Shown here: positions 1-16,592 of the stretch, piece after piece
Layout of the letters: each line of letters begins with the position of its first letter
How positions within the stretch are numbered: position 1 is the first letter of the stretch
Source: a virus
Lineage: Duplodnaviria; Heunggongvirae; Uroviricota; Caudoviricetes
Virus record (IMG/VR): IMGVR_UViG_2531839664_000015
Coordinates: 1 to 16,592 of that record
Direction: 5' to 3' (one strand)
DNA: 16,592 nt
The notes under the pieces: model-generated
Seen by the model: only the letters and a program-made list of their open reading frames with translations
The model's database searches: none
Told to the model about the DNA's origin: nothing
Translations under genes and position numbers: made by a program

Positions 1-7327: not shown

Positions 7328-7360
7328 TAATATTTCCTCCGACAAAATCGTTTCTCAGAT

Positions 7361-8023
7361 TCAAATAAAACCAGCTGCCTTCCGGCGTTCGTATTCCTGT
7401 TTCAGCCGTTCAATTGGCGTTGGCCCTTGCGGGTGTTTCGCCCCTTCCAGTTGTCGTCGCACTGGCGGAACACTCATCCCGTTACCAACATGCTTTGCCC
7501 ATTTCGTCAGTTGCCGTTCCGCAAGTCGTTTTAACTCACCTTGCGTCATCTGGCGCTCAATCCCTCTGGTACGCATTTCGAGGCAGATGTGGTACAGCAC
7601 AGGCTGTGGCCACGGGTATTTATCACTCCCGTCGTATCGCCAGGATTCATTGCGCCAGCGCCGGTACTCTTCCATCACGGCATCCACCGTAAGACCAAAT
7701 GGATTTGCCCCACTCTCCGAAATCAGCGCAACAAACTCAGCCAGGTCCGGGGGCCACGTTTCACCCGCCCGGCAGCGGTCCATGCACTGACGGCACACCA
7801 GACGGATTTGCTGTTCAGTCATCGCACCAATCTGGGCAATCCAGAGCTTCGAAGGTGCGGCCCCGTTCTTCTGAGTCCAGCGGTTCGAATACACCTCCCC
7901 CATGAGCTCCCACAGCTTCCAGGCCGTTTCCGTTGCTGATAAATCCGTTGTCACGTTCCCACTGTTCGCGTGCAGCCCGGATTTCCTGAACTGCCCGTGA
8001 TGCCGTGCCACCTGATGCTGCAT
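7361..8023 (-). CDS. lambda P-like replication protein (helicase loader)
   Basis: Central and C-terminal blocks resemble lambda P as recalled (TEQQIRLVCRQ..., WPPDLAEFVALISE, VMEEYRRWRNESWRYDGSDKYPWP); ATG with a G-rich ribosome-binding site; sits directly after the O-like gene. Confidence 0.75.
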   Translation of the reverse strand: MQHQVARHHGQFRKSGLHANSGNVTTDLSATETAWKLWELMGEVYSNRWTQKNGAAPSKLWIAQIGAMTEQQIRLVCRQCMDRCRAGETWPPDLAEFVALISESGANPFGLTVDAVMEEYRRWRNESWRYDGSDKYPWPQPVLYHICLEMRTRGIERQMTQGELKRLAERQLTKWAKHVGNGMSVPPVRRQLEGAKHPQGPTPIERLKQEYERRKAAGFI

Positions 8024-8882
8024 GGCTTCCCCCCTTGCTGACTGGTTTTACCTGTGCCCTGACGTGCTGCACGTGGCGGGCAAATTTCTGCTCCCACTGA
8101 ACCTGCGTGAAAACCTTCCCCTCCGCCATCCAGTAATCCCGGAATGCGGCAAGCTCAGCAGGTGTAAATTCCGGCTCAGGCAGAGCCATACCCCACACTG
8201 CTGCCCGTTGTCGAAAATCCGGCGACGGCTGCCAGACAGTAGTCATCGGAAATTTCCCGATCGGTTCGCTCAGGCCGTCCAGGTATTCAGGTTCGGCTGT
8301 CTGCAACGGCGCACCATTCGACTCACTGGTCGGAATACTCTCGCGCGCGTTATGTGTGGGGTTTAATTCTGTATCTGTATCTTTATCTGTATCTTTATCT
8401 GTATCTTTATCTGTATCTTTATCTGTCGTGACTTGTCGTGACAGATGCGTGACACGTCGTGACTCATCGTGACAATCAGCATTATGTTTCCGCAGCTTTT
8501 CCCGCTCCCGCTGCGCTCTCTTGCGCTCTGCCGGGGATTTTGCCGTTTGCGAAACGTTACCATTGTCCTCTTTCAGCACCTGACGTTTTTCCCATCCGGA
8601 AATAAGGTCACCATCCAGAACCCGCCCCTGCATTGCATGCAAAATTGAATCAATTACGTCTTCCGTCACATCAAGCGCACTTGCTAAATCTTCCGTCGTG
8701 ACATCAATGTGACCACGTAGTGACACGCCGTGACATGTCGTGACATTTCGTGACGCACTCACCAGAAGATGGATATACACTGCCATCACTGTTGCGATTG
8801 GCTGTCCTGATACCCTGGCAATCGTTCGCCACTTGGGGTCATTTGGCATGTCATGCCACAATCTGAGCCAGGCATTAGCCAT
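7815..8882 (-). CDS. lambda O-like replication initiator with internal origin repeats
   Basis: 355 aa from the first ATG (the track start at 8888 is GTG). Sits immediately upstream of the P-like gene and contains phased iteron arrays and an AT-rich tandem repeat, as in ori-lambda; the repeat encodes a TDKDTDKD linker. Confidence 0.7.
   Translation of the reverse strand: MANAWLRLWHDMPNDPKWRTIARVSGQPIATVMAVYIHLLVSASRNVTTCHGVSLRGHIDVTTEDLASALDVTEDVIDSILHAMQGRVLDGDLISGWEKRQVLKEDNGNVSQTAKSPAERKRAQREREKLRKHNADCHDESRRVTHLSRQVTTDKDTDKDTDKDTDKDTDTELNPTHNARESIPTSESNGAPLQTAEPEYLDGLSEPIGKFPMTTVWQPSPDFRQRAAVWGMALPEPEFTPAELAAFRDYWMAEGKVFTQVQWEQKFARHVQHVRAQVKPVSKGGSHAASGGTASRAVQEIRAAREQWERDNGFISNGNGLEAVGAHGGGVFEPLDSEERGRTFEALDCPDWCDD
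8370..8423. repeat. AT-rich tandem repeat (hexamer TGTATC, then 4 copies of 12-bp unit TGTATCTTTATC); candidate DNA-unwinding element of the origin
   Basis: Direct reading: tgtatc + (tgtatctttatc) x4, lying next to the iteron array. Confidence 0.8.
8424..8473. repeat. iteron array 1: five CGTGAC direct repeats at 10-11 bp phasing (candidate ori iterons)
   Basis: CGTGAC begins at 8427, 8437, 8448, 8458 and 8468. Confidence 0.8.
8696..8753. repeat. iteron array 2: six GTGAC(A) direct repeats at 10-11 bp phasing
   Basis: GTGAC begins at 8697, 8708, 8719, 8729, 8739 and 8749, inside the 5' part of the O-like gene. Confidence 0.75.
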
Positions 8883-8950
8883 ACTCACCTCTTCTGATAC
8901 CGAACTTTACCCTCGAACATCCGGAAGAAATCCGGCATGAATATTGTTGG

Positions 8951-9376
8951 TCAATGCACGACAACAGCATTACCAGGCTGCCCCCCACTGTTAGTCAGGG
9001 TGCCCCAGGCGATCGCCGCTGCGACAAAATCATCCACATCTTTCACCAGCCGATCCCTCCGTTCGACGATCTCACGGTAATATTCAGAGCTGTGACTGCG
9101 CATACGGGCCACCAGCAGAGGCGGCATTGCCTTTTCGATCGCCGGTAACAGAGCCTGCATTTTTTCAACTGCATCAGGGGTGTCTTTCTCTATCCAGCGG
9201 AAAATTTTCTGGGTATTGCGAGCCAGGGCTTCCGGATGGCTGTCGTCGTACAGTTCAGGAAACGTCATACCCAACTCAAAATAAGCCTGGGTTATTCCAG
9301 CTGCCGGAACTTTTTCGCCATCAGGACGCGCCCAGGCATTCATCGCCATGCGGATGTGTTCATGCTTGATTTTCAT
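8951..9376 (-). CDS. ydaT: YdaT-family protein (cII-slot protein of Rac-type immunity regions)
   Basis: 141 aa from the ATG with a GGGGGGA ribosome-binding site; MKIKHEHIRMAMNAWARPDGEKVPAAGITQAYFELGMTFPELYDDSHPEALARNTQKIFRW... closely matches Rac YdaT as recalled. Confidence 0.85.
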   Translation of the reverse strand: MKIKHEHIRMAMNAWARPDGEKVPAAGITQAYFELGMTFPELYDDSHPEALARNTQKIFRWIEKDTPDAVEKMQALLPAIEKAMPPLLVARMRSHSSEYYREIVERRDRLVKDVDDFVAAAIAWGTLTNSGGQPGNAVVVH

Positions 9377-9602
9377 GAATCCCCCCTTGGTTAGAAGGCG
9401 GATTATGATCAGAATCGGGAATGACAACCGTCGGTATGTGTAACTCATATTTGAGCGCCCCGGCAGTGACTGCCTGAATTAGCAACGCCCATTTCCACGG
9501 AACGTCTTCCCCCCACATGCTGACTGTGGTTTTTGACGTTCCTAGAGCGGCGGCTGTTTTAACAACTCCGCCAAAATAGCCTAATACTTCTGATTTTTTC
9601 AT
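9360..9602 (-). CDS. Cro/YdaS-like helix-turn-helix regulator (80 aa)
   Basis: First gene of the minus-strand early operon, divergent from cI; helix-turn-helix segment VVKTAAALGTSKTTVSMWG; overlaps the ydaT start by 17 nt. Confidence 0.7.
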   Translation of the reverse strand: MKKSEVLGYFGGVVKTAAALGTSKTTVSMWGEDVPWKWALLIQAVTAGALKYELHIPTVVIPDSDHNPPSNQGGIHENQA

Positions 9603-9693
9603 GAGTCGCTCCATAAAACTGAACGCCAAAAGTTTAATAATCAAAACCAAAGAAAGTCAAGAAACAAAACCATCTGTGTTTTAAAATCAAAAC
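9603..9693. promoter_or_regulatory. divergent immunity control region (OR-like) with 18-bp palindrome TGTTTT-N6-AAAACA at 9677-9694
   Basis: 91-bp AT-rich intergenic region between divergent cro-like and cI-like genes; a perfect inverted repeat overlaps the cI start; a second partial palindrome AAAACT-N10-AGTTT lies at about 9616-9636. Confidence 0.5.
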
Positions 9694-10332
9694 ATGAACA
9701 AGCAAACAATATCTGAACGCATAACCCAACGTATGCATGCGCTAAACTTGAAAGGCAAAGACCTTGTCAATGCCACTGGCGCATCAAAAGGCTCCGTAAG
9801 TCAATGGATGAACGGTGGAGGAGCGCCGTCCTCGCGTTACATAAGTTCACTGGCAAAGATATTGAAAGTAAACGAAAATTGGCTTCTTAATGGAGGAGAG
9901 TTAAATACAGGTGATTCGCTTGATCTATCTTTACCGCCGATAAAAACGGTTCCGCTACTATCACTTCAGCAGGCAGCAAGCTGGAGTGATTATATGAAAA
10001 ATTCCTCAATAACCTCTTGTGTGCAGCTTGTCGGAGAAATCCCGGCCAATACCTTTGCTGTTGTTCTAGAGAGTGACAGTATGTCGACATCTGGTGGTGG
10101 AGTTTCCATCCCAAATGGTTCAACAGTTTTTGTTGATCCCGATCGAATCGTACAACCAGGAAATATTGTCCTTGCCTTACCCAAAGGGACCACAACGCCT
10201 GTCATTCGCAAACTGGAGATAGAAGGGCCGGATATTCTTTTAGTCCCCACGAATCCTCGCTACCCTTCAATTATGCTGGATGATCTATCTTGCATATTGG
10301 GAGTATGCTTTAAAATTCAACAAGATATTTAA
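9694..10332 (+). CDS. CI-like phage repressor (N-terminal helix-turn-helix plus C-terminal S24 LexA-like peptidase domain)
   Basis: 212 aa; helix-turn-helix LKGKDLVNATGASKGSVSQW; S24 motifs (AVVLESDSMS with the Ser nucleophile, downstream Lys in IRKLE). Confidence 0.9.
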   Translation: MNKQTISERITQRMHALNLKGKDLVNATGASKGSVSQWMNGGGAPSSRYISSLAKILKVNENWLLNGGELNTGDSLDLSLPPIKTVPLLSLQQAASWSDYMKNSSITSCVQLVGEIPANTFAVVLESDSMSTSGGGVSIPNGSTVFVDPDRIVQPGNIVLALPKGTTTPVIRKLEIEGPDILLVPTNPRYPSIMLDDLSCILGVCFKIQQDI

Positions 10333-10396
10333 CCAACCTCATCTATTTGATTAACTGTATGCCATCGTAGTGATGGCGTAACAGCTGCCTGCTTAA

Positions 10397-10445
10397 AATG
10401 TTTTGATAAAAAAACATTGACCTTAAATGTTCGTTTTTCTAAACT
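10397..10445 (+). promoter_or_regulatory. putative PL-like promoter (-35 TTGACC, 17-bp spacer, -10 TAAACT) overlapped by a second copy of the palindrome (10399-10416)
   Basis: Sigma-70-like hexamers at 10417-10422 and 10440-10445; the palindrome is identical in half-sites and spacing to the one at 9677-9694; a third AATGTT lies in the spacer. Confidence 0.4.
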
Positions 10446-10624
10446 TCATTCATTCCCTCACCCCGCCCCACAGAATGCAGGGCAATACTTCGAGTTACCA
10501 GGCAGTGGTCAGGGGTTAAGTAGCCAGCCCGAGGCGTAAGAACATGACGGCAGGGTTCAACTTTAATAACTATGCAGCAGGTTTTTGTTCCGCTACCCCG
10601 GCGTTAAGGGGAAATGAGGTCAAC

Positions 10625-10777
10625 ATGGATACGCTCAATCTTGGCAACAACGAATCTCTGGTATGTGGCGTGTTCCCCAACCAGGACGGTACGTTCACCG
10701 CGATGACGTATACCAAAAGCAAAACGTTTAAAACTGAAGCTGGCGCGCGTCGCTGGTTAGCCAGAAACACTGACTGA
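10625..10777 (+). CDS. small hypothetical protein (50 aa)
   Basis: ATG with GAGG at 5-nt spacing; stop overlaps the next ORF (TGATG). The 77-aa track ORF has no RBS at its first ATG. Confidence 0.5.
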   Translation: MDTLNLGNNESLVCGVFPNQDGTFTAMTYTKSKTFKTEAGARRWLARNTD

Positions 10778-10788
10778 TGAGGTTGACG

Positions 10789-11427
10789 ATGGAATTTAAA
10801 GATTTACCTCCTTCAATCCAGGAGATTGCAGCACACACACTTCGTCATCGTCTGAACGAACTTGAATTGGAATCGGTAACGAAAAAAGACACTGATAATA
10901 TGGCTCGTAATGTGCGCGATGCGTTTACCGGATTGTATTTCTGTGCGTCTATAAATAAACACGACTCAGAGAGTGTGGCAAATAAAATTGCAGAAACGAC
11001 AGCGCAAAACATCAATACGAAACCAACGGAAGAAGAAATTGATCAGTTTGCTCATGATGCTGGTTTAAAAAACAAGAAAGAAAAATCGCCATATGCGGGG
11101 AACATGTTTGTTTATGACAATCTCATCAGAATTCGTGGCGAAATTCCGGCGGAATACCTGGCAAGAGTCCATCAGGCATTGCTTAAAAATTTGGAAACAG
11201 AATTATTTGATGGCAACACTAACGGTTTCTTCATGGTATCAGGCCTTGAGAAAGACTGGGATGCAGAAAAACGCTGGAATGTTGCTACATGGTTATTCAG
11301 TAACAGAGCCGCTGCACTGGAAGCTTCGGCATGTATTTGCGGCCTGTTCTTAACAGACCACAAATATAATCTGGATGTGTACAGTTATATTTACGCTGAA
11401 CACGGTCCACTCTGGATTGACTGGTAA
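10789..11427 (+). CDS. hypothetical protein (212 aa), unknown function; cargo next to the immunity region
   Basis: ATG with GAGG at 6-nt spacing (the track start at 10777 has no RBS); translationally coupled to the 50-aa ORF; no recognisable motifs. Confidence 0.6.
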   Translation: MEFKDLPPSIQEIAAHTLRHRLNELELESVTKKDTDNMARNVRDAFTGLYFCASINKHDSESVANKIAETTAQNINTKPTEEEIDQFAHDAGLKNKKEKSPYAGNMFVYDNLIRIRGEIPAEYLARVHQALLKNLETELFDGNTNGFFMVSGLEKDWDAEKRWNVATWLFSNRAAALEASACICGLFLTDHKYNLDVYSYIYAEHGPLWIDW

Positions 11428-11637
11428 TTATAAGGAAACACCAGCAGGGCCGCGGCGACCAACAGAACGATTAAAATCAATAATGCCATTATAAAGGACA
11501 TTATTTAATTTATCGTCGAATGCTGATTCTGTGAGCCTCAACTCTGAATGAGTTTTTAATAACCCTGATTGCCTGAGTTGATTTACCAGGCATTCAATCT
11601 GTTTTTCAATAAGCGGATTTCTTTTTTTGTTTGGCAT
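11428..11637 (-). CDS. hypothetical small protein (69 aa), opposite in orientation to the surrounding operon
   Basis: Internal ATG with GGAGGA at 5-nt spacing; converges tail-to-tail with the 212-aa gene (stops adjacent). Confidence 0.45.
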   Translation of the reverse strand: MPNKKRNPLIEKQIECLVNQLRQSGLLKTHSELRLTESAFDDKLNNVLYNGIIDFNRSVGRRGPAGVSL

Positions 11638-12201
11638 TTTATCCTCCATTGAGGTTCTGGGTTAAAAATGGAGACCAACACGCTGTCACGTGTGGTCGTG
11701 CGCCGGACACGGATAAGAATCCGGTACTGACAGTTTACTGAAAGGATATTTCCCTGAAAAGTCAGTGCATAACGCGAAAGCGTACGGCGAAGCTCTTTCC
11801 CTTAGAAGGCTTGTCGTTAGATTTCTTCGAACGTGCGCTTCCGGTTGTGGCACTCCGCGAAATGGCGCGGCGGTAAGTATGGCGGGGTTATTCCTTCCCC
11901 ATTGAGGACACCGGGTTGTCAGGTTGACCATACGCTTAAGTGACAACCCCGCTGCAACGCCCTCTGTTATCAATTTTCTGGTGACGTTTGGCGGTATCAG
12001 TTTTACTCCGTGGCTGCTCTGCCGCCCTTTTTAAAGTGAATTTTGTGATGCGGTGAATGCGGCTAAGCGCACGCGGAACAGTTAAAACCAAAAACAGTGT
12101 TATGGGTGGATTCTCTGTATCCGGCGTTAATTGTTAACTGGTTAACGTCACCTGGAGGCACCAGGCACTGCATCACAAAATTCATTGTTGAGGACGCGAT
12201 A

Positions 12202-12390
12202 ATGGAAACGTTATTACCAAACGTTAATACGTCTGAAGGTTGTTTTGATATTGGTGTTCTGCTCAGTAACCGGGAGTTTACTGAAGATGCCATTAACATG
12301 AGGAAATATGAGCCTTATCTGCTCAATGATAATTCCATACTTTCCCGAATTGCTCTTCTTGAACTTGGTATTTTCGGAGAACGTCAATGA
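12202..12390 (+). CDS. small hypothetical protein (62 aa)
   Basis: ATG at 12202 with GAGGA at 7-nt spacing, shorter than the track ORF. Confidence 0.45.
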   Translation: METLLPNVNTSEGCFDIGVLLSNREFTEDAINMRKYEPYLLNDNSILSRIALLELGIFGERQ

Positions 12391-12575
12391 CTTCAGCATT
12401 TGCACTGATGATGACGGTTTTTCTTATAACGGGTGAATCACAGAATGTGATTACCGGAATTTATGCCAGTAAAGAATCCTGCCTCCAGGCAAGAGACGAG
12501 CAAAAAATTTCTGGTGAATGCCTCCCGGTAAAAAAAGTATCGCTGTACCTGAATAACGAAACACCGGCTGGATAA
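12387..12575 (+). CDS. small hypothetical protein (62 aa) with hydrophobic N-terminus
   Basis: ATGA overlap with the preceding ORF (translational coupling); N-terminal MTSAFALMMTVFLITG is signal or transmembrane-like. Confidence 0.45.
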   Translation: MTSAFALMMTVFLITGESQNVITGIYASKESCLQARDEQKISGECLPVKKVSLYLNNETPAG

Positions 12576-12667
12576 CCCTCCAGCCATATTAACACCATAC
12601 CAACGGATTAAAAATGCCAGCAATGGCAGGGATTTGTTCACCCTTAAATCTGTAATGAGGTTTATCA

Positions 12668-15130
12668 ATGAGCACTGATAAAGAAGAATTTGCGCTATAT
12701 TGCGAAGCAAAAAATGACAAAGTCAGAAAACGTCTGGGAATTAAAGGTGGTTTTTACTGGACTACAGCAAAAAAATTATCTGTTGCCATCTCCCGCTGCA
12801 TTACCGCAATGGATGACAACGATTATGATGAAGACGACTTTAAAAAACCCGTTCGCGTCCATTTACCCGTTGTGAATGACCTTCCACCTGAAGGCGTGTT
12901 TGATACCGAATTCTGCAACCGATACGAAAAAGGCGGGGAAGATGGCATTACAATGGTATTTATCGCGCCCTCTCCCTCCGTGCAGGAGAAACCAGCCAGT
13001 ACTGACAATACCAACGTCAACGGCGAAGACATGACGGAGATTGAGGAGAATATGCTCCTGCCGGTTTCTGGTCAGGAGCTGCCCATTCGCTGGCTTGCGC
13101 AACACGGCAGCGAAAAACCAGTAACGCACGTTGCACGGGAAGAACTTCAGGCATTACATATAGCACGGGCGGAAGAACTGCCGGCTGTTACTGCCCTGGC
13201 CATTTCTCACAAAACAAAGCTGCTCGACCCGCTGGAGATTCGCGACCTTCACAAACTGGTACGCGACACTGACAAAGTTTTCCCTAATCCCGGTAATTCA
13301 GACCTGGGACTGATAACTGCTTTTTTCGAGGCATACCTGGACGCTGACTACACTGATCGGGGTCTGCTGACAAAAGAGTGGATGAAAGGAAATCGTGTTT
13401 CGCGTATCACCCGTACGGCTTCCGGTGCAAATGCCGGTGGCGGGAACAAAACCGATCGCAATCCGAATTTAGTACACACCTTCGATACGCTGGATGTGGA
13501 GATTGCAGCAGCCACACTTCCGATGGATTTTAATATTTATGAAATTCCGGGCAGCGTTTATCGTCGCGCAAAAGAAATCGTCCTGAAAAGAGAAAGTCCG
13601 TTCAAAGAATGGTCCGCAGCACTTCGCGCAACCCCGGGTATTCTGGACTATTCCCGCGCCGCTATTTTTGCACTTATCCGGAGCGCTCACCCTGAGTTTT
13701 ATCACTACCCGGGACGCCTTCAGGGGTATATCAACGCCTACTTAACGGAGACTGATCACGAGAACCCCAGCAAGGAAACTCTCACTGCTGCACGACATAC
13801 ACCGGAAAAAGATATCCTGGAAGAAGTTAACCGCGAACTGTCTGCTAAGCAGGAAACAGAAGAAGAAGAAAATGATGAAGAAAAACCGCAACCATCTTGC
13901 GCAATGGCAGATGAACAGGCAACGGCTGAAACAGTGGAACCGGATGCAACTGAACATCATCAGGACACGCAGCCGCTGGATGCTCAGTCACAGGTAAATT
14001 CTGTTGATGCGAAATATCAGAAACTGCGGGCAGAACTCCATGAAGCCCGGAAAAACATTCCGCCCCAAAATCCTGTCGATGCAGACAAATTACTGGCTGC
14101 CTCTCGCGGAGAATTTGTTGAAGGGATTAGCGACCCGAATGATCCGAAATGGATTAAGGGGATCCAGACCCGCGATTCTGTGTACCAGAACCAGCAAGAA
14201 ACGGAACAGAACGACCAGAAAGCGGAACAAAACAGCCCAAATGCGTTACAAAACGAGCCAGAAACGAAACAGCCTGAACCAGTGGCGCAACAGGAAGTGG
14301 AAAAAGTCTGCACCGCCTGCGGTCAGACCGGCGGCGGCAACTGCCCTGATTGTGGCGCGGTGATGGGCGACGCAACATACCAGGAAACCTTCGATGACAA
14401 GAACCTGGTTGAAGTTCAGGAAGACGATTCGGAGAAAATGGAAGGCGCTGAACATCCACACAAGGAGAATGCTGGCAGCGCTCAGGACCACGCCAGCGAT
14501 AGTGAAACTGGCGAGACGGCAGATCCCTTAATTACGGTGAACGGTCATCACGTTATCACATCCACCAGCAGGACGTGTGACCATCTAATGATCGACCTTG
14601 AAACCATGGGAAAAAATCCTGATGCCCCGATTATCTCAATAGGTGCAATATTTTTCGATCCGCAAACCGGAGATATGGGACCGGAATTTAGTAAGACTAT
14701 CGATCTGGAAACTGCTGGCGGAGTCATTGATCGGGACACCATTAAATGGTGGCTTAAGCAATCACGCGAAGCGCAATCTGCCATTATGACCGATGAAATC
14801 CCGTTAGATGATGCACTGTTACAATTGCGGGAATTTATCGACGAAAACTCCGGTGAATTTTTTGTTCAGGTCTGGGGAAATGGAGCCAACTTCGACAACA
14901 CGATTTTGCGCCGTTCATACGAACGGCAGGGGATCCCCTGCCCGTGGCGTTACTACAACGATCGCGATGTGCGCACAATCGTTGAGCTGGGGAAAGCCAT
15001 AGACTTCGATGCCAGAACGGCTATTCCATTCGAAGGTGAGCGCCATAATGCACTTGATGACGCCCGTTACCAGGCAAAATACGTTTCAGTTATCTGGCAA
15101 AAACTGATCCCGAGTCAGGCTGATTCTTAA
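12668..15130 (+). CDS. RecE-like (exodeoxyribonuclease VIII-like) protein with C-terminal DEDDh/DnaQ-like 3'-5' exonuclease domain
   Basis: 820 aa; ATG with an AATGAGG ribosome-binding site. N-terminal and central segments resemble the non-catalytic region of Rac RecE as recalled; acidic linker; CxxC...CxxC zinc-ribbon ([16 protein letters not shown]). The C-terminal ~190 aa carry the three DEDDh motifs DLETMG, GNGANFD and HNALDDA. Confidence 0.8.
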
Positions 15131-15201
15131 TGTTCAACTGTCGCCGGTTGTGACTGGTATTCTGCAACCGGCGCTCGTCTGATGTAAGAGATAAAGAAGC
15201 G

Positions 15202-15243
15202 ATGAGCGAAGTAATCATGATTGTCTCTCCCGGCAAATGGGTA
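15202..15243 (+). pseudogene. 5' fragment (14 codons) of a small ORF interrupted by the IS element
   Basis: ATG at 15202 (MSEVIMIVSPGKWV) runs into the IS left end; the same frame continues after the IS (SEEQLIALKGIKKGTLKKAREKSFMEG...) once one copy of the GTA duplication is removed. Confidence 0.5.
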
Positions 15244-15307
15244 TGAGGTAGCCTGAGTTTAACGGACACTCCTTCCTGAAATAGAATGGCATCAGAAGGA
15301 GCTAATA

Positions 15308-16592: not shown

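What the first reader, a model, noticed from the sequence alone, without database searches (positions are those of the whole stretch)
7815..8023. 209-nt out-of-frame overlap between the O-like 3' end and the P-like 5' end
The P-like ORF has a good ATG and G-rich ribosome-binding site at 8023, but the O-like frame stays open to 7815. In lambda, O and P are adjacent and do not overlap extensively. Either P starts at an internal Met (the one at 7822 gives an ATGACTGA stop/start overlap with O), or one frame carries a frameshift, or this is a real long overlap.
Basis: seen in the sequence. Interest (0 to 1): 0.4.

Follow-up and report, generated by a model that had tools for sequence, protein, structure and literature searches.

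The report
Conserved initiator / helicase-loader gene overlap
In this E. coli prophage, the last 69 codons of the replication initiator gene and the first 69 codons of the lambda-P-type helicase-loader gene share about 209 bases in two reading frames; related prophages across many gut-bacterial genera keep this overlap, and current automatic annotation hides it by shortening the loader gene.

Summary
The 209-nt overlap (7815-8023, minus strand) is present exactly as described and is not an artefact. The window is identical over positions 1-15198 to a Rac-like lambdoid prophage of E. coli O121 RM8352.

- **Conservation:** 33 of 37 related loci from about 20 Enterobacterales genera keep the architecture. 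P lies in frame +1 relative to the initiator. A GGAGG-type ribosome-binding site and ATG sit inside the initiator gene. The overlap is 149-227 nt, mostly 209-215.
- **Both frames are maintained:**
  - Synonymous recoding keeps the other frame open in only 4% (initiator frame) and 25% (P frame) of trials per locus.
  - Initiator synonymous sites are frozen over P residues 27-69.
  - P wobble bases are biased to keep acidic tail residues.
- **Start codon:** RefSeq starts P at Met68, giving 153 aa. That removes nearly invariant residues and three predicted helices. Met1 at 8023 is the best-supported start. An extra Met41 isoform is not excluded.
- **Tail travels with P:** the same initiator tail sits on at least five unrelated initiator bodies, always upstream of this P subtype. 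DnaT-domain initiators next to lambda-like P genes carry a lambda-O-like end instead.
- **Inference:** the overlap probably encodes both sides of the initiator-loader contact. This is not shown.

I found no prior description.

The parts
7815..8888 (-). Replication initiator gene ('O-like'; RefSeq name: DnaT-like ssDNA-binding domain-containing protein). The ORF is 357 aa from GTG 8888. RefSeq starts it at ATG 8882.
   Evidence: ORF listed. PF17948 DnaT domain at aa 213-279, E=1.6e-17, with no Phage_rep_O hit. RefSeq annotation.
8052..8252 (-). DnaT DNA-binding domain of the initiator (aa 213-279). It is the last folded part before the tail.
   Evidence: Pfam hit. AF2 pLDDT is 85-92 over this domain.
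8026..8036 (-). Ribosome-binding site of P (AAGGGGGGAAG), embedded in initiator codons K-G-G-S.
   Evidence: Sequence. Duplex energy is -11 kcal/mol in the window. Across the 33 sequences (32 loci plus the window) the median is -9.5, and 26 of 33 are at or below -7, against 4.2% of background positions. GGAGG-type motifs are visible in nearly all loci.
7361..8023 (-). Lambda-P-type helicase-loader gene, full 220-aa form starting at ATG 8023.
   Evidence: PF06992 hit. Homologues of 215-223 aa at 50-70% identity cover 95-100% of the ORF. The model aligns with full-length lambda P in the DnaB complex (9oa1_Z, E=5e-6, 222 columns).
7815..8023 (-). Dual-coding overlap of 209 nt: initiator aa 289-357 plus its stop, and P aa 1-69 in frame +1.
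7950..8003 (-). Initiator tail helix TASRAVQEIRAAREQWER (initiator aa 296-313), read in the P frame as the disordered, variable P aa 8-25. The initiator frame dominates the constraint here.
   Evidence: Conserved SRAVQQIRAAREQWER motif. AF2 predicts a helix at residues 107-124 of the 168-aa fragment. P-frame codon identity over P aa 1-33 is 0.62, against 0.36-0.48 elsewhere.
7820..7945 (-). Conserved N-terminal helical region of P (aa 27-68: A34, W35, W38, M41, R48, W49, K52, N53, G54, P57, W61), read in the initiator frame as a disordered acidic tail. The P frame dominates the constraint here.
   Evidence: Protein alignment. AF2 helices 24-45, 47-53 and 59-66 with pLDDT 78-84. Initiator synonymous sites are frozen: 0.77-0.88 against a 0.46 baseline.
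7863..7889 (-). Initiator tail motif FEPLDSEER (aa 334-342), co-encoded with P motif SNRWTQKNG.
   Evidence: Motif conserved in the tails of all initiator types. P wobble bases are biased to keep the Glu residues: K52 is AAG in 30 of 33 against a 38% background, and S46 is TCG in 16 of 20 against 20%.
7901..7903 (-). Met41 ATG, a possible secondary start. RefSeq uses it for the 180-aa forms in Salmonella and Klebsiella.
   Evidence: ATG in 31 of 33 sequences and CTG in L020 and L022. The upstream TGGGAG has only 3-nt spacing and a median of -6.1 kcal/mol. P-frame constraint continues upstream of it.
7820..7822 (-). Met68 ATG, the RefSeq start of the 153-aa 'replication protein P'. It forms ATGACTGA with the initiator stop.
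   Evidence: ATG in only 23 of 33 sequences and no ribosome-binding site.
8368..8426 (-). 12-nt tandem repeat, 4.9 copies, encoding the DKDT linker. It marks the mosaic joint between the variable N-terminal half of the initiator and the DnaT-domain-plus-tail-plus-P block.
   Evidence: Tandem Repeats Finder output. BLAST hits break at query positions 1066-1099 of 7300-8950.

Best explanation
This is a real, evolutionarily maintained out-of-frame overlap between the two replication genes of a Rac-like lambdoid prophage. It covers 209 nt here and 149-227 nt in relatives.

**How the two genes are read.** The initiator, which carries a DnaT domain, is translated through to the TGA at 7815. The lambda-P-type helicase loader is initiated independently at its own ribosome-binding site and ATG at 8023, inside the initiator gene and in frame +1.

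**How the constraint is divided.**
- In the 5' half, the initiator frame encodes a conserved amphipathic helix (SRAVQQIRAAREQWER). The P frame there encodes a disordered, freely varying leader (aa 1-26).
- In the 3' half, the P frame encodes conserved helices (AWxLWxxMGEIYSNRWTxKNG...W). The initiator frame there encodes a disordered acidic tail (LxEPLDxEE...).

**What I infer about function.** The shared DNA is an interface cassette, in which the initiator tail is the docking element for the N-terminal domain of this P subtype. Because the tail is written inside the 5' end of the P gene, any initiator body recombined upstream acquires the matching tail. Recombination then cannot separate the two specificity determinants.

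**Shown versus inferred.**
- Shown: the overlap, its conservation, selection on both frames, the start upstream of residue 27, and co-variation of tail type with P N-domain type.
- Inferred: physical tail-P binding, and use of Met1 as the sole start.
For: **Architecture**
- 33 of 37 loci from Escherichia, Salmonella, Citrobacter, Klebsiella, Enterobacter, Pectobacterium, Serratia, Yersinia, Erwinia, Rahnella and other genera share the arrangement. P identity to the window ranges from 42% to 95%.
- All have P in frame +1, a ribosome-binding site plus ATG inside the upstream gene, and the upstream stop usually 89-92 nt after the Met41 codon.

**Open-frame tests**
- The P frame stays open over the whole overlap in a median of 25% of initiator-synonymous recodings per locus.
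- The initiator frame stays open in a median of 4% of P-synonymous recodings.
- Split by halves, the medians are 0.54 and 0.24.

**Synonymous-site suppression**
- Among sequence pairs that share an amino acid, the fraction that also share the codon rises from 0.46 to 0.77-0.88 in the initiator frame over P aa 27-69. This includes aa 27-40, upstream of Met41.
- In the P frame it rises to 0.62 over aa 1-33.

**Wobble bias that preserves tail Glu residues**
- K52 is AAG in 30 of 33 sequences and S46 is TCG in 16 of 20 Ser codons.

**P protein**
- Residues upstream of Met68 are nearly invariant.
- AF2 gives helices 24-45, 47-53 and 59-66 at pLDDT about 80, with aa 1-26 disordered.
- The model aligns end to end with lambda P.
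- In lambda, deletion of P aa 9-86 abolishes function (PMC3640518).

**Tail portability**
- Upstream proteins are of DnaT-domain, DUF1376-only, Phage_rep_O, HTH_36/DnaD_N and lambda-O-C-terminal 'KLRDKW' types. All share the tail from P's ribosome-binding site onward.

**Control**
- DnaT-domain initiators without this tail end in LDWNNTDWIEGV, like lambda O's LDLTNTDWIYGV.
- They precede P genes with a lambda-like N-domain and overlap them by only 4 or 29 nt.

**Other support**
- In lambda, the O C-terminus is taken to bind P and the P N-terminus to bind O (PMC6022878).
- In one of the two stand-alone P remnants without an upstream initiator (L038), stops break the initiator frame within the tail region. 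In the other (L029), a stop lies upstream of a still-open tail relic.
Against: - There are no expression data such as Ribo-seq, N-terminal proteomics or mutants.
- P aa 1-26 show no detectable sequence constraint: 0.468 against a 0.457 baseline. Use of Met1 therefore rests on three things: the conserved ribosome-binding site and ATG, the open frame, and the need to start upstream of residue 27.
- Met41 is a conserved ATG with a moderate SD-like TGGGAG, so a shorter isoform may coexist.
- Much of the sequence conservation in the distal initiator tail is forced by P. Examples are D from W-T and R/W alternation from the Asn wobble. Overall P-frame codon identity there is not raised: 0.449 against 0.36-0.48.
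- The loci are phylogenetically related, so summed probabilities overstate significance.
- Tail-P binding is untested. The tail could instead bind DnaB, a chaperone or DNA.
Confidence: 0.8

Rival explanations
1. P is translated from Met41 (ATG 7903), either only or mainly, giving a 180-aa protein and an 89-nt overlap. On this reading, the upstream 40 codons of the P frame are open only because of initiator-frame constraints.
For: - Met41 is ATG in 31 of 33 sequences, with TGGGAG upstream at a median of -6.1 kcal/mol.
- RefSeq annotates 180-181-aa 'replication protein P' in Salmonella, Citrobacter and Klebsiella.
- P aa 1-26 are unconstrained and disordered.
Against: - Initiator synonymous sites are frozen over P aa 27-40 (0.77 against 0.46).
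- A34, W35 and W38 are conserved, with W38 as TGG in 33 of 33 sequences.
- Met41 lies in the middle of predicted helix 24-45.
- L020 and L022 have CTG at this position.
- Met1 has a stronger, better-spaced and conserved ribosome-binding site.
- The stand-alone P genes L029 and L038 also start upstream of the AWxLW motif.
Confidence: 0.12
2. The RefSeq annotation is right. P starts at Met68 (ATG 7822) by termination-reinitiation at ATGACTGA, and the long overlap is only an unused open frame.
For: - RefSeq annotates a 153-aa P from this ATG with an 8-nt overlap. GenBank phage records annotate 140-153-aa forms.
- The ATGACTGA junction resembles classical translational coupling.
Against: - The nearly invariant residues R48, W49, K52, N53, G54, P57 and W61 would be untranslated.
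- Strong P-frame constraint lies upstream of it.
- Residue 68 is ATG in only 23 of 33 sequences and has no ribosome-binding site.
- This start would remove three helices and leave a protein covering only the C-terminal two thirds of lambda P.
- Loss of the lambda P N-terminal region is lethal to function (PMC3640518).
Confidence: 0.03
3. The overlap is an artefact. On this reading a frameshift, sequencing error or pseudogenisation has run one frame into the other.
For: Long overlaps in prokaryotic annotation are often mispredictions or errors. This is general knowledge and nothing specific here supports it.
Against: - The same frames and overlap occur in 658 complete E. coli genomes at 80% or more coverage and in 33 loci from other genera.
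- Both proteins are full length and conserved to their ends.
Confidence: 0.01
4. The overlap exists to allow a programmed +1 ribosomal frameshift that makes an initiator-P fusion protein. A variant of this idea is that the overlap sets the P:initiator ratio by ribosome traffic, with the tail itself having no function.
For: - P is in frame +1 and the frames co-run for about 200 nt.
- P is toxic when over-expressed in lambda (PMC3640518), so dosage control is plausible.
Against: - I did not search systematically for a slippery site, and no obvious shift-prone motif stood out in the aligned start regions and codon tables I read.
- No significant RNA structure surrounds the P start (z=-0.96).
- An independent conserved ribosome-binding site and ATG argue for separate initiation.
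- Wobble bias that preserves specific acidic tail residues argues that the tail sequence itself matters.
Confidence: 0.04

Closest known systems
Bacteriophage lambda O-P replication module (with the O' read-through product)
   Same: - Gene order in the early-right operon matches: cro, a cII-position gene, the initiator, the loader.
- The loader belongs to PF06992 and its model aligns with lambda P bound to DnaB.
- In lambda the O C-terminus and the P N-terminus are the presumed contact (PMC6022878).
- The lambda O frame also runs on into P: it stays open for 34 codons past the UGA, and an O' read-through protein has been reported (PMC3640518).
   Different: - Lambda O and P overlap by 4 nt (ATGA), not about 209 nt.
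- The window initiator has a DnaT domain and no Phage_rep_O domain.
- The P N-terminal region shows no detectable sequence similarity to lambda P aa 1-80.
- The lambda O' extension is unrelated in sequence to this tail.
- Here the extension is the normal product, not a read-through.
Rac prophage ydaU-ydaV and other 'phage replisome organizer' (DnaT-domain) initiators
   Same: - The same DnaT domain is present, and DUF1376-type N-terminal alleles occur in relatives.
- The prophage neighbourhood matches: dicA/dicC-like or cro, ydaT, and DUF1627.
   Different: - DnaT-domain initiators paired with a lambda-like P lack this tail. They end in LDWNNTDWIEGV and overlap P by 4-29 nt.
- From my own knowledge, not tested here: K-12 Rac YdaV is a DnaC-type loader, not a P-type.
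Lambda Rz/Rz1 (spanin) and other overprinted phage gene pairs
   Same: Two proteins are read from one stretch of DNA in different frames, with the +1 frame used. In Rz/Rz1 the two products bind each other; that point is established knowledge rather than something tested here. Order in one frame is paired with disorder in the other.
   Different: - Rz1 is wholly embedded in Rz, whereas this is a tail-to-head terminal overlap of two otherwise separate, older genes.
- Neither product here is a de novo protein as a whole.

Membership tests
Phage_lambda_P (PF06992) helicase loaders | Pfam profile match above the gathering score | tested here: met
   57.9 bits against a cut-off of 26, E=1.3e-15, aa 58-187 matched to profile positions 31-161.
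Phage_lambda_P (PF06992) helicase loaders | Fold like lambda P as seen in the DnaB-P complex, over the full length | tested here: met
   Foldseek against 9oa1_Z gives E=5.4e-6 over 222 columns with TM 0.45. The 8v9s domain matches at rmsd 1.0 over 70 columns. The query model has a mean pLDDT of 75, so the TM-score is only moderate.
Phage_lambda_P (PF06992) helicase loaders | Binds and loads host DnaB | not testable with these tools
   This needs biochemistry.
Lambda O initiators (Phage_rep_O, PF04492) | N-terminal Phage_rep_O DNA-binding domain | tested here: not met
   The window protein has no hit at E<=0.01. Some relatives with the same tail do have the domain (L019, P0145).
DnaT-domain 'phage replisome organizer' proteins | PF17948 DnaT DNA-binding domain | tested here: met
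   63.4 bits against a cut-off of 25, aa 213-279. AF2 pLDDT is 85-92 over the domain.
Functional dual-coding (overlapping) gene pairs | Both frames open in diverged homologues more often than codon choice alone allows | tested here: met
   All 33 sequences (32 loci plus the window) are open in both frames. Per-locus expectation is 0.25 for the P frame and 0.04 for the initiator frame, or 0.54 and 0.24 by halves.
Functional dual-coding (overlapping) gene pairs | Reduced synonymous variation in each frame where the other frame is constrained | tested here: met
   Initiator frame: 0.77-0.88 against 0.46. P frame over aa 1-33: 0.62 against 0.36-0.48. Site-specific wobble bias is shown. None of this is corrected for phylogeny.
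Functional dual-coding (overlapping) gene pairs | Both products made in vivo from the stated start and stop | not testable with these tools
Programmed +1 frameshift fusion | Conserved shift-prone site with a stimulator | not tested
   I only looked for RNA structure at the P start and found none (z=-0.96). I made no systematic search for a slippery site.

The most novel reading that the evidence does not exclude
The 5' end of this P-type helicase-loader gene carries, in a second frame, a portable docking tail. That tail is translationally appended to whichever initiator gene lies upstream. The two halves of the initiator-loader specificity interface would then be written on the same 200 nt or so, and recombination in mosaic lambdoid phages could not separate them. 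This would be a genetic device for keeping a protein-protein interface linked while the rest of each gene is shuffled freely.
Probability: 0.35. Interest if true: 0.7.

Novelty: new variant of a known kind. Interest (0 to 1): 0.55.

Why it matters
- **Annotation:** RefSeq 'replication protein P' in hundreds of E. coli genomes, including O157 and O121 STEC prophages, is annotated 67 residues too short. In other genera it is annotated 40 residues too short. Anyone cloning or modelling it from the annotation would get a protein without its N-terminal domain.
- **Evolution:** this is a clean bacterial-virus example of a long terminal overlap in which both frames are under selection. Order in one frame is paired with disorder in the other.
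- **Mechanism:** two tail types co-vary with two P N-domain types across unrelated initiator bodies. That gives a concrete and testable candidate for the initiator-loader contact, which is still structurally undefined even in lambda. It also suggests how mosaic phages keep that contact matched.

Tried and rejected
- **Tail-only searches.** A word-indexed search with the 76-aa tail returned only nine hits, mostly E. coli fragments. An exhaustive phmmer search of 1.84 billion representatives gave 20 hits. It showed only that the tail is always C-terminal, on DnaT or Phage_rep_O proteins.
- **RNA structure at the P start.** I looked for a coupling or occlusion hairpin and found nothing significant (z=-0.96).
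- **Lambda O' extension as a homologue of the tail.** The lambda O frame is open for 34 codons past the UGA, but the sequence is unrelated.
- **Apparent O-P fusion protein P0106.** I considered it as a natural single-chain test of docking. It is a deletion chimera that lacks the tail and the P N-domain, so I dropped it.
- **AlphaFold complex.** The tools fold single chains only, and a synthetic fusion would not report contacts.
- **Literature.** Three searches found no description of this overlap. That does not prove it is undescribed.
- **Overall P-frame codon identity over aa 34-69.** It is not raised (0.449). I therefore dropped the simple claim that both frames are equally conserved everywhere, and replaced it with the partitioned-constraint description plus site-specific wobble bias.

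Full report
**1. What is in the sequence**

On the minus strand, a 357-aa ORF (7815..8888) and a 220-aa ORF (7361..8023) share 7815-8023, which is 209 nt. The second ORF is in frame +1 relative to the first. The second ORF starts at ATG 8023, which is preceded by AAGGGGGGAAG at 8036-8026. An internal ATG at 7822 forms ATGACTGA with the first ORF's stop.

The window is identical over positions 1-15198 to a prophage of E. coli O121 RM8352, NZ_CP028110.1. The surrounding genes form a lambdoid early-right operon:
- a CI-like repressor on the plus strand;
- then, on the minus strand, a P22-Cro-like gene, YdaT, the initiator, P and DUF1627.

**2. Identity of the two genes**

- The upstream protein has a DnaT DNA-binding domain (PF17948, aa 213-279, E=1.6e-17). 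It has no lambda-O (Phage_rep_O) domain. It is 'O-like' by position only.
- The downstream protein is a lambda-P-family helicase loader (PF06992, E=1.3e-15).
  - By sequence it matches lambda P chains only from residue 69 onward.
  - Its AF2 model aligns over 222 columns with full-length lambda P in the DnaB-P cryo-EM complex (9oa1_Z, E=5e-6).

**3. How databases treat it**

- RefSeq avoids the overlap by starting P at Met68, which gives 153 aa and an 8-nt overlap.
- GenBank phage records give 140-153 aa.
- In Salmonella, Klebsiella and Citrobacter, RefSeq uses Met41, which gives 180-181 aa.
- Older NCBI records and metagenome gene calls give 215-223-aa forms.

**4. Where P really starts**

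- An alignment of 28 homologues down to 46% identity shows nearly invariant R48, W49, K52, N53, G54, P57 and W61. A34, W35 and W38 are also conserved. All of these lie upstream of Met68.
- AF2 predicts helices 24-45, 47-53, 59-66 and 70-85 at pLDDT 75-84. Residues 1-26 are disordered.
- In the initiator frame, I took sequence pairs that share an amino acid and measured how often they also share the codon:

  | Initiator segment | Identical-codon fraction |
  |---|---|
  | Outside the overlap (baseline) | 0.46 |
  | Over P aa 1-26 | 0.47 |
  | Over P aa 27-40 | 0.77 |
  | Over P aa 41-55 | 0.81 |
  | Over P aa 56-69 | 0.88 |

  The P frame is therefore under selection upstream of Met41, but its first 26 codons are not sequence-constrained.
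- The first ATG of the P frame sits at the equivalent position in all loci. It follows a GGAGG-type motif 6-10 nt upstream.
  - The median anti-SD duplex energy there is -9.5 kcal/mol, and 26 of 33 are at or below -7. Only 4.2% of background positions reach that value.
  - Met41 has a median of -6.1 with 3-nt spacing, and it is CTG in two loci.
  - Residue 68 is ATG in 23 of 33 sequences, with a median of -2.3.
- In lambda, deleting P aa 9-86 abolishes replication function (PMC3640518).

I conclude that Met1 (8023) is the start. Met68 is wrong. A Met41 isoform cannot be excluded.

**5. Is the overlap maintained?**

A scan of one genome per species found 37 related loci, and 33 of them have the same architecture.
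- The overlaps are 149-227 nt, mostly 209-215 (taking the RBS-supported ATG in L030, whose first ATG would give 242 nt).
- The upstream stop usually lies 89-92 nt after the Met41 codon, and never before the EPLDxEE motif.
- The four exceptions are two pseudogenes (L037, L040) and two stand-alone P remnants beside host genes (L029, L038). In L038, stops break the initiator frame within the tail region; in L029 a stop lies upstream of a still-open tail relic.

Synonymous recoding simulations gave these results:
- Given the initiator protein, the P frame stays open across the overlap in a median of 25% of recodings per locus.
- Given the P protein, the initiator frame stays open in a median of 4%.
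- For the two halves separately the medians are 0.54 and 0.24.
- All 33 sequences tested (32 loci plus the window) are open in both frames.

The loci are not independent, so products of these values overstate significance. The amino-acid divergence is large, however (45-70% identity).

**6. Partitioned constraint**

*The 5' half of the overlap.*
- The initiator encodes a conserved helix, SRAVQQIRAAREQWER (AF2 helix).
- P synonymous sites are suppressed there: 0.62 against 0.36-0.48.
- The P protein is variable and disordered in this part.

*The 3' half of the overlap.*
- P is conserved and helical. The initiator tail is predicted disordered (pLDDT below 50).
- Much of the tail's apparent conservation is forced by P. 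For example, W-T in P forces D in the tail, and the Asn wobble produces R/W alternation.
- Specific P wobble bases are nevertheless biased in the direction that keeps tail glutamates:
  - K52 is AAG in 30 of 33 sequences, against a 38% background.
  - S46 is TCG in 16 of 20 Ser codons, against a 20% background.
  - Codon 51 ends in G in 25 of 33 sequences.
- Together with the maintenance of the open frame, this indicates selection on the tail as well.

**7. The tail travels with P, not with the initiator body**

The proteins upstream of this P subtype belong to at least five C-terminal body types:
- DnaT-domain;
- lambda-O-C-terminal 'FWxxNxLxPxKLRDKW';
- DUF1376-only;
- Phage_rep_O;
- HTH_36/DnaD_N and unclassified types.

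All of them switch to the same tail at P's ribosome-binding site.

The converse also holds. DnaT-domain initiators that lack this tail (P0197, P0234) end in LDWNNTDWIEGV. This closely resembles lambda O's C-terminal LDLTNTDWIYGV. They are followed by 258-260-aa P proteins whose N-domain aligns with lambda P's, and the overlap is only 4 or 29 nt. Tail type therefore co-varies with loader N-domain type, independently of the initiator body.

In lambda, the C-terminal region of O is taken to bind P, and the N-terminal part of P to bind O (PMC6022878). From this I infer that the overlap encodes both sides of the initiator-loader contact. This step is an inference and is not shown.

**8. Comparison with what is known**

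- The closest system is lambda O-P, where the overlap is 4 nt. A minor O' read-through product extends into P (PMC3640518). The lambda O frame is open for 34 codons past its UGA, but that extension is unrelated in sequence to this tail.
- Overprinted phage pairs whose products interact, such as Rz/Rz1, are a conceptual precedent. That comparison rests on my own knowledge.
- Three literature searches found no description of this overlap.

**9. Verdict**

It still has value for three reasons:
- it corrects a widespread annotation error;
- it documents a well-supported long dual-coding region in a very common prophage module, which matches in 2151 of 5426 complete E. coli genomes;
- it yields a testable model for initiator-loader matching.

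**Caveats**
- There are no expression data.
- The constraint measures are not corrected for phylogeny.
- Alignment of the variable segments is uncertain.
- The docking function is inferred.

Noticed in passing
window 8368-8474 and 8720-8754 (inside the initiator gene): Three short tandem repeat arrays lie inside the initiator gene. A 12-nt repeat with 4.9 copies encodes the DKDT linker. Next to it is a 10-nt repeat, GTCGTGACAC, with 4.9 copies. A third array, GTGACATGTC, has 3.5 copies. By analogy with lambda, whose iterons lie inside O, these could be the origin iterons. The 12-nt array coincides with the mosaic break seen in BLAST hits.
   Followed up: partly
window 9694-10332 (+): A 212-aa CI-like repressor ORF carries HTH_3 and Peptidase_S24 domains. 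RefSeq annotates only the C-terminal 113 aa as 'LexA family protein', equivalent to window 9994-10332. This may be another start-site under-call in the same prophage.
   Followed up: partly
L042 3640-3831 and L043 3640-3792; lambda L041 937-1086: A second portable initiator end, LDxxNTDWIxGV, is shared by lambda O and by DnaT-domain initiators. It is paired with P proteins that have a lambda-like N-domain. This points to two or more tail/N-domain specificity classes.
   Followed up: partly
L029 1791-3552 (Erwinia sp. CGal63) and L038 2974-3543 (Erwinia sp. MMLR14_017): Stand-alone P homologues with no initiator upstream lie next to host genes. In L029 the neighbour looks TtcA-like to my eye (not scanned against any family library), and in L038 it looks like a PTS-type transporter. 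They appear to be prophage remnants. Relics of the initiator tail frame are still recognisable, with a stop upstream of the relic in L029 and stops within it in L038.
   Followed up: partly
window 15199 onward: The window is identical to NZ_CP028110.1 up to position 15198 and then departs from it. The reference carries IS600 and IS3 insertions just beyond that point, so the window probably comes from a relative with a different insertion state.
   Followed up: no
proteins P0169 and P0174: Some NCBI records name fragments of this DnaT-domain-plus-tail protein 'prepilin peptidase'. No domain evidence here supports that name.
   Followed up: no
window 7541-7939 (+) and 7699-7905 (+): ORFs of 132 and 68 aa lie antisense to the overlap. 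I treated them as by-products of a G+C-rich dual-coding stretch and did not examine them.
   Followed up: no

Follow-up and report, generated by a model that had tools for sequence, protein, structure and literature searches.

The origins of lambda, P22, phage L and the Stx phages lie within the initiator gene and consist of iterons followed by an A/T-rich region (PMC8022706, PMC7466680), and SPP1 harbours its oriL within gene 38 (PMC5737612, PMC6316719). Repeat number and size vary, phage L gene 18 containing six 11-bp repeats and P22 gene 18 four ~20-bp repeats (PMC8022706), and in Stx phages additional iterons lengthen the initiator by 13 aa (PMC7466680), a behaviour to which the gene described here bears a likeness. 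The Rac prophage has an active origin, oriJ (PMC3945230). A sequence-level mapping of oriJ was not found in the literature searched; we infer that this origin is linked to ydaU.

Initiator genes may also be accompanied by two clusters of the same binding site, as is the case for the plasmids P1 (oriR/incA) and F (incB/incC) and for oriC of B. subtilis and H. pylori, where the clusters flank dnaA. One cluster serves firing, the other control or cooperative looping, and the incA and incC iterons of P1 and F pair origins or titrate the initiator. In P1, F and the bipartite oriC regions the clusters flank the gene in non-coding DNA, whereas in the locus analysed here both clusters lie within the coding sequence and shape the protein. 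This locus is probably a two-part replication origin of a lambdoid prophage inside its own initiator gene, with array B and the A/T-rich repeat as the core and array A as an auxiliary initiator-binding block (Table 1).

The window, i.e. the whole stretch of 16,592 nt that was analysed, matches a prophage of E. coli O121 str. RM8352 with 100% identity, and 1818 of the 5426 complete E. coli genomes contain related sequence. The initiator gene takes the place of O in a lambdoid early-right operon that runs on the minus strand and encodes the P22-Cro-like, YdaT/cII-position, initiator, lambda-P-like and DUF1627 proteins in this order. The P-like gene, which is annotated 'replication protein P' in relatives, starts with an ATG that overlaps the initiator stop codon (ATGA). 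Farther out the window carries a nin region with hok/sok, RusA and a Q-like antiterminator as well as two tRNAs, DicF, a RecE-like exonuclease and an IS3-type transposase.

Table 1. Positions of the initiator gene, its repeat elements and the neighbouring genes in the window
Feature	Position	Strand	Remarks
Lambda-P-like helicase-loader gene	7361-7822	-	153 aa; Pfam Phage_lambda_P E=1.3e-15
Replication initiator gene	7815-8882	-	355 aa, ATG at 8882
Candidate DNA unwinding element, 12-bp repeat	8368-8426	-	4.9 copies of GATAAAGATACA on coding strand
Array B, five GTCACG iterons	8427-8473	-	directly upstream (transcription direction) of the A/T-rich repeat
Single inverted iteron core GTCAC	8665-8669	+	~30 bp downstream of array A (transcription direction)
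Array A, six GTCAC(G) iterons	8698-8754	-	inside the initiator gene 7815-8882
21-bp segment, two iteron units	8718-8738	-	7 codons, TCHGVSL; from codon alignment and L001-L010 proteins
YdaT/cII-position protein	8951-9448
P22-Cro-like protein	9360-9650
CI-like S24 repressor	9694-10332	+

Array A lies ~130 nt into the gene, upstream of all else in the replication operon, and is contained in the codons for residues ~43-62. Read on the plus strand, its GTGAC sites start at 8698, 8709, 8720, 8730, 8740 and 8750, corresponding to spacings of 10, 10, 10, 11 and 11 bp in transcription order and a consensus of about TGTCACGAC. The CGTGAC sites of array B start at 8427, 8437, 8448, 8458 and 8468 (10, 10, 11 and 10 bp in transcription order), and this array codes for CHDESRRVTHLSRQVT, the start of the inter-domain linker. 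All 11 sites have the same orientation with GTCAC on the coding (minus) strand, and 224 bp separate array A from array B. The original prediction, which had placed five CGTGAC copies 10-11 bp apart and, about 225 bp away, a second array of six GTGAC copies, was thus reproduced in count and position, except that the second array is shifted by one nucleotide from 8697-8753, the last site ending at 8754. It had also described an AT-rich repeat that abuts the first of its arrays (our array B) and encodes a TDKDTD linker; indeed, this repeat ends at 8426, immediately before the first CGTGAC, and its translation gives TDKDTDKDTDKDTDKDTDTE.

CGTGAC is found 19 times in the window, as compared with 6.9 ± 2.6 occurrences expected from 200 dinucleotide-preserving shuffles of the window (shuffle maximum 15), and nine of the 19 copies fall within arrays A and B. 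The phased pair GTCAC-N5-GTCAC has six exact matches in the window, all of them within the two arrays, and if one mismatch is allowed there are eight matches vs 0.7 ± 0.9 expected. A third array was sought across the window and was not found. The single inverted core downstream of array A encodes the VT of 'DVTE' and is kept in GTCAC-type relatives, the bases GTG ACx being common to all four sequences of the codon alignment.

The A/T-rich element was identified by TRF as a tandem repeat of the unit TCTTTATCTGTA with 4.9 copies and 97% matches. It codes for a TDKD linker, its coding strand is purine-rich and its GC content is about 0.24-0.30; in 60-bp windows over the repeat the GC content is about 0.28-0.32 vs ~0.55 in the surroundings, with a strong strand asymmetry. 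The repeat has the lowest duplex stability of any 50-bp stretch in the window, the nearest-neighbour dG being -53.3 vs a window mean of -70.3 (sd 4.8), and the remaining low-stability stretches of the window are mostly intergenic. A search for DnaA boxes, GATC clusters and IHF cores near the element yielded none that was convincing.

The initiator gene was scanned in 56 loci taken from one-genome-per-species contigs (43-92% identity); 50 of these loci were analysable. In 40 of the 50, which come from Gamma-, Beta- and Alphaproteobacteria, Acidobacteria and a planctomycete MAG, two zones of the gene, nt ~130-165 and nt ~340-430, contain phased runs of one 5-mer, a two-zone phased-run score that was attained by none of 1000 codon-shuffled controls. 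The iteron core depends on the lineage (GTCACG, (C)GAACGC, TAACGC, GACGC or CGTCAC) and is the same in arrays A and B of a given locus, and the spacing within arrays is 10 bp in 168 cases and 11 bp in 35. The 40 nt that follow array B in the 40 loci have an A+T content of 70% vs 45% gene-wide and a coding-strand purine content of 76%, and the sequence after array B nearly always starts with a (C/T)AGATAAAGATA tract, a motif that is read in an alternative frame in some loci. Array A represents a conserved, putative second binding block for the same initiator. The gap that separates the final site of array A from the first of array B has a median of 228 bp (range 127-340), without a significant helical phase preference across loci (Rayleigh p about 0.15), so that a rigid loop gains no support. 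By the criteria used here about 10 of the 50 loci have no clear array A, and one locus (L135) has seven copies in array B only, indicating that array A is not indispensable.

Both arrays and the A/T-rich repeat vary in length among relatives. Array A has either six or four copies, the difference being an in-frame step of 21 bp or seven codons: the segment listed in Table 1 is present in the six-copy form and missing from the four-copy form. An independent insertion of 30 bp is found in the homologue P0033. Array B has three to six copies among 80 close viral relatives. Two of them (L036 and L050) contain exactly one additional 10-bp unit and one (L085) has one unit fewer, and these single-unit changes result in a frameshift that cuts the protein to 157 aa. 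The 12-bp repeat ranges from 0 to about 11 six-bp units. The expectation that repeat copy number alters the origin and the protein at once is hence borne out by the comparison of relatives, both for the linker and for array A.

The initiator comprises a winged-helix region (residues ~1-100), a basic helix (~117-134), a disordered linker (~137-170) and a DnaT-like region (211-277). An AlphaFold2 model based on 44 sequences has a mean pLDDT of 71.6 (core 86-93) and predicts helices at residues 2-11, 16-25, 29-45, 63-70 and 74-84, a beta wing and the basic helix 117-134; the N-terminus has a DnaD-NTD-like winged-helix fold. The residues encoded by array A (~43-62) are modelled with low confidence as a loop or hairpin that lies between N-terminal-domain helices, and the peptide encoded by array B and the 12-bp repeat (~137-170) is disordered and lies between the winged-helix and DnaT domains. 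Profile searches returned no solved structure for the N-terminal domain, and a Foldseek search against the PDB gave nothing significant. Its N-terminal 150 aa match PHROG 'replication initiation protein' families; the match to TIGR01714 ('phage replisome organizer N-terminal') is weak (E=0.0034, 17.6 bits vs a cutoff of 49.8) with an end-to-end alignment, PF09681 (Phage_rep_org_N) gives a weak match in three of 44 homologues, and some family members carry the PGAP label 'phage replisome organizer'. Residues 211-277 match the DnaT ssDNA-binding domain PF17948 (E=1.6e-17), and PDB DnaT chains match the initiator with E-values of about 1e-19 to 1e-20. We nevertheless rejected an assignment as DnaT, as the full-length equivalog NF002770 scores 93.7 bits vs a cutoff of 201 with a match limited to profile positions 82-156, so that only a domain is in common. 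Membership in the lambda O family was also rejected since Phage_rep_O is unmatched even at E<=10. Calling the gene 'O-like', as in the original prediction, is thus correct as regards position and function and incorrect as regards homology, the N-terminus being DnaD-like and the C-terminus DnaT-like.

A difference in the helix-turn-helix between iteron types was expected and not seen: the predicted HTH (residues 63-84) is almost identical between the GTCACG and CGAACGC types. With the array-encoded residues masked, N-terminal identity is 0.61 between types and 0.67 within types. The positions that discriminate the types are located in the loop encoded by array A, in a 9-aa indel at ~103-111 and in the basic helix (Q117 vs W/Y/F), making the basic helix 117-134, the indel and the loop candidates for the part that reads the iterons. 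Of the protein segments, the array-A-encoded loop shows the tightest co-variation with the iteron sequence, and the canonical HTH is constant; this loop may therefore, unusual as it would be, take part in iteron recognition.

Phage matches to the gene are mosaic, the C-terminal half resembling ydaU of Rac-SA53 and the N-terminal half phages 640R1 and Evi, with a breakpoint at 8392-8398, within the 12-bp repeat. More generally, the N-terminal module and its arrays are found fused at the linker to C-terminal modules of many kinds, among them DnaT-like and 'IPPGFRG'-ending ones, and initiators with this N-terminal module have P-like or DnaC-like partners. That modules are exchanged precisely at the A/T-rich linker is what one would expect of an N-terminal domain and iterons that form one specificity unit.

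Ori-lambda and the Stx origins (those of 933W and P27, both with 6 iterons) share several properties with the present locus. In all of them direct repeats are situated inside the phage's own initiator gene at the domain linker, an A/T-rich region lies downstream of the iterons with respect to transcription, a P-type helicase loader serves as partner, and the N-terminal domain and the iterons behave as one exchangeable specificity module. An origin of the ori-lambda type should contain at least three direct repeats of the same orientation in the initiator gene, and here there are five plus six; they should lie at a linker between the DNA-binding and the loader-recruiting domain, with a P-type loader gene downstream, which is the arrangement found; and the A/T-rich, low-stability tract directly downstream of array B corresponds to the third element of such an origin. 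The iteron-plus-unwinding-element layout that had been likened to ori-lambda agrees with every in-silico test run (DNA-level constraint, lowest duplex stability, polarity and family conservation). Several features set the locus apart from lambda. The initiator is no O homologue, the iterons are ~10 bp long at one-turn spacing, as opposed to ~19 bp in the lambda type, and the A/T-rich element is a 6/12-bp tandem repeat whose motif is conserved across phyla. Moreover, lambda has one contiguous array, whereas here a second array lies upstream in the codons of the DNA-binding domain. In this respect the locus resembles P1 incA, as the second cluster has the same core and the same orientation, is 224 bp away and co-varies in 40 loci. 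Phage L and P22 likewise have short, roughly one-turn repeats in a lambdoid initiator gene, and their origin, too, has been proposed from sequence alone; they differ in that a single array is reported, the iteron is TGTCCAACGGA, the protein belongs to another family and no co-variation analysis is described.

SPP1 offers a further parallel. G38P is a DnaD-like 'replisome organizer' with a mid-gene origin composed of repeats and an A/T-rich DUE, and in gene 38 a 9-bp tandem repeat that is A-rich and strongly strand-biased comes after the short repeats; sequence homology between the initiator and G38P is not detectable (hhalign probability 0.1%). G38P binds two discrete regions with the same repeats, and by analogy the initiator might bind both arrays here, but the second region of SPP1 is intergenic and ~13 kb off, whereas array A is 224 bp off and in the same gene. 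The RepA_N plasmid initiators (4pta, 4pql) are from Firmicutes plasmids and have no sequence similarity to the initiator. We know of no second array in the codons of their N-terminal domain. YdaU of the Rac prophage shares the operon position, the GATAAAGATACAGATAAAGAT linker DNA and the use of alternative C-terminal modules, but its N-terminal domain is DUF1376 and the initiator has another domain. The Rac ydaU gene contains another repeat, GRTGTTSAA, of which three copies immediately precede the linker and two fall in N-terminal codons.

Domain identities and the model systems suggest how such an origin could work. In array B the five GTCACG sites, one per helical turn and thus on one face of the DNA, would be bound by several copies of the initiator, the N-terminal DnaD-like winged-helix/basic-helix region being the part that would contact the iterons. 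The low-stability tract beside array B would then melt, possibly aided by pR transcription through the tract, and the C-terminal DnaT-like ssDNA-binding domain, which may capture the opened strand, and the co-translated P-like protein would bring the host DnaB helicase to the opened DNA. Array A would most likely cooperate with array B via initiator oligomerisation, either because the ~225 bp between them are looped or wrapped or because more initiator is available locally. Feedback of array A on the transcription of the replication operon is a further possibility.

The weakest alternative to this two-part origin holds that the repeats have no DNA-level function and are by-products of repeated peptide motifs, or slippage-prone sequence that is kept for the sake of the peptide. 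Two observations would fit it, as the peptides SRNVT...RGH..VT and CH..SR.VT are nearly invariant across 44 homologues and the TDKD linker looks like an ordinary low-complexity linker. The period of 10-11 bp, however, is not a multiple of 3, so that the copies are spread over all three frames and successive ones read as SR, VT, CH and GH, which argues against coding periodicity. We further carried out a synonymous-site test in which the sites were set from the window alone and compared with the homologues of Aeromonas pAEv1818 and Pseudomonas phi1, whose initiators have 67% and 65% amino acid identity, respectively. All ten codons with their third base in GTCAC are identical in both homologues (six of six in array A, four of four in array B) as opposed to 16 of 68 elsewhere (Fisher p=4e-6), i.e. 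frozen synonymous positions occur only within sites. The peptides of inserted units are unrelated (TCHGVSL, SQGVTNCHGE), the frame of the A-rich motif differs between loci, and the core sequence changes jointly in arrays A and B across lineages. The repeats are DNA-level elements under DNA-level constraint, and pure coding periodicity, the outcome that would have spoken against an origin from the start, is contradicted by the frames, the synonymous sites and the joint core switching; the by-product explanation is hardly credible. That the arrays bind another protein, be it a host factor or a CI-, Cro- or YdaT/cII-like regulator, we consider very improbable. It would account for the predicted HTH of the initiator hardly varying between lineages with different iterons, and a YdaT-like gene is found just upstream in E. 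coli loci. But the iteron type is independent of host taxonomy, Pseudomonas and betaproteobacteria each having both types, which argues for a phage-encoded reader; in L004-L010 the Cro/CI/YdaS-type regulator next to the same arrays differs, the annotation of distant loci such as Pseudomonas phage phi1 and Ralstonia phage Firinga shows no YdaT-like gene as a neighbour, and the arrays always travel with the N-terminal module over recombination junctions.

A more serious competitor, though still an unlikely one, assigns the whole origin to array B and the A/T tract and makes array A a control site. Initiator bound to array A would be a roadblock to pR transcription, exerting negative feedback on the synthesis of initiator and loader and on transcriptional activation of the origin; alternatively, array A would pair origins or titrate the initiator in the manner of incA and incC. 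The location of array A, ~130 nt into the gene and ahead of the rest of the replication operon, suits such a role, as do its sequence and orientation, which are those of array B and co-vary with it, as expected of a competing site. Some members (L135) have no array A, as would be expected of a non-essential control element, the spacing of the arrays shows no helical phase preference, and G38P of SPP1 has a second, non-initiating binding region, oriR, which is thought to stall forks (PMC6316719). Scans for internal promoters and terminators, on the other hand, gave nothing beyond chance level, and control and cooperation are mutually compatible roles that the present observations do not separate. 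A further and rather improbable idea is that the reading head may include the loop encoded by array A, along with the basic helix, so that specificity determinant and binding site would coincide in one stretch of DNA; in a milder form, array A would be an autoregulatory roadblock or handcuffing site in the codons of the DNA-binding domain, across thousands of prophages.

Intragenic iteron origins and the one-turn 11-bp repeats of phage L gene 18 are well known. The two-array layout is undescribed in the literature searched, in which subscription journals were thinly covered, so that an earlier description is possible; within the same scope we found no earlier description of a second array in the codons of the DNA-binding domain, of its co-varying conservation across phyla or of the conserved AGATAAAGATA tract.

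Most origins of temperate phages and prophages are unannotated, and for one large initiator family, found in about one third of complete E. coli genomes and in several phyla, there is now a sequence rule: the initiator gene holds, at fixed positions, two arrays phased by one helical turn whose 6-7-bp core depends on the lineage, and a tract of the (C/T)AGATAAAGATA type comes after them. Applied to a sequence, this rule points directly to candidate origins and to candidate groups of incompatibility or specificity, such as GTCACG, CGAACGC and TAACGC. The gene is also a case of overlapping codes, in which the 'invariant' residues SRNVT..RGH..VT of the DNA-binding domain would be frozen because the DNA that encodes them is a putative binding site, and in which indels occur only as 21- or 30-bp steps. 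Slippage by a single unit yields truncated proteins that keep only the DNA-binding part and could be replication inhibitors in decaying prophages. Finally, the presence of a second array in the codons of the DNA-binding domain raises questions on looping, feedback and copy control in phage replication.

The predicted helix-turn-helix of the initiator (residues 63-84, window ~8631-8696) is almost unchanged between lineages with different iterons, and the differences between these lineages lie in the loop encoded by array A and, within residues 103-134, in a 9-aa indel and the basic helix. The single inverted iteron core near array A is kept in relatives with GTCAC-type iterons, including Aeromonas and Pseudomonas phages.

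Homology switches between different phage groups exactly at window position 8392-8398, within the 12-bp repeat. The A/T-rich linker is the recombination junction at which N-terminal modules, carrying specificity, and C-terminal modules, recruiting the loader, are exchanged. Within the 40 nt following array B the motif (C/T)AGATAAAGATA(A/C)AGA is conserved at the DNA level in diverse homologous loci (L098-L151), spanning Enterobacteria to Acidobacteria and Alphaproteobacteria and also found in ydaU of the Rac prophage, and its reading frame differs in some of the loci. Its role may go beyond that of a generic A/T-rich tract; it could, for instance, be a site recognised by a conserved component of the host or of the loader.

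In three IMG/VR loci (L036, L050 and L085) and in Escherichia phage 204576 (L011), array B has gained or lost one 10-bp iteron unit. As this single-unit change shifts the reading frame, the initiator is truncated at 157-165 aa in all four, leaving the DNA-binding N-terminus alone. Such N-terminus-only products could be origin-blocking proteins; alternatively, the truncations may be a mere mark of prophage decay or result from an assembly error. At the 3' end of the initiator gene the ATG of the P-like gene at 7822 overlaps the initiator stop codon (ATGA, window 7815-7822), suggesting translational coupling of the two genes, and the start given by the longest ORF of the P-like gene, 8023, is probably not used.

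Further features of the prophage window and their coordinates
Feature	Window position	Location	Support or remark
tRNA-Arg(tct) and tRNA-Met(cat)	22-98 and 199-274	downstream of Q-like gene	
hok/sok-type toxin-antitoxin locus	4418-4742	nin region	Rfam sok, 113.5 bits at 4568-4742
Single inverted iteron core	8665-8669	~30 bp downstream of array A	encodes VT of 'DVTE'
DicF small RNA	11976-12027	early-left region, upstream of RecE-like gene	Rfam, 75 bits
RecE-like exonuclease VIII gene	12668-15130		
IS3-family transposase	15308-16526	after RecE-like gene, opposite window end from tRNAs	rve domain

The same kind of layout as in the window's initiator gene is present in SPP1 gene 38 (L155, 525-650), where a tandem repeat with an A-rich 9-bp unit (GC 0.28, with an AT skew of up to 0.93) comes after AGAAACG-like repeats in the middle of the gene; protein sequence homology between the gene 38 product and the window's initiator was not detected. 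In the Rac prophage of E. coli K-12 (L003) five of the six exact matches to GRTGTTSAA in 8 kb fall in ydaU, at 3266-3579, two of them in codons of the DUF1376 domain and three just before a GATAAAGATACAGATAAAGAT linker, which is the same as in the window's initiator gene. This clustering suggests that oriJ is located in ydaU and that initiators of the DUF1376 type, too, may have a two-part layout.

Follow-up and report, generated by a model that had tools for sequence, protein, structure and literature searches.

Results

Genes and promoters of the CP-933O immunity region

The window analysed here, a stretch of 16,592 nucleotides, is prophage CP-933O of E. coli O157:H7 EDL933. Its minus strand carries cro, the cII-like ydaT, O and P, and its plus strand carries a 212-aa repressor gene of the lambda CI type followed by an operon of the PL type, ydfA-dicF-dicB-recE (Table 1). 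The ATG codons of cro (9602) and cI (9694) are divergent, and DicF lies at 11976-12027, downstream of the PL-like promoter, whose layout matches that of Qin dicBp. The repressor is GenBank AAG56160.1 (annotated as 'putative repressor protein encoded within prophage CP-933O'). It matches lambda repressor (3bdn) over its full length with E=4.9e-10, and its N-terminal domain matches the repressor domains of 434 and P22 C2 (E~1e-4). With an N-terminal HTH domain and a C-terminal S24 domain it has the layout of lambda CI and LexA, and its translation contains candidates for the Ser/Lys dyad (the serine motif SDSM and the lysine of IRKL). The Ala-Gly (or Cys-Gly) scissile bond is absent from the linker, where QQAAS (A94-A95) aligns to the VQAG of the relatives described below. 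No Shine-Dalgarno sequence was seen upstream of cI. BLASTP gives no alignment between CI and Cro; a helix motif, SKxxVSxW, is common to the two proteins and was spotted by eye only. The domain matches and the sigma-70 promoter scan bear out the earlier assignment of a CI-like protein, a Cro-like protein and a PL-like promoter to this DNA.

Table 1. Genes, promoters and candidate operators of the CP-933O immunity region, in window coordinates.
Feature	Position	Strand	Evidence and remarks
cro-type gene, 80 aa, P22_Cro family	9360..9602	-	Pfam PF14549, E=1e-15; GGAG ribosome-binding site
Immunity cassette (cro, OR, cI, OL, PL), ~1.08 kb	9383..10458		block replaced in heteroimmune relatives
OR1-like candidate operator, AGTTTAATAATCAAAACC	9631..9648		exact GTTT-N8-AAAC core; matrix 16.6 bits, rank 2
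PR-like promoter for cro	-35 TTGACT 9660..9655, -10 TAAACT 9636..9631	-	promoter scan; conserved in relatives
Possible weak OR2, AAGTCAAGAAACAAAACC	9654..9671		23 bp away from both OR1 and OR3; matrix -2.7 bits, rank 49
OR3-like candidate operator, perfect palindrome TGTTTTAAAATCAAAACA	9677..9694		matrix 18.1 bits, rank 1 of 16,575
cI-type repressor gene, 212 aa	9694..10332	+	Pfam and PHROG matches HTH_3 and Peptidase_S24
OL2-like candidate operator, perfect palindrome TGTTTTGATAAAAAAACA	10399..10416		matrix 15.6 bits, rank 3; flush with PL -35
PL-like promoter for ydfA-dicF-dicB-recE	10417..10445	+	promoter scan; -35 TTGACC, 17-bp spacer, -10 TAAACT
OL1-like candidate operator, TGTTCGTTTTTCTAAACT	10428..10445		matrix 15.1 bits, rank 4; over PL spacer and -10

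Two perfect palindromes on either side of cI

The original prediction was that one 18-bp palindrome, TGTTTT-N6-AAAACA, lies on both sides of the repressor gene. Exact matches to TGTTTTNNNNNNAAAACA are indeed found at the OR3-like and OL2-like positions and nowhere else in the window, a non-random occurrence given a chance expectation of 0.00 in 200 dinucleotide-preserving shuffles. When dinucleotides are preserved within the two AT-rich intergenic regions, a perfect 6-N6-6 palindrome of any kind arises in 1.6% and 5.6% of shuffles respectively, and an identical half-site in both regions in 0/100,000 local shuffles. The core GTTT-N8-AAAC occurs three times, always within the immunity region, versus 0.39 expected. 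The 88 kb of flanking EDL933 DNA contain no further exact copy and no matrix match of at least 14 bits.

The first copy overlaps the cI start as had been proposed, its last base being the A of the ATG. The second starts 66 nt past the cI stop codon and is adjacent to the PL-like promoter, but it does not overlap the -35 as was claimed, since it abuts TTGACC (10417-10422). A dimer bound there would still be expected to occlude this hexamer.

Further candidate sites over PR and PL

Between the divergent cro and cI, OR1 to OR3 fill 9631-9694 and overlap the -10 and -35 of PR. Their first bases, 9631, 9654 and 9677, are 23 bp apart, which is roughly two helical turns; the middle site is weak. OR1 covers the spacer and the -10 of PR (TAAACT, on the minus strand), a position shared by all relatives, and OR3 holds a candidate PRM -10, TAAAAT, at 9682-9687. 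OR2 has a good half-site on its right and, on its left, a half that is complementary to the PR -35. The right half, (A/T)AAAC, is kept in all relatives and has no variable position within the E. coli haplotypes; because of its poor matrix score, OR2 is proposed as an operator only tentatively. Beyond cI, PL has its own set of sites with this recognition sequence: OL2 and OL1 bracket the -35 and cover the -10, at an atypical spacing of 29 bp.

The perfect copies are the promoter-distal sites (OR3-like and OL2-like), and not those lying directly over the lytic -10 elements. The full operator set would follow (T/A)GTTT(T/A/G)-N6-(A/T/C)AAAC(A/T/C) and comprise at least four sites, of which the perfect copies would be two. 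The conserved determinant is GTTT-N8-AAAC; the sixth base of TGTTTT varies even in close variants. The proposed reading of the palindromes as OR and OL operators is supported by the footprint, the matrix, the depletion of polymorphism, the cassette and the different half-sites of other cassettes, but was incomplete with regard to the number of predicted sites, the promoter-distal place of the perfect copies and the variable position 6.

Conservation of the sites in other genera

Relatives sharing the recognition helix were taken from an exhaustive HMMER search, and their loci from a single genome scan. A word-indexed protein search had given only relatives with at least 73% identity, which are unsuitable for footprinting, and tblastn of the CI N-terminal domain against phage records returned only self matches and distant Acinetobacter matches. 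The footprint set comprises five relatives (L007 and L009-L012), from Symbiopectobacterium, Edwardsiella, Kosakonia, Scandinavium and a 'Martelella' contig, whose repressor DNA-binding domains are 56-68% identical to that of CP-933O and in which the CI homologue is accompanied by a Cro homologue of 45-55% identity. Each carries four core sites, (T/A)GTTT-N8-AAAC(A/T), at homologous positions; the comparison with related immunity regions that the original prediction proposed as a check thus came out in its favour. In all five, the OR3 homologue has the A of the repressor ATG as its last base, and the OL2 homologue lies upstream of the -35, as it also does in Qin. The position of OL1 relative to TTGACx/TAAACT is the same in L007 to L012 and also in Qin dicBp, there with TGTTAG half-sites. 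The distance from OL2 to OL1 is 29 bp in CP-933O versus 34 bp in all five relatives. The core is 43-fold enriched in their regulatory DNA (25 in 1,003 bp versus 17 in 29,335 bp elsewhere), although these counts represent non-independent events, as L009-L012 are kin to one another and the regions are AT-rich.

A weight matrix built exclusively from the other genera places OR3, OR1, OL2 and OL1, in this order, at ranks 1-4 of the 16,575 window positions, with scores of 15.1-18.1 bits; the next match scores 11.9. The two relatives that are closest by domain identity behave unevenly: L007 fits the pattern and L008 (a 'Vagococcus' contig) does not do so fully, having a PL/OL1-like element only, with no OR palindromes and no cro. 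The motif was not seen in L013 (Pseudoalteromonas, 43% identity). We have treated L008 and L013 as outside the specificity group.

Variation within E. coli

A scan of viral contigs was swamped by near-identical copies and was used for polymorphism only. Among 49 haplotypes, 13 of the 95 positions within sites are variable versus 51 of 122 other non-coding positions (Fisher p=5e-6), and OR3 has no variable position at all. The diverged variants L004 and L145 have the same OL2 but differ in neighbouring bases; in L146 and L147, position 6 of OL2 changes from T to A, and OL1 regains a GTTT core. Across intact variants with a CI of 83-84% identity, half-site changes are confined to a single one at position 13 in OR3, a single one at position 6 in OL2, and outer or position-6 changes in OL1; the GTTT/AAAC core of these three sites is never broken. 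Part of this conservation may reflect a short divergence time, because FORC_041 retains intact operators despite regulators annotated as pseudogenes (other members of its lineage have intact regulators).

An exchangeable immunity cassette

Homology to phages Tritos and 689R5, which encode different repressors, stops at ~9382 and resumes at ~10459, and OR1, OR3, OL2 and OL1 all lie within the swapped block. Phages vB_EcoS-813R8 and 640R1 have the cassette of CP-933O. In the same slot, half-sites of another sequence are found on both sides of the repressor gene: ATCTAA-N6-TTAGAT in 689R5 and AGTACA-type in Tritos. A neighbouring EDL933 prophage likewise has CCTTAG-N6-CTAAGG on both sides of its repressor gene. 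Operator sequence hence co-varies with the repressor, and the GTTT/AAAC core is retained in relatives whose recognition helix is similar. As judged from these exchanges, the sites are likely to be determinants of immunity specificity, as originally suggested.

Discussion

We consider it very likely, with a probability of roughly 85%, that both palindromes are operators of a lambda-type bistable switch in CP-933O, bound by dimers of CI and most likely also by Cro. In a lysogen, CI on OR1 (with or without OR2) and on OL2 and OL1 would occlude RNA polymerase at PR and PL; the block at PR would keep cro-ydaT-O-P off, and the block at PL ydfA-dicF-dicB-recE. Filling of OR3, by Cro first or by an excess of CI, would turn off cI, whose transcript is probably leaderless and starts at its own ATG. 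Since the outer half-site of OR1 and OL1, TAAACT, is also the -10 hexamer, repressor and sigma-70 would compete for the same bases. Dimers might also cooperate or loop the DNA between the two arrays, which are 722 bp apart, with cooperativity at PL being uncertain because the OL2-OL1 spacing differs from that of the relatives. Activation of PRM by CI from OR2 in the manner of lambda is unsupported. The starts of PR and the putative PRM are ~70 bp apart in CP-933O versus 82 bp in lambda. With a cI start at 9694, this spacing would centre OR2 near -31.5 and not at the activating position of -42.

The perfect sites at OR3 and OL2, the degenerate O1 sites, the non-activating OR2 and the Ala-Ala in place of Ala-Gly could together point to a differently wired switch: one insensitive to SOS, dominated by autorepression or by Cro, possibly thrown by an antirepressor in the way that Rem acts on DicA, and controlling dicF-dicB-recE. 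We find this wiring rather doubtful.

A much less probable alternative is that the sites serve one regulator only, for example that the perfect palindromes are high-affinity sites dedicated to Cro and CI acts on OR1 and OL1 or on some other motif, or the reverse. To our knowledge, the same operators serve CI and Cro in each lambdoid switch characterised so far, which counts against this division. The lack of BLASTP similarity between the two proteins would fit it, as would the perfect copy at OR3, where lambda Cro binds first. In CP-933P, YdaS likewise binds PRM first, yet the footprints of both regulators overlap (PMC8630535). Also in line with a single regulator, DicA bound only the cro-proximal Oc in vivo, and not Om or Oa (PMC3441716). 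All five relatives that have the motif encode homologues of both CI and Cro, and the comparison therefore cannot separate the two proteins.

It is very improbable that the palindromes are chance symmetries of AT-rich DNA, or promoter A/T tracts such as a UP element, and lack a binding protein of their own. In favour of this, both regions are rich in A and T, OL2 sits where a UP element of PL would be (-38 to -55), and perfect 6-N6-6 palindromes appear in 2-6% of shuffles of either region alone. However, no shuffle yielded the same half-site in both regions, the GTTT/AAAC core stays constant from genus to genus whereas spacers and linkers do not, and the sites track the cassette; OR3, moreover, is not upstream of a -35. 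Still less credible is binding by the CII-like YdaT or by a host nucleoid protein (IHF, Fis, H-NS). YdaT does recognise an 18-bp repeat of the same 6-N6-6 format, TTGATT-N6-AATCAA (PMC9986795), and TTTTGAT is present within OR1, OR3 and OL2. But the YdaT motif is not found in either palindrome even with 3 mismatches allowed, a YdaT-type site is found instead at 9366-9383, on the ydaT start, and the ydaT flank is common to heteroimmune phages with different operators; no IHF consensus was seen by eye. Finally, that the palindromes act as RNA hairpins, such as a translational or termination element at the cI 5' end and in its 3' UTR, is hardly credible: both can fold as 7-8-bp A/U stems and the second has z=-5.8, but these stems have little stability (-3.6 and -5.7 kcal/mol) and no U-tract, the first would lie outside the mRNA altogether if cI is leaderless, and what the relatives keep is the core of the DNA half-site and its placement with respect to the promoter hexamers, not stem stability.

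Operators of a switch bound by CI and probably Cro thus remain our preferred reading, which makes these sites a new example of a well-known lambda-type element and not a new mechanism. This immunity type is present in 1,042 of 5,426 complete E. coli genomes (about one fifth), EHEC included. We did not find a prior description of the motif or of the site map in the searchable literature (operator strings; 'CP-933O' plus 'repressor'). The results provide a likely operator code, (T/A)GTTT-N8-AAAC(A/T), and a map of sites for the immunity type that controls one O157:H7 dicF-dicB operon. With these, homo- and hetero-immunity among such prophages should become predictable, and the design of reporter or CRISPRi work on DicF and DicB expression in EHEC is made easier. 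They also support correcting a RefSeq annotation that omits the DNA-binding half of the repressor.

The arrangement resembles that of phage lambda in the divergent cI and cro, the three OR sites at 23-bp spacing, and the second array at PL, downstream of cI and reading in the cI direction. The sites of both overlap -10 and -35 elements and belong to an exchangeable immunity cassette, and the cI start devoid of a Shine-Dalgarno sequence is consistent with a leaderless PRM transcript, as in lambda. Yet CP-933O sites are 18 bp long with a GTTT...AAAC core, whereas lambda sites are 17 bp and of the TATCACCGC type; the most symmetric ones are OR3 and OL2 and not the O1 positions; only two OL sites are clear; and CI has Ala-Ala where lambda has its Ala-Gly cleavage site. 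P22 is related through Cro, which belongs to the P22_Cro Pfam family, and through the match of the CI N-terminal domain to C2. Its operators are also 18 bp, but their half-sites (ATTTAAG-type), like those of 434 (ACAA-N6-TTGT), differ from those of CP-933O.

CP-933P (Sp12) resides in the same strain and shares the ydaT-O-P flank; the PRE primer of its study is an exact match to 9349-9368 (PMC8630535). PaaR2 and YdaS leave DNase I footprints on 18-bp palindromes that overlie PRM and PR, and a PL promoter has operators resembling these; as in CP-933O, the half-sites are T-rich (GTTTAG) and the PL hexamers repeat those of PR (PMC8630535). Unlike CI, PaaR2 has no peptidase domain. A toxin-antitoxin pair, paaA2-parE2, is part of the cassette of CP-933P, for which four sites were reported (PMC8630535). 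GTTT/AAAC cores are 10 bp apart in CP-933P versus 8 bp in CP-933O, and BLASTP detected no similarity between PaaR2 and CP-933O CI.

In the Qin prophage of E. coli K-12, Oc (TGTTAG-N6-CTAACA) is an in vivo target of DicA, and binding is lost in a point mutant (PMC3441716); DicA represses dicBp 22-fold (bioRxiv 10.1101/2023.04.14.536235). The two prophages share the ydfJ locus, the downstream ydfA, DicF and dicB, and a PL in which a site, the -35 TTGACC, 4-5 nt and a site overlapping the -10 follow one another, dicBp thus having the -35/operator/-10 layout of CP-933O PL. In the N-terminal domain, DicA and CP-933O CI are 37% identical, but DicA, at 135 aa, has no S24 domain. The perfect palindrome of Qin is the cro-proximal Oc, whereas the perfect OR palindrome of CP-933O is cI-proximal, and no similarity was detected between DicC and CP-933O Cro. 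Both systems use the 18-bp 6-N6-6 format with an identical outer TGTT...AACA, but the inner half-site is TT/AA in CP-933O versus AG/CT in Qin and so not of the DicA type. Judging from these half-sites, the specificity of CP-933O is related to that of DicA without being identical, and the Oc of DicA and the footprinted sites of CP-933P are the closest characterised analogues of its operators.

Results

Two identical TGTTTT-N6-AAAACA palindromes had been proposed to flank the repressor gene as operators, and the search confirms them as a real feature: the 16,592-base window holds two exact copies, 9677-9694 (TGTTTTAAAATCAAAACA) and 10399-10416 (TGTTTTGATAAAAAAACA), dinucleotide-preserving shuffles of it hold none, and no further exact copy was found in 88 kb spanning the remainder of the prophage, the prophage next to it and host DNA. 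Because the two copies are both in intergenic DNA rich in A+T, we also shuffled only these intergenic regions, of 94 and 211 bp. In 1.6% and 5.6% of these local shuffles, respectively, a perfect 6-N6-6 palindrome arose by chance, and in 0 of 100,000 did both regions gain one with an identical half-site.

Candidate operators and neighbouring features in the window
Feature	Position	Strand	Detail
OR1	9631-9648		16.6 bits, 2nd of 16,575 positions
OR2	9654-9671		-2.7 bits
OR3	9677-9694		18.1 bits, top of 16,575
OL2	10399-10416		15.6 bits, 3rd of 16,575
OL1	10428-10445		15.1 bits, 4th of 16,575
PR, for cro	TTGACT(9660..9655)-18-TAAACT(9636..9631)	-	consensus scan
PL, into ydfA-dicF-dicB	TTGACC(10417-10422)-17-TAAACT(10440-10445)	+	consensus scan
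cro (P22_Cro family)	9602..9360	-	GGAG ribosome-binding site
YdaT/CII-like gene, O- and P-type replication genes		-	
Repressor cI	9694-10332	+	HTH_3 and Peptidase_S24
DUF1391/ydfA, DicF, dicB, recE	DicF 11976-12027	+	after repressor gene; DicF (Rfam sRNA) downstream of PL
Hairpin just 3' of cI stop	10355-10384		-15.9 kcal/mol, z=-5.1, no T-run
YdaT-type site	9366-9383		TTGATTTTCATGAATCCC, overlaps ydaT start codon
Fifth-best matrix match	1292-1309		CGCTTAATTCATTAAACA, 11.9 bits
sok antitoxin RNA (hok/sok)	4568-4742		Rfam
Two tRNA genes	25-98, 202-274	-	Rfam

In E. coli O157:H7 EDL933 the window has a 100% identical counterpart, and its 212-aa protein is listed in GenBank as AAG56160.1 ('putative repressor protein encoded within prophage CP-933O'). 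Along its whole length this CI aligns with lambda repressor (3bdn, E=4.9e-10), and its N-terminal domain also matches the 434 and P22 C2 repressors; the region is a lambda-type immunity region in inverted orientation. In EDL933, the RefSeq/PGAP annotation of the repressor is limited to its C-terminal 113 aa ('LexA family protein', 9994-10332) and leaves the HTH half out, the uninterrupted 212-aa ORF being the original GenBank call; the shortening probably arose because no SD sequence precedes the 9694 ATG. The lack of a ribosome-binding site before this ATG, together with a TAAAAT hexamer (9682-9687) 6 nt upstream of it, is the pattern expected of a PRM transcript that, like lambda's, is leaderless, and we infer such a transcript here. 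The hairpin behind cI keeps a 6-bp GCCATC/GATGGC core in diverged variants while its loop varies, and may act between cI and PL as a terminator or a processing site.

An exhaustive HMMER search found the CI DNA-binding domain to be fairly isolated: the next clusters share about 60% identity or less, several of them keeping the helix-turn-helix 'ATGASKG(S/T)VSQWxNGG'. From an alignment of this domain we recovered seven loci in other genera. Five of them, from Symbiopectobacterium (L007), Edwardsiella (L010), Kosakonia (L011), Scandinavium (L012) and a 'Martelella' contig (L009), pair the repressor with a Cro homologue 45-55% identical to that of the window. When upstream regions of these five and the window were aligned without gaps on the repressor ATG, three 18-bp elements appeared, 23-24 bp apart: an OR1-type site (AGTTTAAT...CAAAC), the PR -35 complement with an (A/T)AAAC half-site, and a dyad whose last base is the A of the ATG, in the window as in the relatives. 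This last dyad is a perfect TGTTTA-N6-TAAACA in L009, L011 and L012 and a one-mismatch variant in L007 and L010. Anchoring on the downstream TAAACT -10 revealed one site upstream of the -35 and another covering the spacer and -10. Lambdoid immunity genes of enterobacterial type also occur in assemblies labelled as a Firmicute (L008, 'Vagococcus sp.', from a 17.6-kb contig) and an alpha-proteobacterium (L009, 'Martelella alba', 1.8 kb), likely through contamination, at least for L009; the L008 locus keeps a PL/OL1-like element and lacks both cro and the OR palindromes.

We built a symmetrised weight matrix from the 20 sites of the five other genera alone (consensus TGTTTAAATATTTAAACA; positions 2-4 and 15-17 invariant). 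It ranks OR3, OR1, OL2 and OL1 first in the window, shuffled windows having a median maximum of 9.1 bits; nothing in the 88 kb beyond scores above 13.4. Candidate OR2, at -2.7 bits, is suggested only by its spacing and conserved right half. The fifth-best match recurs in the neighbouring prophage (L148 12722-12739, 12.5 bits) within a small hypothetical gene, and is probably conserved coding sequence, not an operator. Allowing at most one mismatch, GTTT-N8-AAAC has exactly four matches at homologous positions in each of the five relatives. Across these loci, which are not fully independent, such matches are 43-fold enriched in regulatory DNA (25 in 1,003 bp) relative to the rest (17 in 29,335 bp).

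Of 5,426 complete E. coli genomes, 1,042 carry the cassette. In a set of 49 distinct haplotypes, variation affects 13 of the 95 positions in the proposed sites and PL -35, against 51 of 122 in other non-coding DNA (Fisher p=5e-6), and OR2 and OR3 do not vary at all. In some diverged variants with intact Cro and CI 83-84% identical (L145-L147), OR3 is changed at position 13 (...TCGAAACA) and OL2 at position 6 (TGTTTA...), while OL1 becomes TGTTTG..., its core restored. The GTTT/AAAC core is never broken in them, which makes GTTT-N8-AAAC, flanked by A or T, the invariant determinant: of the half-site originally described, TGTTTT, the core is kept and the sixth base is variable. An 82%-identical variant of the same lineage (FORC_041, L004; 1300-1543, 1674-1766, 1935-2273), in which PGAP calls cro frameshifted and cI fragmentary, has OR3 and OL2 intact base for base, with the differences in OR1 and OL1 confined to outer bases or position 6.

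The flanks of the window also occur in phages Tritos and vB_EcoS-689R5, whose repressors are different. Homology of these phages to the window stops shortly after the ydaT start, at about 9382, and returns at about 10459, which places both palindromes and both lytic promoters within an immunity cassette of about 1.08 kb. The 689R5 cassette has its own dyads, ATCTAA-N6-TTAGAT, on either side of its repressor gene, Tritos has AGTACA-type dyads in the same arrangement, and in the next EDL933 prophage the dyads read CCTTAG-N6-CTAAGG; a change of repressor thus goes with a change of operator-like dyad. That adjacent tandem prophage carries its own dicA-like/cro/ydaT region (L148 4474-4550 and 3803-4066; EDL933 1849473-1849549), with CTAAG-type sites also near its PL region, which by its sequence is another heteroimmune cassette of the same 18-bp format.

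Discussion

Judged from sequence comparison, the palindromes are predicted operators of an already well-known kind. The original prediction read them correctly; to it we add a full site map, a refined motif, comparative support and several departures from lambda. Its placement of the 10399-10416 copy at PL holds as adjacency, not overlap, since this copy (OL2) abuts the best -35 hexamer.

OR1 in PR and OL1 in PL occupy equivalent positions over the spacer and -10, and their outer half-site TAAACT is the -10 hexamer itself, so that a bound dimer would exclude sigma-70; OR3 covers the cI start and putative PRM -10. In CP-933P, the Cro analogue YdaS is the first to occupy the PRM side, and PaaR2 is the stronger repressor of PR (PMC8630535). 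From the lambda paradigm and these CP-933P data, CI would be expected to keep PR and PL shut, and Cro, or excess CI, to turn off cI via OR3. Less probably, one regulator alone would bind the sites. The DicF copy would be under control of the candidate operators.

YdaT, which recognizes a site of similar format (OM, TTGATT-N6-AATCAA; PMC9986795), could also be thought to bind the palindromes, but the only YdaT-type site in the region, with two mismatches to OM, is at the ydaT start. Tritos has a perfect AATCAA right half there; the cassette junction falls within this right half, so CP-933O may have weakened its YdaT/PRE site. Chance or an UP element would leave unexplained both the conservation of the core across genera and the confinement of the sites to the cassette. 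RNA hairpins are disfavored by weak folds (-3.6 and -5.7 kcal/mol).

Our literature search found no paper with these operator strings or on the sites of the CP-933O repressor. The closest characterised homologue is DicA of Qin (37% identity in the N-terminal domain), whose operator Oc (TTGTTAGTCATAACTAACAA) was shown by in-vivo binding and by a mutant in which one base change abolishes binding (PMC3441716). Oc shares the 18-bp 6-N6-6 format and outer TGTT/AACA, although inner bases differ and the perfect site in Qin is the cro-proximal one. Qin dicBp has the same PL-side layout with TGTTAG half-sites, and the right-hand operon of the window is Qin's. The prophage also lies at Qin's chromosomal site in K-12, ending beside a truncated ydfJ (L149 31291-32574), consistent with its Qin-like dicB operon. 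Among footprinted systems, the closest analogue is that of CP-933P, in the same strain, whose repressor is unrelated in sequence.

Against lambda, the most symmetric sites here are the distal ones, OR3 and OL2; OR2 would be centred at about -31.5 if cI starts at 9694, not at the activating -42; and OL2 and OL1 are 29 bp apart, compared with 34 bp in all five relatives. A further departure is the CI linker, which reads QQAAS, with Ala-Ala at A94-A95 (9973-9978). Relatives carry the canonical Ala-Gly autocleavage site, VQAG, at this place, and L007 carries QQAEK. CI retains the Ser and Lys catalytic motifs; its RecA-dependent inducibility may be altered or lost.

Follow-up and report, generated by a model that had tools for sequence, protein, structure and literature searches.

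A dicBF-type early-left operon of an Escherichia coli O157-type prophage carries a modular gene paired with a convergent small gene

RESULTS

The locus lies beside the immunity region of an O157-type lambdoid prophage

We analyzed a 16,592-nucleotide stretch of DNA (the window), which is an E. coli O157-type lambdoid prophage; positions 10340 to 11700 are 100% identical to E. coli O157:H7 chromosomes. An initial annotation had singled out an uncharacterized operon of two open reading frames (ORFs), encoding 50 and 212 amino acids (aa) and ending at 11427, in the slot directly after cI, and had read it as candidate exclusion or defense cargo. Both ORFs are real and are annotated identically by RefSeq in the 100%-identical O157:H7 locus, the 50-aa product as a "DUF1391 family protein" and the 212-aa product as hypothetical; RefSeq also lists a minus-strand gene there for a hypothetical protein of 69 aa. 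The features of the locus are collected in Table 1.

TABLE 1 Features of the immunity region and early-left operon (positions in the window)
Feature	Position	Strand	Evidence or remark
Operator copy TGTTTTAAAATCAAAACA (predicted), cI/cro intergenic region	9677–9694		One of two exact TGTTTT-N6-AAAACA sites
CI-type repressor, 212 aa	9694–10332	+	Pfam Peptidase_S24 (8.2e-13) and HTH_3; phrog_4 transcriptional repressor (4.8e-40)
OL-type operator TGTTTTGATAAAAAAACA (predicted), adjoining −35	10399–10416		Exact TGTTTT-N6-AAAACA palindrome
Early-left promoter candidate, TTGACC-17-TAAACT	10417–10445	+	Sigma-70-like; 9/12 hexamer match
5′ leader of the operon, conserved	10459–10624	+	89 to 95% identical among prophages with different repressors
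YdfA/YdaF homolog (DUF1391), 50 aa	10625–10777	+	Pfam PF07151 (3.6e-30); 88% aa identity to K-12 YdfA
212-aa gene	10789–11427	+	ATG at 10789, stop at 11425–11427; Shine-Dalgarno GAGG 6 nt upstream
Helical N-domain, residues ~1–59	10789–10965	+	Found on ~45 small proteins with unrelated C termini
C-domain, residues ~100–212	11086–11427	+	β-β-α-β-β-α-β (AF2); rare, remote relatives only Salmonella prophage proteins
Convergent gene, 69 aa	11428–11637	−	phrog_4274 (1.4e-51); Shine-Dalgarno GGAGGA; dN/dS 0.23 to 0.29
Leader L1 and ribosome-binding region of the convergent gene	11638–11696	−	Common to types A, B, D, and F though ORF bodies differ
Pre-DicF region, conserved and structured	11697–11975	+	~21-bp helix around a hypervariable loop (RNAalifold consensus); 93% identical to K-12 Qin
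DicF sRNA and terminator	11976–12027	+	Rfam RF00039, 75 bits (gathering score 48); terminator-like site at 12010–12025
DicB	12202–12390	+	Pfam PF05358 (6.4e-37)
YdfD homolog (DUF1482)	12387–12575	+	Pfam PF07358 (2.9e-15)

The upstream gene had been correctly recognized as cI: its product combines a helix-turn-helix (HTH) domain with a Peptidase_S24 domain, and the gene is divergent from two others, one P22-Cro-like and one YdaT-like. The sigma-70-like promoter and the repressor-type palindrome that had been noted upstream of the 50-aa ORF were likewise found. The palindrome TGTTTT-N6-AAAACA occurs exactly twice in the 16.6 kb, against 0.00 expected copies in 200 shuffles, and both copies lie in the immunity region. 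An imperfect operator copy at 10426 to 10444 covers the spacer and −10 of the TTGACC-17-TAAACT candidate, and another, weaker copy covers the −10 of the cro-side promoter. Sigma-70-like sites such as TTGACC-17-TAAACT are no more frequent in the window than in shuffled sequence (5 found versus 5.8 expected), so the hexamers alone are no proof of a promoter.

Because the operator palindrome is restricted to the cI/cro region and to the site abutting this −35, the candidate promoter upstream of the 50-aa ORF is of the early-left OL/PL (dicBp) type, with predicted operators, and not part of a rexAB-type slot. From the cI stop codon at 10332 to the operator at 10399 there are 66 nt without an ORF. 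In prophages with other repressors, homology to the window starts at 10449 to 10459, just 3′ of the −10, as would be expected if the immunity module ended where transcription is predicted to start. Since the promoter carries the predicted operator of the repressor, the genes downstream are expected to be off in a lysogen. What stands of the initial annotation is therefore an uncharacterized operon beside the immunity region with a repressor-type operator/promoter; its placement in a post-cI slot of the rexAB kind does not, as the ORFs lie behind an OL/PL-type promoter.

The flagged ORFs open a dicBF-type operon

The 50-aa ORF matches PF07151 at 103.8 bits (cutoff, 27.3) over profile positions 1 to 47 of 48 and has a Shine-Dalgarno sequence (GAGG) 5 nt upstream; against PADLOC-DB 2.0 it gave AbiEi at chance level only (E = 0.047). 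The description of both ORFs as lacking recognizable motifs thus fails for this conserved YdfA family member and holds for the 212-aa protein, which matched nothing in Pfam, NCBIfam, or PADLOC.

A ydfA homolog, DicF, DicB, and a YdfD homolog follow the repressor gene in this order on one strand, with DUF1391, DicF, DicB, and DUF1482 all above curated thresholds, and Pfam places a RecE-like exonuclease gene further downstream. Nucleotide identity to the Qin prophage of K-12 is 88% over ydfA and 93% from 11697 via dicF into dicB. Between ydfA and 11697 the DNA of the window is unrelated to Qin, which has ydfB and ydfC there, and the K-12 YdfB and YdfC proteins show no similarity to the 212-aa protein. 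We conclude with high confidence that the flagged interval contains the predicted operator/promoter, followed by the first two genes, of an early-left operon of the dicBF type known from Qin, in all likelihood under repressor control. The unit does not end at 11427, as had been assumed; the convergent 69-aa gene, DicF, DicB, and the later genes all belong to the arrangement.

In K-12, dicBF is transcribed as one polycistronic transcript from dicBp, upstream of ydfA; DicA represses it 22-fold, and expression is weak in stationary phase (PMC10448788). The dicBF-type operon has been described in several O157:H7 prophages, with the nonconserved genes left unassigned (PMC5069750). Related prophages vary in the segment after ydfA. 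A prophage at ompW (L007) carries relBE in the post-repressor slot; ydfA and ydfB come next, then the 212-aa gene with its convergent 69-aa neighbor, and then dicB and the remainder of the operon, with ydfC alone replaced. Another (L010) has the cassette after ydfC. The comparison of related prophages that the initial annotation had suggested places relBE in the slot after the repressor gene in L007 and a variable cassette at the position of the 212-aa gene.

The 212-aa protein has a shared N-domain and a rare C-domain

The 212-aa ORF begins 11 nt after the 50-aa ORF. Its start at MEFKDLP agrees with the PHROG profile, with PGAP, and with all homologs. The translational coupling through a TGATG overlap that had been described depends on an unconserved upstream ATG at 10777, which would give a protein of 216 aa; homology with a divergent prophage starts at 10781.

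The protein matches phrog_2151, which has no assigned function, and its N-domain also matches phrog_1363, 9419, 6937, and 33007. Sequence-profile searches of the PDB, with the full family and with the N-domain, returned nothing significant. A profile search of 1.84 billion representatives yielded only 52 matches, all to small prophage proteins: most had only residues 1 to 55/90 in common with the 212-aa protein, and two Salmonella proteins aligned to residues ~75/100 to 194 only. Approximately 150 near relatives are nearly all from Escherichia, with a few from Salmonella, and no full-length homolog was present in 50,697 deposited phage records. Searches of the literature by protein accession, "Ybl81," and DUF1391 found nothing functional.

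A linker joins the N-domain to the C-domain, whose invariant positions include Y109, G117, P120, Y123, FDG (140 to 142), N145, G146, W168, and E178. An AF2 model from 23 sequences was poor (pLDDT, 64), and one with Salmonella relatives added was of moderate quality (pLDDT, 71); in the C-domain of the latter, block-mean pLDDT was mostly 73 to 89 (one block, 64) to approximately residue 190 and 31 to 36 over residues 201 to 212. The modeled fold resembles ferredoxin-, ACT-, or SUI1-like domains in a generic way only, and Foldseek found nothing in BFVD at E ≤ 0.001. The top Foldseek matches pointed to a cysteine protease; we rejected this assignment, as the C-domains from E. coli and Salmonella share no conserved Cys or His. 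The whole gene has a dN/dS of 0.19 and its C-domain approximately 0.13 to 0.15, at dS up to 0.7, which marks the 212-aa ORF as a real gene. Poor conservation had been named in the initial annotation as a sign of nonfunctional ORFs; for the 212-aa gene, these values show purifying selection instead.

A convergent small gene accompanies the C-domain

The stop codon of the 69-aa gene abuts that of the 212-aa gene (11427/11428), and both genes evolve under purifying selection. The 69-aa protein has no functional annotation in Pfam, NCBIfam, PADLOC, or PHROGs and no homolog in the 50,697 deposited phage records, and two scans of a species-representative genome collection found no relative of it or of the C-domain. 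No convincing promoter was found for the small gene: GTGACA-17-TTTAAC is not conserved in type F, and TTTTCA-17-TAAACT, which lies in the conserved region, is weak.

The two coding segments are nearly always found together. Any match to the segment of C-domain plus small gene was seen in 599 complete E. coli genomes, of which 594 carry both, and 77 of 83 C-domain loci from IMG/VR and Salmonella contigs have a convergent homolog within 60 nt. The six remaining loci comprise three in which the small gene is deleted and a 211-aa gene inserted, one with a truncated C-domain, and two cut by contig ends; the three deleted loci keep an intact 212-aa-type gene. The 69-aa gene is frameshifted in 13 of 83 type A loci, within an A7 run (positions 11617 to 11623 of the window). 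These frameshifts and deletions indicate that the small gene is not indispensable.

C-terminal parts and small genes are exchanged as a cassette

We surveyed 211 genes carrying the N-domain from related prophages. Their C-terminal parts fall into at least six classes, A to F (Table 2), none of which received a functional annotation from Pfam, NCBIfam, PADLOC, or PHROGs. No small-gene class occurred with more than one C-terminal class among the 211 genes, an association to be read with the caveat that adjacent segments may covary by linkage alone and that the classes lack shared homology for recombination.

TABLE 2 Small genes accompanying the C-terminal classes
Class	Small gene	Occurrence
A	69 aa	68 intact, 13 frameshifted in an A7 run, 2 absent
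B	80 aa, zinc-ribbon-like	5/5
C	63 aa	1/1
D	64 aa	18/19
E	91 aa / 73 aa / none	22 / 2 / 49 loci
F	99 aa / none	4 intact and 4 truncated / 21 loci

The small genes begin at either of two conserved leaders, TGGAGGATAAAATG in classes A, B, D, and F and CAGGAGGGTGAAATG in classes C and E. The exchanged block has its left breakpoint at 10937 to 10996, inside the large ORF, and its right breakpoint either at 11625 to 11636, at the start codon of the small gene, or at 11697. The 212-aa protein is thus very probably modular: its helical N-domain is conserved, and its C-terminal part is exchangeable and moves together with the convergent small gene (from ~10940/11000 to 11636). The regulatory setting is ordinary; the cassette architecture is new here and appears to be undescribed.

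The pair recurs in Salmonella prophages

Homologs of the C-domain in Salmonella prophages (27 to 34% identity) have a different N terminus, with or without an XRE HTH domain, and lie after int, a repressor gene, and cox, not after ydfA. A convergent gene of 64 aa overlaps the 3′ end of the C-domain gene there, and its product is 42% identical to the 69-aa protein (E = 1e-11). Beside the pair, the Salmonella locus carries an 83%-identical piece of the pre-DicF region, and the two contexts of the pair are therefore not fully independent.

DISCUSSION

Proposed working of the operon

In order, the locus comprises OL/PL, a conserved leader, the ydfA homolog, the 212-aa gene, the pre-DicF RNA, DicF, DicB, the YdfD homolog, and the RecE-like gene. 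CI bound at the TGTTTT-N6-AAAACA sites would keep this early-left operon off in the lysogen, and cleavage of CI would fire it, with the 50- and 212-aa proteins among the first products. The two genes are accordingly expected to be made at induction and not in the lysogen, which corrects the earlier reading.

Like sieB in lambda, Rac, and P22, the small gene lies antisense within the early operon. It might be expressed from its own signals while PL is off, with an accessory or exclusion-type function. Once the resident phage entered lytic growth, read-through from PL could silence the small gene, and the matching C-domain of the early protein could bind or neutralize the small protein, a self-escape logic resembling that of sieB and esc. 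We tentatively suggest that the C-domain and the 69-aa protein may form a cognate interacting pair. The pairing is kept in Salmonella with a different N-terminal fusion; the convergence of lambda N with sieB and of Rac ydaF with sieB, their stops abutting or overlapping, also counts for this proposal, as does the control of P22 sieB by sas and its bypass by Esc. Against it stand the defective or absent small gene in part of the loci, the absence of similarity to SieB, and a structural model of only moderate quality. Taken as a whole, the best explanation of the locus, and probably the right one, combines an early-left operon, an exchangeable cassette, and a cognate-pair function.

Alternative explanations

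The main rival to a cognate pair is an effector that stands alone beside a merely linked gene. Here, the 212-aa protein would serve in early lytic growth for host takeover or counterdefense, and the 69-aa gene would be an unrelated moron whose pairing reflects linkage within a mosaic block. We consider this credible, if rather doubtful. It suits a gene that opens an early operon among host-manipulating genes (DicF, DicB, and Kil-type) and joins a modular N-domain to variable C termini, as is typical of accessory early genes. It would also account for C-domain loci without an intact small gene, which is defective in about one-fifth of type A loci and often missing in classes E and F; adjacent segments, moreover, covary trivially, and the Salmonella locus retains part of the pre-DicF region. 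Linkage is less easily reconciled with a Salmonella pair at 27 to 42% protein identity that has another N-terminal fusion and another upstream gene, with the retention of both genes in 594 of 599 E. coli genomes and 77 of 83 loci, or with breakpoints that enclose exactly the C-terminal part and the body of the small ORF.

On the reading of the initial annotation, the two flagged ORFs would be superinfection-exclusion or abortive-infection cargo of the rexAB or sieB kind, which would be expressed in the lysogen. They do adjoin the immunity region, the dicBF operon of K-12 is weakly expressed in stationary phase, and DicB, from the same type of operon, is described in PMC6832061 as protecting K-12 from some phages when expressed. 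However, the ORFs lie behind an operator-bearing promoter and are thus expected to be silent in the lysogen. The actual slot after the repressor gene contains no ORF here and is taken by relBE in L007, and the first ORF is a conserved YdfA, not variable cargo. PADLOC gave no match, and no defense-family model matched any of the three proteins. The position of sieB is held instead by the 69-aa ORF, just outside the interval that had been flagged. A lysogen-expressed defense role of the two flagged ORFs is unlikely, and cargo of this kind is an improbable account of the locus.

A module of the toxin-antitoxin or polymorphic toxin/immunity type, in which the C-domain would be the toxin and the small protein its antidote, is very improbable: the layout resembles that of Rhs and CdiA C-terminal (CT)/immunity cassettes, but no toxin, trafficking, or immunity domain was recognized, the small gene is convergent and not cotranscribed, about 20% of loci have an intact large gene but a frameshifted or deleted small gene, and the fold matches of the C-domain are to small α/β domains of the regulatory or binding type. 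The notion that the ORFs are nonfunctional remnants of a decaying prophage can be set aside with near certainty: many carriers are defective prophages, and the deposited phage records hold neither a full-length 212-aa copy nor a 69-aa copy, but dN/dS (0.19 for the whole gene, 0.13 to 0.15 for its C-domain, and 0.23 to 0.29 for the small gene), intact ORFs in hundreds of genomes, strong Shine-Dalgarno sequences on both genes, and the conserved homologous pair in Salmonella all speak against it.

Implications

If the C-domain and the 69-aa protein do form a cognate pair, a wider generalization can be entertained, one that we regard as speculative and on balance unlikely: early operons of lambdoid and P2-like prophages of E. 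coli and Salmonella might share a polymorphic two-component system of at least six specificities. In such a system, a small antisense protein expressed in the lysogen from the sieB position would be neutralized by the matching C-domain of an early protein, and this modular exclusion with self-escape, a form of kin recognition, would decide which related phages can grow in the lysogen.

Effects of DicF and DicB on cell division, metabolism, and phage resistance have been reported, and O157:H7 genomes carry several copies of the dicBF-type operon. The variable genes of this operon had so far been left as uncharacterized and nonconserved in published operon comparisons. The present analysis turns approximately 0.9 kb of such dark matter into a testable cognate-pair hypothesis with several natural specificities.

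Comparison with known systems

The location of rexAB is a classical site for exclusion genes expressed in the lysogen. On the lambda map, rexAB occupies the interval from cI to OL, where it is cotranscribed with cI; the flagged region likewise adjoins cI. Unlike rexAB, the flagged genes lie beyond the operator/promoter, and the 66 nt between cI and the operator contain no ORF.

Homology to a housekeeping phage function, such as an N-like antiterminator or a recombination protein, had been named in the initial annotation as evidence against its reading. No profile search identified either flagged ORF as an N-like antiterminator or a recombination protein, and neither ORF matched the families of lambda N-type antiterminators in Pfam, PHROGs, or NCBIfam.

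The resemblance to sieB concerns the small gene. In lambda, N (35037 to 35438, minus strand) meets sieB (34482 to 35036, plus strand) stop to stop, and in Rac, ydaF (DUF1391) meets sieB with a 4-nt overlap. Like sieB of lambda and Rac, the 69-aa gene is convergent with a promoter-proximal PL gene and abuts it at the 3′ end. The position and orientation of sieB are thus those of the 69-aa gene and not of the flagged ORFs, which hold the first PL gene position. The 69-aa protein differs in being less than half the size of SieB, and BLASTP did not align it with lambda SieB at E ≤ 100; in Pfam and PHROGs, neither the 212-aa nor the 50-aa protein matched a SieB family. The covariation of the partner's C-domain with the small gene, as seen here, is not described for sieB. 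In P22, the antisense RNA sas acts as a switch on sieB translation, and with Esc a phage can bypass SieB (PMC12197685).

Several traits of the cassette recall Rhs and CdiA-CT/CdiI systems: the N-terminal part is conserved while the C-terminal domain can be exchanged, the neighboring small gene varies along with that domain, and a recombination breakpoint falls within the large ORF. The cassette differs in that the large protein is small and cytoplasmic, with no toxin or trafficking domain recognized, and in that the partner gene, which is often defective, is convergent and follows a conserved leader of its own, the whole module lying inside a phage early operon.

The closest likeness in gene order is to dicBF of K-12 Qin, which runs dicBp-ydfA-ydfB-ydfC-dicF-dicB-ydfD-ydfE. 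Both operons have a repressor-controlled promoter beside the repressor gene (here predicted) and ydfA as the first gene, and they share the pre-dicF region, DicF, and the 5′ part of dicB at 93% identity, followed by diverged DicB and YdfD homologs. Unlike Qin, the prophage in the window has a CI-type repressor (HTH and S24) with its own operators in place of DicA, and the 212-aa gene and the convergent 69-aa gene replace the ydfB-ydfC segment.

Conserved RNA region upstream of DicF

The region preceding the sRNA DicF is highly conserved and folds into a helix of approximately 21 bp (alignment columns 78 to 100 paired with 140 to 162), which encloses a loop of approximately 40 nt whose sequence differs strongly from one prophage to another (hypervariable). 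In K-12 an RNase III processing site has been reported, and this helix agrees with it. A copy 83% identical to this region adjoins the homologous gene pair in the Salmonella prophage L004, where Rfam returned no match to DicF. This Salmonella copy suggests that the pre-DicF region has a DicF-independent function. Between DicF and dicB, Rfam also reports an STnc100-like match, which falls below the gathering score of 47 for this family.

Variation in the small-gene slot

The 69-aa gene is frameshifted directly after MPNKK, inside a run of seven A residues, in 13 of the 83 loci with a type-A cassette (212-aa-type C-terminal part plus 69-aa gene); this could reflect a sequencing error at the homopolymer, decay of the gene, or switching by slippage. 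In three loci, the 69-aa gene gives way to a minus-strand gene for a 211-aa protein with CxxC...CxxC motifs, while the conserved MEDK leader is kept. The 211-aa gene is a further cargo variant in the antisense slot of the 69-aa gene.

Neighboring prophage functions

In the RecE-like protein, an N-terminal region of the Exonuc_VIII type is joined to an Rv2179c-like 3'-5' exoribonuclease (DEDD) domain at the C-terminus, and a relative is labeled "3'-5' exonuclease" by PGAP. The Salmonella loci also carry a distinct Rv2179c-like gene downstream. The prophage in the window carries a hok/sok-type toxin-antisense module, at the equivalent place of which RefSeq annotates a Hok/Gef protein, as well as two tRNA genes, named from the RefSeq annotation of an identical locus.

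Features of the window and related prophages
Feature	Location	Strand	Remarks
tRNA-Arg, tRNA-Ile	window 25-98, 202-274	-	RefSeq
hok/sok-type module	window 4568-4742; ORF 4418-4630	-	Rfam sok, 113.5 bits
A7 run	window 11617-11623	-	codons 4-6 of 69-aa gene
Pre-DicF region	window 11697-11975	+	also L004 9268-9461
STnc100 match	window 12039-12179	+	Rfam, sub-threshold, 34.5 bits, E 2.5e-5
RecE-like protein	window 12668-15130	+	820 aa
211-aa gene	L296 (related locus) 4511-5146	-	replaces 69-aa gene
relBE	L007 3654-4132		toxin-antitoxin pair
C4-type antisense RNA	L004 10918-11005	+	Rfam, 74 bits

In L007, a related prophage integrated at ompW, relBE occupies the slot that truly follows the repressor, ahead of the ydfA promoter region, and exemplifies "cargo after the repressor" for this phage group. 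In L004, the C4-type antisense RNA adjoins genes with Phage_ASH and Derepression domains; immunity elements in the style of P1, P7, and P4 here form a mosaic with lambdoid-type early genes.

Follow-up and report, generated by a model that had tools for sequence, protein, structure and literature searches.

The dicBF locus of the Qin prophage of Escherichia coli K-12 (ydfABC-dicF-dicB-ydfD) is a well-described source of a prophage-encoded small RNA. In the K-12 copy, transcription from a repressor-controlled PL-like promoter upstream of the ydfA-like gene passes through the cargo genes and enters the leader. The RNA is first processed in an RNase III-dependent manner to ~190 nt, and RNase E then cuts this species down to the 53-nt DicF. 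The mature 5' end of DicF is RNase E-dependent (PMC10448788). Its 3' end is formed at its own Rho-independent terminator, and on read-through transcripts RNase III produces a 72-nt form (PMC5069750, PMC9438474). Together with Hfq, DicF pairs with the ftsZ, xylR, pykA and manX mRNAs and, in enterohaemorrhagic E. coli (EHEC), also with pchA mRNA. The downstream gene dicB is carried on read-through transcripts, and DicB blocks division through MinC. Most K-12 transcripts reportedly stop at the DicF terminator, giving a 1,146-nt species (PMC10448788). Four dicF copies have been reported in EHEC (PMC7873438). Other described elements are of interest for comparison with such a leader. The put element of phage HK022 consists of two stem-loops, covers ~70 nt and occurs on the left as well as on the right side, whereas lambda nut needs boxA, boxB and N. 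A 'dicF-like region' is present in the ban operon leader of phage P1 (NC_005856 68791-68892), and STnc100 and PasD have been described as related prophage sRNAs (bioRxiv 10.64898/2026.05.13.724894).

Here, we describe the segment 11428-12201 of a 16,592-nt stretch of viral DNA (the window). It is almost certainly the untranslated core of a dicBF-type early-left operon in a Qin-like lambdoid prophage of EHEC. The window is 100% identical to genomes of E. coli O157:H7, O26 and O121, and a match to it is present in 4744 of 5426 complete E. coli genomes. The early-left setting proposed by a sequence-only reading of this DNA is right: the order on the + strand is a cI-like repressor gene, the YdfA-like gene, cargo genes, dicF, dicB, the ydfD-like gene and the recE-like gene (Table 1). 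Gene order in K-12 Qin is the same between the cI/DicA-like repressor side and the recE-like gene; the K-12 locus is ~93% identical from 11697 through dicB and shares the 340-nt gene-free leader and the 174-nt spacer. Nevertheless, there are distinct differences between the two. The repressor here is a LexA/S24-type cI of 212 aa, whereas Qin has the short DicA; RecE is intact here (820 aa), unlike that of K-12 Qin; and a 216-aa gene and a convergent 69-aa gene stand in place of ydfB/ydfC.

Table 1. Features of the dicBF-type operon in the window (element A, domain before DicF; element C, dicF-dicB spacer).
Feature	Coordinates	Strand	Evidence
ydfA-like gene, DUF1391, first of the early-left operon	10544..10777	+	Pfam PF07151, E 1.2e-29; PGAP
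216-aa cargo gene, function unknown	10777..11427	+	phrog_2151, E 1.9e-147
69-aa gene, moron-like cargo, convergent with the operon	11428..11637	-	phrog_4274, E 1.4e-51; PGAP WP_001133037.1
Variable 5' part of the dicF leader	11650..11843	+	fold and homology limits
Element A, conserved four-way-junction RNA domain, 5' body of the ~190-nt pre-DicF (approximate)	11844..11958	+	RNAalifold, covariation, covariance model
Element A, helix P1	11844-11851 / 11951-11958	+	
Element A, helix P2	11855-11859 / 11866-11870	+	
Element A, helix P3, variable distal hairpin	11871-11874 / 11910-11913	+	
Element A, helix P4	11915-11924 / 11934-11947	+	
Element A, candidate pseudoknot, GUAUGG with CCAUAC	11877-11882 / 11928-11933	+	
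Small hairpin, 6-nt loop AUUUUC	11965..11986	+	minimum-free-energy fold of 11838-12032
DicF sRNA, 53 nt	11975..12027	+	Rfam RF00039; K-12 ncRNA annotation b1574 aligned
Element C, folded dicF-dicB spacer, dicB 5' UTR	12033..12201	+	consensus fold of 13 variants
dicB, 62-aa cell-division inhibitor	12202..12390	+	Pfam PF05358, E 6.4e-37, full length; PGAP 'cell division inhibition protein DicB'
ydfD-like gene, DUF1482	12387..12575	+	Pfam PF07358, E 2.9e-15; PGAP
RecE-like exonuclease VIII gene, next in the early-left operon	12668..15130	+	NCBIfam NF007259, E 3.4e-301, below the curated cut-off; PGAP 'RecE family exodeoxyribonuclease'

The sequence-only reading had noted a small minus-strand gene followed by about 550 bp of GC-rich, ORF-poor sequence. 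Both are real, but the coordinates given for some motifs were shifted. No convincing ORF is present in 11650-12201, where the candidates are TTG or GTG ORFs of 36-46 aa without a ribosome-binding site, and homologues of this stretch differ by 1-nt and 4-5-nt indels. Its GC content is 0.48-0.51, compared with 0.40-0.43 on both flanks, and the structure predicted over 11690-12210 is strong (z = -4.66). In the 5' part of the leader, a long hairpin (11724-11768) is optional, and a hairpin with a GAAA loop and a hypervariable patch at ~11785-11815 are also present. The patch differs in almost all lineages; other dicF loci are homologous from 11697 or 11768 onwards.

The covariance-model scan for RNA families that had been proposed identified DicF, with Rfam RF00039 scoring 75.0 bits (threshold 48) over model positions 1-52 of 52 at 11976-12027 on the + strand. 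The sRNA is identical to that of K-12 at 52 of its 53 nt, the sole change being A to G at 12014 in the terminator hairpin, and the seed sequences for ftsZ, xylR, pykA and manX can be read intact. A terminator scan places the intrinsic terminator stem at 11990-12026, followed by a U run (TTTTT) at 12028-12032. The context is likewise that of dicF: dicB (PF05358) starts 175 nt downstream, DUF1391 and the cI-like repressor lie upstream, and DUF1482 and RecE lie downstream. The expectation of a regulatory region for the downstream genes is thus borne out by the Hfq-dependent sRNA that the segment holds, and that of a structured RNA by DicF with its terminator, the junction domain upstream of it and the folded dicB 5' UTR downstream. 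The DicF identity of the gene-free GC-rich stretch is already known, this being one of several known EHEC dicF copies. Its re-identification changes little; it accounts for a gene-free, GC-rich stretch within the early-left operon. The practical point is that in the RefSeq record that was examined (PGAP, identical O157:H7 locus), dicF is unannotated at this copy.

Upstream of DicF lies a domain of ~115 nt, element A, that folds as a four-way junction, a structure for which covariation gives support. RNAalifold predicted the junction unaided from 28 diverse sequences. Among the aligned sequences, 97.3% of cells are paired, and 11 of the 30 pairs change on both sides, compared with 1-3 in slid controls and 0/500 shuffles; the sequence set was pattern-selected, and P2, P3 and the pseudoknot hardly vary in it. 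The pseudoknot is probable. A covariance model built on the domain (R1) scores 142 bits at 11841-11965, and in a search of the whole 16.6-kb window, including the cro-side operon, it found this single copy and no second, rightward one. The loops and junctions are near-invariant from phage P1 to Erwinia, a degree of conservation far beyond what a cleavage signal alone would call for. When the entire precursor is folded by minimum free energy, alternative pairings compete with helix P1.

Membership of a known ribozyme, riboswitch or sRNA family was rejected for 11650-11975, where Rfam cmscan with all families gave no match at E <= 10. A tRNA-like identity was rejected as well: the domain shares with tRNA the cloverleaf topology of a closing helix and three arms, but it has no T-loop and no conserved CCA after helix P1, the Rfam tRNA model has no match at 11844-11958, and ARAGORN places tRNAs at 22-98 and 199-274 only, with none at the domain.

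Element A was found in lambdoid phages, in phage P1 and in prophages of Escherichia, Citrobacter, Serratia, Erwinia, Izhakiella and Trabulsiella. In the contexts found, it always precedes an intrinsic terminator, whereas the seed-plus-terminator cassette behind it varies, with at least nine types including DicF. A terminator was scored in 85 of 91 unique downstream segments, and five of the six misses visibly have one. The alternative cassettes of 14 other loci are not in Rfam, except for one that scores as DicF. In Ayreon, the order is cI, promoter, domain, terminator and early genes; in Citrobacter, it is repressor, domain, terminator, xis and int; Erwinia is among the contexts too. The P1 'dicF-like region' contains the same junction domain (~78% identity over 95 nt), which comes immediately after the C1-controlled Pban and is followed by a strong intrinsic terminator. 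In P1, however, neither the DicF seed nor the DicF terminator is present, the closing helix is weaker and of different sequence, and tRNA genes and ban follow rather than dicB.

These observations lead us to a tentative reading, which we hold at rather less than even strength: element A would be an uncatalogued RNA module of temperate phages that lies in a repressor-controlled early operon with an exchangeable cassette of 'single-stranded seed plus intrinsic terminator' behind it. On this view, DicF would belong to a family with a common 5' body and different seeds, the generic job of the body being either sRNA maturation and stability or the control of read-through. The domain has no Rfam model and goes beyond the literature that we found.

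On the maturation side, counting 190 nt back from the DicF end (12027-190+1) gives 11838, 6 nt before helix P1, so that the ~190-nt species would correspond to the junction domain (11844-11958) plus DicF; as 190 nt is a gel size, the match of its 5' end to helix P1 is approximate. Only this size was used, since the numbering behind the RNase III site '813/814' (PMC10448788) could not be placed on genome coordinates and the transcript lengths given in that paper lead to 333 nt rather than 190. The mature 5' end at 11975, as mapped from the K-12 dicF annotation, lies within the AUUUUC loop of the small hairpin that follows the domain. We infer that the domain is a generic maturation or stability scaffold that presents the exchangeable cassette and fixes the position of the RNase E cut. 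In such a mechanism, the junction would hold the 'seed plus terminator' cassette and set the cleavage site. An analogy may be offered by sRNAs from 3' UTRs or from within operons whose maturation by RNase E is guided by structure, a stably folded domain directly preceding the AU-rich RNase E site at which the 5' end of the sRNA is set; MicL is reportedly an example (Updegrove et al.). RNase E also cleaves 3' of tRNAs. If the chassis is shared, new phage regulatory RNAs could be found by searching for it and reading the cassette behind it, and it would be a defined object for the precise excision of intra-operonic sRNAs.

Three other readings of the leader were weighed. It might be the remnant of a protein gene, such as a dead ydfC, given that K-12 ydfC lies upstream of dicF and that the stretch holds several short GTG or TTG ORFs. 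This is barely credible: K-12 ydfC ends ~60 nt before the homology with the window starts, the homologous 500 nt hold no gene in K-12 either, and the short ORFs, which have no ribosome-binding site, start within conserved RNA helices. Nor do relatives carry an intact gene here; K-12 Qin and more than 100 other loci share the gene-free leader, and their variation consists of compensatory base-pair changes and of indels of 1 nt and 4-5 nt, not of codon-wise change. The sequence-only reading had noted a boxA-like GCTCTTT and suggested, among other options, an antitermination site; in this version, the segment would be a lambda-type nut site on which an N-like protein acts. The heptamer does exist on the transcribed strand of the early-left operon, at 11792-11798 rather than 11795-11801, but it is a chance match, with five occurrences in the window where 2.4 are expected, and at least five in 21 of 200 shuffles. 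It is absent from the K-12 copy, falls in the hypervariable patch, and can be followed only by a 4-bp stem with a 2-nt loop, which is no boxB-like hairpin. A conserved boxA (CGCTCTTA or TGCTCTTTA) at a fixed place was not found among the relatives, and no N-like arginine-rich protein was found encoded nearby. The nut reading is very improbable and was rejected because the word is at chance frequency and not conserved.

A broader form of termination control has more in its favour: the domain would act in cis, as a put- or nut-like processive antiterminator or a riboswitch-like sensor, so that RNA polymerase coming from the repressor-controlled early promoter passes the DicF terminator and goes on to transcribe dicB, recE and the genes after them, the sRNA being a by-product of the gate. 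In every context found, the domain is downstream of a repressor gene and an early promoter and directly upstream of a terminator that precedes the early genes, and this terminator is near-universal. HK022 putL/putR and lambda nutL hold the same map place, in the early operon after a repressor-controlled promoter and before the first terminators. No N-like gene was found between the promoter region and dicF, and the invariant loops and junctions, with the probable pseudoknot, are as expected for binding of a conserved host machine or ligand; put is likewise a folded RNA with highly conserved unpaired bases. In non-DicF lineages, a boxA-like (A/G)TGCTCT(C/T) stands directly 5' of the domain, the sequence further upstream being unrelated. 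However, this word is degenerate in the window (GTGCGCTTCC) and missing from phage P1, the rightward (cro) side of the prophage has no second copy of the domain, and one junction of four helices differs from the paired put stem-loops. Comparison with the put regions, which had been suggested, revealed no similarity: in blastn at word size 7, the leader matched the HK022 immunity region only with E>1 and outside put, R1 with filters off had no match at putL or putR, and the short words that look common by eye are in another order. Homology of the domain to HK022 put was therefore rejected. Inspection of the cassettes gave no alternative pairing that is conserved between the domain and the varied terminators. 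A terminator/antiterminator switch by pairing of an invariant GGCGCGGCGG box with terminator 3' arms was also rejected, the complementarity being 5-6 nt and not kept across cassette types on inspection. The reported stopping of most K-12 transcripts at the DicF terminator (PMC10448788) also speaks against read-through control; moreover, the cassettes resemble sRNA seeds, and DicF among them is a proven trans-acting sRNA. On balance, we consider such control unlikely. If the domain did control the terminator, HK022 put would be joined by another kind of RNA-only device for early antitermination, and the domain would account for the expression of dicB, recE, xis/int or P1 ban in phages without an N gene.

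The spacer between dicF and dicB (element C) is also conserved and folded, with a closing duplex of ~21 bp (12035-12055 / 12166-12186) around three hairpins. The first is a small distal one. The second (12123-12132 / 12140-12149) carries the GTTAAC-TG-GTTAAC quasi-palindrome, which is real and near-invariant among homologues (one double GTTAAC in the window against 0.00 expected) but lies at 12133-12146, not at 12122-12135 as first placed. The third (12151-12155 / 12161-12165) is the CCTGG/CCAGG hairpin, which had been recognized correctly. The dicB Shine-Dalgarno sequence GAGGA follows at 12190-12194. The published 3' end of the 72-nt RNase III form of DicF maps to ~12046, within the 5' arm of the closing duplex. 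STnc100 (RF02076) aligns at full length with 12025-12234, with E 1.3e-5 and 34.7 bits against a threshold of 47; because this score is under the curated threshold, we treat element C as a structural relative and not a member of STnc100. Both have a long closing stem, a GGUGAAU box, a hairpin where the GTTAAC palindrome lies and a CCNGGAGGCACCNGG hairpin, in which the two differ by a compensatory U-A versus G-C pair. STnc100 is a stand-alone sRNA near the Q gene, whereas element C is an internal 5' UTR in which no terminator of its own was seen.

The region upstream of the leader is mosaic. The ydfA-like block is kept in almost all dicF loci (PGAP gives a shorter form, 10625-10777, at the identical O157:H7 locus), whereas the gene content of the slot between ydfA and the leader differs from locus to locus; here, the 216-aa gene occupies this variable slot, in which K-12 has ydfB/ydfC. 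Read from its first ATG, the minus-strand ORF spans 11428..11649 and encodes 73 aa. Its start is likely to be the ATG at 11637, which is the PGAP start (WP_001133037.1) and has a GGAGGA Shine-Dalgarno sequence 5 nt upstream. Frame and length are kept in homologues of 83-86% identity, and the variable sites number 11 at codon position 3 against four and five at positions 1 and 2; by this kept frame and third-position bias, the ORF is truly coding. A 36-aa hydrophobic ORF on the same strand (11391..11501) was considered as a type I toxin and rejected as a by-product of the 69-aa frame: it is open in relatives, but its substitutions fall mostly at its codon position 2 (13, against six and seven at the others), which is position 3 of the 69-aa frame. 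Neither the 69-aa nor the 216-aa protein has a match in Pfam or NCBIfam; PHROGs assigns both only to families of unknown function, and a search of 5.8 billion proteins returned only 'hypothetical' entries, for the 69-aa protein 36 homologues from Escherichia and Salmonella. By tblastn, the 69-aa gene had no match in the phage collection. We infer that it is unrelated mosaic cargo of the variable slot. A convergent gene within the operon could disturb transcription in ways that K-12 does not model.

The stretch that the sequence-only reading had flagged as ORF-poor and GC-rich is real; it is the dicF region of a lambdoid prophage of enterohaemorrhagic Escherichia coli (EHEC). In the Rfam curated covariance-model scan, DicF was found over the full model with 75 bits versus a threshold of 48, and the 53-nt RNA, mapped from the K-12 annotation, differs from K-12 DicF by one base. 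The dicBF operon (ydfABC–dicF–dicB–ydfD) of the cryptic K-12 prophage Qin is laid out in the same way: a gene-free 340 nt separates ydfC from dicF, dicB follows dicF after 174 nt, and identity to the window is about 93% from 11697 onward. The GC content of the stretch (0.48–0.51 versus 0.40–0.43 around it) and its strong predicted folding (z = −4.66) are as expected of a structured RNA. Processing has been described for the polycistronic transcript that starts at dicBp: RNase III is required for a species of ~190 nt and RNase E for the 53-nt DicF (PMC10448788), while a 72-nt form acquires its 3′ end through RNase III acting on read-through transcripts (PMC5069750, PMC9438474). Together, the Rfam match, the Qin layout and the published processing mean that the locus as first flagged, DicF in the dicBF operon of an EHEC prophage, was already known; four dicF copies have been reported for EHEC strains (PMC7873438).

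Chromosomes of O157:H7, O26 and O121 are 100% identical to window 11300–12700, and a related stretch occurs in 4744 of 5426 complete E. coli genomes. The early-left assignment holds on the basis of the plus-strand gene content: the repressor gene, a DUF1391/YdfA-like gene, a 216-aa gene, dicB, a DUF1482/YdfD-like gene and then an 820-aa RecE-like gene. In its RefSeq record, the identical O157:H7 locus (L001 12339–12902, equivalent to window 11638–12201) carries no dicF ncRNA entry, and the series of locus tags lacks RS10820; the dicF copy is unannotated there. Elsewhere, the nin-like region holds a hok/sok type I toxin–antitoxin locus, in which the Hok/Gef gene closely follows the sok match on its downstream side and on the same strand.

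Coordinates of features in the window
Feature	Position	Strand	Remark
Two prophage tRNA genes	22–98, 199–274	−	Arg(tct), Met(cat) by ARAGORN; second is tRNA-Ile per PGAP (lysidine-modified CAT anticodon)
hok/sok	4568–4742	−	Rfam sok, 113.5 bits
cI-like repressor gene	9694–10332	+	Peptidase_S24 plus HTH
Cargo slot	10777–11697
36-aa ORF	11391–11501	−	MSFIMALLILIVLLVAAALLVF...
69-aa gene	11428–11649 open	−	ATG at 11637
GCTCTTT	11792–11798
Degenerate GTGCGCTTCC	11833–11842		at boxA-like site
Junction domain	11844–11958		helices P1–P4
GUAUGG	11877–11882		P3 internal loop
CCAUAC	11928–11933		P4 terminal loop
Small hairpin	11965–11972/11979–11986		predicted; puts DicF 5′ end in AU-rich loop
DicF, 53 nt	11975–12027		Rfam match 11976–12027
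DicF terminator stem	11990–12026		then TTTTT
Spacer closing duplex	12035–12055/12166–12186		predicted, ~21 bp
GTTAAC-TG-GTTAAC	12133–12146		conserved
CCTGG/CCAGG hairpin	12151–12165		conserved
dicB	12202–12390	+	downstream of segment

Upstream of DicF lies an RNA domain, termed here the junction domain. By BLAST, 11844–11966 is conserved on its own, without DicF, in Stx2c phages and in Ayreon and 2H10 (88%). The ban leader of phage P1 carries a copy 78% identical, annotated in the P1 record as a 'dicF-like region'. Pattern scans, which bias the sequence set, added more than 120 viral contigs and genomes from Citrobacter, Serratia, Erwinia, Izhakiella, Trabulsiella and other Escherichia species. 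RNAalifold, run unaided on 28 diverse sequences, predicted a four-way junction in which helix P1 closes over three arms. Pairing holds in 97.3% of cells; both partners vary in 11 of the 30 base pairs, compared with 1–3 for register-shifted controls and 0 of 500 shuffles. Covariation is seen in helices P1 and P4 and in the distal hairpin of P3, which is variable; P2 and the P3 base are invariant and thus without signal. GUAUGG and CCAUAC are exact complements and probably form a pseudoknot within the pre-DicF domain. The one position left free by the search patterns is U–A in 24 sequences, C–G in two and U–G in two; in the DicF-anchored set, whose selection put no constraint on the boxes, they change only twice in 64 unique sequences, one change being a wobble. 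No Rfam family matches at the domain, even at E ≤ 10. A covariance model derived from the alignment gives this site 142 bits and finds no second copy in the window. At two loci of phages that carry the domain, L127 40–228 (−) and L152 1171–1359 (+), isrK and C4 antisense RNA adjoin above the Rfam threshold.

What follows the domain is variable. Of 91 unique instances, 85 have a detected intrinsic terminator at 60–145 nt past the CAGGTTGACCAT box. Among the six others, five (the window included) visibly possess one and the last is a decayed Shigella copy. In the decayed S. flexneri copy L183 (CP182556), unrelated sequence has taken the place of the 5′ half of helix P1 and the terminator of DicF is destroyed, with the spacer structure partly kept. 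The stretch up to and including the terminator is of at least nine unrelated types with 33 distinct hairpin sequences; DicF is one type, and only DicF-like cassettes are in Rfam. In Erwinia, Trabulsiella, Izhakiella and Serratia, the terminator hairpin holds a Shine–Dalgarno sequence and a mini-ORF of 11 to ~30 codons starting MFYR/MFCR and not conserved past its start (L191 ~4690–4760; also L189, L192, L180 and L140); from their sequence, these terminators look translation-sensitive. Within the scope of Rfam 15 and the searchable literature, with the oldest papers (Faubladier 1990 and the P1 genome paper) outside it, three points are new as far as shown: the covariation-supported pre-DicF architecture, the occurrence of the domain in phage P1 and outside E. 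coli, and the cassette-like variation downstream of it.

We propose that the domain would serve as a generic 5′ body with three roles: stabilizing the precursor, setting where RNase E cuts and presenting an exchangeable seed cassette. To this model we give somewhat less than an even chance. Judged by its gel size of ~190 nt, the long species would begin at ~11838, six bases ahead of helix P1, and would thus consist essentially of the domain plus DicF. The main rival for the role of the domain, a control of read-through past the next terminator, we consider unlikely. It would account for the constant place of the domain between a repressor-controlled promoter and a terminator that blocks early genes (Ayreon, Erwinia, Citrobacter xis–int, P1 ban), for the lack of an N gene and for the extreme conservation of the unpaired bases, but the covariance model finds no match in the put regions (RNA antiterminators) of phage HK022, the window holds no rightward copy and no conserved switch pairing was seen on inspection of the cassettes. 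A boxA-like word, (A/G)TGCTCT(C/T), also fits read-through: it stands at a constant 6 nt before helix P1 in all non-DicF lineages (L127 ~2487–2499; L189, L191, L192, L135 and L140), with unrelated sequence further upstream, yet it is degenerate in the window itself, and P1 phage has nothing similar. The remaining probability falls to something else.

The idea of a structured, regulatory RNA was therefore right, and its specific antitermination cue was not. GCTCTTT, flagged as boxA-like, was rejected as a boxA: it occurs five times in the window versus 2.4 expected, is absent from K-12 and falls within a patch whose sequence changes in nearly every lineage. The quasi-palindrome GTTAAC-TG-GTTAAC (none expected by chance) and the CCTGG/CCAGG hairpin proved to be conserved parts of the folded dicF–dicB spacer (12033–12201), whose predicted closing duplex covers three hairpins and stops a few bases short of the dicB Shine–Dalgarno sequence. 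This spacer aligns with the Rfam STnc100 model from end to end of the model, though below threshold (34.7 versus 47 bits, E = 1.3e-5), with compensatory differences in both hairpins; STnc100 and PasD have been described as related prophage sRNAs (bioRxiv 10.64898/2026.05.13.724894). In the predicted fold, the published end of the 72-nt DicF would lie at ~12046, within the 5′ arm of that duplex, the place expected for an RNase III cut. The STnc100-like 5′ UTR is also fused to at least two other genes in the place of dicB (L048, L152, L162, L183 and L026, L028, L170), with products starting MLNVAIENQNGW... and MIAHHFGTDE..., and is thus a portable module too.

The oppositely oriented 69-aa gene is genuine. 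GGAGGA precedes its ATG at the right distance, PGAP calls the same product, and frame and length are kept in three relatives of 83–86% DNA identity, with variable sites concentrated at codon position 3. The protein belongs to phrog_4274 (function not assigned), matches nothing in Pfam, NCBIfam or the phage collection, and has only 36 relatives among 5.8 billion proteins, all 'hypothetical' and from Escherichia and Salmonella. A strongly hydrophobic 36-aa ORF overlapping the ends of both convergent genes, open in relatives too, was rejected as a toxin gene; its substitutions fall on the second codon position, which, judged from sequence, makes it a by-product of the 69-aa frame. The ydfA-like block and the dicF leader flank a mosaic slot, occupied by ydfB and ydfC in Qin and by the 216-aa gene plus the convergent 69-aa gene in the window; most other dicF loci are homologous again from 11697 or 11768. 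The slot at L016 (3009–3699) holds a 137-aa gene and a different convergent 105-aa gene, and another is at L002 2166–2542. Two unrelated types of small convergent gene follow the forward cargo gene in some lineages, and the forward genes share the N-terminus MRLTMEFKDLP... with differing bodies.

Follow-up and report, generated by a model that had tools for sequence, protein, structure and literature searches.

The 820-codon open reading frame (ORF) described here, located on the + strand of a 16,592-nt stretch of phage DNA that was analysed as a whole and is referred to as the window, codes for a mosaic protein that belongs to a lambdoid prophage of the Qin/Tritos type. In this protein the non-catalytic N-terminal scaffold of RecE is fused to a DEDDh exonuclease domain, which sits where RecE has its PD-(D/E)xK 5'-3' nuclease domain and the adjoining recT. 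The fusion is genuine, highly prevalent in E. coli and already present in databases. We propose that the protein is an early-operon 3'-5' DNA exonuclease on a RecE scaffold, which may work with host RecBCD/RecA and not with a phage annealase, and we assign a probability of roughly 45% to this reading.

Domain architecture of the fusion protein

The ORF and its elements, numbered according to the window, are:

12668-15130, + strand: whole ORF (820 aa), fusion of a RecE-type scaffold and a DEDDh exonuclease (ORF call, Pfam)
12668-12967, + strand: N-terminal alpha/beta domain, aa 1-100, not Rac-like (AlphaFold, BLASTP)
12836-13234, + strand: match to PF06630 (Exonuc_VIII N-terminal), aa 57-189 (Pfam, E = 2.5e-34)
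13055-13807, + strand: two helical scaffold domains, aa 130-245 and 270-380 (AlphaFold, pLDDT about 80-90)
14147-14569, + strand: acidic linker, predicted to be disordered, aa 494-634 (pLDDT below 50)
14532-14533, + strand: breakpoint, where homology to Rac recE ceases in both DNA and protein (RecE residue ~590-592)
14562-14569, - strand: Chi site (GCTGGTGG on the - strand), 30 nt past the breakpoint
14582-15112, + strand: DEDDh (DexA-like, PF16473) 3'-5' exonuclease domain, aa 639-815
14594-14611, + strand: Exo motif I, DLETMG, aa 643-648; D643 and E645 correspond to DexA D7 and E9 (alignment)
14876-14896, + strand: Exo motif II, GNGANFD, aa 737-743; D743 corresponds to DexA D119 (alignment)
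15044-15064, + strand: Exo motif III, HNALDDA, aa 793-799; H793 and D798 correspond to DexA H186 and D191 (alignment)

Between aa 58 and 623 the protein is 62% identical to residues 50-592 of RecE from the K-12 Rac prophage (b1350), with no alignment beyond (BLASTP), and at the DNA level homology to Rac recE stops at position 14532, i.e. just short of the region encoding the PD-(D/E)xK nuclease domain of RecE (residues ~606-866; PF12684, PDDEXK-like, at 615-850 of K-12 RecE according to Pfam). An earlier sequence-only reading, in which the first ~630 aa were taken to be RecE-like, holds for this region, but was slightly generous as the first 57 aa are not Rac-like. The two proteins share the PF06630 region, the helical domains, a 10-residue motif and a CxxC..CxxC motif, and both genes are located in an early-left operon upstream of xis-int. 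They differ in the first 57 aa and in the C-terminal domain, which is DEDDh here and PDDEXK-like (PF12684) in RecE, and the recT, ralR and rcbA genes of the Rac locus are absent from the locus studied here.

According to structure prediction the scaffold consists of three folded domains and a long disordered linker. The N-terminal domain (aa 4-100, pLDDT about 82-92) is lacking in Rac RecE, but its first 100 residues are ~85% identical to the N-terminus of a nuclease-less scaffold protein from Shigella phage 75/02 Stx (BLASTP), and they show a dN/dS of 0.08 in comparison with phage 640R1. The helical domains contain two conserved stretches of 19 and 13 residues that are kept in distant relatives. 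All folded scaffold domains are under purifying selection, with a dN/dS of 0.06-0.08 that also holds for the helical domains, whereas a value of 0.37 indicates relaxed selection in the linker. Nevertheless, the linker holds a zinc-ribbon-like CxxC-x7-CxxC motif (aa 548-563, nt 14309-14356), and the conserved 10-residue motif (aa 486-495) is located at its upstream edge.

The C-terminal domain matches PF16473 (Rv2179c-like 3'-5' exonuclease) from aa 639 to 810 with an E value of 1.5e-67 and 227.2 bits (gathering cut-off 27), and the match spans positions 2-177 of the 177 positions of the model. The predicted fold is that of an RNase H-like DEDD protein with DexA from phage T4 as best structural match. 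The sequence-only reading had seen three DEDDh motifs in place of a λ-exonuclease-like fold, and this is borne out: all three motifs are found where they had been placed and align position for position with the catalytic residues of DexA. The spacing of motif III (H-x4-D) defines the 'h' subtype, and the pentad D643, E645, D743, H793 and D798 corresponds to invariant columns of the family alignment, each matched to a catalytic residue of DexA. Because the pentad is intact and DexA is the closest solved relative, the domain is probably a metal-dependent 3'-5' exonuclease that acts on DNA 3' ends, with a predicted polarity opposite to that of RecE. The substrate may, however, be DNA or RNA, as the Pfam family PF16473 is named after an RNase.

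Many records would make the protein an ordinary RecE, i.e. a 5'-3' exonuclease VIII, in line with annotations as 'exodeoxyribonuclease VIII' and with the PF06630 match. This reading is refuted by the domain and fold results and we leave it next to no probability: the ORF gives no Pfam match to a PD-(D/E)xK family, homology to RecE ends at residue 592 of the latter, and the C-terminal fold is DEDDh. Moreover, the NCBIfam equivalog model for RecE, NF007259, scores 1001.5 bits, which is below its cut-off of 1269, and this match covers only aa 1-623 of the ORF and positions 1-603 of the 877 model positions.

Early-left operon, Chi sites and missing annealase

The genes and elements that flank the ORF are:

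11976-12027, + strand: DicF sRNA (Rfam, 75 bits)
12202-12390: dicB (Pfam DicB)
12387-12575: ydfD-like gene (Pfam DUF1482)
15142-15173, + strand: conserved hairpin between the nuclease gene and xis, 10-bp stem, no U tract
15202-15243, + strand: first 14 codons of the excisionase gene (MSEVIMIVSPGKWV), which resumes at 16511 past the insertion sequence (alignment)
15244-16507, + strand: IS600 (1264 bp) in xis, with the 3-bp target duplication GTA at 15241-15243 and 16508-16510

DicF, dicB and the ydfD-like gene mark an early-left operon of the dicBF type, in which the nuclease gene is the last large gene, and the order DicF/dicB/ydfD/nuclease is the same in K-12 Qin and in phage Tritos. As this operon is repressor-controlled and the gene lies directly upstream of xis-int, we infer that the nuclease is made after loss of the repressor and not in the quiescent lysogen. 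A promoter scan of the + strand upstream of the gene (11400 to 12668) returned no promoter-like sites.

The order nuclease-xis-int is kept in 11 of 11 fusion loci, a sample of related loci from genome contigs found with a single-protein query. No gene for RecT, Bet or Erf was detected in the window by annotation, by Pfam and PHROG scans of the other ORFs or by tblastn, and RecT, Bet, Erf, SSB, Gam and Abc2 are absent from the window and the 10 related fusion loci checked; beyond the 16.6-kb window the prophage was viewed through the annotation of one related locus. The sequence-only reading was thus right in that no RecT-like annealase accompanies the gene, and its further observation of a downstream hairpin and a small ORF disrupted by an insertion sequence can now be specified. 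The small ORF is the excisionase gene, whose intact homologue in another related locus matches PF06806 (putative excisionase), cut by IS600. The hairpin shows one compensatory change in its stem (G-C to A-T in phage 640R1), has an ordinary folding energy (z = -0.8) and, given this energy and the absent U tract, is unlikely to be an intrinsic terminator.

The window contains 9 Chi sites where 0.55 would be expected, a number reached in none of 200 shuffles, and 7 of the 9 lie on the - strand, which corresponds to the λ top strand, i.e. the orientation termed active in PMC12315714 (Genome Res 2025). The site next to the breakpoint is kept in the Qin, Tritos and 640R1 alleles and is missing from Rac recE. 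Tritos has been described as the prototype of a class of lambdoid phages that are rich in Chi and encode a nuclease, but neither an annealase nor a RecBCD inhibitor (PMC12315714, class B of Table 1), and by nuclease homology, operon, absence of annealase, SSB and anti-RecBCD genes, and Chi content the window belongs to this Tritos-type class. The Tritos 'exonuclease VIII' (TRITO_27) is 78% identical to aa 270-820 of the fusion protein, and from aa 471 onward, through the rest of the gene and on into xis, the DNA of Tritos, of the intact Qin exonuclease gene and of ydfE matches that of the fusion gene at 95-96% identity (96% for Tritos). These loci share ydfABC-like genes, DicF, dicB, ydfD, nuclease, xis and int, have no annealase and are rich in Chi. 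The N-terminal 470 aa of the Qin type are different, i.e. they begin with MSKVFICAAIPDE and give no PF06630 match. The Qin/Tritos type represents a further allele of this mosaic gene, and alleles with unrelated N-termini share a DEDDh module that is nearly identical.

Signs of decay exist in this group, so that the gene might be a relic without selected function, a scar left by recombination in prophages that are decaying. Apart from the broken xis of this prophage, the K-12 Qin pseudogene ydfE is a disrupted form of the gene, cut by IS2, frameshifted and IS-split copies occur (H9, H15), and the catalytic residues are lost in two distant representatives (P0127, P0132). Yet thousands of genomes, as well as the isolated phages Tritos (OV696610) and vB_EcoS-640R1, carry the full-length ORF in intact form, its folded domains are under strong purifying selection, and the catalytic pentad is kept across a clade that diverges to ~55% identity and comprises several genera, which makes a relic very improbable. 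K-12 exoD from DLP12, also considered as a remnant of the fusion gene, shows no similarity to it.

Relatives of the DEDDh domain and the case for defence or host takeover

T4 DexA (PDB 8KEL, 8KEN) is the best solved relative both by sequence and by fold, and all five catalytic residues align, although the identity is only ~28% and DexA is a stand-alone protein of 227 aa from a virulent phage with extra loops. The same domain family includes the E. coli DexA homologue EcD/'HREX' (HAK9828821.1, PMC12153337), which is 37% identical to the DEDDh domain (E = 2e-36). EcD is not the C-terminus of the fusion protein, but a separate protein of 189 aa from a P2-like prophage that has no RecE scaffold; its sequence was identified by primers in the published supplement (MIDTET...PFLNI) and recovered from IMG/VR contigs.

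For EcD a role in defence has been published, and by analogy such a role is the main rival to our reading: the DEDDh domain might degrade invading phage DNA that contains 5hmC, as reported for EcD, with the scaffold targeting incoming ends, resulting in anti-phage defence or superinfection exclusion. We consider this unlikely. No PADLOC model matches the gene, and it is located deep in the early-left operon, which is repressed, and has no separate promoter-like site. Both EcD and the fusion protein come from early operons of temperate phages, and EcD itself lies in the lytic early operon of its P2-like prophage (order cox, EcD, Dam, replication gene A), i.e. its role in defence rests on overexpression. 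Moreover, the residues by which DexA reads 5hmC, W152 and D169, have counterparts in EcD (W and E, respectively), but are not kept in the fusion protein, where Y763 and K776/A777 are found at these positions, a weak negative as the loop alignment is uncertain. Finally, the tetramer-forming Asp of DexA (D90), which is missing from EcD (Ala78), is present here (D715). The context speaks for a role in the metabolism of phage DNA in the lytic cycle rather than for defence of the lysogen. An alternative recombination module as well as a nuclease acting in defence or counter-defence had been suggested as possible functions in the sequence-only reading.

Lytic expression would also be compatible with host takeover or counter-defence, in which the nuclease scavenges host DNA like T4 DexA or destroys nucleic acids of the host or of defence systems, such as RNA, short oligonucleotides or msDNA. 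However, lambdoid phages are not known to degrade host DNA, the closest sequence is that of DexA, a DNase, and both the RecE scaffold and the occurrence of either half in a Rec-module context suggest a link to DNA ends and recombination. Thus, we regard takeover as rather doubtful.

The scaffold as a possible targeting module for DNA ends

Each half of the fusion protein is associated with Rec modules elsewhere. In Rac, the scaffold forms one protein with the RecE nuclease, encoded beside recT, and in Shigella phage 75/02 Stx the gene for a nuclease-less scaffold protein immediately precedes gam-bet-exo. The latter protein (AXI88_gp06, 682 aa) is 48% identical to the fusion protein over aa 1-610, contains PF06630 as well as the N-terminal domain that Rac RecE lacks, and possibly represents the 'RecE-2' class of PMC12315714. 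It has no nuclease domain, but the genes gam, bet and exo come next, so that nuclease and annealase are provided in trans. The DEDDh domain, in turn, has a stand-alone homologue in gp30 of mEp235, the 'DnaQ-like' exonuclease of Rec modules of the epsilon34/mEp235 type (PMC12315714), which is 58% identical to aa 638-813. Like the fusion gene, gp30 is located in an early-left operon near xis-int, but it encodes a protein of 182 aa that is embedded in Erf-SSB-Exo-Abc2, and its region has no Chi sites.

In our preferred reading the scaffold would act as a module in its own right, delivering a nuclease for end processing to DNA ends or to intermediates of recombination. In phages that are dense in Chi of the correct orientation and lack an annealase and a RecBCD inhibitor, this nuclease may serve phage replication and recombination together with RecBCD/RecA, where it could trim 3' tails, flaps or displaced strands. 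Alternatively, it might resect 3' ends, exposing annealable 5' tails. Genetic studies of the 1990s suggested that ExoI-like activity may help recombination via Chi and RecBCD. On the other hand, 3'-5' exonucleases tend to lower recombination: deletion of ExoI raises linear assembly by Red and RecET 65-70-fold (PMC13048471), such nucleases 'usually inhibit homologous recombination' (PMC12315714), and DnaQ-type nuclease genes beside int were excluded from Rec modules in the same survey (PMC12315714). We found no functional study of the fusion in the literature searched.

RecET is a workhorse of recombineering, but the ~600-residue N-terminus of RecE, which in full-length RecE boosts linear-linear recombination, is otherwise called 'of unknown function' (PMC11611040, PMC13048471). 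That the same scaffold naturally bears a nuclease of opposite predicted polarity, or none at all beside λ Red, argues for a function of the scaffold that is independent of RecT and of nuclease chemistry. We tentatively speculate, as a more general idea that is less probable than our main reading, that the RecE N-terminus may be a self-contained module for targeting DNA ends or the replisome with swappable payloads: a PD-(D/E)xK 5'-3' nuclease, a DEDDh 3'-5' nuclease or none, with Red acting in trans. The DEDDh version would then perform mirror-image, annealase-independent end processing, either 3' resection yielding annealable 5' tails or clearing of 3' tails and flaps, to form concatemers via host RecBCD/RecA in Chi-rich lambdoid phages. 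If true, this would be a phage recombination strategy not yet described and a handle on the function of the RecE N-terminus. Our findings also bear on the published 'HREX' defence claim, as both the tested protein EcD and the majority of its homologues in E. coli are products of early lytic genes of prophages.

The DEDDh module is present in 4052 of 5426 complete E. coli genomes (75%), the canonical RecE nuclease domain in 1730 (32%), i.e. the DEDDh version is the commoner one in E. coli, where its copies total 8101. The caution of the sequence-only reading that the architecture might already be deposited under a generic exodeoxyribonuclease VIII label was justified: it is abundant in databases as 'exonuclease', '3'-5' exoribonuclease', 'exodeoxyribonuclease VIII' or 'exonuclease VIII, ds DNA exonuclease', the ORF corresponds to a PHROG family, and the class is tabulated in PMC12315714. 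The label 'exonuclease VIII, ds DNA exonuclease' is a frequent misnomer, and surveys of phage recombination modules that rely on it can get the polarity wrong for the sole recombination-like gene of the entire Chi-rich, annealase-less lambdoid class. The matches listed in a protein search with the N-terminus as query were near-identical E. coli copies only and hence reflect abundance, not diversity. Copies 100% identical to the ORF are present in genomes of E. coli O121 and O157, where they are labelled 'exonuclease'.

Architecture of the fusion protein

The ORF at 12668-15130 (+) codes for 820 aa, and it is near certain that these combine a RecE-type N-terminal scaffold with a C-terminal domain of DEDDh exonuclease fold. 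This was the proposal of the sequence-only reading, and Pfam (PF06630 plus PF16473), BLASTP to Rac RecE and the fold all agree with it. The protein is divided as follows:

aa 4-100: alpha/beta domain, confident (full-length predicted model)
aa 57-189: PF06630, Exonuc_VIII N-terminal (Pfam)
aa 130-245 and 270-380: helical domains (full-length predicted model)
aa 440-462: isolated helix (full-length predicted model)
aa 494-634: acidic disordered stretch with a CxxC..CxxC motif, directly preceding the exonuclease domain (full-length predicted model)
aa 639-810: PF16473, Rv2179c-like 3'-5' exonuclease (Pfam, E 1.5e-67)

Residues 58-623 are 62% identical to RecE 50-592 of K-12 Rac, where the BLASTP alignment ends, and the match to the NCBIfam RecE equivalog is limited to aa 1-623 (1001.5 bits, below the cut-off of 1269). 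At the DNA level, homology to recE runs out at position 14532. As the homology ends at RecE residue 592, PF12684 (PDDEXK-like) occupies 615-850 of K-12 RecE and the crystallised RecE nuclease falls within 564-866 (PMC11611040), the break is located at the start of the RecE catalytic domain. In another strain, the halves of an IS-split gene copy are labelled 'RecE family exodeoxyribonuclease' and '3'-5' exonuclease' by the NCBI pipeline. No relative of the scaffold turned up among solved structures, and the function of the RecE N-terminus is called unknown except for a boost to linear-linear recombination (PMC11611040, PMC13048471). A motif at aa 486-495 (14123-14152), embedded in variable, poorly predicted residues, is kept in Rac RecE, the Qin-type allele and distant relatives of other genera; it may be where a host protein docks.

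The C-terminal domain might have turned out to belong to the RecE nuclease family, an objection raised along with the proposal, but the profile search assigned PF16473. By sequence, its only solved relatives are the entries 8KEL and 8KEN of DexA, exonuclease A of phage T4 (profile E 4e-15). Likewise, the equivalence of the three DEDDh motifs, which had been left open to challenge, is borne out: D643, E645, D743, H793 and D798 match DexA D7, E9, D119, H186 and D191, all in columns that stay invariant when the domain is aligned to DexA and to stand-alone homologues. The AlphaFold model of aa 620-820 (pLDDT 84, pTM 0.81) allowed the suggested comparison with DnaQ/RNase T and lambda-Exo folds; in Foldseek DexA ranks top (E 3e-11, TM 0.70), ahead of RNase T, a Cas2-fused DnaQ domain and oligoribonucleases, with no lambda-Exo or RecE fold among the matches. 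Two distant fusion proteins, P0127 and P0132, lost catalytic residues (DLKTMG for DLETMG, FA/FN for FD) and are likely inactive copies.

Prophage context, partner genes and Chi sites

The window corresponds to the early region of a lambdoid prophage; across the fusion ORF, E. coli O121 and O157 chromosomes are 100% identical to it. The gene order is tRNAs, antiterminator-side HTH gene, RusA, hok/sok, O-/P-like replication genes, YdaT, Cro and LexA-like cI repressor; past cI follow DUF1391, DicF, dicB, a ydfD-like gene, the fusion ORF, xis and int. Non-coding and mobile features are:

25-98 and 202-274 (-): two tRNAs, Arg and Ile (Rfam; identities as annotated in the L001 reference strain)
4568-4742 (-): sok antitoxin RNA beside the hok gene (Rfam)
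11976-12027 (+): DicF sRNA upstream of dicB (Rfam)
15142-15173: conserved hairpin between nuclease gene and xis
15244-16507: IS600 in xis, with a 3-bp target duplication (GTA)

As the fusion ORF is the last large gene in a dicBF-type operon, we take it to be repressed during lysogeny. IS600 cuts xis after codon 14, with reading resuming at 16511, and the prophage is thus probably excision-defective; the L001 reference strain carries a second IS3-family element at this site, which the window lacks. The hairpin shows one compensatory change (G-C to A-T) in phage 640R1, has no U tract and is unexceptional in folding energy.

That no RecT partner is visible, as remarked earlier, holds for the whole window: annotation, Pfam and PHROG scans of all other sizeable ORFs, and tblastn with RecT, lambda Bet/Exo/Gam and mEp235 Erf/SSB/Abc2 gave no partner gene. 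A partner is equally absent from further fusion loci of E. coli, E. ruysiae, E. albertii, Pluralibacter, Scandinavium, an intact Qin prophage and isolated phage 640R1 (all by tblastn) and from phage Tritos (by annotation). In all fusion loci compared, Tritos included, excisionase and then integrase directly follow the fusion gene. Tritos has the same operon with an 823-aa allele, and is the prototype of a class with a nuclease and abundant Chi, but without annealase, SSB or anti-RecBCD gene (PMC12315714).

The window matches this 'no annealase, abundant Chi' lambdoid class also in its Chi content (GCTGGTGG), with nine sites (1117-14569) in 16.6 kb versus 0.55 expected. Seven of them lie on the - strand, the active orientation of PMC12315714, which would meet RecBCD coming in from the late-gene end. 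One site (14562-14569, -), 30 nt beyond the RecE/DEDDh breakpoint, is missing from Rac but kept by the alleles of Qin, Tritos and 640R1. Its position may reflect a recombination hotspot that gave rise to the domain swap, or mere coincidence.

Both halves of the protein also occur separately. Phage mEp235, with zero Chi sites in the region, has a stand-alone homologue (58% identical) within its Erf-SSB-Exo-Abc2 recombination module, i.e. the 'DnaQ-like' Rec-module nuclease of PMC12315714. Conversely, Shigella phage 75/02 Stx encodes a protein of 682 aa (L048:3501-5549) that is 48% identical across fusion aa 1-610, lacks the nuclease domain and has gam-bet-exo immediately downstream; annotated 'exonuclease VII', it probably represents the 'RecE-2' class of PMC12315714.

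Possible role of the fusion protein

The role that we consider likeliest for the fusion protein is 3'-5' processing of DNA ends within the lytic programme, with the RecE scaffold delivering the exonuclease; the phages concerned would depend on host RecBCD/Chi/RecA. We give this chain as a whole, whose role is inferred, slightly less than an even chance (about 0.45); the searchable literature yielded no functional study of the architecture.

A less supported reading is an anti-phage defence nuclease resembling EcD, a stand-alone E. coli DexA homologue reported to cleave 5hmC DNA alone and, if supplied on a plasmid, to protect against T4 (PMC12153337). EcD, recovered via the primers of that paper (189 aa, Ala78 as stated there), is 37% identical to the DEDDh domain. 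However, the proposed 5hmC-reading residues do not appear to be kept (Y763 and K776/A777 here; the pair is W/D in DexA and W/E in EcD), an Asp missing from EcD is present in the fusion protein, and PADLOC gave no match. Moreover, EcD itself belongs to a P2-like prophage and sits in its early lytic operon (L045:6401-6991 (-); also L024, L029, L039, L042), in the order cox(-like), EcD, Dam, replication gene A; prophages go unmentioned in PMC12153337.

Distribution and mosaicism

The suspicion that the architecture might already be databased under a generic label proved justified: it is widespread and catalogued, yet mislabelled. Tritos TRITO_27 (L021:5269-7740) and a further locus (L015:7001-9442) are labelled 'exonuclease VIII, ds DNA exonuclease' or 'exodeoxyribonuclease VIII', with a DEDDh nuclease domain (PF16473), and the 5'-3' polarity implied is, from the domain sequence, probably wrong. 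Among 5426 complete E. coli genomes, 4052 carry the DEDDh module (query 14540-15130, coverage at least 80%), and it occupies 8101 places altogether; the canonical RecE nuclease segment is found in 1730 genomes and the window's own allele in 1275.

An exhaustive HMMER search places the domain family at 12,156 clusters (50% identity level). The nearest relatives (at least 53% identity) are nearly all 550-900 aa long with the domain C-terminal, remoter ones are stand-alone (~180-200 aa), and PF06630 and PF16473 occur together in nine of ten diverse long representatives. Stand-alone homologues also lie in early regions of other temperate phages (L012:6563-8570, L014:570-3203, L011): one from Serratia adjoins DUF2303 (YfdQ-like) and integrase, one is directly 5' of a P2-type replication gene A, and one from Xenorhabdus has an Nmad5 gene nearby, as well as an ORF of family A DNA polymerase size (an assignment based on sequence rather than a profile search).

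On sequence comparison, the fusion gene is a mosaic. Starting at aa 471 and running on into xis, its DNA is 95-96% identical to the Qin/Tritos allele, which is unrelated over its first 470 aa. To Rac recE it is 80-88% identical at residues 113-264 and 396-622. The IS2-cut K-12 pseudogene ydfE is a remnant of the Qin allele. Relative to phage 640R1, dN/dS is 0.06-0.08 in the folded scaffold domains versus 0.37 in the linker. A 22.9-kb contig labelled as Veillonella parvula MAG (L004, JAGZPX010000007.1) encodes the same N-terminus and a 100% identical exonuclease domain with E. coli-type xis-int adjoining; it is almost certainly Escherichia DNA that was binned there as a contaminant.
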